A stretch of 64,000 nucleotides of DNA from Utricularia gibba (lineage: Eukaryota > Plantae > Magnoliophyta), in NCBI GenBank assembly GCA_002189035.1, contig CM007992.1, forward strand, positions 3,348,001-3,412,000. Direction: 5' to 3'. Below the pieces are notes generated by a model, which had not been told where the DNA came from, ran no database searches, and saw only the letters and a program-made list of their open reading frames with translations. Both the position numbers and the translations under genes were made by a program. Positions 1 through 64,000 of this stretch are shown here, piece after piece. Each line of letters starts with the position of its first letter. Position 1 is the first letter of the stretch.

Positions 1-300
1 TCCGAGGTATGCACAAATATCTCTATCCATGTCTGCCTTTCAAAAAAACAAAAAAACAAAAAAGAAAACCCTTTTTTGGTAACTATTTAATTATCCATGG
101 CTCCATGCAAATGATTGCTCAGCCCTAAATCCAATCCCCACCACACGCTGCAAACACACATGGTCGTCGCCTTCCTTCACCACAGACCGAAGCTCCCTCC
201 TCCTCCTCCGTCTCCTCCGGTGGTATGTTGTAGGATTGGTGATGGCGAGAGAAGGGTCGCCGCCATTGGATGAGATTCTGATGATGGTGAACCATCTGAT
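1..300 (-). other. Probable 5' end of an unidentified gene running off the left edge (GC-rich first exon/leader, T-rich intron, AG acceptor near position 36)
   Basis: On the minus strand a GC/purine-rich segment (130-300) is followed by a poly-T tract ending ttttgaaag|gcagacATGGATAGAGAT. No protein family recognised. Confidence 0.25.
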
Positions 301-910
301 TCTTTGTGTGTGTGTTTGGTTCTGATTCTTGTGTTTCTCTATATCGTGTGTGTTCCTTGTTTGTGTTTGTCTCGCATCGCATCGGGTCGGGTCGGATCGG
401 ATTGATTCATTTACGGGTTTTCGAGAGGTGCCCTTTTTTGTTGTTGAATGGATGAATAGGGTTTGAGCCTCGAATGTGTGTTTTCGGGGTGGAATGGATG
501 GAATGTACGAGCATGTGAATCACGTTTTTTTTTCTTGAAGTATATGATATGATACACGTGAGAATAATGCGGTATTTATGTCATTGTAGTAAGGGGTGGG
601 GGCATTTATGTCATTATGCAATTTAATTTTTAATAAAATGAATTATGCGTATTCATTTTAATATACGTAACATGTGTTCATTGTGCGACAATTGCCGGAT
701 TTAGATGGATAGCATGCTGTAAATGGAGTGGGGTTAGAATGTGTTTTTACAATTCTACCCATGAGTCAACTGGGTGCGTGCATGTAATTAATTATTATTA
801 AGCATGCTGTAAATGGAACATGTGTTCCGTACTCCCCGGCAAAATAGGAGCACGTGAGGTTTGGCATTCCGTACATCCCTGAAGTTTGGTTCACTTGTCC
901 CTAGAACGAG

Positions 911-2244
911 ATGATGAGCTCGACGGGAGGTGCGGAACAGGATGGAATCTTTGATTTCTGCTGCGATCCGGAGTTGTTCGGTGAAAATATTCACAACTCG
1001 GAGGTCGCATCAAGCTCGAATTGTTGCCAAGAGGACGAAAGCGCCGCCGCAGCCCCGGTTTCCGCCGCCGCCGTCAACGATGAAATAAAGCAGCCGGAGA
1101 GACTGGTATTCAACGAAGATCAGGTCGACAACGAGGTCTTGGGGTCGATCCACTTCACGGCGCCGCCGTATTTAGAAAATGCGGCTGCTTCTTCCGAAAT
1201 CTGTTTAGAGAATCAGAACATGACGGGGGTGGTTCTGGGTGGTGCTCTAGTTTCGCAGCTCAATTTCCAGCGATGGCTTCCCAGCTTGCTCCGCCGCCTC
1301 TAGAAGAAGAATGCCTGCCACCCTACTTCCGGATCAGAAATTCACAGGAAGCTTGCACCTTAATGGACCCAATGATGGGGCAATATCTGACCGCTCCTCC
1401 ATTTTCTTCATCTGAAACAGCAGGAATTTTCCCCTGCGGGATCCTGGGAAATGACTTTTCAAATCAAGAGCTTGACTTTCAAGGAGATAATGGTGGATTT
1501 TTCCTATCTGATACACTTCCAAGAGTCTTCAACTGCTCAAATGAACTCCAGGTACTATTTTTCAGCAACTAGAACCACAAAAAAAGTTGAATCTTGTTTA
1601 CATTTATCCTCCCATGTTAAATGGTCTCTTTCTTGGATCAAGGCACTTAATTGTGATGGGCAACTTCCTGCCCATGGCGGAGCAGGCACTAATCCTCTTG
1701 CATCAGACATTTCTAGTCTTGAAGATCCCACCTTCAAGGTTGGAAAGTTATCAGCAGAAGAGAGGAAAAGAAAGATTCAAAGATACCTCAAGAAGCGGAA
1801 CGAGAGAAATTTCAGCAAGAAAATCAAGGTGCTAACATTCATTCACTCATTCATTCTACGTATCAACATAAGAGACTTCAAAACATACAGTATGCTTGCC
1901 GAAAAACGCTAGCAGACAGCAGGCCAAGAGTGAGGGGACGGTTCGCAAAGAATGATGAACTGGGAGAGCTTGCTAGAACGACAGGGAGCAACCAGGAAGA
2001 TGACACAGACGATGACATTAGCCTGCTTTCGAACTCGACGCCGGATCAGCAAACAAAGGTGTAACCCATCTAAACTCAAACGTAGTTTCCATCCATTCTC
2101 AGCTAAACTCAGAAAGTTCTGGTTCTTGTGTAGGATGCTTTGAAAGAAGAGGAAGATTTGGATTCAGCATCAGAGATCTTTGCACGCTTGAATGGAACGA
2201 CTGGGTTTAACTGCAGCAACTACCCAATAAAGTCATGGATATGA
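911..2244 (+). CDS. CCT-motif family (CMF/CONSTANS-like, no B-box) protein, multi-exon, with one apparent -1 frameshift in a G run at 1225-1229
   Basis: N-terminal FDFCCDPELF..NSEVASSSNCC and QELDFQGDNGG motifs. CCT domain split by an intron: KLSAEERKRKIQRYLKKRNERNFSKKIK | YACRKTLADSRPRVRGRFAKN. Last exon ends PIKSWI-TGA at 2244. Confidence 0.85.
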
Positions 2245-5200
2245 TCATCAGTTTGGCATCAGGAATTGGACTTGAGGAGGCACCTGTCTGAATAACAGAA
2301 GAGGAGAACAATAATAATGCATGCAGTGTGGCATGAAAACTCGGCCAATTTTTCAAATTAACACTGTAGCTTATGTATATAGTAACACCCCATCTCAAGG
2401 GGTGACAAAAAACTGAGAATCCATAGTAGAGAATGTGTTAAACTTGAAACTTGCAAACATTTCAGTTATCTGAACGATAATACTTAAATGGCGGAGGAAC
2501 TCCAAATGGCAGAATTAGAGTCTCTGATCGCCGACCCATCTGAGAAATTTGAAATAACAGCAGAATTCCACATCATCTCCGTTCCGATCATGAGAACCGA
2601 AATGTTTAACAGCGTACTTCGCCGATGAGAACCATCTGAGTTGCCCATTGTCGCTCTTCTCCGTGATCCGCCAAGGTCAATTTCAAACCTAGGGCTCTCT
2701 TGACCCGGCTAGGTCACCTCCATCCCCACCCCAGGAGGCTTCACCGGTGACAACGACACGACGCGGCATCCCTGGTAGGAATACCCATGATAACGGATCG
2801 GTCCCCTGCCACCAAACCCAGGCCACGCAGTGAAAATCACCTCGTACTTCGCCTCTCGGAAGTCTCCGATGAGCAAGGCCTTGGATCTTGGTCCATTGGT
2901 TCCCCTCGCGAGAGGAAAACTGAACTTCAGGCGCCTGACGAGGAATTCTTCTCGCGACTGTCGACAGCACCGAGAGGCCGAACTGCTCCTCCCAAAAAAA
3001 ATGAAAAAAAAAACACTTACGGGCCCACATGGGCTTTGTTTACTTAGGTGGGCCGACATCCGGCTATTCCTGCCCAAATCGTTCTATTATATGAAAAGAC
3101 GTATTTACCCTCAACCACTCACCAACTTGCTTGCTTGCTCCTACTTGGCCAGCAAAATGGAATCTTGTGATGAAGCAATGCAACTAATTACCCAAAGAGA
3201 TGGAAAAGTGCTTGACATATCTGGTGAGTTGCATCATGTGCATCACCCTTTTCTTCCCAATATTTCTACGAATATGTCATCTCCAAAACATATCGAATGG
3301 ATTTACAATATCAGAGTTTTTCGCTATCAATTCAAAAGCCCGACAAGTAAGCCCATTATCTAATGAAAACAATTTCTATCATATATAATGAGTGTATATG
3401 ATAAGCTTGTGAGACATACATTTAGCATATACTTAGCGTATATATGTAATCTTTTAGATATGGTTATCTTTCAAAATATTAACATTATATCTAGTAATGT
3501 ATCTATTTTAAAAAATTAGGAGAATTCGTCTATTTATAGCGTCTAATGTGTGTTTTATATGCCTTTCCAGAGGCTTTTGGAAGAAACATTTTTGAATGAA
3601 AGAGAACCTTGTTATTATGTATCTACATGGTTTGGGTCCATAGAATCATACTTGATAATGATATTATGTTTTTTTCAATTGTTATATTGGTTCATTCAAT
3701 TTTAATGAAACTATTTTAGGACAAGCAGTTATTACAATTTAACAACTTGAGATGTCTACAAAAATGGGTCATGCTCAACAACTTTCACCAACACCATGAT
3801 GCAACCCCCACTTGGTTCAATAATTACATCAATGTGATAGCAAACTTTGGGTTGGATTCGATTCAATCCGAATCAATGATTTTTTTAGATTCGATTCGAT
3901 ATTTTTTGTTAAAAAAAATAAAAAAAATCCTAAAATTTAAAAAATATTTACATTTTTCATAACATTTTACAATTATGAGAATTCAATCACGAGTCGATTT
4001 AAAATGCTTGTAGTAACAAACAACTGCCAAGGATTAGTGACTCAAGATTAGGTTCACTTTTACGGAAAGAAGGGCTTCTTGTAAGGGGATCCAAAGGGAA
4101 TTATTCCATGTTCTTGAAACCTAGGGACACCCCATTTCTTGCCCTAGACACCGACATTATCAAAAACTCCAATTTTCTATGGCTTTTTTTTTGTAAAAAA
4201 AAATAATGATAAGCAATGTGAATTTCCTTTATTAATAGGTTATGTTTGGTTAGAATTCAGTTGAAGTGATGGGTTTTGGGGGTAATATTGTAAAATGATC
4301 ATCCCGTTTTTAAGCGTGTGAAAAATAATCATCCTTAATATTAATGCATTGGCTAATCTAAAACAACACACTTGCTTTATACAAAACATTTGAAGTTTGC
4401 AAGGAAGTGGTTAGATGCTTCAAATGGTTTCCTCCAAAAAAAGATTAACATCTTTTCGGAGATCGTTAGAAGTCGATGACTTCAACGTTGACTTTTGGTC
4501 CAATCGGAGTAAACCCTAACCCGATCCATGCCCACCAAGGTGGATGATCGATTGGGTGAGATTATTGCAACAAAGGGCTCCTTTTTTCTGTCACGTGTCT
4601 CGCATTTATTGCATGTCGATGGTTTGTGCCCTAATTCGCTCCTTTGCTCCAAATGTTTGTCCACACAACTACAACTATGGCGATGGTATCCTTTTCTAGC
4701 AATTGCTGAGCCATACGGCACCGTTTCATGGAATTAAAAAGAGGCACGTAAATAAAGAACCCTGATGCTTTATGACGATGAAGGCATTATAAGCCATTTT
4801 AGTTGGTGGTAAAAGCTTTTTAACCATATTCCTCTACGAATCATGGGTTTCAATAAGCTCATACCATGAGGAGGATTCGTAATTTGTTGACGTAACGAAA
4901 GTTCGATTACTCAATCTTTACGTTTGTTTTTTTCGATTATTTCTACCCATTTGTTGTGTTCTTTCGACAAGGAAGAAGAAAAAAAAAAGGGTTGGATGCA
5001 AAATTTAGTTTACATACACAAAGATAAAAAAAAAAAAAAACTAATATTAAAGATGTTTATTTTTATCATATACATAATCACAACCTTGGTCATTTTTCCA
5101 TGAAAAATATTTTACATTTTCCAATTCAACCATCAACTTTTAATTTCGGAGTTCTGAGAAAACCCTCATAGCCAAAATTCAGAATCAACGGTATCATTTG

Positions 5201-5291
5201 CATTTCTATGCTAAAATTTTTATTTTTTTAGTGTGTTAAATTATCAATATTAATCTGAATTTTTTTGTAGTACTCGCCTCCATGTGGCTCA

Positions 5292-5335
5292 GGCTCTGGT
5301 TAGACAGAAACATGGCTCTGGTTAGACAGAAACAT
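5292..5335. repeat. Perfect 22-bp tandem duplication (GGCTCTGGTTAGACAGAAACAT x2)
   Basis: Read directly from the sequence. Confidence 0.9.
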
Positions 5336-5710
5336 TTCTACGCTAAAGAATTATATGTTATATACAAATAAAAACATTCATATATAACAAAAAAAAGTAA
5401 CTGAAAAATAAAATAATTCGTTATTTTCCTGGGAACAAGAAACCCAGTAGGGTTGAAAGACAGAAACAGCAAAAGCGGGAAGATAAGTGAGAAAGAGGGC
5501 CAATGGAATGAGGGATTAGAGGTCCATCACGTCCTCCATTACTGGTATCGTCAATCAGTTCAGTGCACGTCGTGGTTATGCTTATGCTTGGGGTGCTTCT
5601 GTAACTCCACTCCAGTACGGCTACGTCTACATCAGTCAGTCATCTATTGAAATACCCGACCTTTTTCTACCGGCATCTGGTACTCCGATGCTTGAGTCAA
5701 CCTCTCAACC

Positions 5711-5856
5711 GGGTTAATTGGGTATCTAGCCCACTGCAAAAAAACTCTTAGCTAATTTATGTAGGTATGAGGTCAATAGCCCTATTTTTATCATAAATAA
5801 AAAAATTAAAACAATTATTATTTACGAAAAATAATAAAATTAAATTAAATATACAT

Positions 5857-5888
<32 letters not shown>

Positions 5889-6792
5889 TTTTCACTTTAT
5901 ATTTTTATTTCTACTAAAATTAGATATATTTAATCAGTTAATTTTAAAAATATAACATAGATATCAATATGACTGTTTCGTAATTATCTTTAAAATGTTT
6001 TCATAGTCTAATGAAACTTTTTCATGATGTTCTCTTGATTTTTGTTGTAATTCGCTGATTAATTTGTATAACTATCATGGAAATTTTTTTTTGTATTTTA
6101 AGTACTTTCATGATAATATTGGTTTTCTCAGTATTCGTAGTTCTATCAAAAAAGTGAAAATATTTATACAAAGTCATTATATAAAATGCTTTCAACTCAA
6201 TTTATTTAATCGTTTTGGTACATTGCCTAATGATATAATTAATACATAATAATATTTCAATTTTTTTAAAAAAAAATTAAATGTGAAAATGTACTAGCCA
6301 AATAACTTAATAAATTAGGTATAAGATAGAAGATTATTCTAAATAGATAAAAATGTTGACGAATAGATTTTTTCATTTAGTTTTTTAAAAAAACATTGAG
6401 AAATATTATTGTGTATTAATTATATAATTAGGCAATGTACCAAAACATATTTTTGAGTTAAATAAATTAAGTTAAAAGCATTTACTATAATAATTCAGTA
6501 TAAATATTTTCATGTCTTTTTTATATTAATTTTCATATTTATATTTCTGTTATATTTTTAAAATTAAATAATTAAATATATCTAATTTTAGTAAAAAAAG
6601 AATATAAAATCAAAATGTTAATTAATATAAAGTATATTATATATATATATATATATATGTATTGTATTTTCGTAAATAATAATTATTTTATTTTTTATTT
6701 ATGATAAAAGTAAGAATATTGACCTAATACCTACATAAAATAGTACCATTTAGCTAAGAGTTTTTGCAGTGGGCTACATACCCAATTAACCC
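5711..6792. mobile_element. Non-autonomous TIR DNA transposon / large MITE (~1.08 kb, Mutator-like appearance)
   Basis: ~70-bp imperfect terminal inverted repeats (GGGTTAATTGGGTATCTAGCCCACTGCAAAAA.. / ..TTTTTGCAGTGGGCTACATACCCAATTAACCC) around a very AT-rich interior with (TACA)n and (TA)n tracts. CTCAACC occurs on both flanks (TSD-like). Confidence 0.8.
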
Positions 6793-7076
6793 TCAACCTA
6801 CTTGTGTCTGTAGATGAGGGTGATGAAATGGATTCATGGAATGTTGTGCAGCAAATCTGTCTGGCACTCCAATACAGAGGCATTTTGGACTGAGAAATGA
6901 TGTTATTTGGCTTATTAACCTGAAAAAAGTGCAAAAGGAGATGGTGCGCCGTCTGATGACATCATTGTTTTAGTTGAATGAGCACGTAAGTGATTGCAAA
7001 AGAAACTCTATATAAACCATCCATCTTCTTCTGTAGGTGGAAGTTGCAGGATTTCTCTCTCGGGCCGGGTCGGGAA

Positions 7077-10000
7077 ATGGTGAAATTCTCTAAGGAGCTC
7101 GAGGCTGGGGTGATTCCTGAGTGGAAAGAAGCCTTTGTTAACTATCGCCAGCTGAAGAAGCAGGTGAAGGGCATCAAGCTTTCATGCAGACAAAAGCTTC
7201 TTTCCCCGGAGTCCGGCGGCTGCTCGATCGGAGCCGTGCTCCGCCGCATGTGGGGAGGCGAGCGTGAGCTGCAGATGATTAAGGTACGCTTTTAGGAGGG
7301 GAGATGCAGCATATACTTGGGGTTCTTTACTTTTCCCTTTCTGAGTCACTCGCAGAAAGGTGGCACGGAATGCGTAAGAAGCCATAGTGGCTTTCGTAAA
7401 CTCTTCTAACATTGTCTACTGTAATGGCACACATGCCATTCCATGTTGTTGCCTTTTTGCTCGTCATCACTAAAGTTGCAACTAACGAGCAGAATTCGGG
7501 TCTCGGGTCCGCATGCTAGTCTCAGATTTTGTAGAAGGTAAAGCTCTGAATGTGAACTGCAGGACAAGGTTCAGAACAAGATGAATCTCAAGGAAGAAGA
7601 AGATGATGAGGAAGAGGGGAAGGTGAAGAAGATGAACCATGTCAACAAAGTGAACTCTCTCAGCTATTCTCTCTAGAAGATGAGGTGCGTATCTGTGTGT
7701 GTTCTATGAAAAGCATGGAACCGGCGGGAACTTAATCGACAGAACTCACAGGTGAGAACATTTCTGGAGATGCTGAACGTCGAGCTCACCAAAGTGAACC
7801 AATTCCACGCCGCCAGAGAAGAGGAGTTCTTGGAAAGAGGGGACTTGCTGAAGAAGCAGCTGCAAATTCTGCTCGATGTGAAAAGGGTTTTGTCTGATCG
7901 GCGAAGGGCCGGTGTTTCCCCCGATCAACCTCCTTGTCTCTTGGGAAGTCGGGTCGTTTCTCAAGTGATCAGGGTTCGGTCATTTCGTCGGACAGCTTCC
8001 GTGCAGAGGGAAACGACTCCGGAACCGATGACGTGATCGCGGCTCTGGAGAAAAACGGGATCAATTTCGTCAACTCAGCCAACGCAAAGAAAGGGGATAC
8101 GAAAGCGCCGTTCAGAATCGATATTCCGGCGACGGGGAGGATTGCGGCGGCGACGGCGATTATATGGGAGGACTTCGTGAACAATCCCAAGAAGGGAGGG
8201 GACGGTGGTGTCATCACCAGGAGGCAGGTGCACTGCGCCGAGAAGTTGATACGCAATGGATTCGTCGAACTCTACCGTGGACTCGCCTTACTCCAAACCT
8301 ACAGGTGCAAAACTGTCTTTTCACTTACTTATGGACCCCACCACTTGAAATTACCCCCATTTCCTAATAAATTGGAATGCCGTGTAGGATAGGAATACTA
8401 CTACAACAATAATTTACAATATATGCCTACTAAAATGTATATTTATAAAAGTAGTCCTTGTGTGCAAAAATAAAAATAATTTTCTGAAAAATTAAAAATA
8501 AAAATAATTTTATTCCAAAATACTATCAATTGTAAAAGTAATTCTATCAAAATAATTTTAAAATTATACTATAAATTTTTTTTTTGATTTGAAAATTAAT
8601 TCTGTATCTATTTTTATAGTTTTTTTAGAACATTTACAATCTTTTTCTATTTTTATCAATTTATTTTTATTTTTTAAAATTAAATTTGAAAAAATAGAAA
8701 TAAATTTTAAAAAATTTTCAATTATTTGAATAAATAATCAGTTGCCGCTATCTTTTGATTTTCTAAAACCCCCCCCCACAAGAAAAACATAAATTCACTT
8801 TTTTGCCGCTGTCCCTCTTTCTTGTGCAGTGGCTTGAACATGTTGGCCTTCAGTAAAATCCTCAAGAAATTCAGCAAGGTGATGACCCTAGAAACATCTC
8901 TCTTGATGGAAACATCTTTTTCTTTTTTCTGTATGTGTTGCTTGAAACATGTTTGAGCAGCAGGTATCCAGCATGGATGACATAGCAAATGATCGTCTGC
9001 TAAGCATCAAGGAGTCGAACTTCATCACCTCAGATAAGGTAACAGCAGCTTTTACTGTTTAGTTTTACCTTTCAACTGGTAGTAGATGCAGATCCATGTC
9101 ATAAGTGGTTGTTGTGAAGTTGCAAGAGTTATTATTCTGCTCAGGTGCAGATGGTTTCTGGTGCTTTGTTTGATTGTTTGGGAATGTGAATGATGGGATG
9201 TTGTGTGGTTTGTGAAGGTGGTGAAGCTAATGGACGAGGTGGAGTCGCTTTTTACGCAGCATTTCGCCTGTAACGACCGGCGAAAGACAGTGAAGTTCTT
9301 GAGACCTCAGCAGAACAAGGGCTCATCTCACATGGTTACCTTCTTCGTTGGTAAGTATGTGTGTGAAACTGCTGTAAAACATCTCCTGTTTTTTTCAGCA
9401 ATTTGTGGGAGTTTCGATTTGAATTCGCAGGTTTGTTCACCGGTAGCTTCTTCATGTTGTTCTTGGCATATGTGATCTTGTCACATGCAAACGGTGTGTT
9501 TTCATCTAGAGCTGAAACGGCATACATGGAGATAGTTTATCCTGTCTTCAGGTACAATACACAACTGCTGTCTAAAGAATTTTGATGAACTGCAAAATCT
9601 GATCAAATCAATTTCGTGAGCAGCATATTCGCCCTGTTTAGCTTACACTTGTTCATGTATGGCTGCAACCTAATGGTGTGGAAACGGAGTAGAATCAACT
9701 ACAACTTCATCTTTGATTTCAAGGCAAACACAGCTCTCAAGTACAGAGATGCCTTCTTGATGTGCACCTGTATCATGACTGTTGTTGTAGGAGCCATGGT
9801 CCTGCATCTTTTCTTGATCTATAAAGACCGCCTCCCGCGTGGCCAAGCCGACTTAATTCCGGCAATACTCTTACTGGTAAGCACTGAATATTCTCAACAA
9901 GTAGCCCAGCAGATATATATGTGACAAGGTATTCACCAAGATCCTTCATCTTCAAGGTCTCTGCAGTGGTAATGGTATGTCCTTTTAACATTCTCTACCG

Positions 10001-11134
10001 CTCAACGAGATACTGCTTCCTGCGAGTCATTGGCCGCATCATATGTGCCCCATTTTACAAGGTTCGTGTCTTCATGGAGATAACACCAGTCTTCATGTAA
10101 TAAGCTGATACTTGGAAACTGTGGCAGGTGGTGATGGTGGACTTCTTCATGGCTGATCAGCTTACAAGTCAGGTGAGCCTCTTACTGCCTCCTTCAATGG
10201 ATAACTCGATGCTGCAACACTACTAAGATTTCTCTGTAAAGATACCAATGCTTAGGCATATGGAATCAGCAGCCTGCTATTTTCTAGCCAAGGGATTCAG
10301 GAATCCAAGTACTAATGTCTGCAAGTCTGGAAGGATGTTCACAGAGCTGGCTTACGTTATTTCCTTTCTTCCATACTTCTGGAGGGCAATGCAGGTAGTT
10401 GACTAACCTTGCAGGATACTTATCTCTGCTAATGAATCCTGATCATGGATGTCTTGCAGTGCGCAAGGAGGTGGCACGATGAATCCCATGTCGACCATCT
10501 TGCTAACTTGGGCAAGTATCTTTCAGCCATGGTAGCAGCCGGGGCACGCCTGTCATATTCTAGACAACCAACTGTGCAATGGAAGGCCACAGTTGTAGGG
10601 ACTTCATTGATCGCCACAGTTTATCAGTTGTACTGGGATTTTGTCAAGGATTGGGGATTTCTGAACCCAAAATCAAGGAATCCTTGGCTTAGAGATGAGC
10701 TGGTTTTCAAGCACAGAGGAATCTACTATGCATCAATTGTTAGTTTCACCTTCTTCTCCTGAATGAGCTTCCATTCTCTCAAATCTAATGTTGTTTCTTT
10801 CCTTTGATGTCAGGCATTCAACTTCATTCTGAGAGTGGCCTGGATTCAAACCATAGTGAGATTCAATGTGGGAATCTTTGAGTCACAACTGATCGACTTC
10901 TTGTTTGCTTCTTTGGAGGTCATTCGTCGTGGACACTGGAATTACTACAGGTAAGCGTCTGAGAAGACTCCCTTTATTCTATTTCCTTCTACTCAATCTA
11001 CAGAAAATCTGAAAACTCATCAGATGCTCCTTAAATGGTGCAGGCTTGAAAATGAACACTTGAACAATGCCGGGAAATTCAGAGTCCTGAAACCTGTTCC
11101 ATTGCCATTTCAAGAGGGTGATTATGATGTGTAA
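7077..11134 (+). CDS. PHO1: Phosphate exporter PHO1 (SPX-EXS), multi-exon, with one apparent -1 frameshift in the C run at 7918-7922
   Basis: Starts [34 protein letters not shown] parts ([15 protein letters not shown]; [16 protein letters not shown]; [13 protein letters not shown]). EXS exons ([11 protein letters not shown]; [18 protein letters not shown]; [10 protein letters not shown]; [17 protein letters not shown]). Stop TAA at 11134. Confidence 0.93.
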
Positions 11135-11862
11135 AAAGCAGGACTTTCAGTCACATTGCTAGGGGCCCTATCTAATCCAAGGAATTTAACCTTAGGACAT
11201 TTGTAAATATGAATCAATACTATGAGGTCTCTAGATATTAGCTTGCAGTTCAGAACCATAGCATTCATTTGCAAACTTAGAGCAGTACTCGCTGCTCATT
11301 CCTTTTCAAATAAACCGAAGAATATGATGTTCAATAAATTGGACAATACTTGGATTTTTTCTGGTGAATACCTGTCTGCTTTTGTTGTCCTTGCTCTGTC
11401 CGGCTAGAATAATGGAGTGTAAAGTAACAACAGCAGAGTAAAGTTAGCGAAGAAGGCGATGAACTATCTCTTTATGAAGCCTTCATCCTGTCCAATACAG
11501 CACCATGCTGAACGCAGTGAATCGTGTGATTGAACATCAAAAAATTATTCATGCTGAATTTCACCAGGAACTCGTGAATCTTTTTTTGTAGGAAAGGTGC
11601 ACAACTAATGCGTGCTTTCAACAAACATCATTTAACTTTAGATGAAGTGGATGATTACACCAATATGATATGAAAAGAAGGCATCACACAAACATATCCA
11701 TTACATATTGAATGAACTAACAGAGAAACCACATTGTTTCAGGCAAGAACACTACATCAATCAGGCGATTCCTAAAATCCAACCATAAAAAACGTTCCAT
11801 ATTTAAATTGATGCATGCAGCAAACTCTGCAGTTCTCCTTTCTCCCTCGTCCTCCAGTTGCT

Positions 11863-12303
11863 TCACTCGTCCTCCCTCTCAGGAGGAAGCCCACATGGTA
11901 AGAGCATTTTCTGCAGTAAAATGATGACGCCAACTTTTTTAGCAGCCGCATCAAACGAACAATACGCCAAAAAAAGCACAACTCTTTTTACAAAAAACCT
12001 ACTTGCATAAAGTTGTAGCGTTCTCTTCCGATAGATTCATTCTCCGCGACCGCAAAATAAGCGAGCATCGGATAATGCCCAATGTATGAAGCATGACTAT
12101 CTCGATGGATATTCACCGCCCATTCGCTGCAAACACCACATCCACAACTCACCACAAACAGCGAGAAGCATGGAAAAACAGCAACCATAAGCCAACAAAC
12201 CGCAAGCTCACAATCTCGTCAAGTCGGCGTGGCCCGTCCCCACATACTTAGCCTGCAAGTGCTCGAGCTGGGAGTTGATGTTGAATCTGTCACTCGCCTG
12301 CAT
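11863..12303 (-). CDS. SF3B5: Splicing factor 3B subunit 5 (SF3b10), 3 exons
   Basis: Spliced translation MQASDRFNINSQLEHLQAKYVGTGHADLTRF|EWAVNIHRDSHASYIGHYPMLAYFAVAENESIGRERYNFMQ|KMLLPCGLPPEREDE* with GT-AG introns. Confidence 0.95.
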
Positions 12304-12607
12304 CTCCCAAATCCCAAATTCCCAAATTGGAGATCCGCTAGGGCTTTTCTAGTTTTTTTTTTTTTTTTTTTTTCCACCGAGCCCAGGATTTTTATAGTTG
12401 GGTAAACAGGTCGGATTCTGAAACCGGGTCCACGAACCCTATATTTAGAATGCATTTTCAAGATAATTTACCTTTAAAATATCATTTAATTGTGTTTTCC
12501 CAAATCATCACAATCATTTGATTTGGGACGAAAACAAATGAGAAATTTGTCCCTAACGAATGATTTTGACAAAAATCATCAATTAACCGCAAACAAAAAT
12601 TTTCCTT

Positions 12608-12725
12608 AATTAGTTCCTATTGTTTTAAATATTTGACGTACTTAGTCTCTATTGTTTTAATATTTGACGTAATTAATTTCTATTATTTTAAATATTTGGT
12701 GTAATTAGTTCCTATTATTTGAAAA
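12608..12725. repeat. Degenerate ~31-bp tandem repeat, about 4 copies (AATTAGTTCCTATTGTTTTAAATATTTGACGT-like)
   Basis: Read directly; such arrays often lie inside DNA-transposon termini. Confidence 0.65.
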
Positions 12726-13348
12726 TAATAACCTCGATCCTTTTTTGTTTCTTACCATCATCTACTCCTTTTGTCCATCGCACTGTGCCATCCCCCTTCT
12801 CGACGGTCGCCTGCCGCCCACACGCCGGCCGACCGGCCGCCGCCCACTCCCTCCGCCCCATCACCCACCGCGTCGTTGTTACTGAATTTGATCAAATCGA
12901 CTAAACCCGAAGGTTGGTTGGTTCGATCCAAAACCACCCTAAAAACAAGGATCACGCCGTACGACTAGAACGGGTGGAAGAATCAACCAACAAACAACAG
13001 TGTTTGGATACACAAATCTTACAAACAACCGGCTTCAACCTCAGCTAAACACAGTACGTCTAAACAACACTTACAACAGCAAGCTCTGATCCCGTGATTC
13101 CCAGGCCACAGTATAAAAACGATGATATGAATGCCAGAATTAGAATGGGTGAGTAGAAAGCTATGTACAGCCAATGACTATCTACACAAGCCATAGCCAG
13201 TCGATCATTAGAGGGGGGAAGAAGAACTGCATTCCGACCGGGTGAAAAAACGACTAGAAACGGATGTTACTTTGCCCAAGATGAAAAATCGAGCATTATT
13301 ACCGACAGTCTCGAATCTCTGTCAGCATATCTGTGGGTGGTGTCAGGA

Positions 13349-16851
<3,503 letters not shown>

Positions 16852-19041
16852 CAGTATAGCCCCTTGATGTAGCTATACTATGGAACAACTCCTCAAGCTA
16901 CAGTCCCTGTTAAATATCTCCCGTCCTCAGCAGCTGGTTGTAAATGGAACACAGAGAGTCGCTTCAGTAACCTAATATCCTAATCCTGCATAGTATCAGC
17001 AAGAGGAGATGATCACTCCAAACGACCATCAATCTTTTCGAGCAAAAAAGATAACTTTTCCCTTCAATTTAATCTCTTGTTCAAGCGGAGGAAGCATAAC
17101 CCCTTACCTTACCCGAATGTGCCAAGTTTATTTACCCCAACTCGAAGGAAGAACTAAGCAACACAGAAAAAAAAAAAAAATCTACTCTCACTCGAAACAA
17201 GCAAAACACAGCATGTGAAACCCATACCAAGAACAGCAATTGATGGGCCAAACAAAGCATAGGAATTTCAGATCACCCGGATCCGATACTCACAATTCTG
17301 CTCAGGCCGAATCCCCAATTCACGTGTGAATCCAGAGCATCACCCAGTCAGCCGAATCGAATGCCGTAAAACAGCATCCACACGTACAAGTTGAAAAAGA
17401 GGAAACTTCACCCCCAACCCAACCCTAACTCGCTGAAGAGAGAAGGGGAGAACTTCCCAGTAGAGCCGAGTTGCGGTACAAAACATTAAGCACTCGCATC
17501 CTCATTCATTCATTCCCCATTAAAAAGAGAGAGAGACATTTTTTTTTAAACCCAAACTCTCCTTTTATTTTGGAATTTTAGTTGATTGAACCACGTCACA
17601 TTGTCAAAATAGTCACCCAATTCTATATTAATTTTACAATTTTACATTTTTCTTTAACAAAAAATTTCATACAAGATTTAATATCATCTTTTTTTAGATT
17701 GATATGAAAATACTATTCATTTTTTATCTATTCAACTTATAGAATTAGACGGTACTCGAATCGTCTCGTTTTCAATTCATCGAATCATATTCTAAAGTTT
17801 TAGAACTATTTGAAGGTGCACTTTGTTCTAATACACATACAAAAGAGAATCTAACTATACAAGTTATTGACTATGGATCGGGTCGCATTATCAACACCCG
17901 ATTCCAAAAAAAAGCAAAAATATAATATAATAATCAAAACGCGTTTACTCTTTCTCTCTCTTCCAGCGTATCAAACCTTTGATTATTTAAATTATTATTT
18001 ATATGAGTTTTTCAATTGTGGGTTGGTTACCCACGACGACCGGCATCGATCGCTTTCAAACCCTACTTCGCTAATTAAAAAAAAAAACCGGTTGCCGGTC
18101 AAGGTGCTCTTCTATTTTGTGTTTTAAAAACCGGTTCAATGAATTATTCGAATTATTCTTGATTTTGGGTAGAACCATTGTTATAATGGGTTTAATTGGA
18201 TTGAATTGAATATGAACAATTATAAAAATATACAAATAATTATTTAAATTTAAGGATTTTTTAATTTTTTATAAAAAAATATTGGATCCGAATCCATAAA
18301 ATTATGGGATCGGGTTGAATCGAATCCTAGATTCAATCCATGATTTTAAAATATGGTATGTTGCATTAAAAACATTTCATAATATAAATACACGTATATT
18401 TTGCATAAAAATTAAAAAAATAAAAAGCAGTGAGAAAATAGAAAGTAAGATTTATGGCTTCGTAATAACTCTAAAGTTACGTTTGGTCGATCAATTCGGA
18501 TTAATTTGAATAAATAAATATAAATTTAAAATTTTGGTACAAATGTTTTTTAAATTCATGAAAAAACATTAATATGAGATTTTTGGATAAAATTTATCGA
18601 AAATAGGTAGGTAAAAATTTTTCCGTTCAAATAAACCCATAAATAATCCTTAATTTTCATTACTTTTCATTCAACTAAACTTGGCTTATGATGCTAAATT
18701 TTTTATTTTTAAGAAATAAAAATCAATTGTATTTAATAACAAATTCATTTATGAAATGTTTTTATTGTTTCAGACAAACTAGAATAAAAATTGTTAATAT
18801 ATAGAAAAGGTGTATATTTTCATCCATATAATTTTATATTAGTAATAATTTCTATGCATGGAAAGAGGACAAGGACCCAACCAGCTGACAATTTTATTTA
18901 AAAAAAATAAGTAGAAAATAGTAAATGTGTCAAGACACCATAATTGTACAGCCAAGATAACTACCACATGCAAGAATATCATACCAAAAAAGGAAAAAAA
19001 TTAATAATAATAATAATCATTGAAGGGGTTGTTCTTCCCTT

Positions 19042-21502
19042 CTACTCGGTGTCTCTGAGGCTTTCAGGTGCCACCCACAGTTTCTTCTTAAGGATGAGCA
19101 CAGCTTCATCGCCTCCATCTTGGCCGGCGGCAGCTTCTGCGGCTGAATCAGATGTCGCGACTGCTTCCCAGTGCAATGCCGACAGATATTTCTTCACAAA
19201 GTCGATGACGCCGGGGCGATCCCTGACGATTACGAACCCGGATGGTCTGAGGATGCGGTCGATCTCCAGGAGGAGGTCCTCCCGGCTGCAGCCCTTCTTT
19301 TCGATGTCTGAGAAGATGGTCCAGGCGTGGAGCATGTCGTATGTTCTTGGGTACGTGGAGAAAGCTTCGCACCTGGGAATGGCGGAGGGGGTTTACCATA
19401 CGGGGTTCCGGCTGTGGAAAAGGGTACACAGGAAGAAGGACGTACCAGTTATGAATGCTGCCGATCAAGCCCCGGTCGTAAACAATCTTGAGAGTGTTGG
19501 GTCCATCTTCGGGGACTACGTTCATCACCCATACATTTTTGTCCTTCAGAGCTGCAGCAAAGGATCCTAGATTTGCCTTCATGTCCATCACGTTCCTCAC
19601 TGTATCTGGGCCGATTTTCGTGCCGAGGAGATTCCAGTAACTATCAACCCTCTGCCTCCAAAGTTCCTGGAAAGGAAGAGGACATGAGCAGTTTTTGGTT
19701 TAGAGGGAATGCATGTGAAGAATAGAGAATGTCATGGGTGGGGTGGGGTGCTGTGTTCAATACCATGTCCTTGTCAAAGATTTCGCCTGAGTAGCCGAGA
19801 TCAGCGAGACGAGGAGGAGGGGAAGTTAGACGGTCAGGCCAAGGCGCCAGCCCACTTCCTCCGGTTTTGTGATCATCTGATGATGGGAGAGGAAATATCA
19901 GATGAGATATAATTCACAATTCCTATCATATAATCTTTAGAGTTGCCATAAAAAGTTTGCAGACCAGGTGCAAGGTTGAAACTCAGAAATGGATGCAAGA
20001 TAGTTTTGATAGAGAAGATGCTTACGCTCAGAGTAAGGGGTGATGCATGTCTCCATTGCTACATTCCACACAGCGTCAGGGTCATCTTCAGATCGACAAA
20101 GAGGAGGCTGGGTGCCGGGCGCTCTCTCTAAATAGCAGTCATTAGTCAAAGGCTTTTGCCAAATCACTGTCTGGTTCTTTTTGGCTGCAATCCTCCAACA
20201 CATACGCTCCACAAGTTCACTCATCTGCTTCCAGATCCGAAGATCTTCTTCATCCTGGGCATAAGCTTCAGGTGAAGAGTAGGCAAAATAACCTCCAGGT
20301 CTGAGCAGCCTATCCAATTCAAGGAGGAGAATCCCATCCCTTTGCAACCAATCAATTCTACAGCGGGAACAGTGTGCAAGCTCAAATGATCGGCTTGGAT
20401 AGGGAAGTCGCTTAGTCCCAAGAACACCAAGGTATGCGGGAATTCCCCTTTCCAGAGCAAACTGGATCTGATTTTGGTGCACATCATTCGGAGCTAATGA
20501 CATGGCAATTATATTTGATGAGAGAAGGTAACCACCAAAACTTGCAACCCCACACCCCACATCAAAAACTGTACGTAAATTTCCTTCATTGTTCAAGATA
20601 TTGTCTGAAAAGTTGAGCATCTACAAATGAAAAAATGATCAAATTAGAAAGGAGGGTTCTATAAATATCTGCTAATGGTGTAAAAAGGAACTTACATTTG
20701 CGATGTGAGCAATGTACTTGTCTGCTCCATAGTGAAAGTGGGTGCCACCTCCAGGAAAATTAATCTTATCTCCCTTGACAACCATCCAATTTTGGTCAGA
20801 TTTCTCCTGTGCAAGGTGCGTGTGCGGGATGTTTGCTTTCCAAACTTCATCTCTACTTGCTGGCCACTTGATTGGAACCTACAGTGGCACCAAACCATGA
20901 CAACGCAAAAATGGAAAAAATTCTGAAAAAAAAATGCACAATGCAGATATGTAAAACACCTTATATCCAGGTGGCGGAGGAATTAAGCAATTGAACCGCC
21001 TCTCTGGCAGTGGGCAGTGCCTTTCATAGTGCTCCATCAAAGATAAATCCAACTTTAATCGCATCTGAGAATGAATATTTCTGTCCAGACAGGGGATCAA
21101 CTCCGAATGCCGATCATCACAAACCTTGGTGAAAAGAAAAATAACTTCTCAACCATATTAAAAACAACAAAGGGATCATTCATAAACAGTTACTACATTC
21201 AAATGGGCCTTAAGGACAGGAGAACATACTGGAAAGCTCTTTGGTGTGATACTGTTATCCAACTCATCTGATTCTTGCTTGTTTGAAGGATCTTCTTGCC
21301 TATGGCCAATGTCAGAATCTTCATCCCCACCCACGTAAGATGAGCCTAGCCTTCTCAAAGATCGACTTCCATATTCTAAAGCAGACTCCCCAGAGCTACT
21401 GGAGCCATAGTAGAAATACAGAAAAACAAGAAATACGGCCACGAGGCCCACTGAGAGAAAGAGGCGCTTCTTTTGCGCACCATCTGACCTTGCCCTCGTC
21501 AT
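19042..21502 (-). CDS. Probable SAM-dependent methyltransferase, PMT (DUF248 / Methyltransf_29) family, PMT1/3/8-like type II membrane protein
   Basis: N-terminal TM anchor; IPCLDR..HYERHCP; VFDVGCGVASFGGYL; SLAPNDVHQNQIQFALERG; RNVMDMKANLGSFAAAL; YPRTYDLLHAW-like motif; EIDRILRPSG. Confidence 0.93.
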
Positions 21503-24500
21503 TATCTATCTCAGACTTTCGATTTGACAATCAGAGTTTACACGGTCAAAATTGCAGGAAGTCTTCAATGCGACATAAAGCAACACGCGAAGACTGATCA
21601 CTGTATGGGCACTTGAGTCAAAAGTAGTCTACAACGCTACCTGTTTAAATACGCAACCGATTAGTAAACTTCCCTTGGTAACAAAAGGTTCACAGTTTCT
21701 GCATGAAATACTAAGGCTATAAAGCATACTTTTTTTGTTATGCATTTCAAAAACTACCAGGTAAAACCAGATCACTTGAGTGTTAAAGCTGTTGTCTTTA
21801 CTCGTCACAATGATCATAAGCATACGAAAGGGTAGGATTCCACTAGAAAGCAGAGAGTGATATCTGAACTAGGTACTACAGAAGCCAACATACCTACAAA
21901 CCAGACCCCCCTACAGTATGGGGTTGGCTACGAGAATCAATTAAGAATTAACAATAGTGCTCAAGCCTAGTTTTAAGGGTAAAAAAAAAACAGAATCCCA
22001 TGAAAAAGGAAGAATTTTCTCAGAATGGCCCGTGGGAAAACAACACAAAAATGCTTCAAATCGTAACGATTTTCCCAAAAAGAGTTGCTCACATACGATC
22101 TAGCTTTCCCACTCAATTTTCCCAAAACATGACTCCGCATTAAATAGATCAAAGAAAACAACAATCTCCACCATTAATTCCCCCTCCAACCCAGATAACA
22201 ACAACGAACGGGATCCGGGAACAAAATTCGACACTTTCAAATCCCAACACTGCAAAACAAGAAACAATCACCAAGAAAGCTTCCACAAACTAACCATCGA
22301 TCCAGATCTGGAACACACGGTAGACCGCAATATGCTCTAGAAAATGAAAATGCAGATCGGGAATAAACAAAGGGAGCTCTGCAGGGACCGTGAAAGTGAC
22401 GGCGAGGTGGGATACTCCCAAAACCGGTAAAATTTACAGCCAAGTAGATCTGCTTTGCGATCGATCGGCCATTTTTAACTTTCTGGCAAAGGTGAGTTTC
22501 TTCAGTCGGGTATGAACCCGCACCACGATTGGATCCGTCGGCCGCAATCAATATGATCACCTTTTTTCCAAGAGGAAAGGAGATCGCGACCCGCTTCGGC
22601 GTCGGTTCCGGATCCGGGTTCATTGAAAGGATCCAAATAGTAAAGCCCGACCCTGCTTGATAAGGCCTGGCCCGTATCCCAAATCCAACAAGCCCATTAC
22701 CGATTTTTTGAAAAAAACAGTAATTCTTTTGAAAAAAATATTTTTTAAAATTTTTCAAAAATTATTTTTTAGTGTAGTGTGGTTTTAGAGACATATTATA
22801 TAAATTGATTGTATGGAAACGTTTTTATTTAAAAATATATTTAATTTTAAATCGATTTTAGATATTGTCAATAAAAAATATAATTTTGAATCCTAATGGA
22901 CTAATAATAAAAGTATTATAAATCATGGGGTTTCTAAAGATGAGAAAAGTATTTTAAAATTATGAAAATTTGGCATATGAAAATAATTGCTAAAAACAAG
23001 TGTTAATAATTCATATAATGTTAGAGGAAAAAAAACAAATATAGCATAATTTGTAAATCTTTATAACATGAATGAAGTTTTTATTTATACTTGATGTCTA
23101 AACATAAAAATTTGTTATTCATACAACTTGTTTCATGTTTTTTGAATTCAATATAAATTTTGTTGAAATTAAAGATACAATAAATCAGACAAACTTATAT
23201 AAATTTCAAATATATAAGAAATATAAATTACATTAAAAAAAATTAAATATAATTATTATTAGTTATCTACAATTTTTTAATATACTTCATTATATCATTT
23301 AACTTCCCAATAATGCTATTATTTGCTCTAATACTCACTCTCAAATCTAATTGATCTTTGATTCAATTAAAACTTGTTTTTTTATTTTTTTAATTGTAGG
23401 TAATATTTAGATTGTAAGTTAATCTAATTTCGTTGTCGTAAATTACATCATTTTTTAATCAAAACTCAAATTAGCACAAACTCATCTTTATTATCAAATT
23501 AAGACAAATGCTTTAATACATATTGAAATTATGAATTTAATGGGTTGGATGAACACACATGTAAAGTCCATATAAATAAGAAACTTGGATAACATTTATA
23601 AAGATTAGTCTCAACCAAATAATAGTAATTCAAAAATTTTTATATATTTGATTATATAATATTAATTTCTTGATGTAGTATTATTTGCTCCAATAAACTT
23701 ATTATAAAGATATATATTGTTGTGGTTAAAAATTGGTATTGGAAAGGAATCCGATTTCAGGTAGTGAGTTTGGGTTTTATATTCGTTTTTTGTTGATTTA
23801 GGTTTGGTTCTCAACTAGAGTAAAAAGGGATAAATGAGGTAAAGAATTTTAACGTGAACAACAAAAAAACCATAAAGCTGGAGGAAAGAAGGATTTCACT
23901 AAAGAGAATAAAAGAAAGATTTACAAGGATTGGTGTGGGATGCCCCATCTCTTCTTAGCTCGTTTTTCTATTTATATGGGAGATCAGGCCGACTGATTTT
24001 TGAGGGTGTTAATTACTTTCTATGTTTTGTGGTTATGTTGCACAAGTGGTACTATAACATACAATCATCGCATGTTCTGAAACTTCTGCAAATCGAACAT
24101 TTTTCAAATTCTATTGAAATTGTTGACTTTGTCATGTTACATCATTTATCAGCACTAATGTCTGTCATATGTTGTAAGAAGTCACCTCCCCCCAAGATCA
24201 ATTTCATCTAGTGAGTATCAATTTGATGTTTAATACCTCCGCCGATTTAAGTATTTTTCTTATAATCGTTCTATATGACATATACAGATTTATGACTATA
24301 TATAATAATATTATTATTACCTAAAAATAATAAAATTATTCAAAAAAGGCTCGAATGCACAATAATCATTCATGCTTTTCTTTTTCATACATACGATTAA
24401 AATAATATTAGGGATGATGTTCACTTTTAACATGAACAAATGTGAGGATCATTCTTCAAAATATCTCATTGAAATGGCGAGGGAAGACAAAAACATGTGA

Positions 24501-25276
24501 TGGCAAGAATATGAAGACAGTCTTGCCCCATCGGATGCCTTGAAGATTTATTTATTGTAATAAATAAATAATGTGAATAAAAAATAAAATAAAAATTTCC
24601 CCTCGAACAGAGCACAAAAAAAAAAAAGAAAAAGCGAATGTCACACCATAAATAGAAAATTTGACGCTAACGACAAAACTGGGCGGTGTACGTTTGCAAA
24701 CCATGAATCTTTCCCGAAATACCCTGCCGACGTCACTATTCATGATAATTCATTAATAATAATAATAATTTAATTACACAGTAATAGTAGTGTCTGAATC
24801 ACAAGAGAATAGGGTCAAAGGGGAAAGCGTTTTGATTCGATGGCAAACACACAGTGACAACAGTACCTCCCATTCTGCTTCCTTCAAGATCCGATCCAGT
24901 AGAAGGCGAGTCTCCGGTGGGGATCGGAGTTGAGGGAAGCTGGGTTGATGGCTGGCTTCTTGCTATGTGGGTTGGTGGTGGAGGGGTGGTGGTGCTGGTG
25001 GTTTCTTGCGCTTTCTCTTCTCGTAGCTGATCCCTCTTGCTTTGGCTTGGGAATCACGGACCTCGCGGAGGAAGATGCGTACTGCCCTAGCGCCGAAGGG
25101 ATTGGTTTCTGGGTTGCCTCCGTTTTCCTCGTAAGCTGCGCGAAGGCGGCCGATGAGGGCGTCCAGGCTCCCCCAGGCTTGCCGGAGGGGGCACGGACAG
25201 GGCGCAGGTGGATTTGGTTGTCCGAAGAAAGGGCACCCTTGGGTGTGAACCTTCGTCTTCCCAAACTGGTCGAGGT

Positions 25277-25668
25277 TGATAGCAGTTTATATCGATGTGT
25301 GAGGGTTGTAGAACAGATATTTTATTTAATGTTATGCAAGAGTACACATATTTATAGTTCTTTAGCAACGGTCGCCTACTTCTAGGGATTAGCCGTTGCT
25401 CACTACGACTTCCAACAATATTGACTTCAGCACGTTGGGCCATATCATCATGTTGGGCCATTTTCTTGAAGTGGATGAGTAGCAAGATCTTTGTTGGTGG
25501 CCCATCTTCTGATCTTGCTGTCCAGTATAATCAGTCCGAGTTGCTGACAGACCTTCTTCTTCTTCCTCCCGTTATCTCTCAACACATTCGTATTTTCCTG
25601 TTCTGGGTCCTCCACATTTCTCACAGTTTGCTGCTGGTTTATCTCATATTCGTCCTCACTCGACATCA
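25277..25668 (-). repeat. 3' LTR (392 bp)
   Basis: Same sequence as 30236-30627 by eye; TGAT..ATCA termini; TATA-like CTATAAATA on the minus strand at 25349-25357. Confidence 0.95.
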
Positions 25669-28600
25669 TTCCTCCTTGAGGAAGAACATGAGATGAGGCA
25701 GCAGTAATCAAGGGATTTCTGCGCAGCCCTAATAGCTCACGGATTTGAGAGAAATGACTTGGAAAGAGGGCTTTGGTGAGAATGTCTGCGGCTTGTCTTT
25801 CTGATGGTAAATACTCCAATTTTATGCTTCCTTCTTTGATGTATTCCCTAAGAACATGGTATTTGATTTTGATATGCTTCGTCTTCCCAAACATGACCGG
25901 ATTTTGAGCAATACTTATGGCTGATTTGCTGTCAATTTTCAGAATGAGTGGCTTGTTAATCTTGATCTGTAAATCTTCACATAATTTCAGGAGCCATTGA
26001 GCGTGATTTGCAGCACAAGCTCCAGCCATGTATTCTGCTTCGGCTGAGGATTGAGCTACTAAGGTCTGTTTTCTGCTGTTCCAAGCAAATGCAGCAGAGC
26101 CCAGAGTAAACAAATAACCAGTGGTGGATTTAAGATCAGATTCGTCACCTGCGAAATCAGAGTCTACGAACCCTTGAAGAGATAGGTCAGTATGCCTTTT
26201 GAAGTATAAACCCATAGTTTTTGTAGCATTCAGATATTTGAATATTTGTTTAGCTATTCTAAGGTGTAAAGCAAGAGGGTGATGCATAAACCTGGATAGA
26301 AACGTTACAGCGAATGTAATGTCCGGTCGAGTTGAGGTGAGGTATAGTAGGGCACCAACAGTCTTCTGATATTCTCGTATGTTCACTGAATTTTCTTGAG
26401 GATCTTGTGGCCCTGAATCGGCAGAATTTAATTCTTTCAGATAGTTGTTTGCCTTGTTCTTCAGGTATGGAGTGAAAGGCGTAGTTGCTTCTTTTGCATT
26501 GTCCATCCCAAATTTTTTTAGTAAGTCTTCAGTGTATTTTTGCTGGCTGAGAAATATAAAATTGGGATCTTGTATTATCTCTAGTCCAAGAATATATCTT
26601 GCTGGCCCTAGATCAGTCAATTCGAACCGTTGTTTGAGCCTTGATTTTTGATCTGCTATCAATGTCTCGTTATTTCCTGTTAGTAAGATGTCATCAACGT
26701 ATAAAGATATGATGACCTTTCCAGTTTGATTGTTGAGGGTGTATAGAGTAGGGTCGTTCTTGCTTCTGATATAACCCATTTGACCAAAGTATGAATCTAT
26801 GGTTGAATACCATTCCTTGGGCGCTTGTTTAAGCCCGTAGAGAGCCTTTTGGAGTTTTAACACCTTATTTGAGCCATCCTTTAGTGTAAAACCGGGAGGA
26901 TTTTCAACATATATGTCTTCTTTCAAGTCTCCATTCAGAAACGCATTCTTTATGTCTAAATGGTGCAGGATCCAACCTTGACTGGCGGCTAATGCGATAA
27001 TCAATTTTATTGTATCCAGACGAGCTACCGGTGCGAAAGTCTCCCAGTAGTCTATACCTTCCTTTTGAAGATATCCTTTTGCAACCAGCCTAGACTTTAA
27101 CTTATTTACTGAGCCGTCTGGATTTAGCTTTGTGCGATAAATCCATTTTAATCCCAACGGTTTAATATTGAGAGGTTTATCCACCGCTGTCCACACTTGA
27201 TGCTCTGCTATGGCCTGTAACTCATTATCCATTGAGGTTTTCCATGCAGGATCATTGAGAGCTTCGAAGGGAGAGGTAGGTTCACAAATCATAAGCGATC
27301 TGTCATAGACTTCAGTAAGAGGACAGTAACCTCTAGCAGGCTCTTCATCTATGAGATGATCGGCTGACTGCAGCATAAAGTGATGTGTATAGGAATTGTA
27401 GTTGTTTGCTGAATCTTCTGAGATATTTTCTGTGTTATCATGTCTTTCAGATATAATTTGCTCAGAGTTTTGGAAGTGAGATGTATTTTCCTCCTGTTCT
27501 TGTAATGAAGAGAATTGATATTCTGATTCTCTGCTTTCTCCATGTTGAGGCTGTTGCGACGAAGTAGGATATGGCATATGATCATTACTTTGCATGTCTT
27601 GATTCCTTTCTGAGTGATGTCTGAAATAATTGTTGTCCTCTGTTTCTGCACCAACAAGATTGGAATTATTCGTAATAGTGGTATTAGTTTCAGGAAGTTC
27701 ATTGACAAGATTCTCTTCGTGCATTTCAGTAAGATTTTCAGATGCATTGATAGGAAATAGGAGTTGCATGTCTCTGGAATATTCAGCTTCGTTTTCAGGA
27801 GTAGAAGAGATATTATGCCAGTCATAGGTCAGACTTTCTTCAACCACAACATCAGCACATCTTTGAACTTCTATACATTGTTTGGATGGAATAAATATTC
27901 TGTAAATTTGAGAGGAGTCCGAATATCCCATAAAGACCCCCATTTGAGCATGATTCTCTAACTTTCTGCGTTTTTCTTTAGATATATGGACATAGCAGAG
28001 GGATCCGAAGATTTTCAGATTCTGTAGATCTGGGACTTTTCCATACCACAGTTCATGTGGAGTTTTTCCTTCAGGTATTCCTTTGGTGGGAAGTCGATTT
28101 AATAGGAATACCGCTGTGTTAACAGCTTCTCCCCAAAAGCGCAATGGTAAGTTGTGTTCCAATAACAAGCAACGAGCCATATTCATAATCGTTTGATTTT
28201 TCCTTTCACAAACACCATTTTGTTGAGGGGTATATGGAACGGTAAACCGATGAACTATACCACTTGCATTGCAGATGTCTCGGAGTTCGGATGATTTGTA
28301 TTCCCCGCCATTGTCTGAATGCAAAGTAAGTATTCTACAATTGCTTTGTAATTCTGCCATCATCTTGAACTGCTTGAAGTATTTAGTCACTTCAGACTTT
28401 TGCTTAAGAAAATATACCCACATATGCTTGGTGTAGTCATCAATAAATAGGACATAGAATTTCTTTCCACCAGGTGTCTCAACATGCATAGGTCCGCATA
28501 CGTCAGAGACTACTAGCTGTAGTTTAGAGTCGGATACTTCAGTACGATTCTTGAATGGCTTCTTGTGCATTTTCCCAAATAGACAGGTGCTGCACGGGAA

Positions 28601-30103
28601 ATTCCAGTCCTTTAATTGAGGTACGCCATGTATAACTCCTTGGGTTTGCGCTGTTCTGAGTTGGCTTGCATGATAGTGACCTAATCTTTTGTGCCATAGG
28701 AAAGAGGTATTTACAGCTGCAAGACAGAAATTACTATTAGTTGTCATGCAGTTAACTGGAAAGAGGCGATTTACCATGGGCACTTTTAGTACAATATTGT
28801 GAGCATAATCCTTCAACAAGCACATATTGTTCTCTATATTCAACTCATATCCACATTCTGCTAGTTGTCCTGCACTCAGTAAGTTGTGAGAAGCCTTTGG
28901 TACATAGAATACATTAGTAATCTTGATGAGTTTTTGTTCAGTTTCCAGACAGATTGATCCAACACCTTCAACTGCAATGAGCGTTCCATCAGCAATGGTG
29001 AGAGTTTTTCCTGATATTGGGGTATATGTTGTGAATATAGACTTGTTGTTGGTCAAGTGATTACTGCAGGCGCAATCAATGAACCAGATTGTGTTGTGTC
29101 GTAGATCAGTGAAATCAGAGAGAGTAGTCTTGCTGCACAAGATATAAACTGAAGACTTCACTTTCATATTTGAATCATCAGGAGATACATGAATTGATTT
29201 GTTTTTTGAATGTTCAGAAGATGCAGCAACAATATAAGTAGAGGCATATGATTTCTTGGTGGGACACACACGCTCCACATGGCCTTTGGTTGAACAGATT
29301 GCGCAATGAGCCTCAGGATGCCAAAAACAGTTCGTTGGAATGTGGTTTTTCTGTGCGCAATATGGGCAAGGAGGATGTGGCCCCTTTTTCTCTTTCTTGA
29401 CAGGTAGGAAACTTGGTGCAGAATATTGTTGTGTCCCATTTTCTCCTTTAGGACCTGCTATAGTAAGTGATGCTTTGAAGGCAGCTTCTAATAGATTTTC
29501 TTCATTGCGAGATTTACGTCTGCTGTCCACATTTTTGAAGTGTTGGAGCAGTTGCTGCAGACTCAGAGTTTCTAGAAATCCGGTTGCTTCCAAGGATTCA
29601 ACGACAGCATCATAATCTGCCGGAGCACTATGAATGATCCTGGCCTTAAGCTTGCGCTCTTCACGGGAGTCAACTTCTTCTCCAAGGCGCTTTAGTTTTT
29701 CCAGGTTTTTGAGAAGTTGTTCTGCATTGGTGGCTACCTCGCCATCTCTAATTTTGAAGTTGTAAACTTCATTCCATAGTTTCTGTATCTCCCTGTGCTT
29801 GTCTTCCTTTGTTTCTTCAAAGGTTTTCTCGAGCATAAGCCACGCCTCTCTTGGAGACCTTCGAGTTATACACCTGTAAGCATCTCCAACCACTGCTGTG
29901 GCTAGCACAGCTGCAGCCTGAATTTCTTTGTCTCTATAAGCTTTTTCAGCTGCAGTTTTTTCTTCAGGTGTTCCTTCAAAAACTGGATCAGTGGCTATTA
30001 TTTTCCAGAGCCCATGAAGTTGGAGATATATCTCCATTTTTGGCGCCCAAATATCGTATTCCTTTCCGTCAAAAATGGGAGGTAATATGTTTGTTACAGA
30101 CAT
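25448..30103 (-). CDS. Copia Gag-Pol polyprotein (first ATG at 30103; the ORF is open further upstream to 30202)
   Basis: PIFDGKEYDIWAPKM gag start; two CCHC knuckles (CPYCAQKNHIPTNC, CAICSTKGHVERVC); protease WFIDCACSNH; LWHKRLGH; integrase DVCGP/SDNGGEY/QQNGVCERKN; RT LQKALYGLKQAP and YVDD; RNase H FVDSDFAGD..SSAEAEY..QAADILTKAL. Confidence 0.95.
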   Translation of the reverse strand: MSVTNILPPIFDGKEYDIWAPKMEIYLQLHGLWKIIATDPVFEGTPEEKTAAEKAYRDKEIQAAAVLATAVVGDAYRCITRRSPREAWLMLEKTFEETKEDKHREIQKLWNEVYNFKIRDGEVATNAEQLLKNLEKLKRLGEEVDSREERKLKARIIHSAPADYDAVVESLEATGFLETLSLQQLLQHFKNVDSRRKSRNEENLLEAAFKASLTIAGPKGENGTQQYSAPSFLPVKKEKKGPHPPCPYCAQKNHIPTNCFWHPEAHCAICSTKGHVERVCPTKKSYASTYIVAASSEHSKNKSIHVSPDDSNMKVKSSVYILCSKTTLSDFTDLRHNTIWFIDCACSNHLTNNKSIFTTYTPISGKTLTIADGTLIAVEGVGSICLETEQKLIKITNVFYVPKASHNLLSAGQLAECGYELNIENNMCLLKDYAHNIVLKVPMVNRLFPVNCMTTNSNFCLAAVNTSFLWHKRLGHYHASQLRTAQTQGVIHGVPQLKDWNFPCSTCLFGKMHKKPFKNRTEVSDSKLQLVVSDVCGPMHVETPGGKKFYVLFIDDYTKHMWVYFLKQKSEVTKYFKQFKMMAELQSNCRILTLHSDNGGEYKSSELRDICNASGIVHRFTVPYTPQQNGVCERKNQTIMNMARCLLLEHNLPLRFWGEAVNTAVFLLNRLPTKGIPEGKTPHELWYGKVPDLQNLKIFGSLCYVHISKEKRRKLENHAQMGVFMGYSDSSQIYRIFIPSKQCIEVQRCADVVVEESLTYDWHNISSTPENEAEYSRDMQLLFPINASENLTEMHEENLVNELPETNTTITNNSNLVGAETEDNNYFRHHSERNQDMQSNDHMPYPTSSQQPQHGESRESEYQFSSLQEQEENTSHFQNSEQIISERHDNTENISEDSANNYNSYTHHFMLQSADHLIDEEPARGYCPLTEVYDRSLMICEPTSPFEALNDPAWKTSMDNELQAIAEHQVWTAVDKPLNIKPLGLKWIYRTKLNPDGSVNKLKSRLVAKGYLQKEGIDYWETFAPVARLDTIKLIIALAASQGWILHHLDIKNAFLNGDLKEDIYVENPPGFTLKDGSNKVLKLQKALYGLKQAPKEWYSTIDSYFGQMGYIRSKNDPTLYTLNNQTGKVIISLYVDDILLTGNNETLIADQKSRLKQRFELTDLGPARYILGLEIIQDPNFIFLSQQKYTEDLLKKFGMDNAKEATTPFTPYLKNKANNYLKELNSADSGPQDPQENSVNIREYQKTVGALLYLTSTRPDITFAVTFLSRFMHHPLALHLRIAKQIFKYLNATKTMGLYFKRHTDLSLQGFVDSDFAGDESDLKSTTGYLFTLGSAAFAWNSRKQTLVAQSSAEAEYMAGACAANHAQWLLKLCEDLQIKINKPLILKIDSKSAISIAQNPVMFGKTKHIKIKYHVLREYIKEGSIKLEYLPSERQAADILTKALFPSHFSQIRELLGLRRNPLITAASSHVLPQGGMMSSEDEYEINQQQTVRNVEDPEQENTNVLRDNGRKKKKVCQQLGLIILDSKIRRWATNKDLATHPLQENGPT
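25669..25680 (-). other. Polypurine tract (CTCAAGGAGGAA) abutting the 3' LTR
   Basis: Purine-rich run immediately 5' of the 3' LTR on the element strand. Confidence 0.7.
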
Positions 30104-30217
30104 GATGACACTCTTTTGAGAACCTGCGATAGAATATAGAGTAAGGTAAGAAGCCTTTAGATGTAGTGTTTGAGTGGCAAACCGTGTTTGGAAGGATAGC
30201 AATGTTGAGCTGCTTGT

Positions 30218-30235
30218 TTCACGTCGGGTTCACCA
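30218..30235 (-). other. Primer-binding site complementary to the 3' 18 nt of tRNA-Trp
   Basis: Element strand reads TGGTGAACCCGACGTGAA directly after the 5' LTR. The plus strand TTCACGTCGGGTTCACCA matches the plant tRNA-Trp(CCA) 3' end as I recall it. Confidence 0.8.
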
Positions 30236-30627
30236 TGATAGCAGTTTATATCGATGTGTGAGGGTTGTAGAACAGATATTTTATTTAATGTTATGCAAGA
30301 GTACACATATTTATAGTTCTTTAGCAACGGTCGCCTACTTCTAGGGATTAGCCGTTGCTCACTACGACTTCCAACAATATTGACTTCAGCACGTTGGGCC
30401 ATATCATCATGTTGGGCCATTTTCTTGAAGTGGATGAGTAGCAAGATCTTTGTTGGTGGCCCATCTTCTGATCTTGCTGTCCAGTATAATCAGTCCGAGT
30501 TGCTGACAGACCTTCTTCTTCTTCCTCCCGTTATCTCTCAACACATTCGTATTTTCCTGTTCTGGGTCCTCCACATTTCTCACAGTTTGCTGCTGGTTTA
30601 TCTCATATTCGTCCTCACTCGACATCA
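30236..30627 (-). repeat. 5' LTR (392 bp)
   Basis: Same sequence as 25277-25668 by eye; the ORF-track translations over both copies are identical. Confidence 0.95.
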
Positions 30628-31621
30628 GAGGTACCTGTGGGAAACAAAAACGACGTTGTTTCGAAACGGCATTAAGTGTAGGGTGCACACAAATCGAGTA
30701 CCAGTAATTTCCTCCTGGTGTGGCACGACATGTACCTTAGGAACTCAAGGACATGGGCGCCGCTGCAGTGGGCGAGCGACAGTGGGGGGCGGTGGTTGCG
30801 GAGGTACTGTCCGAAGCTGATCCAGTCCCGGCGCTTCTGGTTCTCGTAGCGGCTGAGCGTAGTGGGCGAGGAGGACAAGGGAGGAGGAGGAGGAGAAGTC
30901 AGGCTGGAAGATCCGGAGGGCGATCCCAACAAGGGCAGCGACATAGTGGGCGGCGGAGCGACGGCGATGTTGAGATCTCGAATCATGGGATTTGCACCCC
31001 TAACTTCCCCAGAGGATATTCCCGTACGGTGGTCCATGGATCACCCCTCTCGATATATGATTAGGGTTTATGATGAGAAGGCAAGAAAAAGAGAGCAAGA
31101 AGAAGTGGGCTGTCTGAATGAGCCGTCGCTTTCGTTCTTTTCAGAGACAGGAGGATCCATGTCCGATATGCGGGCTTCACGAATGAGTTTGGAGGCTACT
31201 GCTTTTATCCCCAACACTCACTCACATTCGTAACAGAGCGTGTGTCTGTGTGTTTTTGCTTTGCTGCAGTAGGGCGGCAGCAAAGCAGACACCTCTCTCT
31301 CTCCCATGACTAGTCTTGTGCTTATGACTGGATGCCCAACATGATTCACAGGCTTGACTTTGACCCTCTCCTCCCCTCCCATCGAGTTTGGGCACATTCC
31401 AGTCTCCTTCTTCTTCACCTTATCTTATCTCTCTCTTTCATGGGTTCATCAGTCTGGGTTTTTGTGCTTCTCTGCGGCCTTTCTTTTCATCTGATGAATG
31501 AGAAACACCTTGTGACGCTTCAAATACAACCCGCACGCTCTCTTTTCTCTGAAACAGTGTCAAAACAGACAACCAAACCAGGGGAAGAAGATCAGTGTTG
31601 TTGTTTCCATAGAACCTGATC

Positions 31622-31642
31622 GGGGGGGGGGGGGGGGGGGGG
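31622..31642. repeat. Poly-G tract (~21 nt) upstream of the ALOG gene
   Basis: Read directly. Confidence 0.85.
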
Positions 31643-32841
31643 AAGCTACTAGTTTCAACTGCATTTTCCCTTGATCCAACCAATGTGATGCCCTAATTTC
31701 AGCAAGCCAGGGAGTGGGCTCTATTCTAATGTTTTGTATAAGAGGATGTTATAAGTGGAATACTTAGTCACCATAAAATTGTATAGGATAACTTAAATTT
31801 GTAATCGGTTGGAACTAGAATGATTCATGATTCTGAATTTATGTACAATTCCGATTTTGAATTGGTTCAATATTTTTGGAATTGGGAAGCTACCATTCCA
31901 GCCCATTTGAAATCAATGTAATTGATGGTTCAAAACTAATGAAACATCGATTTTAATTTTAAAAATTTAAAATTTGGTGACACTCATAATAACTATTATG
32001 GAAACCTGATAAAAAATGTATTTTATAGATAGTTACAACGGTTCATGTGGATGACTAAGACAAATTATCTTTTTTGTATGATTGTTTTAAATACTCAGAA
32101 CAATTGTCCGGTTTAATTCCGGTTTCAGTTTAATTCAATGTTTTCAGTTTCGGTTTTGAATTGAAACCATACAGCTAGACTTCAATTTAAGTTCGATTCA
32201 AGGTTTACAATTCCAAACCAAATTTGATATTTAACTGTGGTTTATGATAATGTCACTTAAATTCTGTATTTAGTTATTTTATTTTAAAATAAAAAATATA
32301 AAAAAATTGGGATGGGCTCTATCCATTTGATTACGGGCCCATTTGCCGCGTGTAGGCCCATACTTGGTATCCATCGTGCGGTCCATTTGGAAAAGTAAGT
32401 GTCGCCGTTGCTCCGGCGTGACGTCTCTGAAATCCAAGGTGCGAAGAGCTTTGCTGGGGTTCTTCGCTCCGAGGTGTTATGTGCTTTGATTTGCTTGGGA
32501 TGAGGACGTGTTGGATTCGTTTTGTGTCCATTTCTTGATCCTGGTAGTGCAATTCCGGTGCGTTGCCGGTTTTTCGCTTTTGCTGGAACGTATATACTAA
32601 CGATGGTAAGATGAATTTTTGAGCCACTCGCTCCATGGTGTTGGATATGTGAATGTGGAAACTAGATCGCAATTTCCGGCAAGCTAGTGATTTATGCGCC
32701 GGGATGAAGTTTGTATTCGTTTTTATTGTATGTTGAATTTGTATATATTGGCTTCCTTCCTGGCGTTTGATGACTATCTTCTACGATTATCACTTGAGGG
32801 AATTTGCTGATTTTATTTATGTGATAGATTCTTGCAAGACG

Positions 32842-34254
32842 ATGCGGTCGTCTGCCAGCTTGCGACGCGGGAAAAGGGCTGTGCTATAGAATATGTAAGT
32901 GACGCTGAATACTTTAAAAATGAGCATGCTTCATCGTGCAAAATGTGCAGAATTGGATTGCTGCGTAGTTTTTGTGCTTATGTTGTTAAGCAGATTGCAG
33001 TATCATTGCCAAAGAACCTCAGGCTCGGCAACATTTTACATCTTCTGCTATATTTAATCCTTCCGGATTGCCCAGAACTGAGCCTACAAATGTAAGAATG
33101 CTTAGTTGAAGTTGCTACATATGATTATGACCACCCAACTCTCTATCTGACGGTGCTTGAATATTGCATAGACAACTTGAAGTTGCATTTTGTCTTTTTT
33201 GAGAATTCTTTTGATACAAAGGTGTGTTATGTGTGGGAGTGAATGAGGTATACATCCTTCATTCATTCTCCCAAGTCTGTTACACTGGATTTAAACAGTG
33301 ATATGGTGGAATTTCTCCGTGGAGTATTTTTAGTATTTGAACTTGTTTTGTTTGTGTAAATTTTCTCTTCATTTGACTGGTGTAGTTTCTATGCAAAACA
33401 AATCCGGTAAACGTGCAGTATCGATGCTTGTCATCTTCGACATTTAACCAAGGTAAGATAATACATTTTTTGTTTCTTCATCTTGTCATATATTCTTGGA
33501 CAGTAGTTCTTTGCTTAGACTGATTTTCACTTTTTATTTATCTGTAGTGGATCAGGAATCACTGCAGAAGGATGCTGAAAAGAAAATTGGCTGGGTGTTG
33601 AAGACATTATTTTTGGGGACTGCATCATTCGTTGCCTACAATTTATTTCCATACATGGGTTGGTTTTTTTATACATAATCAACTGAAATCCAACATATGG
33701 AATACAATTTCTTACGCCTTCTTTTTCACCTGTGTAGGTGAGAATGTGATACAGCAGTCTGTGTCACTCTTGAAAACCAAGGACCCTCTCTTCAAAAGAA
33801 TGGGAGCTTCTAGAGTAGCTCGTATTGCAATCGACGGTAATGCATATTTTCCAAACTGGCTATTGCCTGTCATCTTGGCATGGATGCTCTGCATTTTAGT
33901 AATCTCCTGTCACACACTTTTCCAGATGAAAGGCGGATGAAGATAGTTGAATTAGGTGGGGTTCAGCACCTTCTCAATATGCTGGCCTTTGCAAAAGATG
34001 ATCGAACCCGACTGGAAGCACTGAAAGCTCTCGTAGCCATCTGCAAATCAGGTTTCCCTTGCTATGCTGATAGCATCCACGCCACTGCTACAGACTACTA
34101 ACTGATGTGTTATGGTGCAGATGCTGCTGCAGCCGCTGTGCAAGAAGCTGGAGGTGCAGAGGTGATCGATTCGACTCCGGATTCGGAGTCAGATTCCGAG
34201 ATCGGAGTATGCAAGTCCACTTTGGCAAGCAGATTCCGGGAACTCAGACATTGA
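32842..34254 (+). CDS. ARM-repeat plant protein with a predicted TM segment; start codon and first exons uncertain
   Basis: Exons encode ..SSTFNQ|VDQESLQKDAEKKIGWVLKTLFLGTASFVAYNLFPYM|GENVIQQSVSLLKTKDPLFKRMGASRVARIAID|DERRMKIVELGGVQHLLNMLAFAKDDRTRLEALKALVAICKS|DAAAAAVQEAGGAEVI..ELRH*. Confidence 0.75.
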
Positions 34255-35177
34255 CAATAAGGTATGACACCAGACATGTTTTTAGGCATGCTATCAAGAG
34301 ACATAACCTGATTTCAGTTGTTTTAGAGAAGCCGTTTTGCTGGGCAGTAAAAGAAGAGAAGTGAAGTAGAGTTGCTGGATAGCATGTCTGAAATGATTTT
34401 AATAAATTTTTTAATTTTAATAATTTCTCTTTTATAATGTTGTTTTATTATAAATCAAAAATAAAATTTAAATAAAGGTAAGAGATTGAGTGGTTTTCTT
34501 TAAATGTGTATATTGTATTTTTTTTAGTTTTTTTTCAATGATAAATGTGTTTTTTTTGTTGTAAAATTAAAATTAATTTATTATAGTATATCAATGATAT
34601 TTTTACTATTTTATATATTTAAATAAAAATGAATTTTAATCAATTAAGTCTCGATCTAATAAAGGATGCATGTATTTTAAATGAATTTTACATTGATTAA
34701 GAATGTAATAATAAAATAGTTTGTATAAAAATATCTTCTTTAATTTTATATGATTTTTTTTTTCACAAGAGAAGAATGTAACTATATGAAAATTGAGTGT
34801 TTAAAGCAAATAATATTGTACAATACAAGATGAAGATTAAATTTAAATGAAATTATAAAATACATATCTAATAATATAAACATAAATCATAAAGTAATAC
34901 ATGCTAATGACTAATTATGGATCGAGAAGTGTATATGTAAACTCAAGAAGCCCATTGGGTCCGGAAATGGATGTTTGGGCCTACGATGGGCCTTTGGGCA
35001 GATAGAGAATTGATTGTCGTTTTCTGCTACTAGGCTTTGCTTCATCGAAAGAACTTGATGCTGCTTCGCTGCTTTCATCGGTTTATCTTCTCAGTTTCTT
35101 CTTCTAATTGTCATCTCATCACCGCCATTATTTATCTCATCTGAACTTCCGTTTTCTGCTTGCTGCCTTCGATCGTA

Positions 35178-36188
35178 ATGTCTTTTCGCTGGGGAGTGGT
35201 CGGTTATCGATCCCTTTTTTGTTGATTTTGATATTCTGCAGTTTGTTATTTTGTTTGTTCGTTTGTGCTGTGTTTCCGATCCGTTTGTTTTTATGAAGGG
35301 TTTGATGGCGAGCGCCTGAATATGGGTTCGTAACATCCGTTTGCATATTCGAGTTTATGGTTTTCGCTGCTTATGTGTTCCTTGAATGATCGATTGATTA
35401 ATCTGTTTATTGTTTTGAAGAACTCGTTTATGTGTTTATGCCGCCAATTTTTTGATATGCTATCCATTTCGCTAGTTCACCATGTCCCATGAAGGGCGAT
35501 TGGAGGAAGGGTTTTTGCTGTGTTTGACTGTAGTTGGACTTTGACTCTTGAATTTGGGAATACTGTTAATGGGGAATTAAGGATGCGACGGAAGACAATG
35601 TTGTGTGTTGTTTTAGATTTTGATTTTGCATTACGAGCTTGGTCAGTGGGGTGAGATTCTGTTGCTTCACCTCTGGTTTGAACTATCTGTTCCAGAGAAA
35701 TGCAATATCAGGGATGGGTGTGGCAGATGACACCAAAACAACTTACATGGAATTGCAGAGGAAAAAAGTGTACCGCTATGTGATATTCAAGATTGATGAG
35801 AAGAAAAAGGAGGTTGTGGTTGAAAAAACTGGCAACCCTGCTGAGAACTACGAAGATTTCACTGCATCTCTGCCAGAGAGTGACTGTCGTTATGCGGTTT
35901 ATGATTTCGATTTCGTAACTTCTGATAAATGCCAAAAGAGCAAGATCTTCTTCATTGCATGGTCTGTAGCACAATACACAGTAGTCTAAACACATGTTTT
36001 TACAGGGGCACTGATCAATCAAAGTATTCTTTCTCAGGTCACCCTCAGTCTCCCGCATCCGTTCAAAGATGCTTTATGCGACTTCCAAGGAAAGGTTCAG
36101 GAGGGAATTGGAGGGCGTTCACTACGAGATTCAGGCGACCGATCCAACCGAGATGGACATGGACGTGATCAAGGAGCGTGCCAACTGA
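35178..36188 (+). CDS. ADF6: Actin-depolymerizing factor, ADF6-like, 3 exons
   Basis: MSFRWGV|[61 protein letters not shown]|[36 protein letters not shown]. The MSFR N-terminus points to the ADF6 subclass. Confidence 0.88.
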
Positions 36189-37978
36189 TCCCATCACCAT
36201 CATCACCTATAAAGAAGTATACTTGTCCATGGTGTCTTTCCCTCATAGTTTTATTAACTTTTAACCTTGAATAAGCTGGCTTAGGGGAAATGCTGATTGG
36301 GAGCTCTCTCACCTGCAACATGCTTCTCCCCCAAGTGATGCGTTTTCCGGTTATGTTATCATGTAATGAAGCTGTATTCGAAACTGTGGTGCTGCTATGG
36401 TCTTTTGCTTCCTTTTGTACCTTCCCAATTGCTGCAACTGGCATAAGCCACAGGGTTGTTCGTTGCAGACTCAGATTCCAATGACAGGGAAAATGATGCA
36501 GGGTGCTGGTCTATCTGTATATTTGTGACCATGAAACATTGCTTCTTTGTTATCTTCCTCATTCTGCTGACAAGGAAGTTCCGGCCCAACTCCCCGGTAG
36601 CCTATTCGCAGAATCTGTTTTCCGATGACTCTTCCCGGTCCAAGGATCTTTCCGGTCATTCTTGATAGCAACGCAGGGGTTTGATTCTACACCAAAAAAC
36701 AAATACCAAATGTCTGGTCCAAACCAGACAAACAAAAAAGAATGAAAAGCTCTCCTCCACTTAGATGGCAATACTGTGTTTCGGTCTGGTGTTTTTTTTA
36801 TTTATTTATGTAGGTGGCTCTTATGAAAAAAACCATTTTAATAAAATAAAAATATAATAGAACGAGAATTGATGTATTATTTAAGTACACAAAAAATGAT
36901 AATTAATTATTATAATAAATGATATATTTATTAAGAATTATTTTTTTCAAATCGATAAATTTCAAAAATATATTTTATAAATCATTTATATTACGAATAT
37001 ACTCTATAAATGTATAAGGTATTTTTAATATTTCTATAAAACAGATTTGTACCAAGATTATATAATTTAAAATAATTTATTTGAAGATGGGTAATAGTTA
37101 TAATTTTTATAAAAAACATGAATTTAATTGTTAATTTATATCTGATAATTGATTCTAAAAAATCAATCATAAGCAAATTTATAATTCATTCTCAAAAATA
37201 ATTCTTGAATTCGATAGATGTTTAAAACTTAAAATTTATTATTGAAATAAGATTTAATTGTATTATTGATTTTCCACATGTAGAGGATGCCTCTCCTACT
37301 ATTCTAACATATGATAAATAGACGAGAATTTTTCAATATTTTGATATCTAGTGTTGACACCTCAGTTTTGATTTGTTCGTCTTTTAAAAGAGGGAGGTGC
37401 TCTTGTAAATGAGAGGGATTGAACTAAGGATGAGAACTTAGTGTTTGAATGATGAAAATAGGATGCAATAATCTCACACTACCACACAAACACAATGAAT
37501 TTGCACAAGAAGCTGCATGGTTGCTTTGGGAGGACAAGATGAAAAAACTTTTCAGTTACAAAATACTCTCTTTCTTTTTTTTATCATCAATACATGAAAA
37601 AAAAAAGAAAAAAATACAACATATATAAACTATACTCTCATGAAAATTGTGAAACATAAATCATAATAGATAACATATCGATATAACCATACATGAAATT
37701 CAAGTAAACGAAAAATATACTCACATTAATAAAGATTATGTACATGATTTGTAATTTATTATGTACTTAACTTGTCGCGGTGAAATGACCAATGGCAAGT
37801 GTGAAGTAGGAAGAACATGTTTATTTGAATAGAATACACTAGAAACAACATCAATCACGGGTAGCATTCTGCAAACCCCAATTCCTAACACCATACAACG
37901 TTAACGTAAGAACAGGCCCCGACGTTTCGAGCACACTTATTAAGGATGTCTAGAAGTAGAGCAACAAGGAGATGAGCC

Positions 37979-38344
37979 TCAACCATGGCGCATCTGGTAT
38001 TGATTCGTATAAGGGGAGAGAAGATCCTCGAGCAGGTTTTCCTGGTACTCGATCTCGAAAACTTCTCGCCGTGGCGCTGAGGTGGAGCCTGTTGATGATA
38101 TCTGGGGCGCCGGCGGCTGCCTCGGCATGTTGTACTCTTCCGGGAAGTTGAGGATGGCGTAGCGGCCTCTCGTCTCGTACGCCTTCCTGTCGACCGCTCT
38201 GGCCGCCTCCTCCGGAGTGTCGTACGACCCCAGCCAGTCCTTCTTCCCCCGCGGCGCCGACTCGCTCAAGTCGCGTAACTCTGCGATCCACTTCCCCTTG
38301 CGCCGCCGCACCCCGTAGAACCTGGTATTCCCGGTATCCGCCAT
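37979..38344 (-). CDS. Small single-exon AP2/ERF protein, group IX-like with a C-terminal EDLL motif; AP2 domain divergent
   Basis: FYGVRRRKGKWIAELRD..WLGSYDTPEEAARAVDRKAYETRGRYAILNFP; EIEYQENLLEDLL; TATA box at ~38403-38410. Confidence 0.85.
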   Translation of the reverse strand: MADTGNTRFYGVRRRKGKWIAELRDLSESAPRGKKDWLGSYDTPEEAARAVDRKAYETRGRYAILNFPEEYNMPRQPPAPQISSTGSTSAPRREVFEIEYQENLLEDLLSPYTNQYQMRHG

Positions 38345-40403
38345 GAATGCGCGAGTTTAGGGTTTTGTTGGGTGTGTGTCTGTGTGCGATCATGGGGTGT
38401 GTTATATAAGGTGGGGTGGGAGGAAGGAGAAGAGGACACGTGGAAGGATGACTGGTCAACCTGGTTTCTTTGAAGCCCTTGCTGCTTTTTTGAACAGCTG
38501 GGACGATGATTCCTGCCTCCATTTGTGTGTTGAATAAATACTCTGTGGACGGCCACGACGGAGCTACCTTGCCACCTCACTCACTTCACACACTGGTAAC
38601 TGCTCTCTAACTGGTATCAATTCATTTTATTTGAAATTAAAGATTGTTAAAAAAAATATAAATCACATTCCAAAAAAATAGATCTAATCAATAACGAAAT
38701 ATAGAGTAATCAAAAGGGAAGACTTTATTTTTTGGTTTATATATATAATTTCTTAGGAGCCTAGATTACAAATTGAATTTTTTTGATTCAGTGAAGATTT
38801 GTTTTTTTTTTTGTGTGTAACTATAGGTATTACTTAAATTATAAATTGATTTAAGTTTTGTCGCATAAATTTGATATATCTTACTGTTTTTCTTGTTTTT
38901 TTAATCAAAACTCAGATTAATATGAAGCTTATCTTGGGTGCACTAGTCTTGTTACAAAACAAATGTTGTGATACCTTTTTAAAGTTAATGATTCAATAAA
39001 TTAGATATATGTATAAATTATAAATATACAATAAATATGAACTATATTCGAATAGAATAATATCTAATGAATTACTAATGATTATTTCAAACTAATATAT
39101 CATTTTAATTTTATAATACATGCTTAGTATTAGAATACACAATATCACATCAAAAAATAAAAATGATATAATCAAGTATATAAAAAATTATAAATTATAA
39201 ATAAATAATTAAATTTAATTTTTTCTATTGTAATTAACGTTTATTATGTACTTGGATTTCACGTGTTTACTCAACTCACCCCATGTGATTCTCAATTTCA
39301 ACACTTAATACTACCCATGAGGAAGACAACAGATCCCTCAGAAATATCCATTCCCATGTACCAATAACAACAGCAACTGATAGTCAGCTAACCAGAGAGA
39401 CTGTGCCACAGTGACTCCTCCAGTCCAGTCCTCCGTGTTACTGCTGCATATTCTGTTTTTGTGAAAGCATAATCTTGAATTTTCAACCATTTCGAGCCAC
39501 CCAAATGCAGGATAAAGGAGAAAATAACTCGGACAGAAGTATGATCCAAGGAATATTGAGACCAGAAAGTTTTCTTCCCGGGCTCACGTGCAGGGACTTG
39601 TTGGTCAAAAGTTAGTCATTCCTCTTCAAAACCATCTCCTCTCCTTTCTCTTAGGACTGTTATCTTTCAAGAATTCTGAGATCCGATTTCCAGATTCGAT
39701 CCTGGATGGGAGAAGATTCGCCTATTGTTTTGAGAAAAAAACAATGGGAAACAGTCGAAGGAAAACCCTCGCTGCATCGGTTAAACTACGCTGGCCAAGG
39801 AGCTTGGAGCAACTGTTATTAGCTTCGTCTGTGTATTTCAGTTTCTGGGATCCCGAGGAAGAAGACGTTGTGCCCAAACCCCACGCCGACTTCAAAACAT
39901 GGAAAAATAATCACATGCTGAATTTTTGATTGAATATATGTGTTTGGCAACAAGAATATTTTAATATCTTATGGTTTATCTCCTTTTTTTCATATACCAA
40001 ATATTGAAATTTCTAAAATAAACATGTTAAATATTTTAATAGTGCATTCCTTTGTATTACTAGCTTTTCAACCAAGCGTGATGACCAATTATGCGAATCA
40101 ACGATTCCTTTCATACACGTAGAAATAAAGCTAACCTGTCTAATCTAAAGATGAGATTTGTTTTAATTGGTTTTATTTTATATCGATTTGTTTGAATATA
40201 TATAAAAAGGAGTAAGATTATATTTATATATATATTGATAAAAAATACATACACATTCTCATGTGGATTTAAAACCATATACACACAATTATTCTCATTT
40301 AGATTTGAAAGACCAAAAACTTGACATGTGATTATATGTACAAAAGTGTAATTTTATGATAAAAAAATGAAAGGTATAATAGTTTCAAAGTGTATTATAA
40401 AAA

Positions 40404-40763
40404 GAGAAAAATCAATTTTCTTAATCATAATGTTTGTTTCATTTTTATTTTACAATTGAATATTTTGACTTGTATAAAATACAGTCAAAACTTTTATCAA
40501 TAAACTCATTTTATGACATTACATTCAAAAACTCGTTGTAACTAACTAAACATTGTATCATTCACTTTCATTTCTTTTTTGATTAAATAATTATATATTT
40601 TTTTCAAATAAATCATAAAAAATTTTAAATTATATTTTCTGAATTATATTACAAGTGTGAAAATTTATTGATAAACTTTTTAACTGAATTTTACATAAGT
40701 TAAAATATTCAACTGTAAAATGAAAATGAACCAAATATTATGATTTAAAAAACGATTTATCTC
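40404..40763. mobile_element. 360-bp Mutator-type fold-back MITE with 9-bp TSD TTATAAAAA
   Basis: Long imperfect TIRs (GAGAAAAATCAATTTTCTTAATCATAATGTTTG.. / ..CAAATATTATGATTTAAAAAACGATTTATCTC). TSD at 40395-40403 and 40764-40772. The paralogous site in unit 2 (45937-45945) has a single TTATAAAAA. Confidence 0.88.
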
Positions 40764-41187
40764 TTATAAAAATACATATGTTTTGATAATTATGTATGTT
40801 TGGTAAAAGTATTATTATACATTTAATTTGTAAAAAAAAATTATATAAATTATATAATTATGTTTTTTAAAATTTTATTGCTATCTGAGTTTTCCTAATT
40901 ATCCAAGAGTTGATTTTTTTTGATTTTATTTATATAAATATACGTCATGTGATTAAAATTAAAATAATATTTTATATATTTTCAATAATTCAATTATTCA
41001 GATAAAATATTTATATGAGTTAAATTCATATCCGGATCTGGCTTGTTTCCATATTAAGTAAGCATGATATGGAAATTCTGATACCGTATCTCCTATATTT
41101 AGATTTTTAATAAATAATCTAAAATCCTGCAAAATTTCTCCTTGATGGAAAGAACACGATGGATACAACGAAGGTAAAACCATGGAG

Positions 41188-41871
41188 TCAGGCGTCGGTG
41201 GGGAGCTCCAGCCGGCAACAGGGGCAGCTATGGCCGACGCTGAGCCACTTTGTGATGCATTCTTTGTGGAAGAAATGTCGGCACGGCATCTCGAAGCCCT
41301 CAGCGTCATCAGCATACTCCTCCAGGCAGATGGGGCAGGAATCCATGATCGAAGACGCCGCCGTCGTGCTCTTCAGCGCCGCCGCAATGGCCGACTCCTC
41401 CGCCCTCACCGTCACCACGGCATCGTCGTCCATGGACTGCAGCACGGTCTCCGTCTCGGAATCCACGTTGAGATCAACGCCGATGCGGTAGTTGAGCCAG
41501 AAGCGGTTACAGTTGGGGTGCAAGTTCCGTATTGCGCCGGAGCATGAGTAGCAGATATGACAAATTAGGAATTCCTGGACGTACAGGGGTACATGGGCAT
41601 CCCACGCCTCCCATTCTTCTATGCGGCGCCTGATGGCGGGTCCGATGGCCGCGGTTGTTGGGTCGCTGCGCTTCACGATGATGGATAACTCCAGCGGCGC
41701 CAGACGGACGGAACTGAGGATGGTGCCCATGCTCCGCACGGAGGATCGGATGATGATGCCGAGGCTGACCTCCACGTCATCAGAGCTCTCTCCGGTACGG
41801 CGGAAGGCGAAGCTTTCTTGCGCGGAGAAGGAGACCGAGTCTTCGCCGTTGGAGAAGAGGATCTCGTTCAT
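41188..41871 (-). CDS. Intronless C-terminal RING-H2 E3 ubiquitin ligase-like protein, copy 1 (227 aa)
   Basis: CPICLEEYADDAEGFEMPCRHFFHKECITKWLSVGHSCPCCRLELP (C3H2C3 spacing). Confidence 0.88.
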   Translation of the reverse strand: MNEILFSNGEDSVSFSAQESFAFRRTGESSDDVEVSLGIIIRSSVRSMGTILSSVRLAPLELSIIVKRSDPTTAAIGPAIRRRIEEWEAWDAHVPLYVQEFLICHICYSCSGAIRNLHPNCNRFWLNYRIGVDLNVDSETETVLQSMDDDAVVTVRAEESAIAAALKSTTAASSIMDSCPICLEEYADDAEGFEMPCRHFFHKECITKWLSVGHSCPCCRLELPTDA

Positions 41872-42682
41872 GCTTCTTATCTTCTTCTGTTCACAGTATG
41901 CATAATGCGGGAGACTTGAGCGCTTTTATAACAACAAGAAGAAGAAGATATGGAAACAAATCAAGTATTATGGAAACAATTAGTTATAAGATTGTGATTA
42001 CACCTTTTTAATCTAAGTAAATCTAGTTTTGTTGAGATTAATAAATAAAAAAATATTTTTAGATAAAAAAGTATATCCTTGCATTATAATAATGGAAATT
42101 AAAACTGTTTATATCAAAAAATAGTGAGAATTGAATGTACAATTTTCATTTAATATAGGAGGTGTTTTGTTTGTTGAGGTAATTTTGTTTAATTTTATAA
42201 ATTTTTAATTTTTAGATGTTTTATAGTAATATTAGAAATTCATATTCCGTAATTAATTTCAACGATTATTAATTTTTTTGAATTTTTGTTTCAAAAATTA
42301 AATAAAACATTAATTAAAAAATTATATTATTAACTTGTTATTTATTCTAAAAATATATGTATATTATAACATTAAATTTTATAATATTATTTTTTATTAA
42401 AATTTATTATATAATTTTATATTATATTATAAAACAATTTTACAATTTTAAATTGATTACGTTTACATAATTTTTATTATGATAAATAGTTCGAAATTCT
42501 AAAATAATGCGGCTGGAGCGAAAGGGAAGCCGAGCCGAGTCAAACCGCTCAGCTTGACTAACTTGCCTGTTTAATCCACGTGGCTTCAATTTATCCAATC
42601 ATAAAATTCTCTCTCACGCAGATCACACGCACCAAAAATTAAAATCTCAAGAACAAGAAAGTTGATTTGGAATGATCTGGAA

Positions 42683-42928
42683 ATGGCGGAGGAGAGGAAT
42701 ACGAAGGCATCGGCGGGGCTTGAGCCGAGCAGGTTGCAGCGGAGAGCTCCAGCGTCGATTCAGATCGCTCCGGCGAAGGAATGGAATGTTGCGATCCCCC
42801 TTTTGACGCCGTTGATCCATCGCCGACATCAGAGATTCCGACTATGGGGGACATGGTCAACGGAAGAAACGAAGCCACGGTTGCCGAGACGGATAAGTCG
42901 CCGCCTCCTTCGTCATCTCTGGCCATAA
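42683..42928 (+). pseudogene. 3'-truncated copy of the PRP-like gene at the duplication junction
   Basis: MAEERNTKASAGLEPSRLQRRAPASIQIAPAKEWNVAIPLLTPL.. matches 47834 onward but ends at SLAI and lacks KWQHPAAPF. Confidence 0.75.
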
Positions 42929-43550
42929 GGTTTAAATACTTACATAAGGTTTAAATATATGTAAAAATATGAATCACATTCTAAAAAATTAGTTTAATCA
43001 ATAACAAAATATAGAATAATAGAAAGGTAAGCCGTTATTTTTTTGGTTTATATATATATAATTTCTTAGTAAGATAGATTATATCATTAGATGGAATTAA
43101 TTACTAATAATTTATAATATATATATATTTTTTATTTATTTATATTATTTTAATTTCTTGTTTGATATAATATTCAAACTTGAGTCAAATTGGATTTTTT
43201 TGATTCAGTGAATATTTTTTTTTTTATGAGTGTAACTATAGTTATGACTTAAATTATAAATTGATTTAAGTTTTGTTGCATAAATTTGATATATCTCATT
43301 GTTTTTCTTGTTTTTTTAATCAAAACTCAAATTAATATGAAGCTTATCTTGGATGCACTAGTCCTAATACAAAACAAATGTTCTGATACCTTGTTGAAGT
43401 TAATGATACGATAAATTAGATATATGTAAAAATCACAAACAAACAATAAATGTGAAATATATTGGAAAAGAATAAAATCCAACCAATTACTGATGATTCA
43501 TCCAAACTAACATATCGTTTTAATTTTGTAATACATGCTACCAATTACTA

Positions 43551-44836
43551 ATGAAGTTCTTCTGGAACGGATCTAACATCACGACCCAGAAGATCACCTG
43601 GGTGGCATGGGGACAAATCACTAATTCCTATGAGATAGGGGGTCTGAACATTACACCGTTGCAAGTGTCGAATATTTCACTGCTAGTCAAGTGGTGGCGG
43701 CGGCTTATGGAGACGGGTGGTACTATCCATCTATGGTCGAGGAGGTGGACTCAATTGCAAATTGGGTTCTAGAGTACGTACTACTACATGGGGGAGGATA
43801 GTATCTATTTCGGCAACTATAAAAAAAGATTGGCCAACCATTGACATTAATAGGTGGTTCAAACACACATGGGGGGACGGATCACAGGTCCGTGTGTGGG
43901 AAGACTCCTGGGTTGATCTAGAGGGGACACTTAGAGATCGTTTTCCAGAACTCTATAGGATAGTTTTGCATAGACAAGCTACACTAAGTGAAGCTTGAGA
44001 ATGGGAGGCAGGGAATATTATGGAACATTGATATCATAAGAGTTCCCTCCAACAGTCATGGAGGAAAGACTAGAATTTTTAGCAATGATTAGAGACTCAA
44101 AAAACGAGCGAGAAAACAACTCTTTGTTGCTGGACGATCACTGATCAGGAGCAAGATTTGTCCACTTTAGTGAGGAGTGCACAACCCACAATATCAAGGA
44201 GCTTCTTAGACCTCCAAGAGCACACACGTCTCCCTCCATCCCACCCTTTTTTGGTAAGGAGTGGAACATGTATCCTATTAAAGTGAGGATTTTTGTGTGG
44301 CTATTAGCTCAAGAACAGTTGCCAACGAAACTGAACTTGATGGCAAGAGGGGTAGCATTGAGTGATGTTATGTGTAGTAAATGTCACAGGACAGAGGAGA
44401 CTGGTCTACACATCGAGTTCCACTGCGGCGAAGCTCAAACATTATGGACTGATATATTCCACTGGCTGCAGTGTGATGTTCAAAATTGGGATGCTTCTAG
44501 ATGGCATTCAAATATCCCAGCTCCATATCACTCTACAGGTTTAAGGAGCGTCTGGAAGGTGGTGCTCGCTTCTACTCTATGGCTACAATAGAAGGCTCGG
44601 AATTATAATGTATTTAGTGAACATCAAGATGCGCATCTTCGATTGCAGGGGGTAAATTTGAGAGATGTACAAGTAATGGCATTATCATGGCTACAAGGGA
44701 GAACACGAAGGAAGCACATCCCAGCTTTCTTATGGCTTTGTAACCCCTTATTAGTGGGAGGCAGCGCCTAAAATATGTAATTTGTTCTCTCGTTTAAAAA
44801 AAAAAAATCAATTTAACAGTAAAAAAAAAAAAAAAA
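43551..44836 (+). mobile_element. 5'-truncated, decayed L1-type LINE (3' end of ORF2) with poly(A) tail
   Basis: FFWNG..WVAWGQI..GGLNI..NISLLVKWWRRL; zf-RVT-like IKVRIFVWLLAQEQLPTKLNL..CSKC..E..LHIEFHC. A-tails at 44797-44836; degenerate 14-bp TSD GCTACCAATTACTA (43537-43550) / GCTACCTAGTACTA (44837-44850); absent from unit 1. Confidence 0.88.
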
Positions 44837-46281
44837 GCTACCTAGTACTACTACCCGTGAGGAAGACAACAGATCCCTCAGAAACATCCATTCCGATGAA
44901 CCCATAACAACAGCAACTGATAGTCGGATAACCTGAGAGACAGTGCCAAAGTGACTCCTCCAGTCTAGTCCTTAGTGTTACTGCTGCTTATTCTGTTTTT
45001 GTGAAAGTGTAATCTTGAATTTTCAACCATTTCGAGCCACCCAAATGCAGGATAAAGGAGAAAACAACTCGGACACAAGTATGATCCAAGGAATATTGAG
45101 ACCAGAAAGTTTTCTTCAGGGCTCACGTGCAGGAACTTGTTGGTCAAAAGTTAGTCATTCCTCTTCAAAACCATCTCCTCTCCTTTCTCTTAGGACTGTT
45201 ATCTTTCAAGAATTCTGAGATCCGATTTCCAGATTCGATCCTGGATGGGAGAAGATTCGCCTATTGTTTTGAGAAAAAAACAATGGGAAACAGTCGAAGG
45301 AAAACCCTCGCTGCATCGGATTAAACTACGCTGGCCAAGGAGCTTGGAGCAACTGTTATTAGCTTCGTCTGTGTATTTCAGTTTCTGGGATCCCGAGGAA
45401 GAAGACGTTGTGCCCAAACCCCACGCCGACTTCAAAACATGGAAAAATAATCACATGCTGAATTTTTGATTGAATATATGTGTTTGGCAACAAGAATATT
45501 TTAATATCTTATGGTTTATCTCCTTTTTTTCATATACCAAATATTGAGAATTTCTAAAATAAACATGTTAAATATTTTAATAGTGCATTCCTTTGTATTA
45601 CTAGCTTTTCAACCAAGCGTGATGACCAATTATGCGAATCAACGATTCCTTTCATACACGTAGAAATAAAGCTAACCTGTCTAATCTAAAGATGAGATTT
45701 GTTTTAATTGGTTTTATTTTATATCGATTTGTTTGAATATATATAAAAAGGAGTAAGATTATATTTATATATATATTGATAAGAAAATACATACACATTC
45801 TCATGTGGATTTAAAACCATATACACACAATTATTCTCATTTAGATTTGAAAGACCAAAAACTTGACATGTGATTATATGTACAAAAGTGTAATTTTATG
45901 ATAAAAAAATGAAAGGTATAATAGTTTCAAAGTGTATTATAAAAATAAATATGTTTTGATAATTATGTATGTTCGGTAAAAGTATTATCAAATATACATT
46001 TAATTTGTAAAAAAATTCCAAGATTTTATTTATATAAATATACGTCATGTGATTAAAATTAAAATCGTATTTTATATATTTTCAATTATTCAGATAAAAT
46101 AGTTTATCTGAGTTAACTTCATATCCGGATCTGGCTTGTTTCCATATTAAGTAAGCATGATATGGAAATTCTGATACCTTATCTCCTATATTTAGATTTT
46201 TTAATAAATAATCTAAAATCTTGCAAAATTTCTCCTTCAGGGAAAGAACACGATGGATACAACGAAGGTAAAACCATGGAG

Positions 46282-46964
46282 TCAGGTGTCGGTGGGGAGC
46301 TCCAGGCGGCAACAGGGGCAGCTATGGCCAACGCTGAGCCACTTTGTGATGCATTCTTTGTGGAAGAAATGTCGGCACGGCATCTCGAAGCCCTCGGCGT
46401 CATCAGCATACTCCTCCAAGCAGATGGGGCAGGAATCCATGATCGAAGACGCCGCCGTCGTGCTCTTCAGCGCCGCCGCAATGGCCGACTCCTCCGCCCT
46501 CACCATCACCACGGCATCGTCGTCCATGGACTGCAGCACGGTCTCCGTCTCGAAATCCACGTTGAGATCAATGCCGATGCAGTAGTTGAGACGGACGCGG
46601 TTACAGTTGGGGCGCACGCTGCCTATTGCGCCGGAACATGAGTACCGGATCTGAGAGATTAGGAATTCCCGGACGGGCAGGGGATATGGACATCCCACGC
46701 CTCCCATTCTTCTAGGCGGCGCCTGATGACGGGTCCGATGACCGCGGTTGTTGGGTCGCTGCGCTTCACGGTGAAGGATAACTCCAGCGGCGCCGGATGG
46801 ATGTTACTGTGGATGGTGCCCATTTGCCACAGCGAGGATCGGATGAGGAATCCGAGCTTGACCACGACGTGATCGGAGCTCTCTCCGCTACGGCTGAAGG
46901 CGAAGCTTTGTTGCGTGGAGAAGGTGAGCGAGTCTTCGCCGTTGGACAAGAGGATCTCGTTCAT
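46282..46964 (-). CDS. RING-H2 protein copy 2, with an apparent 1-bp deletion in the G run at 46680-46683
   Basis: Two ORF-track frames together match copy 1; adding one base to the homopolymer restores HIPLPVREFL. Confidence 0.8.
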
Positions 46965-47833
46965 GCTTCTTCTCTTCGTCTGTTCACAGTATGCACAACG
47001 CGGGAGACTTGAGGGCTTTTATAACAAGAAGAAGAAGAAGATATGGAAACAAATCAAGTATTATGGAAACAATTAGTTATAAGATTGTGATTATACCTTT
47101 TTAATCTAATTATTTTATTTTATTCAGTTATGTAATATTTTATATAGTATAAATGTTATTCAAATTTTATATTCAAAATTATGTATATCTAGTCTTTTCA
47201 AGAATAATAAATAAAAATATTTGTTGATAAAAAAATATATCTTACATTATAGTAATGGAGATTAAAAATGTTTGATATAAAAAATAGTGGGAATTGAATG
47301 CACAATTTTCGTTTATCCTATTCTATATTATTAATTTTTTGAAATAATTATGTTTAATTTTTAATTATTCTATAATAAAATAAGACATTCAGATTCTATT
47401 ATTAACTTTATAAATTATTGAATTTTTTTCAAAGATAACATAACAGAATAATTATTAAAATTATATTTCTTATTTTTTATTTATTCTAAAAATATATTTA
47501 TATGATAATATAATTTAATATTTCAAAATGTATATTGTATATTTTATTAAACTTTATTATAATATGTTATACGAAAAATCAGTTTTAGAATTTCAAGTTG
47601 ATTTTATTCATATAGTTTTAGCTAATATAATGATACGTAGTTGGAAATTCTAAAATAATGTGGCTGGAGCGAAAGGGAAGCCGAGCCGAGTCAAACGGCT
47701 CAGTTTGACTGACTTGCCTGTTTAATCCACGTGGCTTCAATTTGTCCAATCATAAAATTCTCTCTCAAGCAGATCACATGCACCAAACATCAAAATCTCA
47801 AGAACAAGAAAGTTGATTTGGAATGATCTGGAA

Positions 47834-48151
47834 ATGGCGGAGGAGAGGAATACGAAGGCATCGGCGGGGCGTGAGCCGAGCAGGTTGCAGCGGAGAGCTC
47901 CAGCGTCGATTCAGATCGCTCCGGCTAAGGAATGGAATGTTGCGATCCCCCTTTTGACGCCGTTGATCCCGATTATGGGGGACATAGTCAACGGAGGAAA
48001 AGAAGTCGCGGTTACCGAGACGAATAAGCCGCCGCCGCCCTCTTCGTCTCTGGCGATCAACAAGTGGCAGCACCCGGCTGCGCCGTTCGGGTTTGATCCG
48101 CCTGAGATGCCGTTTGTGCCTTTTTTTTGTACCGGGAACCTCGGCCGATAA
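47834..48151 (+). CDS. Small Pro/Ser-rich MAPK-substrate-like protein (At3g23170 PRP / At4g14450 / At1g04330-like family)
   Basis: SRLQRRAPASIQI, WNVAIPLLTPL and KWQHPAAPF..PFVP motifs, recognised from memory. Confidence 0.75.
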   Translation: MAEERNTKASAGREPSRLQRRAPASIQIAPAKEWNVAIPLLTPLIPIMGDIVNGGKEVAVTETNKPPPPSSSLAINKWQHPAAPFGFDPPEMPFVPFFCTGNLGR

Positions 48152-48373
48152 GTATTCTTTTTCTTTTCTAATGTTCATATGTTTCAAAACTTTTAAAATC
48201 AACGAAGTCGCTAGCCTTTCTGGATCCCTCTTGCTTATACTCACATTGCTTGCCACTTGCATCTCCGAGGAGGTGGACGTTGAGGTTGAGGGTTGGAATC
48301 ATACCCTGTGGCTGGCGTGATTTGAGAAAAAACAAGCAATAACCTGCAATGATGCTGATTAAAGAATGCATGT

Positions 48374-50359
48374 TTATCGCAGTGCCATTTCTTTTTGAAT
48401 AGCCGATTCCGGCTGCACTTGTAACCGCAGTTCAAGAGCCATGGTGTGGACTAAGCCCTCTGGATTGGAGGTAACCCACAGGTCACCATGCATTAGCTGT
48501 TCATTGCAATAAAATGCAATGGTTATTGCATAGAAAGTGCATGTAGAGGCAGCACTACTTGTGAAAAAAGAATTTGATAGTAGAAGCTGAACCTGAACAA
48601 GCTTTCTGTTAGCACCAAACCTCATGCTTTTCCTGAAATCCAACCGACTGAACGATGGTACATCTTTTTGTCGATGAGGACCAGAGTGGCAGATAGCCAT
48701 GTCGAACCGGACGAATGTGAAAGCATTGGATGGACTTTTTCCTTCATGGCAACATTCTTGTATGTTCTTTTTGCAACTGTGGCATGCTGGATAGACATGT
48801 AGAATATGGTAACTCCCTATTTTGCTTGCATTTATGAAGTTTCCAACGTTGTGCAGAATGACTTGAAACACTCTCTTTTCATCTCCGATTGCAGGATTTT
48901 GCAAGGAGTTGTCGACTCTGATTTCGAATTCACACCCTCTGCAAGCAGAGATGCACTTGAAGATGCAGGCTGCTTCTTTAATGGTGGAATGTAGCTGAAA
49001 AGGCTTGATATCCAATGATAATTTTCCACTTTTTTTTGCTGAAGTAGCATCCATTGCATCTCTTATCGAAGTTGAAATAGCATTACAAGCTTTAAACATC
49101 GCATCAACAACCAGCCGTTGACTGTTTGTGAACTTGAAATCCTGCAATGAGGATGAAAGACCAAGAACAGAGTCCACTGATTTTTTTAAACACTTAGTCA
49201 GTGCCATTTGACATGCCTTCTTTACTTGAGTAGCCTTCACTGCATCCTCTTTTTCTTCCTGCAGGGCGCTGTTTTGTGCAATGAGCTTTTCCTGTATGTT
49301 TTTCAGCTCTTCTAAGATCCAGGCATGGGAAAGAGCTACCGCCACTTGATCTGCAATTGCCTTCACAATGTCGAGCTCCTCTTCGCTCCATGATCGGCTC
49401 CGCCCATTTTTATGCACCAAAGTGATGATGGCGGTGCAATCAGGAACCATCTCATGAGTCCCACCATTGAAATCAGACACCCTTAACAGTGGCACTCCTA
49501 CAGCAGCTACACACCCCACCTCACCTCTCCCTCTCCCTCTGCTTCTATCAACACCAAGAGGTGATTCTGGATTCAGAATCTTGACTCCATTGATCCCCTC
49601 GATCGCTCTAACATCCGGATCATCGATAGGGATGCGCAACTTATGCCATATTGACTTGCCTCCTCCACTCAACTCATGAATCAGCTCCATTTCAGTTTTT
49701 GCTGCATTGGGCATCCACACTGCGCAGGTCTCCACTTCCAGGGCCTTGGGTAGCTCAACCAGTGTGGTCTGCAATATAGTATGCCGATCAAGGGACTTGC
49801 GAATCTCTCTTGTCAAAATTCTGAATTGCAACGAAGCTTCTGTCTGCTTCTTTATAACTGTGATCTCTCTCTGAAGCTCCCTGGTTTTCTTTCTCAGCAT
49901 AAACTCCCTGACGGTGACCTTAAGCAGCATGGGGATGAAGGACAGAAGGGATACAACCGTGGCGGAGGAAACCAGAGCAGTGAGGCACTTGAAAATGGTG
50001 ACAGCAACCATGAGCTGAAAAGAGTGTGATCGATAGCTCCAGAAGCTGAGGAAATTGTTCATTCCACATAAGACAATGAATGCAATGAACTGCACCAGCG
50101 CCAACTTAAACTTCATAGCAGAACAGCTAACAAAGAATATCAGCTCAATGAGAATCGCAAAGTAAGCTACAGCAATCAGCAAATCACTGACTCTTCTGAC
50201 CTCCATGATAATGTCAATGAACAAGAATCGCTCCTCATCGCAGTTACAGTGAGAACCATCCTCATCAGATGCCATTCCTTCACCAAATAAAGACAAAAGC
50301 AACACCACCCAAGATGCCAGTGCTTTCCCCATTGGTCTCACATCCAACACTTCATCCAA
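48374..50359 (-). CDS. ETR2: Subfamily II ethylene receptor (ETR2/ERS2-like): signal peptide, 3 TM helices, GAF, degenerate His-kinase, no receiver; probable in-frame intron ~48500-48595
   Basis: Hydrophobic N-terminal extension + CNCD; SDLLIAVAYF; FIVLCG; LTREIRKSLDRHTILQTTLVEL; VKAIADQVAVALSHA; FQLHSTIKEAACI; GDEKRVFQVILHNVGN; KLVQ|LMHGDLWV. Confidence 0.88.
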   Translation of the reverse strand: MDEVLDVRPMGKALASWVVLLLSLFGEGMASDEDGSHCNCDEERFLFIDIIMEVRRVSDLLIAVAYFAILIELIFFVSCSAMKFKLALVQFIAFIVLCGMNNFLSFWSYRSHSFQLMVAVTIFKCLTALVSSATVVSLLSFIPMLLKVTVREFMLRKKTRELQREITVIKKQTEASLQFRILTREIRKSLDRHTILQTTLVELPKALEVETCAVWMPNAAKTEMELIHELSGGGKSIWHKLRIPIDDPDVRAIEGINGVKILNPESPLGVDRSRGRGRGEVGCVAAVGVPLLRVSDFNGGTHEMVPDCTAIITLVHKNGRSRSWSEEELDIVKAIADQVAVALSHAWILEELKNIQEKLIAQNSALQEEKEDAVKATQVKKACQMALTKCLKKSVDSVLGLSSSLQDFKFTNSQRLVVDAMFKACNAISTSIRDAMDATSAKKSGKLSLDIKPFQLHSTIKEAACIFKCISACRGCEFEIRVDNSLQNPAIGDEKRVFQVILHNVGNFINASKIGSYHILHVYPACHSCKKNIQECCHEGKSPSNAFTFVRFDMAICHSGPHRQKDVPSFSRLDFRKSMRFGANRKLVQVQLLLSNSFFTSSAASTCTFYAITIAFYCNEQLMHGDLWVTSNPEGLVHTMALELRLQVQPESAIQKEMALR

Positions 50360-51774
50360 TCACCACTCACTACTGATGACAAGAAGTAGTACAGAGTGTG
50401 CCTGAGCTCATGGATACAAACCCTGTGCATCTCAACATGCCAATCCCATAATACATTTCTCAACAAGGAGTCACCCCTCTTGCTCCTATAGTGCTATTAC
50501 GAGATTGAAAGGCAAATTGCAAGAACCAAAAACAACATTTCTGGACAAAAGAACTGTGCCTAAGCCAAAGTAGACCGCACCTGGTTCCTGCCGTTTCCAA
50601 TGAGGAAAAAGCTTCAACCTTGTTTCTTGTTTTAGGTGAGAAGAAACGTTCAAAACCAGGTAGCAATGAGTGACAGCAGCTGACAAAAAATTAATTCATA
50701 CTGAAGAGGGAGCCCCCACTGCGCTCTCGTGAAGAGAACTTGGACGCTTTATCTTTGTCAAGATATAATAAAAAATCTCTTTTTTCAAATATCTATTGGA
50801 TATTTATTTCTAGTCACCTGTATGTTCGTGGCCACACTTATGAGATATAATGTAATTACGTCATTTTAATAAAATATGACGTCAGTACTATTTTAGGTTA
50901 AATTATTATATTATTATTTTGATAGTGGGTTGTGATCTCATCTTAATTGAGATAATATTTATATCCAGGAACATAACAAGATGGGCTTTTCGTATTGGGC
51001 TTTCTACATGGACCCAATCCACTATTTTAGAGATCCAACCCTAAAAGCCCATCCTGAGCGATGGATTATGAAGGTCGAAAATCAACATAATATATCATGA
51101 TTTAAAAAACAAATAACTCATTTTTAATTATCTGTATAATATATAATTAAAAAATTGGAAAAACCATTATTAAAATTCATATTATTGAACATATTCATTA
51201 TTTTATTCATAATATAATAACATTTAATTTAAATCAAATTTATAAAATAATATATCATTAGATTTTTGGGTTGTTTGCTAAGATGGTATAAAAGTTCTAT
51301 ATCTAAATTTACACATATATCGTTGTTTGATTCATTAATAAACGTAAACTAACATTATATGATTATATCAATCATATATACAAATGAAAGAAGAAGTTAG
51401 TTATATGTATATCATTCACACATTCATATTTCTATTTTCGAATATTAATTCAATGTTATAAATATAGTAAATATGTCATTTATTAGAAAATTTATTTATT
51501 GATTTTTTTAAAAAAATAAACATTTTTTTATTATTTAAAAAATAGTCGGTTTTTTCCAAATATTGCCATAAACACATATAGCTATGCAAGATGCGCCGAC
51601 ATACATATGTTCCAATAATTACACATGCCATGTATGGCCATGCTCATCGGGAATAATCACTCCACATGCCATGCCCCATGCACATGGCCATGTTCCCTTC
51701 CATCTCGACACACCCTTTTTTTTATAAATTTATTTTTCAAAAAATAAAATTCTTGGAGAAAATGAAACGCCAAA

Positions 51775-52777
51775 TCAGACAGATCTCCTTGTGCAAATTC
51801 CTTCCTTTCCCATCACCGGCTGCTTCTGCGTTCCTGCGCACGAATGAACAAAAGTTAGAAACTGTTGCCCATGTAAAAAATTAAAAGAAAAGAAAAGATT
51901 TACCGAGCCCAGTGGCCTCGGAACCCTTGACGATACGGAGACGCTTGCATGAGCCCACGAACATCCTGAAATTAGCATGTAGTGAATGTGGGCTCTGTAA
52001 TTTTTTACTGTGGGAGGTGATCGGAAAGTGTACGGAACGGGTAAAAGAGGAGGGCTGGTTGGTGCTTACTCCCATGGTACATCCCCCACGAGCATCCAGT
52101 CGCCATCCCTATCCTGGTAAATGGCTGCAGACTCTGTGGTGTTGTCTTCGTTCATGAAGTCTATCAGTCCTTCTTTCTGGTTCGCATCCTTCCCGACGAG
52201 GTTGTATCCTGTACAAGGGGAGACGTTGTATCAGGTCTTCTGTAGAAATCTTGAAAATGAAGAAGGCATTCATTTACCCATGTTGAAAGAGGTGAATATT
52301 TTGGCTAGGGCGTCCCAGAGTTCTTGGTAGCTCCGGTAACTTTTCAGGTCAACTTTACGGAGGAATGGTGCGCCGTCGATTGACACTTTCACAAACGTCG
52401 TCTCCTCCGGCTCTCCGCCATTGCCGGTTCTCAGATTAGCCAAGGCGATCTTCCTGAAGGACCGAACCGGCGGCCACCCCACCACCAAAGCCCTAGATTT
52501 ACACACAAAGAAAGTTTTAAAAAACAACATCCGACCGCACTAAAACTGAAAGTGCATACTTGGCTGCCGGCGGATCATTTGGGGGGAGGATGTTTTTCTC
52601 CAAGGCGGGGCTCTTGAGGTCGGAATCCTCCGATCGGAGCTTGGAGATGAGATCGACGGTCTCGGAAAGAGCACGTTTCCCGGTGACTTTCGTTTCTCCG
52701 GGGAGGGCGAGGCAGAGCTCGGTTGCTTTGTGGACGTGGTTCCCAAACATCGCCGACATGTTCCGGCCAACTTCCAT
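51775..52777 (-). CDS. Aux/IAA repressor, IAA7/14/16/17-like, 5 exons
   Basis: TELCLALPG (EAR); [10 protein letters not shown]; [12 protein letters not shown] degron; [17 protein letters not shown]; [17 protein letters not shown]|[20 protein letters not shown]. Confidence 0.92.
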
Positions 52778-54168
52778 CGGAGTAAGCAATTATTGGACAA
52801 ACAAATGAGTTGTCTTGCTTCTCTTGTTCTTGCATCATGATCATGCAATACATATATTATCCCCATCCACCAATCTCAGTACTAGGGTTTGTAATTTTTT
52901 TTTCTTTTTTAGAAAAAAATTGAAATCCTTTGTTGACATAGTCATGCTGTTTGGCTGTAGAACTTTTCTTTTAAATAATTCATTAAAATTCCAAATAAAG
53001 AGTTTTCCTAGATTTTGGAACACCAAACAAATCTTTGCTATATGCCCTTTTGAGCAATGCTGGAATGCTTATGAACCAGAAAAACCCAGTTTCAGCTTGA
53101 GGGATATTGAGAAGTATATTGGCACACACTGATTGTGTTGATTCAAATAAAGAAAACCCAATTCAATTTTCCTTGTTTTGATAGTCTGATACCCACCACA
53201 GCTCTTTCTTGTGAACGGGGAATGATGCCATCAAGCTACACAGATGAATGCCGACCGGTTTGATGATCATGCTGTAAGTTGTCTGTGGGGTAGCTCCCGT
53301 TTATTGAGAAGGGGGGGTGGGGGGATGATGAGTATTGATTGTTTTGATGATGACCTTCTAACATCCTTGTTTCTGTTAGAAAAGGTGGGCCAAACAAAGC
53401 TGAAGCAGACCTGAGCCTGAGGTTCAAGCCATGGGTTGCCACCACATTCCAAAACCCAAAGCTGCAACAGAAGCTCCCGTGACTCCCTCTGATCATCAGT
53501 GTTGAAAATTCTCAAAGCTGGCTTGTAAGGGATAGATAGATACTCTGGTAGGAGTATCTGCGTGAACAGATTTCTTGAGCAACTTTCAAAAGGCTATTTG
53601 CATTAGTTGGGCATGGTAAAGCTTCTTTGCAGTTACAAAAGATTTTTCCTTTTTATCAGGGAGGGAATCGTTTCAGTTCATCAGGTAGACAAGGGGTTGG
53701 TTATGCCTGGCCATACTTCTCCAGTTGTCTAGTGTTATCTGCACACTGTCTGCTCTTGTCTTCCTTCATATAATACCATTTTTTTTCTTGGTTTTGTTCT
53801 TCAGGTGACGCGGATGGCTACATTAGGGCTATAGATCTCCTCTGTTTTTGAGATGGGTGTTCCCAGATCTGATAAGGGTGTACAACAAAACGAGATATTA
53901 CCAAAGCAGAGCACCATCAAAAGGATGTCTGGATTTTAGTACTCATTGGGTAAAAGTATTGCTGTACCAGAATGCAGATTTAAATGTGGTCAGTAGAAGA
54001 AAATTGAGTTACAGAATACAGTAGGGACGAGCAAAACTCAACCACCACTATGATACAAGTTACCGTGCATGGAAAAAGAATGTAATTCTTCTGTCAATTG
54101 TGAACCACTTCCAATCCTTGGAAGTTCTGGACACGGAGTCTTCATTTACCTGATGAGTTTGGTTCTTG

Positions 54169-57100
54169 TTATTCTGGTGTTTGTGTCCCATCATCCTGAT
54201 TTTCACCTTTTCCAGTTTCTGAATATGGAAGTCCCCTGTCTTCCTGGATTTCCTGATGGTCGCCAATAGTCTCACCAATGCTTGATGGATTCTGGTGATA
54301 CGTTATATGCTCATCATCAGAGCTGTGGGATGGATTTTTGACAGAGGCATGGTTGGAGACGAGTGATATGGATGAACTCTGAAGATCAGCAGCCTCGCTT
54401 TGGTTTGGTGGGACGGTTCCAAGGTTATCATCTCCATGTTCGATGAATGAAATGCCGTATCTCTGGCTGTATGTCAGTCCTGGACAGAATCCCTGTCAAA
54501 GAGAAGCGAGCTTAACGGTTAGCATATGAGGATATAGAGCAATCATCCCTACCATCTAATGCTGCTATGGTGCTTGAAGCTGCACCCAGACAGAAACCAA
54601 CAACACAGAGACTACTACTACACTGATGAATCTTGCATGCTGACCTTGATCATTCCGGACGGAGGCAATCCTGAAAACGAGTGTGATGAAAGACTATTTC
54701 CATCTGTATCTTCTAAGTACTCAGACTGATTTTTCTCCATCGTGTGCTTGTGCCTTGGGTTATCTGAGGTGTGGTTAATGCTCCTGCAGTATGCTCCAAG
54801 GTATGAACAATGCTCGTTTACTAAAGATATTTGGGGACTCAGGGGAAGTAAGTGGCCTTCAGTGCTGAAGATGTACCTAGAGATTAATGGATAACGATTT
54901 AGTACGCCGAACAGAGTGGACAGAGAAGGGAATCACGTACTTGTATGGGCCATTCTCAACCAAATTATCAGGGCCAGCGGCCAGATCAAATAGAAGCCAG
55001 AGATATTTCACCTGGCATGATGATCACGGAAAAGTTAGATCAGGTAAAAATGAAACATAATTGTTGATATAGTAAACAACAAAAAGCATGACATCCAACT
55101 CGCAAAAGAAGTATGAATGCGTAGAGAGACTCACCGTCTCAGCCAAAAAGAAGCTCTCCATGTGATCATCTTGTTGGTGAAATTCTACGTCTGATATATG
55201 GCAATATCCACATGTGCATCGAGCTCCATATTGAAGACTAGTAAGCATGTCTCGTCCAGCATCGAGATATCTACAAAACATTTCAATAAACTTATACCGT
55301 AAAGATGAACTCTGTTAAAGATGTAGTGCTGGATAAACCTGGGGTTCCGAGTAGCTTTGTACAGCCAATACGTGCTTTCTATTAATTCAGGACGTAGTGG
55401 ATAGCTTTTTTGACCTTGCTGTGAGATGTGATCGACAAAAAAAAGGTGGACATTTTATCATAACACAGAAAGTTGCCGCAAACATAGAGGACCAAGAAAT
55501 GAACGAAAGGGCTGTGGGTGTGAGAAAACTACCTGAATGTTGAATGTGGCCAGATTGAAACCCTCCGGAGTGAAACCATACCGTTTCCAGACACTGAAGA
55601 AAGCAGCATGAGTTTTAATAGCAGGTTCAAGGTCCCCAGCAAGAACCTTTCACAGGCATATATCGTGTGTTAGCACTAACTCTTAGAAAGCTAAAGCTTC
55701 AAAATTTTCAACACATTGACATTCCACCTGAAGACCTGGCCAGAATGCCTGCAAGCTATTGAACAGCGGCCAGACAAGGGCAGCAGAATTCATATTCACC
55801 TCCACGTACCTATAGATCATAAAATTCTTTTCTTATTCTAAAATTCATAAATGCTGATCCCTTTATTTATCTTAAAAATCACTTAAATAAGGCTAAAGTT
55901 CAAATGGAGACAAGAGGAAGTTGGTGGGCTTCCTCACCAGGGATCATTATACAAATAGTGCATCGCCGCCTTATAAGCCTCTTGGAAGATGAAGAGATAT
56001 TCTTCATCACCAAACAATAGATATGCCTAAAGCCAAAAAAAAAAAAAAAAAGATTGTCTCAGAAAATGAAAGAACAAGCTTCTATCCAATATAGATATAG
56101 GTACCTAGTTTCACGGTAAAAAAGAAAAAAGCTAGAAATATATTCTCTCGAAACTGATGCAGCAGTCATGGATCCTTCCTTTGAAGAATCAAAATACATA
56201 ATGTTCTAAAAGATAAAAAGACCCACACGGAAGAAACTTACCTTCAAAAGATACTCATAGAAGGAATCTATACTGGTCCCAATTCCAGCATCCTGGTCAG
56301 CAGAAATGTCAATTTGATTGAATTTAATGAATGAAGGTCATAATTTTTTTTATTGGCAACAAAGGACATTATGTGTTCGATACATATGCTACATAGTTTA
56401 TAGAATGCAGTAAAACCCTTAGAAGTTGTCAGCTGAAAAAAAATTACCAGGCTGAGAAATAACCTTTTGTGTCCACTCGCCAGAGAAAACATCTATATGA
56501 GCCCCAACAAGGTTGATCCTTGAACGGCGAGCCCATAATCCTAGAACTGCATTCTTTGTGACTTGCTCATAGACTGAATTATCAACAAAGTAATACACAT
56601 AGAAAAACCAGAAATATAAGTGAACAACTAGCTAATTAATAACATCAAAGTGGAAGTGAAAAACAGAAAAGGATTATTAGACTGAAGGATTAACTGGGAT
56701 TATTGGTCAAGCGGCTAAGCACACCAAACTCCAATGTCAAAGTACCACCTCCCGCTGTGGACGTTATCTAGAAGGGAAAGACAAAAGTCCTGATTAAGAA
56801 CTTAAACAGATTTTTTTAAAAAAAAAAAGTCATCACACATTCACTCTAGAAAAATTTCATTTTGCAGGGCTGATAAAAAAAAATCATTTTGCAGGATCGA
56901 AAGAATTTGGCAAAAAGATTGAGACAGTTTCTTTAAATATAATTCGCTGCTAAAACAAAAGCCAACGTGGAGAGAAGCAAGAATACGGAGAAGCTATACC
57001 TTGCTTTCGTCTTCATCCACTCCATGTAACAGATTTACTGACCCAAAAGGGATTCCTGCAATGCAGATGTCTAATCAGTCAACTATCACCAGAATAAATG

Positions 57101-58628
57101 CCAGCAATTGAAGCAAAATCATGTACTAAAATACCTGTTGGGGTATCAAAAGCAGGTAACATCCTACGGGCTAAATCTTCAGCGAGGTGAAGTAACTCAT
57201 CATCATATGAAGGTATCCTCATGCCCTACAGATGGACAAAACCAATTAAAGCATTCAAAAAATTCATATAGAACACAGAGGTCAATGATAGGAACGAGCA
57301 GTAAGTTTTAATGTCGATAGAAATCCAAAAGACAAAAAAATAATTAATTATGCAATACAAAATAACAAAGAGAAATGGATGGCGCAATCCAAAGTTGTAC
57401 CGTGTTATAATCATTTGCAATCAAATGAGCAGAGAGAAGACCTCCAAGCACCCTTATTGTAGTTTCAAAAACAGATACAGTTTTATTCTGCAAAATAAGA
57501 ACCCCAAATTCAGTAGATTTCAGTTCAAAATGATAACTTTGCGATTATGCATCATCGAATTAACCTTGTAAAAGTTAGAATAATGTTTACTAAAATGGAA
57601 AAAGGCCCAGACACACATAGGGAATTCCATAACATAATAAAAACCAGAATGAGTGGCCAACACATTGGATAAAAGATCTGACTCTTAAAGATATAAAGGA
57701 ACTAATGAGTTCATCAATCCAAACAAATTGAGGTTACAAACACATTACCCTGGGCTGAAAAAACAGGTAAAATGACTAAATATGATGCAAGCAGCTGTTG
57801 GAGCAAGGAGATTATCATCGTAAATTTCATGCAAGCAAGCACAGAAATTAATACTCACAATATCAAATTGAAGATTTTTACCAATCCAGTCAACAGAAGA
57901 GGTGAAGCGCTCTTTGTCACCAAGCAAAGCTAGTGTGTCCAATGAATCAATCTGACAACAAGTATTGCAACAAAAGATCATCTACACAAATAAGATAAGA
58001 ATATTCGAACTAAGAGGACAAATGTGTTATTTTTACCAATGTTAATGCATATCCTCCCAGGGTATCTTCTCCTCCACATGATAAAGGTCTCAGCTCATCT
58101 CGGGAAATGCATGCGTCATGTACCCATCAAATGCATGATAAAACATTTCCCGAACCTAATATCAGAGATTCAGAATTGTGATTGAAAATGCAATAATCAA
58201 CTCAATTTCGTTCAGGTGATATCATTAGCATCTCCAAGTTCAATCCTCAGTTTCCCAAGGAGACACACTTTAAAAGATACATTCACAGTGAATAAAAATG
58301 ATGAAGCCCAGCTCGATAGTTCATCCAAATCACAACGACCCCTTGCAAGTATGGGTTTATATGAATTCACCAAATAACTCAACCGACCAAAATCACCACA
58401 AAAACAGCAGCATCTCAGCATCAGTGAGCTCACATTGAACAACAAAAAAAAAACAGATATATTCTTCAGCCTAGAGGAATCAGAAAAACCACACGAAACA
58501 AGTTTACAAAATAACACCTCATCTCTAAGTTGCTCGGCTTCCTCCTTGGAAACGCCTTCAGCATGAATTGCAGATGACAAACAACCCGCTATCAAAATTA
58601 GCAGCACACACTTCTCTACAGCGCTCAT
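54169..58628 (-). CDS. MNS4: GH47 ER-degradation-enhancing alpha-1,2-mannosidase (EDEM/MNS4-like), many exons
   Basis: Signal peptide; VREMFYHAFDGY..FPRDELRPL; IDSLDTLALLG; GGTLTLEFGVL; DSFYEYLLK; LRPELIEST; QQDDHMESFFLAETV; acidic C-terminal tail ending TAA at 54169. Confidence 0.88.
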
Positions 58629-58877
58629 GGATCTTCAGTTCTTCCAAAGGGAGCGATGAGAATGATGACGATAATTAATAATTATATATATCTTGCATAT
58701 AATTCATAATTCTTTAGGGGTCACTGCAAATAATGGGAAAATACATGGGACAATTGGTGATAATTCAATAGCCAGAGGACAAAAGTATAATTAGTGAATC
58801 ATTGACGGGCTCCGTTTTGTCAACTGGCTGCTTCGGCCCGGCCCACTATTGAAAAGCTTACATGTAATCATAATCAT

Positions 58878-58980
58878 ATGTAATCGGGGTTAAACCCGAC
58901 CCTAACCGAAAATTTGACAAGAACCCTTTGAATTAGTGTCGGACCGGATCGATCCGACCCAACTTTCATCCCTATTACAT
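58878..58980. mobile_element. Possible small hAT-derived remnant with an Ac/Ds-type terminal 11-mer
   Basis: TTTCATCCCTA at 58964-58974; degenerate inverted partner ATGTAATCGGGGTTAAA at 58878; no clear TSD. Confidence 0.3.
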
Positions 58981-60297
58981 CAATATTTTTCTTCAACCAT
59001 TGTTTTTATTTAGAAAATATTTTATTAGAATATATTTTGATAATTTTTGTATATAAATTTTTCTTATAAATATATAATAATTATTTATTTATTTACCAAC
59101 TACCAAACACAACAAGCTTTATCAAATATTTCATTGACATGCAAATAAATTAAATATTCCAACGAACTATTTAATTAGTTAAATGGTTTTTTTTTTCAAA
59201 AAATAATCTTCTAACCAACTTTTCTTATTCCCGCGCATGAAGGTAACTAACTTTATTAATTAATGAATTAAATATTAATAAATAAAATAAAATATTAATT
59301 GCTTGAATATAAAAACGGCTGGAATATTCATGAGAGTGGCTGTCAGCCCTCTACTAAACCCACTCTATTAGTTAATTAATTAATTAAGTTATTGGTTAAT
59401 TAATCCAGAATTAATTCGCTGACCTACGTCCCATCCTGTCGACCGCTTCATGGGCGGTCCAACCCGGTTCAGAACCTGCGAGCCTGGAGAAGGCCTGCGG
59501 TTTATAAGTACAAGAGCTGGTGGACGAAAATGGGAAGGGAAAGCGATACGCAGCGAGATCTTGGTCGCGGGAGTTGTTTGAAGGGAAATCGGGACACGTT
59601 GCAGGTTGACGGAGGAGGAGGTGACGAGGAGCAAAAAAGTTCATTCATTTGCATCCATTCTATATTTGTCGCGTTCTAACTGGGTCCATTTTCATGCACT
59701 TCCGTCCGCACAATTCAGGATATATTGCGATCCCCTCGCCCCCAACTCTTGTAAGGAAGGAGAAAGTGTGTGATCATCGCACCCCGGAAGTACCGAGATT
59801 TGTGCTCGACACTGAGCTCTGCAGTTTTCCAGGTGCAAAATCTTGGGTTTGCTGTCTTGCCGCGATTCATCCTGTCCCCTGAGTGGGTTTTTTGGATTTG
59901 ACTTGTGGGGGTTTTCATGGTAGCGTTTCATTTTCCTTCAACTCTATGTTGCGTTCGGGGTGATTGAACTTGTGTTGGCTGTGACTAGTAGAAAGGTGTC
60001 CTGTTTAGATGTACACCGATTGAAGGTTTATCCCTCTAAGATAAGTGGATGCACCAATAGGGTAGCCTACGTGTTCTCCGATCTCCACAAATCCGAGTCC
60101 TATCAGTCGTTTGTAGACATTGGAGTGGACAAGGCATCAGCTTGTGAAGAAAAGAGTCATTAGGAGTGGCTGGTTTTCACTTTATATGTTGTTTTGATTA
60201 TCTAGAACTATTCCTTCATCTTCCAGCTTTTATATGCATACAATTGTGTCCGGTTTGGAGTTACTCACAGTTCTGCACCTTATTGTCTCCCAGAAAC

Positions 60298-61798
60298 ATG
60301 GGAAGCAATGGAGGAACTAACTATGGATCATACACATATGAAGATCTCGAGAGGGAGCCCTACTGGCCTTCAGAAAAGCTCCGGATTTCCATAACAGGGG
60401 CTGGTGGATTCATTGCTTCTCACATCGCAAGGCGACTGAAGAGTGAAGGCCATTACATCATCGCATCCGACTGGAAGAAGAACGAGCATATGACAGAGGA
60501 CATGTTTTGCCATGAATTCCATCTTGTGGATCTGAGGGTGATGGATAATTGTCTGAAAGTTACCCTGGGAGCCGACCATGTCTTCAACCTTGCGGCCGAC
60601 ATGGGAGGCATGGGCTTCATCCAGTCCAACCACTCCGTCATCATGTACAACAATACCATGATCAGCTTCAACATGATAGAGGCTGCAAGGATCAATGGAG
60701 TGAAGAGGTATTTCTGTCATCTTACTGTGCCGCTTGCCTTCCTGAATTCATCATAAGATGGAGAGCTGAAATCAGTTTATTTGGCTTTAGGTTCTTTTAT
60801 GCTTCTAGTGCCTGTATTTACCCTGAGTTTAAGCAGCTGGATACAAATGTGAGCTTGAAAGAGTCTGATGCCTGGCCTGCTGAGGTTCTGCTTTTTTTCT
60901 AAGAACTTAACCCCCTGAATTCCCTCCTTCCCTGGCTTATCTTCATTCTCCCCCATGGCGTAGCCTCAAGATGCATATGGGCTGGAGAAACTGGCAAGTG
61001 AGGAAATCTGCAAACACTACAACAAGGACTTCGGAATTGAGTGCAGGATTGGCAGGTTTCATAACATCTATGGCCCCTTCGGTACATGGAAAGGTGCTCT
61101 ATCCACTTCGTCCCATTTCCTTACTCACAAAGCCATCGAATAATACTCGGATGTGTGTTCCAGGTGGGCGGGAGAAGGCCCCAGCTGCGTTCTGCAGGAA
61201 GGCCATTACATCTGCTGATAAGTTTGAAATGTGGGGAGATGGCCTGCAAACACGATCCTTTACCTTCATAGACGAATGCGTTGAAGGAGTCTTGAGGTAC
61301 GAGCCCTTCCTGTCAGATCCCACCCCCATCTTCACCAGTCTTCTGAACCGCCAATTCTTTCCAGATTAACGAGATCGGACTTCCGAGAGCCGGTGAACAT
61401 CGGAAGCGACGAAATGGTGAGCATGAACGAAATGGCTGAAATCGTTCTGGGGTTTGAGAACAAGCATGTCACGATTCAGCACATCCCCGGACCGGAGGGC
61501 GTGCGTGGTCGGAACTCCGACAACACCCTCATCAAGGAAAAGCTCGGGTGGGCTCCGTCTATGAAGCTCAAGGTACAGACTTTGCATTCAAAAGGCTACC
61601 CGTTACCTGCATTACAGCTCATGGGCGGCGCGTGTTGGTGCAGGATGGGCTGAGGATCACCTACTTTTGGATCAAGGAGCAGATAGAGAAGGAGAAAGCG
61701 AAGGGCCTGGACTTGTCCGCGTACGCCTCCTCCAAAGTCGTGGGTACGCAAGCCCGGTCCAACTCGGCTCTCTGCGCGCCGCCGATGGCAAGGAATGA
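60298..61798 (+). CDS. GME: GDP-D-mannose 3',5'-epimerase (ascorbate/cell-wall pathway), with an apparent missing C at 61753-61755
   Basis: MGSNGGTNYG..SEKLRISITGAGGFIASHIARRLK; ADMGGMGFIQSNHS; YGLEKLASEE; REKAPAAFCRK; WGDGLQTRSFTFIDECVEGVLR; PEGVRGRNSDN. One extra C restores QAPVQLGSLRAADGKE*. Confidence 0.96.
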
Positions 61799-64000
61799 AC
61801 GAAGGAACAACACCGCAACACGCTTGTCGATTCCATTCCATGTTGTGATTTTGGATGAAATAACGAGCTGAATTTAATATTATAAACACTAAAACTAATT
61901 ATTAATATTTTCAATTTTTTAAAAAATTATTAAATCGAATTTAGTAAATCATGATTTTAGTGCTTTTTATTTCCTATGAAAAAAGGTATTATTTCACTGT
62001 AAAAAGGAGGAGAAAAAAGCTAAATAACTGTAGGAATATGGAAGATAACTCAGATGGCGAGAGTCCATCGTAGGGAAGATAGGGTGAAGATCACCGTATC
62101 AAATCCCCCGCCTCCCATCACCACCGTCCACGTGTGCGTCTGTTGGTGTGAGAGAAACTTTGCAAGGATTTAAACCTTCGTAGGTTAAAATTAATTACAT
62201 TTAGCCTCTCTTTAAAATAAATTATTTTATTAAAATAAATTCAAAAGTTCTAAAGTGGTTTTATTTTTAAAAATTAATTTCAATTATAATTACATAATAT
62301 ATAATTATTTAGATATAAATAATTCAAATTTTTGGTCGCCACAACAAAACTAATTTCCCTCTCTTTGTTATGGTTTGAGAACATGATACATAGATTTAAT
62401 ATTTTTTAGAAAAAAGGTAATTTAAAAATTATATTTCGGTGCTTTAAGATAAAGACGAAAAGGGGCCCACGCGTGGCTCTGGGCAATTCATGTGGGTCCC
62501 ACCGACCCCCTCAGGACACAGTCCTCGTCAGCTTTTTATAATCATTGGGAGGAGGGAGGAAGGAATATGATGCTCGCCGGCCCACCAAAAGCTGACTGAG
62601 CCTCTCAACTGTAAAGACTAAAGTGAGATTAGGCTTCCTCTAATTCCTCCCTAATCTTAATTACGTGCACGTTTTCACACCAGATTCGGACCACTAATTA
62701 CCAACCGCTAATCATAATTAAATCACACCCCTTCACATTTTAGTAAAATAGAATCATTCACAATTTACCTAAAAAATTAATACTAAAATAGATCCTTTAT
62801 TTTCATAAATATAATATACCTATCGAATTTTCTAATCACTTCAAAACTTAGAGAATTGGATGCCCCGCAAAAGCCTGGTGTGATTCCATGGTATTGTTTG
62901 CGATACCAAATTAGAGGTGTGGGTTATGAAATAACGCAAATGTCTTATCAAAGAATTAGAATCAAAATCATCTAATTTGCGTATTTGGGTAGCGAAACAA
63001 TCCATTCATGGGAATCGAAATTTAGGGGGGCTCAAGTGGGTTCATGGGAACTCAAAGGTGTGAGGGCATGTATACAAATTTTAATTCAATATATGAAATA
63101 GATTGTACTAATGATTAAATCATCTTTATACTGTTAATTAAGTGAAGGTAATATCACAAAATAATTTTTCAATCATTATTTTAAATCATAAAAAAAATTA
63201 AATCACTTGTACAAACAGTTAGTAGTGTTGACTCTTCGATAATGATTGAATTATTTTTTAATGATATTTATTAAATAATGAATGGAGGATTATTTTTTAT
63301 ATTCTAGTTAAATTAAAAACGACTAAATCAAGATGGTTAGGAGGATGGGTGACGTAAGATGCGTATAGTGGTAAAAATGTAAATTGATGTTCTGCAGTGC
63401 AGTGGAATTATTGAGAGAGAGAGAGAACAAGGACATATCCGTCCATGGAAAAATTCCAACCTTTACCGCTTTTTTTTGTTCTTTTCTTTGTTTGGAATGA
63501 CCGGAATTAATTAAATTTTATATAAAAAAAAGCAAGAAAAAAATCAAGCAGACTCTTGATTAAAAGGAAAATTCTCTATATTTTATTTGAAAATTAATTA
63601 TTATGTTCATTTTCTAGTAGATTTTATTTTTTCGTGTTTTCCATTTTAGTATTTTACCTCATTTTTTTAAAAAAATCAAATTATTATAAAAATAATAATT
63701 CACGCCGTACGAGGTGGCACGAGTCCTGGCCCCACTTGCGTATTTATAATTTTCTGCGCCCTTTTCAGTGTGCCCGGAAACCCAGAAAACTTCAAGGATA
63801 CGACGTCGCAGGGCCTCGTGTAACGTTTCCTCGCGTGGATAAAAGAGTATTTTTTTTAATAAAAATAATTACGTCCCTTTCCCGAAGGTGTGTAATTCCT
63901 TTTCTAACCTCCACTTTTGACTTTCGGATAAAGAAGCTGAGAAGAAAGGGAAACTTAGCTTTCTTTCGAACACAAGTGCTGCTAATCATGGTCCAAATCG

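Follow-up and report, generated by a model that had tools for sequence, protein, structure and literature searches.

An intact, expressed ethylene receptor gene of Utricularia gibba carries the Never-ripe/etr2-1 substitution and lacks the binding histidine

Introduction

Ethylene receptors are negative regulators, and binding-dead receptor alleles serve to delay ripening and senescence. To our knowledge, the known binding-dead ethylene receptors are all mutant or engineered alleles, and our literature searches on natural binding-dead receptors and on bladderwort ethylene receptors found nothing on point. A 64-kb stretch of Utricularia gibba DNA (the window) raises the question of whether a wild plant can carry such a receptor as a normal gene. 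An earlier inspection of the letters alone (the sequence-only reading) had noticed here an ethylene receptor gene with the proline-to-leucine substitution of tomato Never-ripe and Arabidopsis etr2-1 and without the binding histidine. In the present work, we ask whether the gene is real, intact and expressed, to which receptors it is related, how it has been constrained, and what its product may do.

Results

The gene lies on the minus strand, as do all receptor features given below, and encodes an ethylene receptor of subfamily II (ETR2/EIN4-type), with the ATG at 50332 and the stop codon at 48374–48376. The transcribed span is 48374–50670, with a 5′ end at about 50660–50700 as judged from RNA contigs and a 3′ end at or beyond the stop codon. 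The coding sequence comprises 620 codons, and the frame is intact with no premature stop. Exon 1 (48593–50332, 580 codons) runs from the ATG to the conserved ...KLVQ exon end, and this end, KLVQ followed by GT, is common to the receptor and seven homologue loci. The exon is followed by a 96-nt GT-AG intron (48497–48592; 48496 is joined to 48593 in RNA) and by exon 2 (48374–48496), which was placed by alignment to receptors and contributes 40 codons and the stop. A single coding intron at the conserved CA-domain site after KLVQ is a mark of subfamily II and is present in the gene. The sequence-only reading had reported an open reading frame of 661 codons; the frame is indeed open, but the length does not hold, because the 96-nt intron is in frame and stop-free and was read through, and because an upstream TTG was taken as the start. 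Indels relative to homologues are all in frame.

The domain order is that of a receptor. The N-terminus (50240–50332) is hydrophobic and signal-peptide-like and bears two cysteines in a CNC motif (aa 29 and 31), the equivalents of the Cys4 and Cys6 of the dimer disulfides; alignment and hydropathy show that this extra N-terminal segment, MGKALASWVVLLLSLFG...HCNC, a mark of subfamily II, aligns with the homologues. The ethylene-binding domain (EBD; aa 45–140, 49913–50200) is made of three transmembrane (TM) helices, which are hydrophobic in the hydropathy profile and are placed at 37–70, 76–98 and 104 onward in an AF2 model, and it matches Pfam ETR1_N (PF25487; E = 2.9e-20, 95/97 profile positions). 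The linker and GAF domain (aa 141–345, 49298–49912) are the best-conserved part, with a match to Pfam GAF (PF01590; E = 1.4e-10) after the TM domain. The DHp (dimerisation) region (aa 346–420, 49073–49297) is degenerate: it matches the ERS1 DHp in the PDB (E = 5e-8), but the Pfam search returned no HisKA match in the receptor, though HisKA is found in homologues. The CA-like (ATPase-like) domain (aa 421–580, 48593–49072) continues into exon 2 and matches the ETR1 CA domain in the PDB (E = 6e-7). In the AF2 model, the three TM helices, the GAF sheet, and DHp and CA elements are all formed; at a mean pLDDT of 62.6, the model informs on secondary-structure architecture only and is too weak for pocket geometry.

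In exon 2, alignable receptor homology runs out at ...LRLQVQPES and is followed by nine unrelated residues and the stop codon. A search of the whole 64-kb window gave no match to a receiver domain, and a hidden receiver exon was rejected on the same ground. By alignment, the predicted architecture is ERS2-like, with a stop nine residues past the CA homology and no receiver, and the receiver domain was probably lost by deletion.

The pocket was read codon by codon, with residues numbered as in ETR1. The changes claimed in the sequence-only reading are all present at the exact positions: Leu (CTC, 50150–50152) at the Pro36 site of TM1, which is the Never-ripe/etr2-1 substitution; Asn (AAT, 50054–50056) at His69, by which the copper-binding histidine is lost; Val (GTT, 49955–49957) at Ala102, the etr1-2 position; and, at the P50 and W53 sites, P50K (AAG, 50111–50113) and W53L (TTG, 50102–50104). 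A further change, T68N (AAC, 50057–50059), had gone unmentioned and adjoins H69N, giving Asn-Asn (AAC AAT) at 50054–50059. D25 (GAT), Y32 (TAC), I62 (ATT) and C65 (TGT, 50066–50068) are kept, as had been said, and K91 (AAG) is likewise kept. In a motif scan, the standard SIP[IV]EL, PFK[WL] and CG[ML]TH motifs are present in every homologue with a TM region found among the best 120. Furthermore, of 192 family proteins whose binding domain could be aligned, 185 have Pro at P36, 185 have His at H69 and 179 have Ala at A102. Measured against this alignment, the pocket changes of the Utricularia receptor are far outside family variation.

C65 and H69 coordinate copper, and D25 is also in the copper site (PMC10266040). 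For ETR1 carrying P36L, PMC3212723 credits Wang 2006 with less than 5% of wild-type ethylene binding left. Since the receptor combines the Never-ripe/etr2-1 substitution with a missing copper-binding histidine, we strongly infer that its ethylene binding is lost.

The altered codons are real. RNA contigs of runs X1 and X2 match 48894–50659/50670 with zero differences, and all sampled 31-mers of the stretch 50030–50180 recur (share 1.00) in the DNA runs from 2013 and 2019 and the RNA runs from 2020. For the divergent genotype X5 the share is 0.92, and this k-mer share is the only measure there. Because indel artefacts have been ascribed to the assembly, a sequencing or assembly error or a mis-joined gene model could be suspected. 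However, the changes are substitutions, the RNA contigs are identical, and the 31-mers recur in independent DNA and RNA runs, bearing out the sequence-only reading on this point; an artefact is effectively refuted, and we give it next to no weight.

The gene is also expressed. RNA contigs of X1, X2 and X5 span 47759–50698, with none on 46800–47670 or 50800–51500, and the receptor is steadily expressed across three studies or more. Splicing of the 96-nt intron is seen as a joint (CT..AC on the plus strand) in X1, X2 and X5, three runs from two studies; an unspliced contig across the intron is present as well. That the gene might be unexpressed, a reservation voiced at the outset, is excluded by transcription and splicing in runs from two or more studies. 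A processed retrocopy was rejected, as the gene retains the ancestral intron and splices it. In genotype X5 only, a cryptic 74-nt GT-AG intron (50127–50200) is found, whose splicing removes TM1 and shifts the frame; loose X5 contig ends at 50128 and 50201 map to 50203–50215 and 50112–50126.

The receptor nests in clade a of the core-Lamiales ETR2-like receptors, a set of 16 rows with a support of 98. Its sister is the receptor of Genlisea aurea (P0041), with SH-aLRT values of 93 for protein and 100 for codons, and a tree without the Utricularia–Genlisea pairing is 40 lnL units worse. Both receptors carry a derived LSFW motif behind TM2, and a short intron interrupts both genes at the identical site. 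In contrast, the Genlisea receptor is conventional: it keeps 156/162 invariant residues and a receiver domain, and its omega is 0.125. A word-index protein search topped out at 53–56% identity and gave no closer relative or twin, an exhaustive HMMER search of 1.84 billion representatives gave nothing above 47% identity at full length, and neither protein database held a sister-species orthologue that would split the long branch of the receptor or any record of the window's own proteins.

A small-protein gene of the At4g14450-like type, identified by homologue search, lies convergent to the receptor gene on the plus strand (47834–48151). Its best matches are just 45–52% identical. Homologues of it lie a few gene numbers from ETR2-like genes on the same contigs in Paulownia (both copies), Penstemon, Cinchona and Phtheirospermum, from which synteny of the At4g14450-like gene with ETR2-like genes is judged to be conserved. 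Within ±10 kb, the locus has zero flanking genes in common with the Genlisea and Paulownia receptor genes. Taken alone, that comparison suggested a dispersed duplicate, a suggestion corrected by the conserved neighbour. Judged by these sequence comparisons, the gene represents, by position, the clade a ETR2/EIN4-type (subfamily II) receptor of core Lamiales in this species. Elsewhere in the window, a RING-H2 gene (41188–41871) is an orphan with three weak matches.

Under the branch model, omega on the receptor branch is 0.37 versus a background of 0.104; likelihood-ratio statistics are 44.8 against background (p = 2e-11) and 23.4 against 1 (p = 1e-6), and alternative topologies give 0.27–0.37. 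A dN/dS near 1 across relatives, which the sequence-only reading had named as evidence against its proposal, is thus not what is found. The receptor branch has a dS of 0.68 and the Genlisea branch 0.84, values partly saturated at about 0.7–0.8. At a dS similar to that of Genlisea, dN is threefold higher, which makes the acceleration a property of the Utricularia copy and not of the receptors of the lineage generally.

The acceleration is uneven among domains. Omega is 0.21 in GAF (background 0.089; below 1, p = 6e-7), 0.41 in the CA-like domain, 0.44 in the EBD (background 0.035; marginally below 1, p = 0.049) and 0.62 in DHp (background 0.061; indistinguishable from 1), and the N-terminus evolves at a rate not different from neutral. 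Purifying selection along the branch is therefore strong on the linker and GAF domain, with hardly any on the pocket and DHp. With omega below 1 in every domain, the data do not support positive selection as the origin of the long branch. The receptor keeps 123/162 family-invariant columns, among them 42/53 in the EBD, 54/67 in GAF, 9/20 in DHp and 14/18 in CA; it has 39 changed residues where Genlisea has 6 and Striga 2, and in the alignment this looks like broad relaxation.

Relaxation of this kind is what a decaying copy would show: a gene that, once its receiver domain was lost, became redundant with the other receptors of the plant and is drifting to a pseudogene, its pocket changes being part of the decay, and still transcribed and open only because full relaxation is recent. 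Between the window and genotype X5, there are 20 nonsynonymous and 9 synonymous differences (omega ~0.7–0.8, indistinguishable from neutrality), and present-day constraint on the gene looks weak. The alteration of a quarter of the family-invariant residues, the ratios in DHp, the N-terminus and, as a borderline case, the EBD that are not clearly below 1, the missing receiver domain and the aberrant 74-nt splice in one genotype point the same way, and an open frame would outlive neutral change of K ≤ 0.025 with a probability of ~0.2. Against decay stand the whole-gene omega of 0.37 and the constraint on GAF, since uniform decay should not spare one domain, as well as the correct splicing of the intron and the steady expression. 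In particular, a two-phase history that ends in neutrality requires ~0.2 neutral substitutions per site to account for the dN of the branch, over which 620 codons would stay stop-free with P ~4e-5, indels uncounted; stops and frameshifts would be expected, and none is present. The suggestion of a decaying copy in the sequence-only reading may accordingly hold for the recent past, where variation within the species is near-neutral, but is rejected for the long branch as a whole. We regard decay as a serious possibility that we nevertheless somewhat doubt.

The same measurements bear on a re-tuned sensor, in which the altered pocket would bind copper or another metal and would sense ethylene at changed affinity or a different small ligand. 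D25, Y32, I62, C65 and K91 are kept, as are most invariant EBD columns, and omega in the EBD is, if marginally, below 1. Pocket variants can be functional, because a natural D25N variant is a working receptor at 100-fold lower affinity (PMC10266040, PMC11971883). However, P36L on its own nearly eliminates binding in the account of PMC3212723 noted above, current models make H69 a direct ligand of copper (PMC10266040), a sign of positive selection is lacking in every domain, and there is no known candidate ligand. We consider such a sensor improbable.

The RNA data contain a second transcript. An 86-nt GT-AG intron on the plus strand (48809–48894), with its joint in X1 and X2 and its GT and AG ends checked, indicates a spliced antisense transcript over the CA-like domain of the receptor. 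As this transcript covers the 3′ half of the receptor gene and the RNA contigs are continuous through the receptor and neighbour genes, the locus could act at the RNA level, as a convergent sense/antisense pair with the At4g14450-like gene in which the receptor protein is irrelevant. This would leave codon-level purifying selection and the maintained frame unexplained, and the contigs come from unstranded libraries, which makes the extent of overlap uncertain. We hold a role of this kind to be very improbable.

Discussion

The central observation of the sequence-only reading, an intact receptor gene with the Never-ripe/etr2-1 change and no binding histidine, has survived scrutiny: the codons were read, the frame is intact and the gene is expressed. 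As for its product, there is an even chance, in our estimate, that the gene encodes a translated, ethylene-blind, ERS-like receptor subunit. The protein would be made, inserted in the ER membrane and, given the kept CNC cysteines, still able to dimerise. It may then enter receptor clusters through its GAF domain without binding ethylene; receptor heteromers may form via the GAF domain (PMC4479046). Cluster entry without ethylene binding would imply an ethylene-independent role, in which the hormone-blind subunit alters the output of the receptor complex. The most likely effect would be that partner receptors are held in the signalling (response-repressing) state, much as etr1-1(1-349) keeps responses repressed by way of subfamily-I receptors (PMC2952764).

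The output half of such a subunit would be a mixed one, with a well-kept GAF domain, a degenerate DHp and no receiver. A role as a constitutive brake on ethylene responses is weakened because the receiver domain is gone, because DHp keeps only 9/20 invariant residues at a dN/dS (0.62) indistinguishable from 1, because the mutant N-terminal half of maize Zmetr2b alone gave no insensitivity (PMC2952764), and because variation within the species is near neutral. A stronger proposal, that the gene is selected as an ethylene-blind pseudo-receptor that docks through GAF, sets a hormone-independent floor of repression and is part of a recurrent natural class of binding-dead receptors, is in our view rather unlikely. 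If it were true, the plant would be desensitised to ethylene, which could suit the submerged life of a bladderwort, where ethylene accumulates. The Utricularia receptor, the Triticeae receptors described below, and P36 or H69 variants scattered among carrot, quinoa and Brazil nut receptors would then form a so far unrecognised natural binding-dead class. A wild species whose normal, expressed receptor allele is binding-dead would offer a natural experiment in which hormone sensitivity is tuned by receptor composition and not by ligand levels. The freed pocket and DHp and the held GAF bear on which parts of a receptor are required for functions independent of ethylene and for signalling via partners. 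Should the gene instead be in slow decay, it would document the order in which a paralogue is dismantled: the receiver, then the pocket and DHp, then GAF.

Among the closest parallels to the proposed ethylene-blind subunit are mutant and engineered alleles. Tomato Never-ripe (SlETR3/NR P36L), Arabidopsis etr2-1 (P66L) and tomato Sletr1-1 (P51L) have the same Pro-to-Leu change at the identical TM1 position, and etr2-1 is of subfamily II, like the Utricularia receptor. In these alleles, insensitivity to ethylene is dominant and binding is nearly abolished (PMC3212723). They are, however, single spontaneous or induced mutations in otherwise normal full-length receptors, whereas in Utricularia Leu36 is the reference state in the runs holding the gene (for X5, by the k-mer share of 0.92 alone) and is accompanied by T68N/H69N, ~37 other invariant-site changes, a degenerate DHp and no receiver.

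Loss of a TM2 copper-ligand residue is shared with melon Cm-ETR1/H69A and Cm-ERS1/H70A and with etr1-1 (C65Y). The melon transgenes are tabulated among constructs for ethylene-resistant ornamentals (PMC4591681), the H69A study, by its title as cited there, reports reduced ethylene sensitivity in Nemesia, and etr1-1 represses responses constitutively (PMC2952764). These are laboratory alleles with intact output domains, unlike the Utricularia receptor, in which the change is His-to-Asn and the C-terminal half is much altered. The truncated etr1-1(1-349) is likewise binding-dead and still represses via subfamily-I partners, whereas its maize subfamily-II equivalent, Zmetr2b(1-386), is inactive (PMC2952764).

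In architecture, a close system is Arabidopsis ERS2, which has the same signal peptide, three TM helices, GAF domain and degenerate kinase and likewise lacks a receiver. ERS2 retains the pocket residues and binds ethylene, whereas the Utricularia receptor is predicted to be ethylene-blind.

A natural parallel is found in the Triticeae, where the ethylene receptor 4-like proteins of wheat, barley and Aegilops are subfamily-II receptors with a broken pocket; our search found no paper discussing this pocket. Their TM2 reads AAFAVLGGAVH (I62A, C65G, T68V) and is conserved across the three genera. They differ from the Utricularia receptor in that the Cys is lost and not the His and Pro, in their full length of ~725 aa, and in an unrelated origin. 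To judge from their pockets, the Triticeae receptors show that paralogues with a dead binding site recur in nature.

Gene structure and domain architecture

The minus-strand ORF at 48374–50359 comprises 661 codons in the ORF listing, and the encoded protein has Pfam matches to ETR1_N (E = 2.9e-20) and GAF (1.4e-10) and, in a sequence comparison with solved structures, matches to the ERS1 dimerisation region (DHp; 5e-8) and the ETR1 catalytic domain (6e-7). Alignment with ETR2/EIN4-like receptors places the protein start at ATG 50332 (MGKALAS..., versus MLKALAS... in relatives) and reveals a 32-codon insert in the naive ORF that is present in none of the aligned receptors. The insert is a 96-nt GT-AG intron (48497–48592), and exon 1 ends at the same position (...KLVQ followed by GT) in seven homologue loci. 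Without the intron, the CDS amounts to 620 codons and is composed of exon 1 (48593–50332, minus strand, from the ATG to the KLVQ end) and exon 2 (48374–48496, minus strand, ending at the stop). The frame is thus open, as the sequence-only reading stated, while its length of 661 codons includes the intron.

The receptor protein retains the CNC cysteines and three hydrophobic helices. Pfam HisKA, precomputed in homologues, is unmatched in the product. The receptor-like homology runs to ...LRLQVQPES, the end of the catalytic/ATPase-like (CA-like) domain, and is followed by nine unrelated residues and the stop. Neither tblastx with the whole Genlisea and Paulownia loci nor tblastn with four receiver domains found a receiver remnant in the 64-kb window, and the architecture is therefore ERS2-like. 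The AF2 model, with a mean pLDDT of 62.6, is good for the secondary-structure layout only.

The ethylene-binding pocket

The ethylene-binding domain (EBD) carries the three substitutions named in the sequence-only reading, specifically P36L (CTC, 50150–50152), H69N (AAT, 50054–50056) and A102V (GTT, 49955–49957, all in ETR1 numbering). The P50 and W53 sites are likewise altered (P50K and W53L), and D25, Y32, I62 and C65 are intact, again as first read; to these we add an intact K91 and a further substitution, T68N. In the best 120 database homologues, all TM regions located by motif scan contain SIP[IV]EL, PFK[WL] and CG[ML]TH, and of the 192 family members whose binding domain could be aligned, 185 have Pro36 and 185 have His69.

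The codons are confirmed by RNA contigs and by k-mers of DNA and RNA runs, in line with the check by short reads and cDNA that the sequence-only reading had proposed. RNA contigs from sequencing runs X1 and X2 are identical to the window over 48894–50659/50670, with zero differences, and all sampled 31-mers of 50030–50180 are present in DNA runs from 2013 and 2019 and RNA runs from 2020, with 11 of 12 present in X5, a divergent genotype under the same species label. The contig identity and the 31-mers recovered in independent runs rule out assembly error as the source of the pocket changes, in line with the earlier view that the indel artefact does not explain them.

Origin and genomic context

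In a 45-protein tree, the receptor gene falls inside 'clade a' of core-Lamiales ETR2-like receptors, with a terminal branch of 1.33 substitutions per site versus a median of 0.12. Its sister is the Genlisea aurea receptor (SH-aLRT 93); the pairing recurs in the codon tree with support of 100, forced separation costs 40 log-likelihood units, and a derived LSFW motif following TM2 is common to both. The long branch is unbreakable because neither protein library searched contains a closer relative.

Immediately adjacent lies a convergent, abutting gene for an At4g14450-like small protein (47834–48151, plus strand), which has a 21-nt in-frame insertion at 47964 in X5. Its homologues reside on the same contigs as ETR2-like genes, a few gene numbers apart, in Paulownia (both paralogues), Penstemon, Cinchona and Phtheirospermum, and this conserved synteny marks the receptor gene as the ancestral receptor at its original position rather than a duplicate dispersed elsewhere or a retrocopy. 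The 10 kb around the Genlisea and Paulownia receptor genes share no flanks with the window. A deletion likely took the receiver-coding end together with intervening genes.

Elsewhere in the window are an intact 1,584-aa copia-type polyprotein ORF (25448–30202, minus strand) and a 227-aa RING-H2 ORF (41188–41871, minus strand), which is orphan-like or very fast-evolving, with three matches, to the RING finger only, among 5.8 billion proteins. Exons of a GDP-mannose 3,5-epimerase-like gene (60166–60756, plus strand) and a putative pectin methyltransferase-like gene (19937–20620, minus strand) were recognised by eye from ORF translations only.

Transcription and splicing

RNA contigs span 47759–50698 and are absent from both flanks (46800–47670 and 50800–51500), which identifies the signal as RNA rather than DNA contamination. 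Splicing of the 96-nt intron (CT..AC on the plus strand) is seen in X1, X2 and X5, and the unspliced form also occurs, with an intron-retaining contig in X1. The intron is stop-free and in frame; its retention would lengthen the CA-like domain by 32 residues and would not cut the protein short.

Contigs of X1 and X2 also carry a plus-strand canonical GT-AG intron of 86 nt (48809–48894), at a depth similar to the unspliced form, indicating, in data that consist of unstranded assembler contigs, a spliced natural antisense transcript across the receptor 3′ half, over the CA-like domain. This transcript probably originates from or beyond the convergent neighbour, and is possibly a long 3′ extension of that gene. 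In X5 only, contig ends join 50126/50128 to 50201/50203, implying a 74-nt GT-AG cryptic intron (50127–50200, minus strand) inside exon 1, which deletes TM1 and shifts the frame.

Selection on the receptor branch

We fitted a Goldman-Yang-type branch model (our own script; F3x4, one kappa, no among-site rate variation) to the coding DNA of seven homologues in a 564-codon ungapped alignment. The receptor branch has a dN/dS (omega) of 0.37 (dN 0.25, dS 0.68) versus a background of 0.104 (LRT 44.8, p = 2e-11), and differs from 1 (LRT 23.4, p = 1.3e-6); the estimate ranges from 0.27 to 0.37 across three topologies. The Genlisea branch is ordinary (0.125). Because the sister branches are alike in dS (partly saturated at 0.7–0.8), the threefold dN excess is specific to the receptor copy and not to the lineage's receptor in general.

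Relaxation is uneven among the domains. Omega of the EBD is 0.44 versus a background of 0.035 (p = 2e-8), while the DHp (0.62 versus 0.061) and the N-terminus (0.89 versus 0.148) do not differ from 1, the CA-like domain (0.41 versus 0.19) is significant in neither test, and the linker and GAF segment (0.21 versus 0.089) is below 1 (p = 6e-7). Across 103 full-length homologues, 162 columns are invariant in ≥98% of the sequences; of these, the receptor gene retains 42/53 in the EBD, 54/67 in the GAF domain, 9/20 in the DHp and 14/18 in the CA-like domain, and the Genlisea receptor retains 156/162.

The sequence-only reading had allowed for a decaying copy and named dN/dS across relatives as a check; over the whole branch the value is not near 1, and the gene is transcribed. 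A dying gene that passed from normal constraint to neutrality may give 0.37 as a mixture, but this needs ~0.2 neutral substitutions per site, and simulated stop-free survival of 620 codons, with indels uncounted, is 0.05 at K = 0.05, 0.003 at K = 0.1 and ~4e-5 at K = 0.2; evenly spread decay would also not have left the GAF domain constrained (omega 0.21), and all indels versus relatives in the receptor alignment are in frame. Constraint may instead have been lost completely and recently, at K ≤ 0.025, which leaves the ORF open with a simulated probability of ~0.2. X5 differs from the window by about 2.5%, and the 29 coding differences listed, to which the count is confined, comprise 20 nonsynonymous and 9 synonymous changes; the resulting omega of about 0.7–0.8 fits neutral evolution; it clearly exceeds the family background and marginally exceeds 0.37. 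The six differences common to X5 and a further run, X6, are all nonsynonymous. Decay over the whole branch is thus contradicted by omega below 1 and ORF survival, and the X5 differences are consistent with recent neutrality.

A candidate ethylene-blind subunit

The Cu(I)/ethylene site is made up of D25 together with the TM2 residues C65 and H69 (PMC10266040). Never-ripe and etr2-1 both carry P36L, which leaves <5% of binding in ETR1 according to Wang 2006, as cited in PMC3212723. Constructs listed for making ornamentals ethylene-resistant include melon H69A and H70A receptor transgenes, and the title cited for H69A reports reduced ethylene sensitivity (PMC4591681). Binding-dead etr1-1, even cut to residues 1–349, represses constitutively and requires subfamily-I receptors, while the equivalent maize subfamily-II fragment is inactive (PMC2952764). 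Receptors form disulfide dimers via Cys4/Cys6, and heteromers perhaps via the GAF domain (PMC4479046).

With the CNC cysteines, helices and constrained GAF domain kept and the pocket apparently not working, the product is best read as an ethylene-blind subunit that would act via partner receptors. Such a subunit could hold its partners 'on', the brake first suggested for it, be inert ballast, or serve an ethylene-independent role. With a degenerate DHp and no receiver, the product is less likely to have strong direct output to CTR1.

Comparison with known receptors

The single substitutions are textbook mutant alleles; their combination as the reference allele of a transcribed receptor, under domain-specific constraint and in every DNA and RNA run carrying the gene, is unusual, and no description of such a receptor was found in the literature searched. 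Triticeae 'ethylene receptor 4-like' proteins (wheat, barley and Aegilops; database proteins P0137 and P0394–P0402) have the TM2 sequence AAFAVLGGAVH (I62A, C65G and T68V), a natural and conserved change by which a cereal subfamily-II receptor has lost its copper-binding cysteine; the papers searched do not discuss this pocket, and a recent wheat family survey is silent on it. Other database proteins with changed pockets are ERS1-like proteins of quinoa (P0231, T68R/H69Y) and carrot (P0404, P36T), a Bertholletia (Brazil-nut) paralogue (P0158, P36H) and a Spirogloea protein with neither the C65 nor the H69 ligand (P0156). Judged from these representatives, the receptor gene is not unique in kind: moderately interesting alone, it is more so among several hints of an overlooked natural class of binding-dead receptors.
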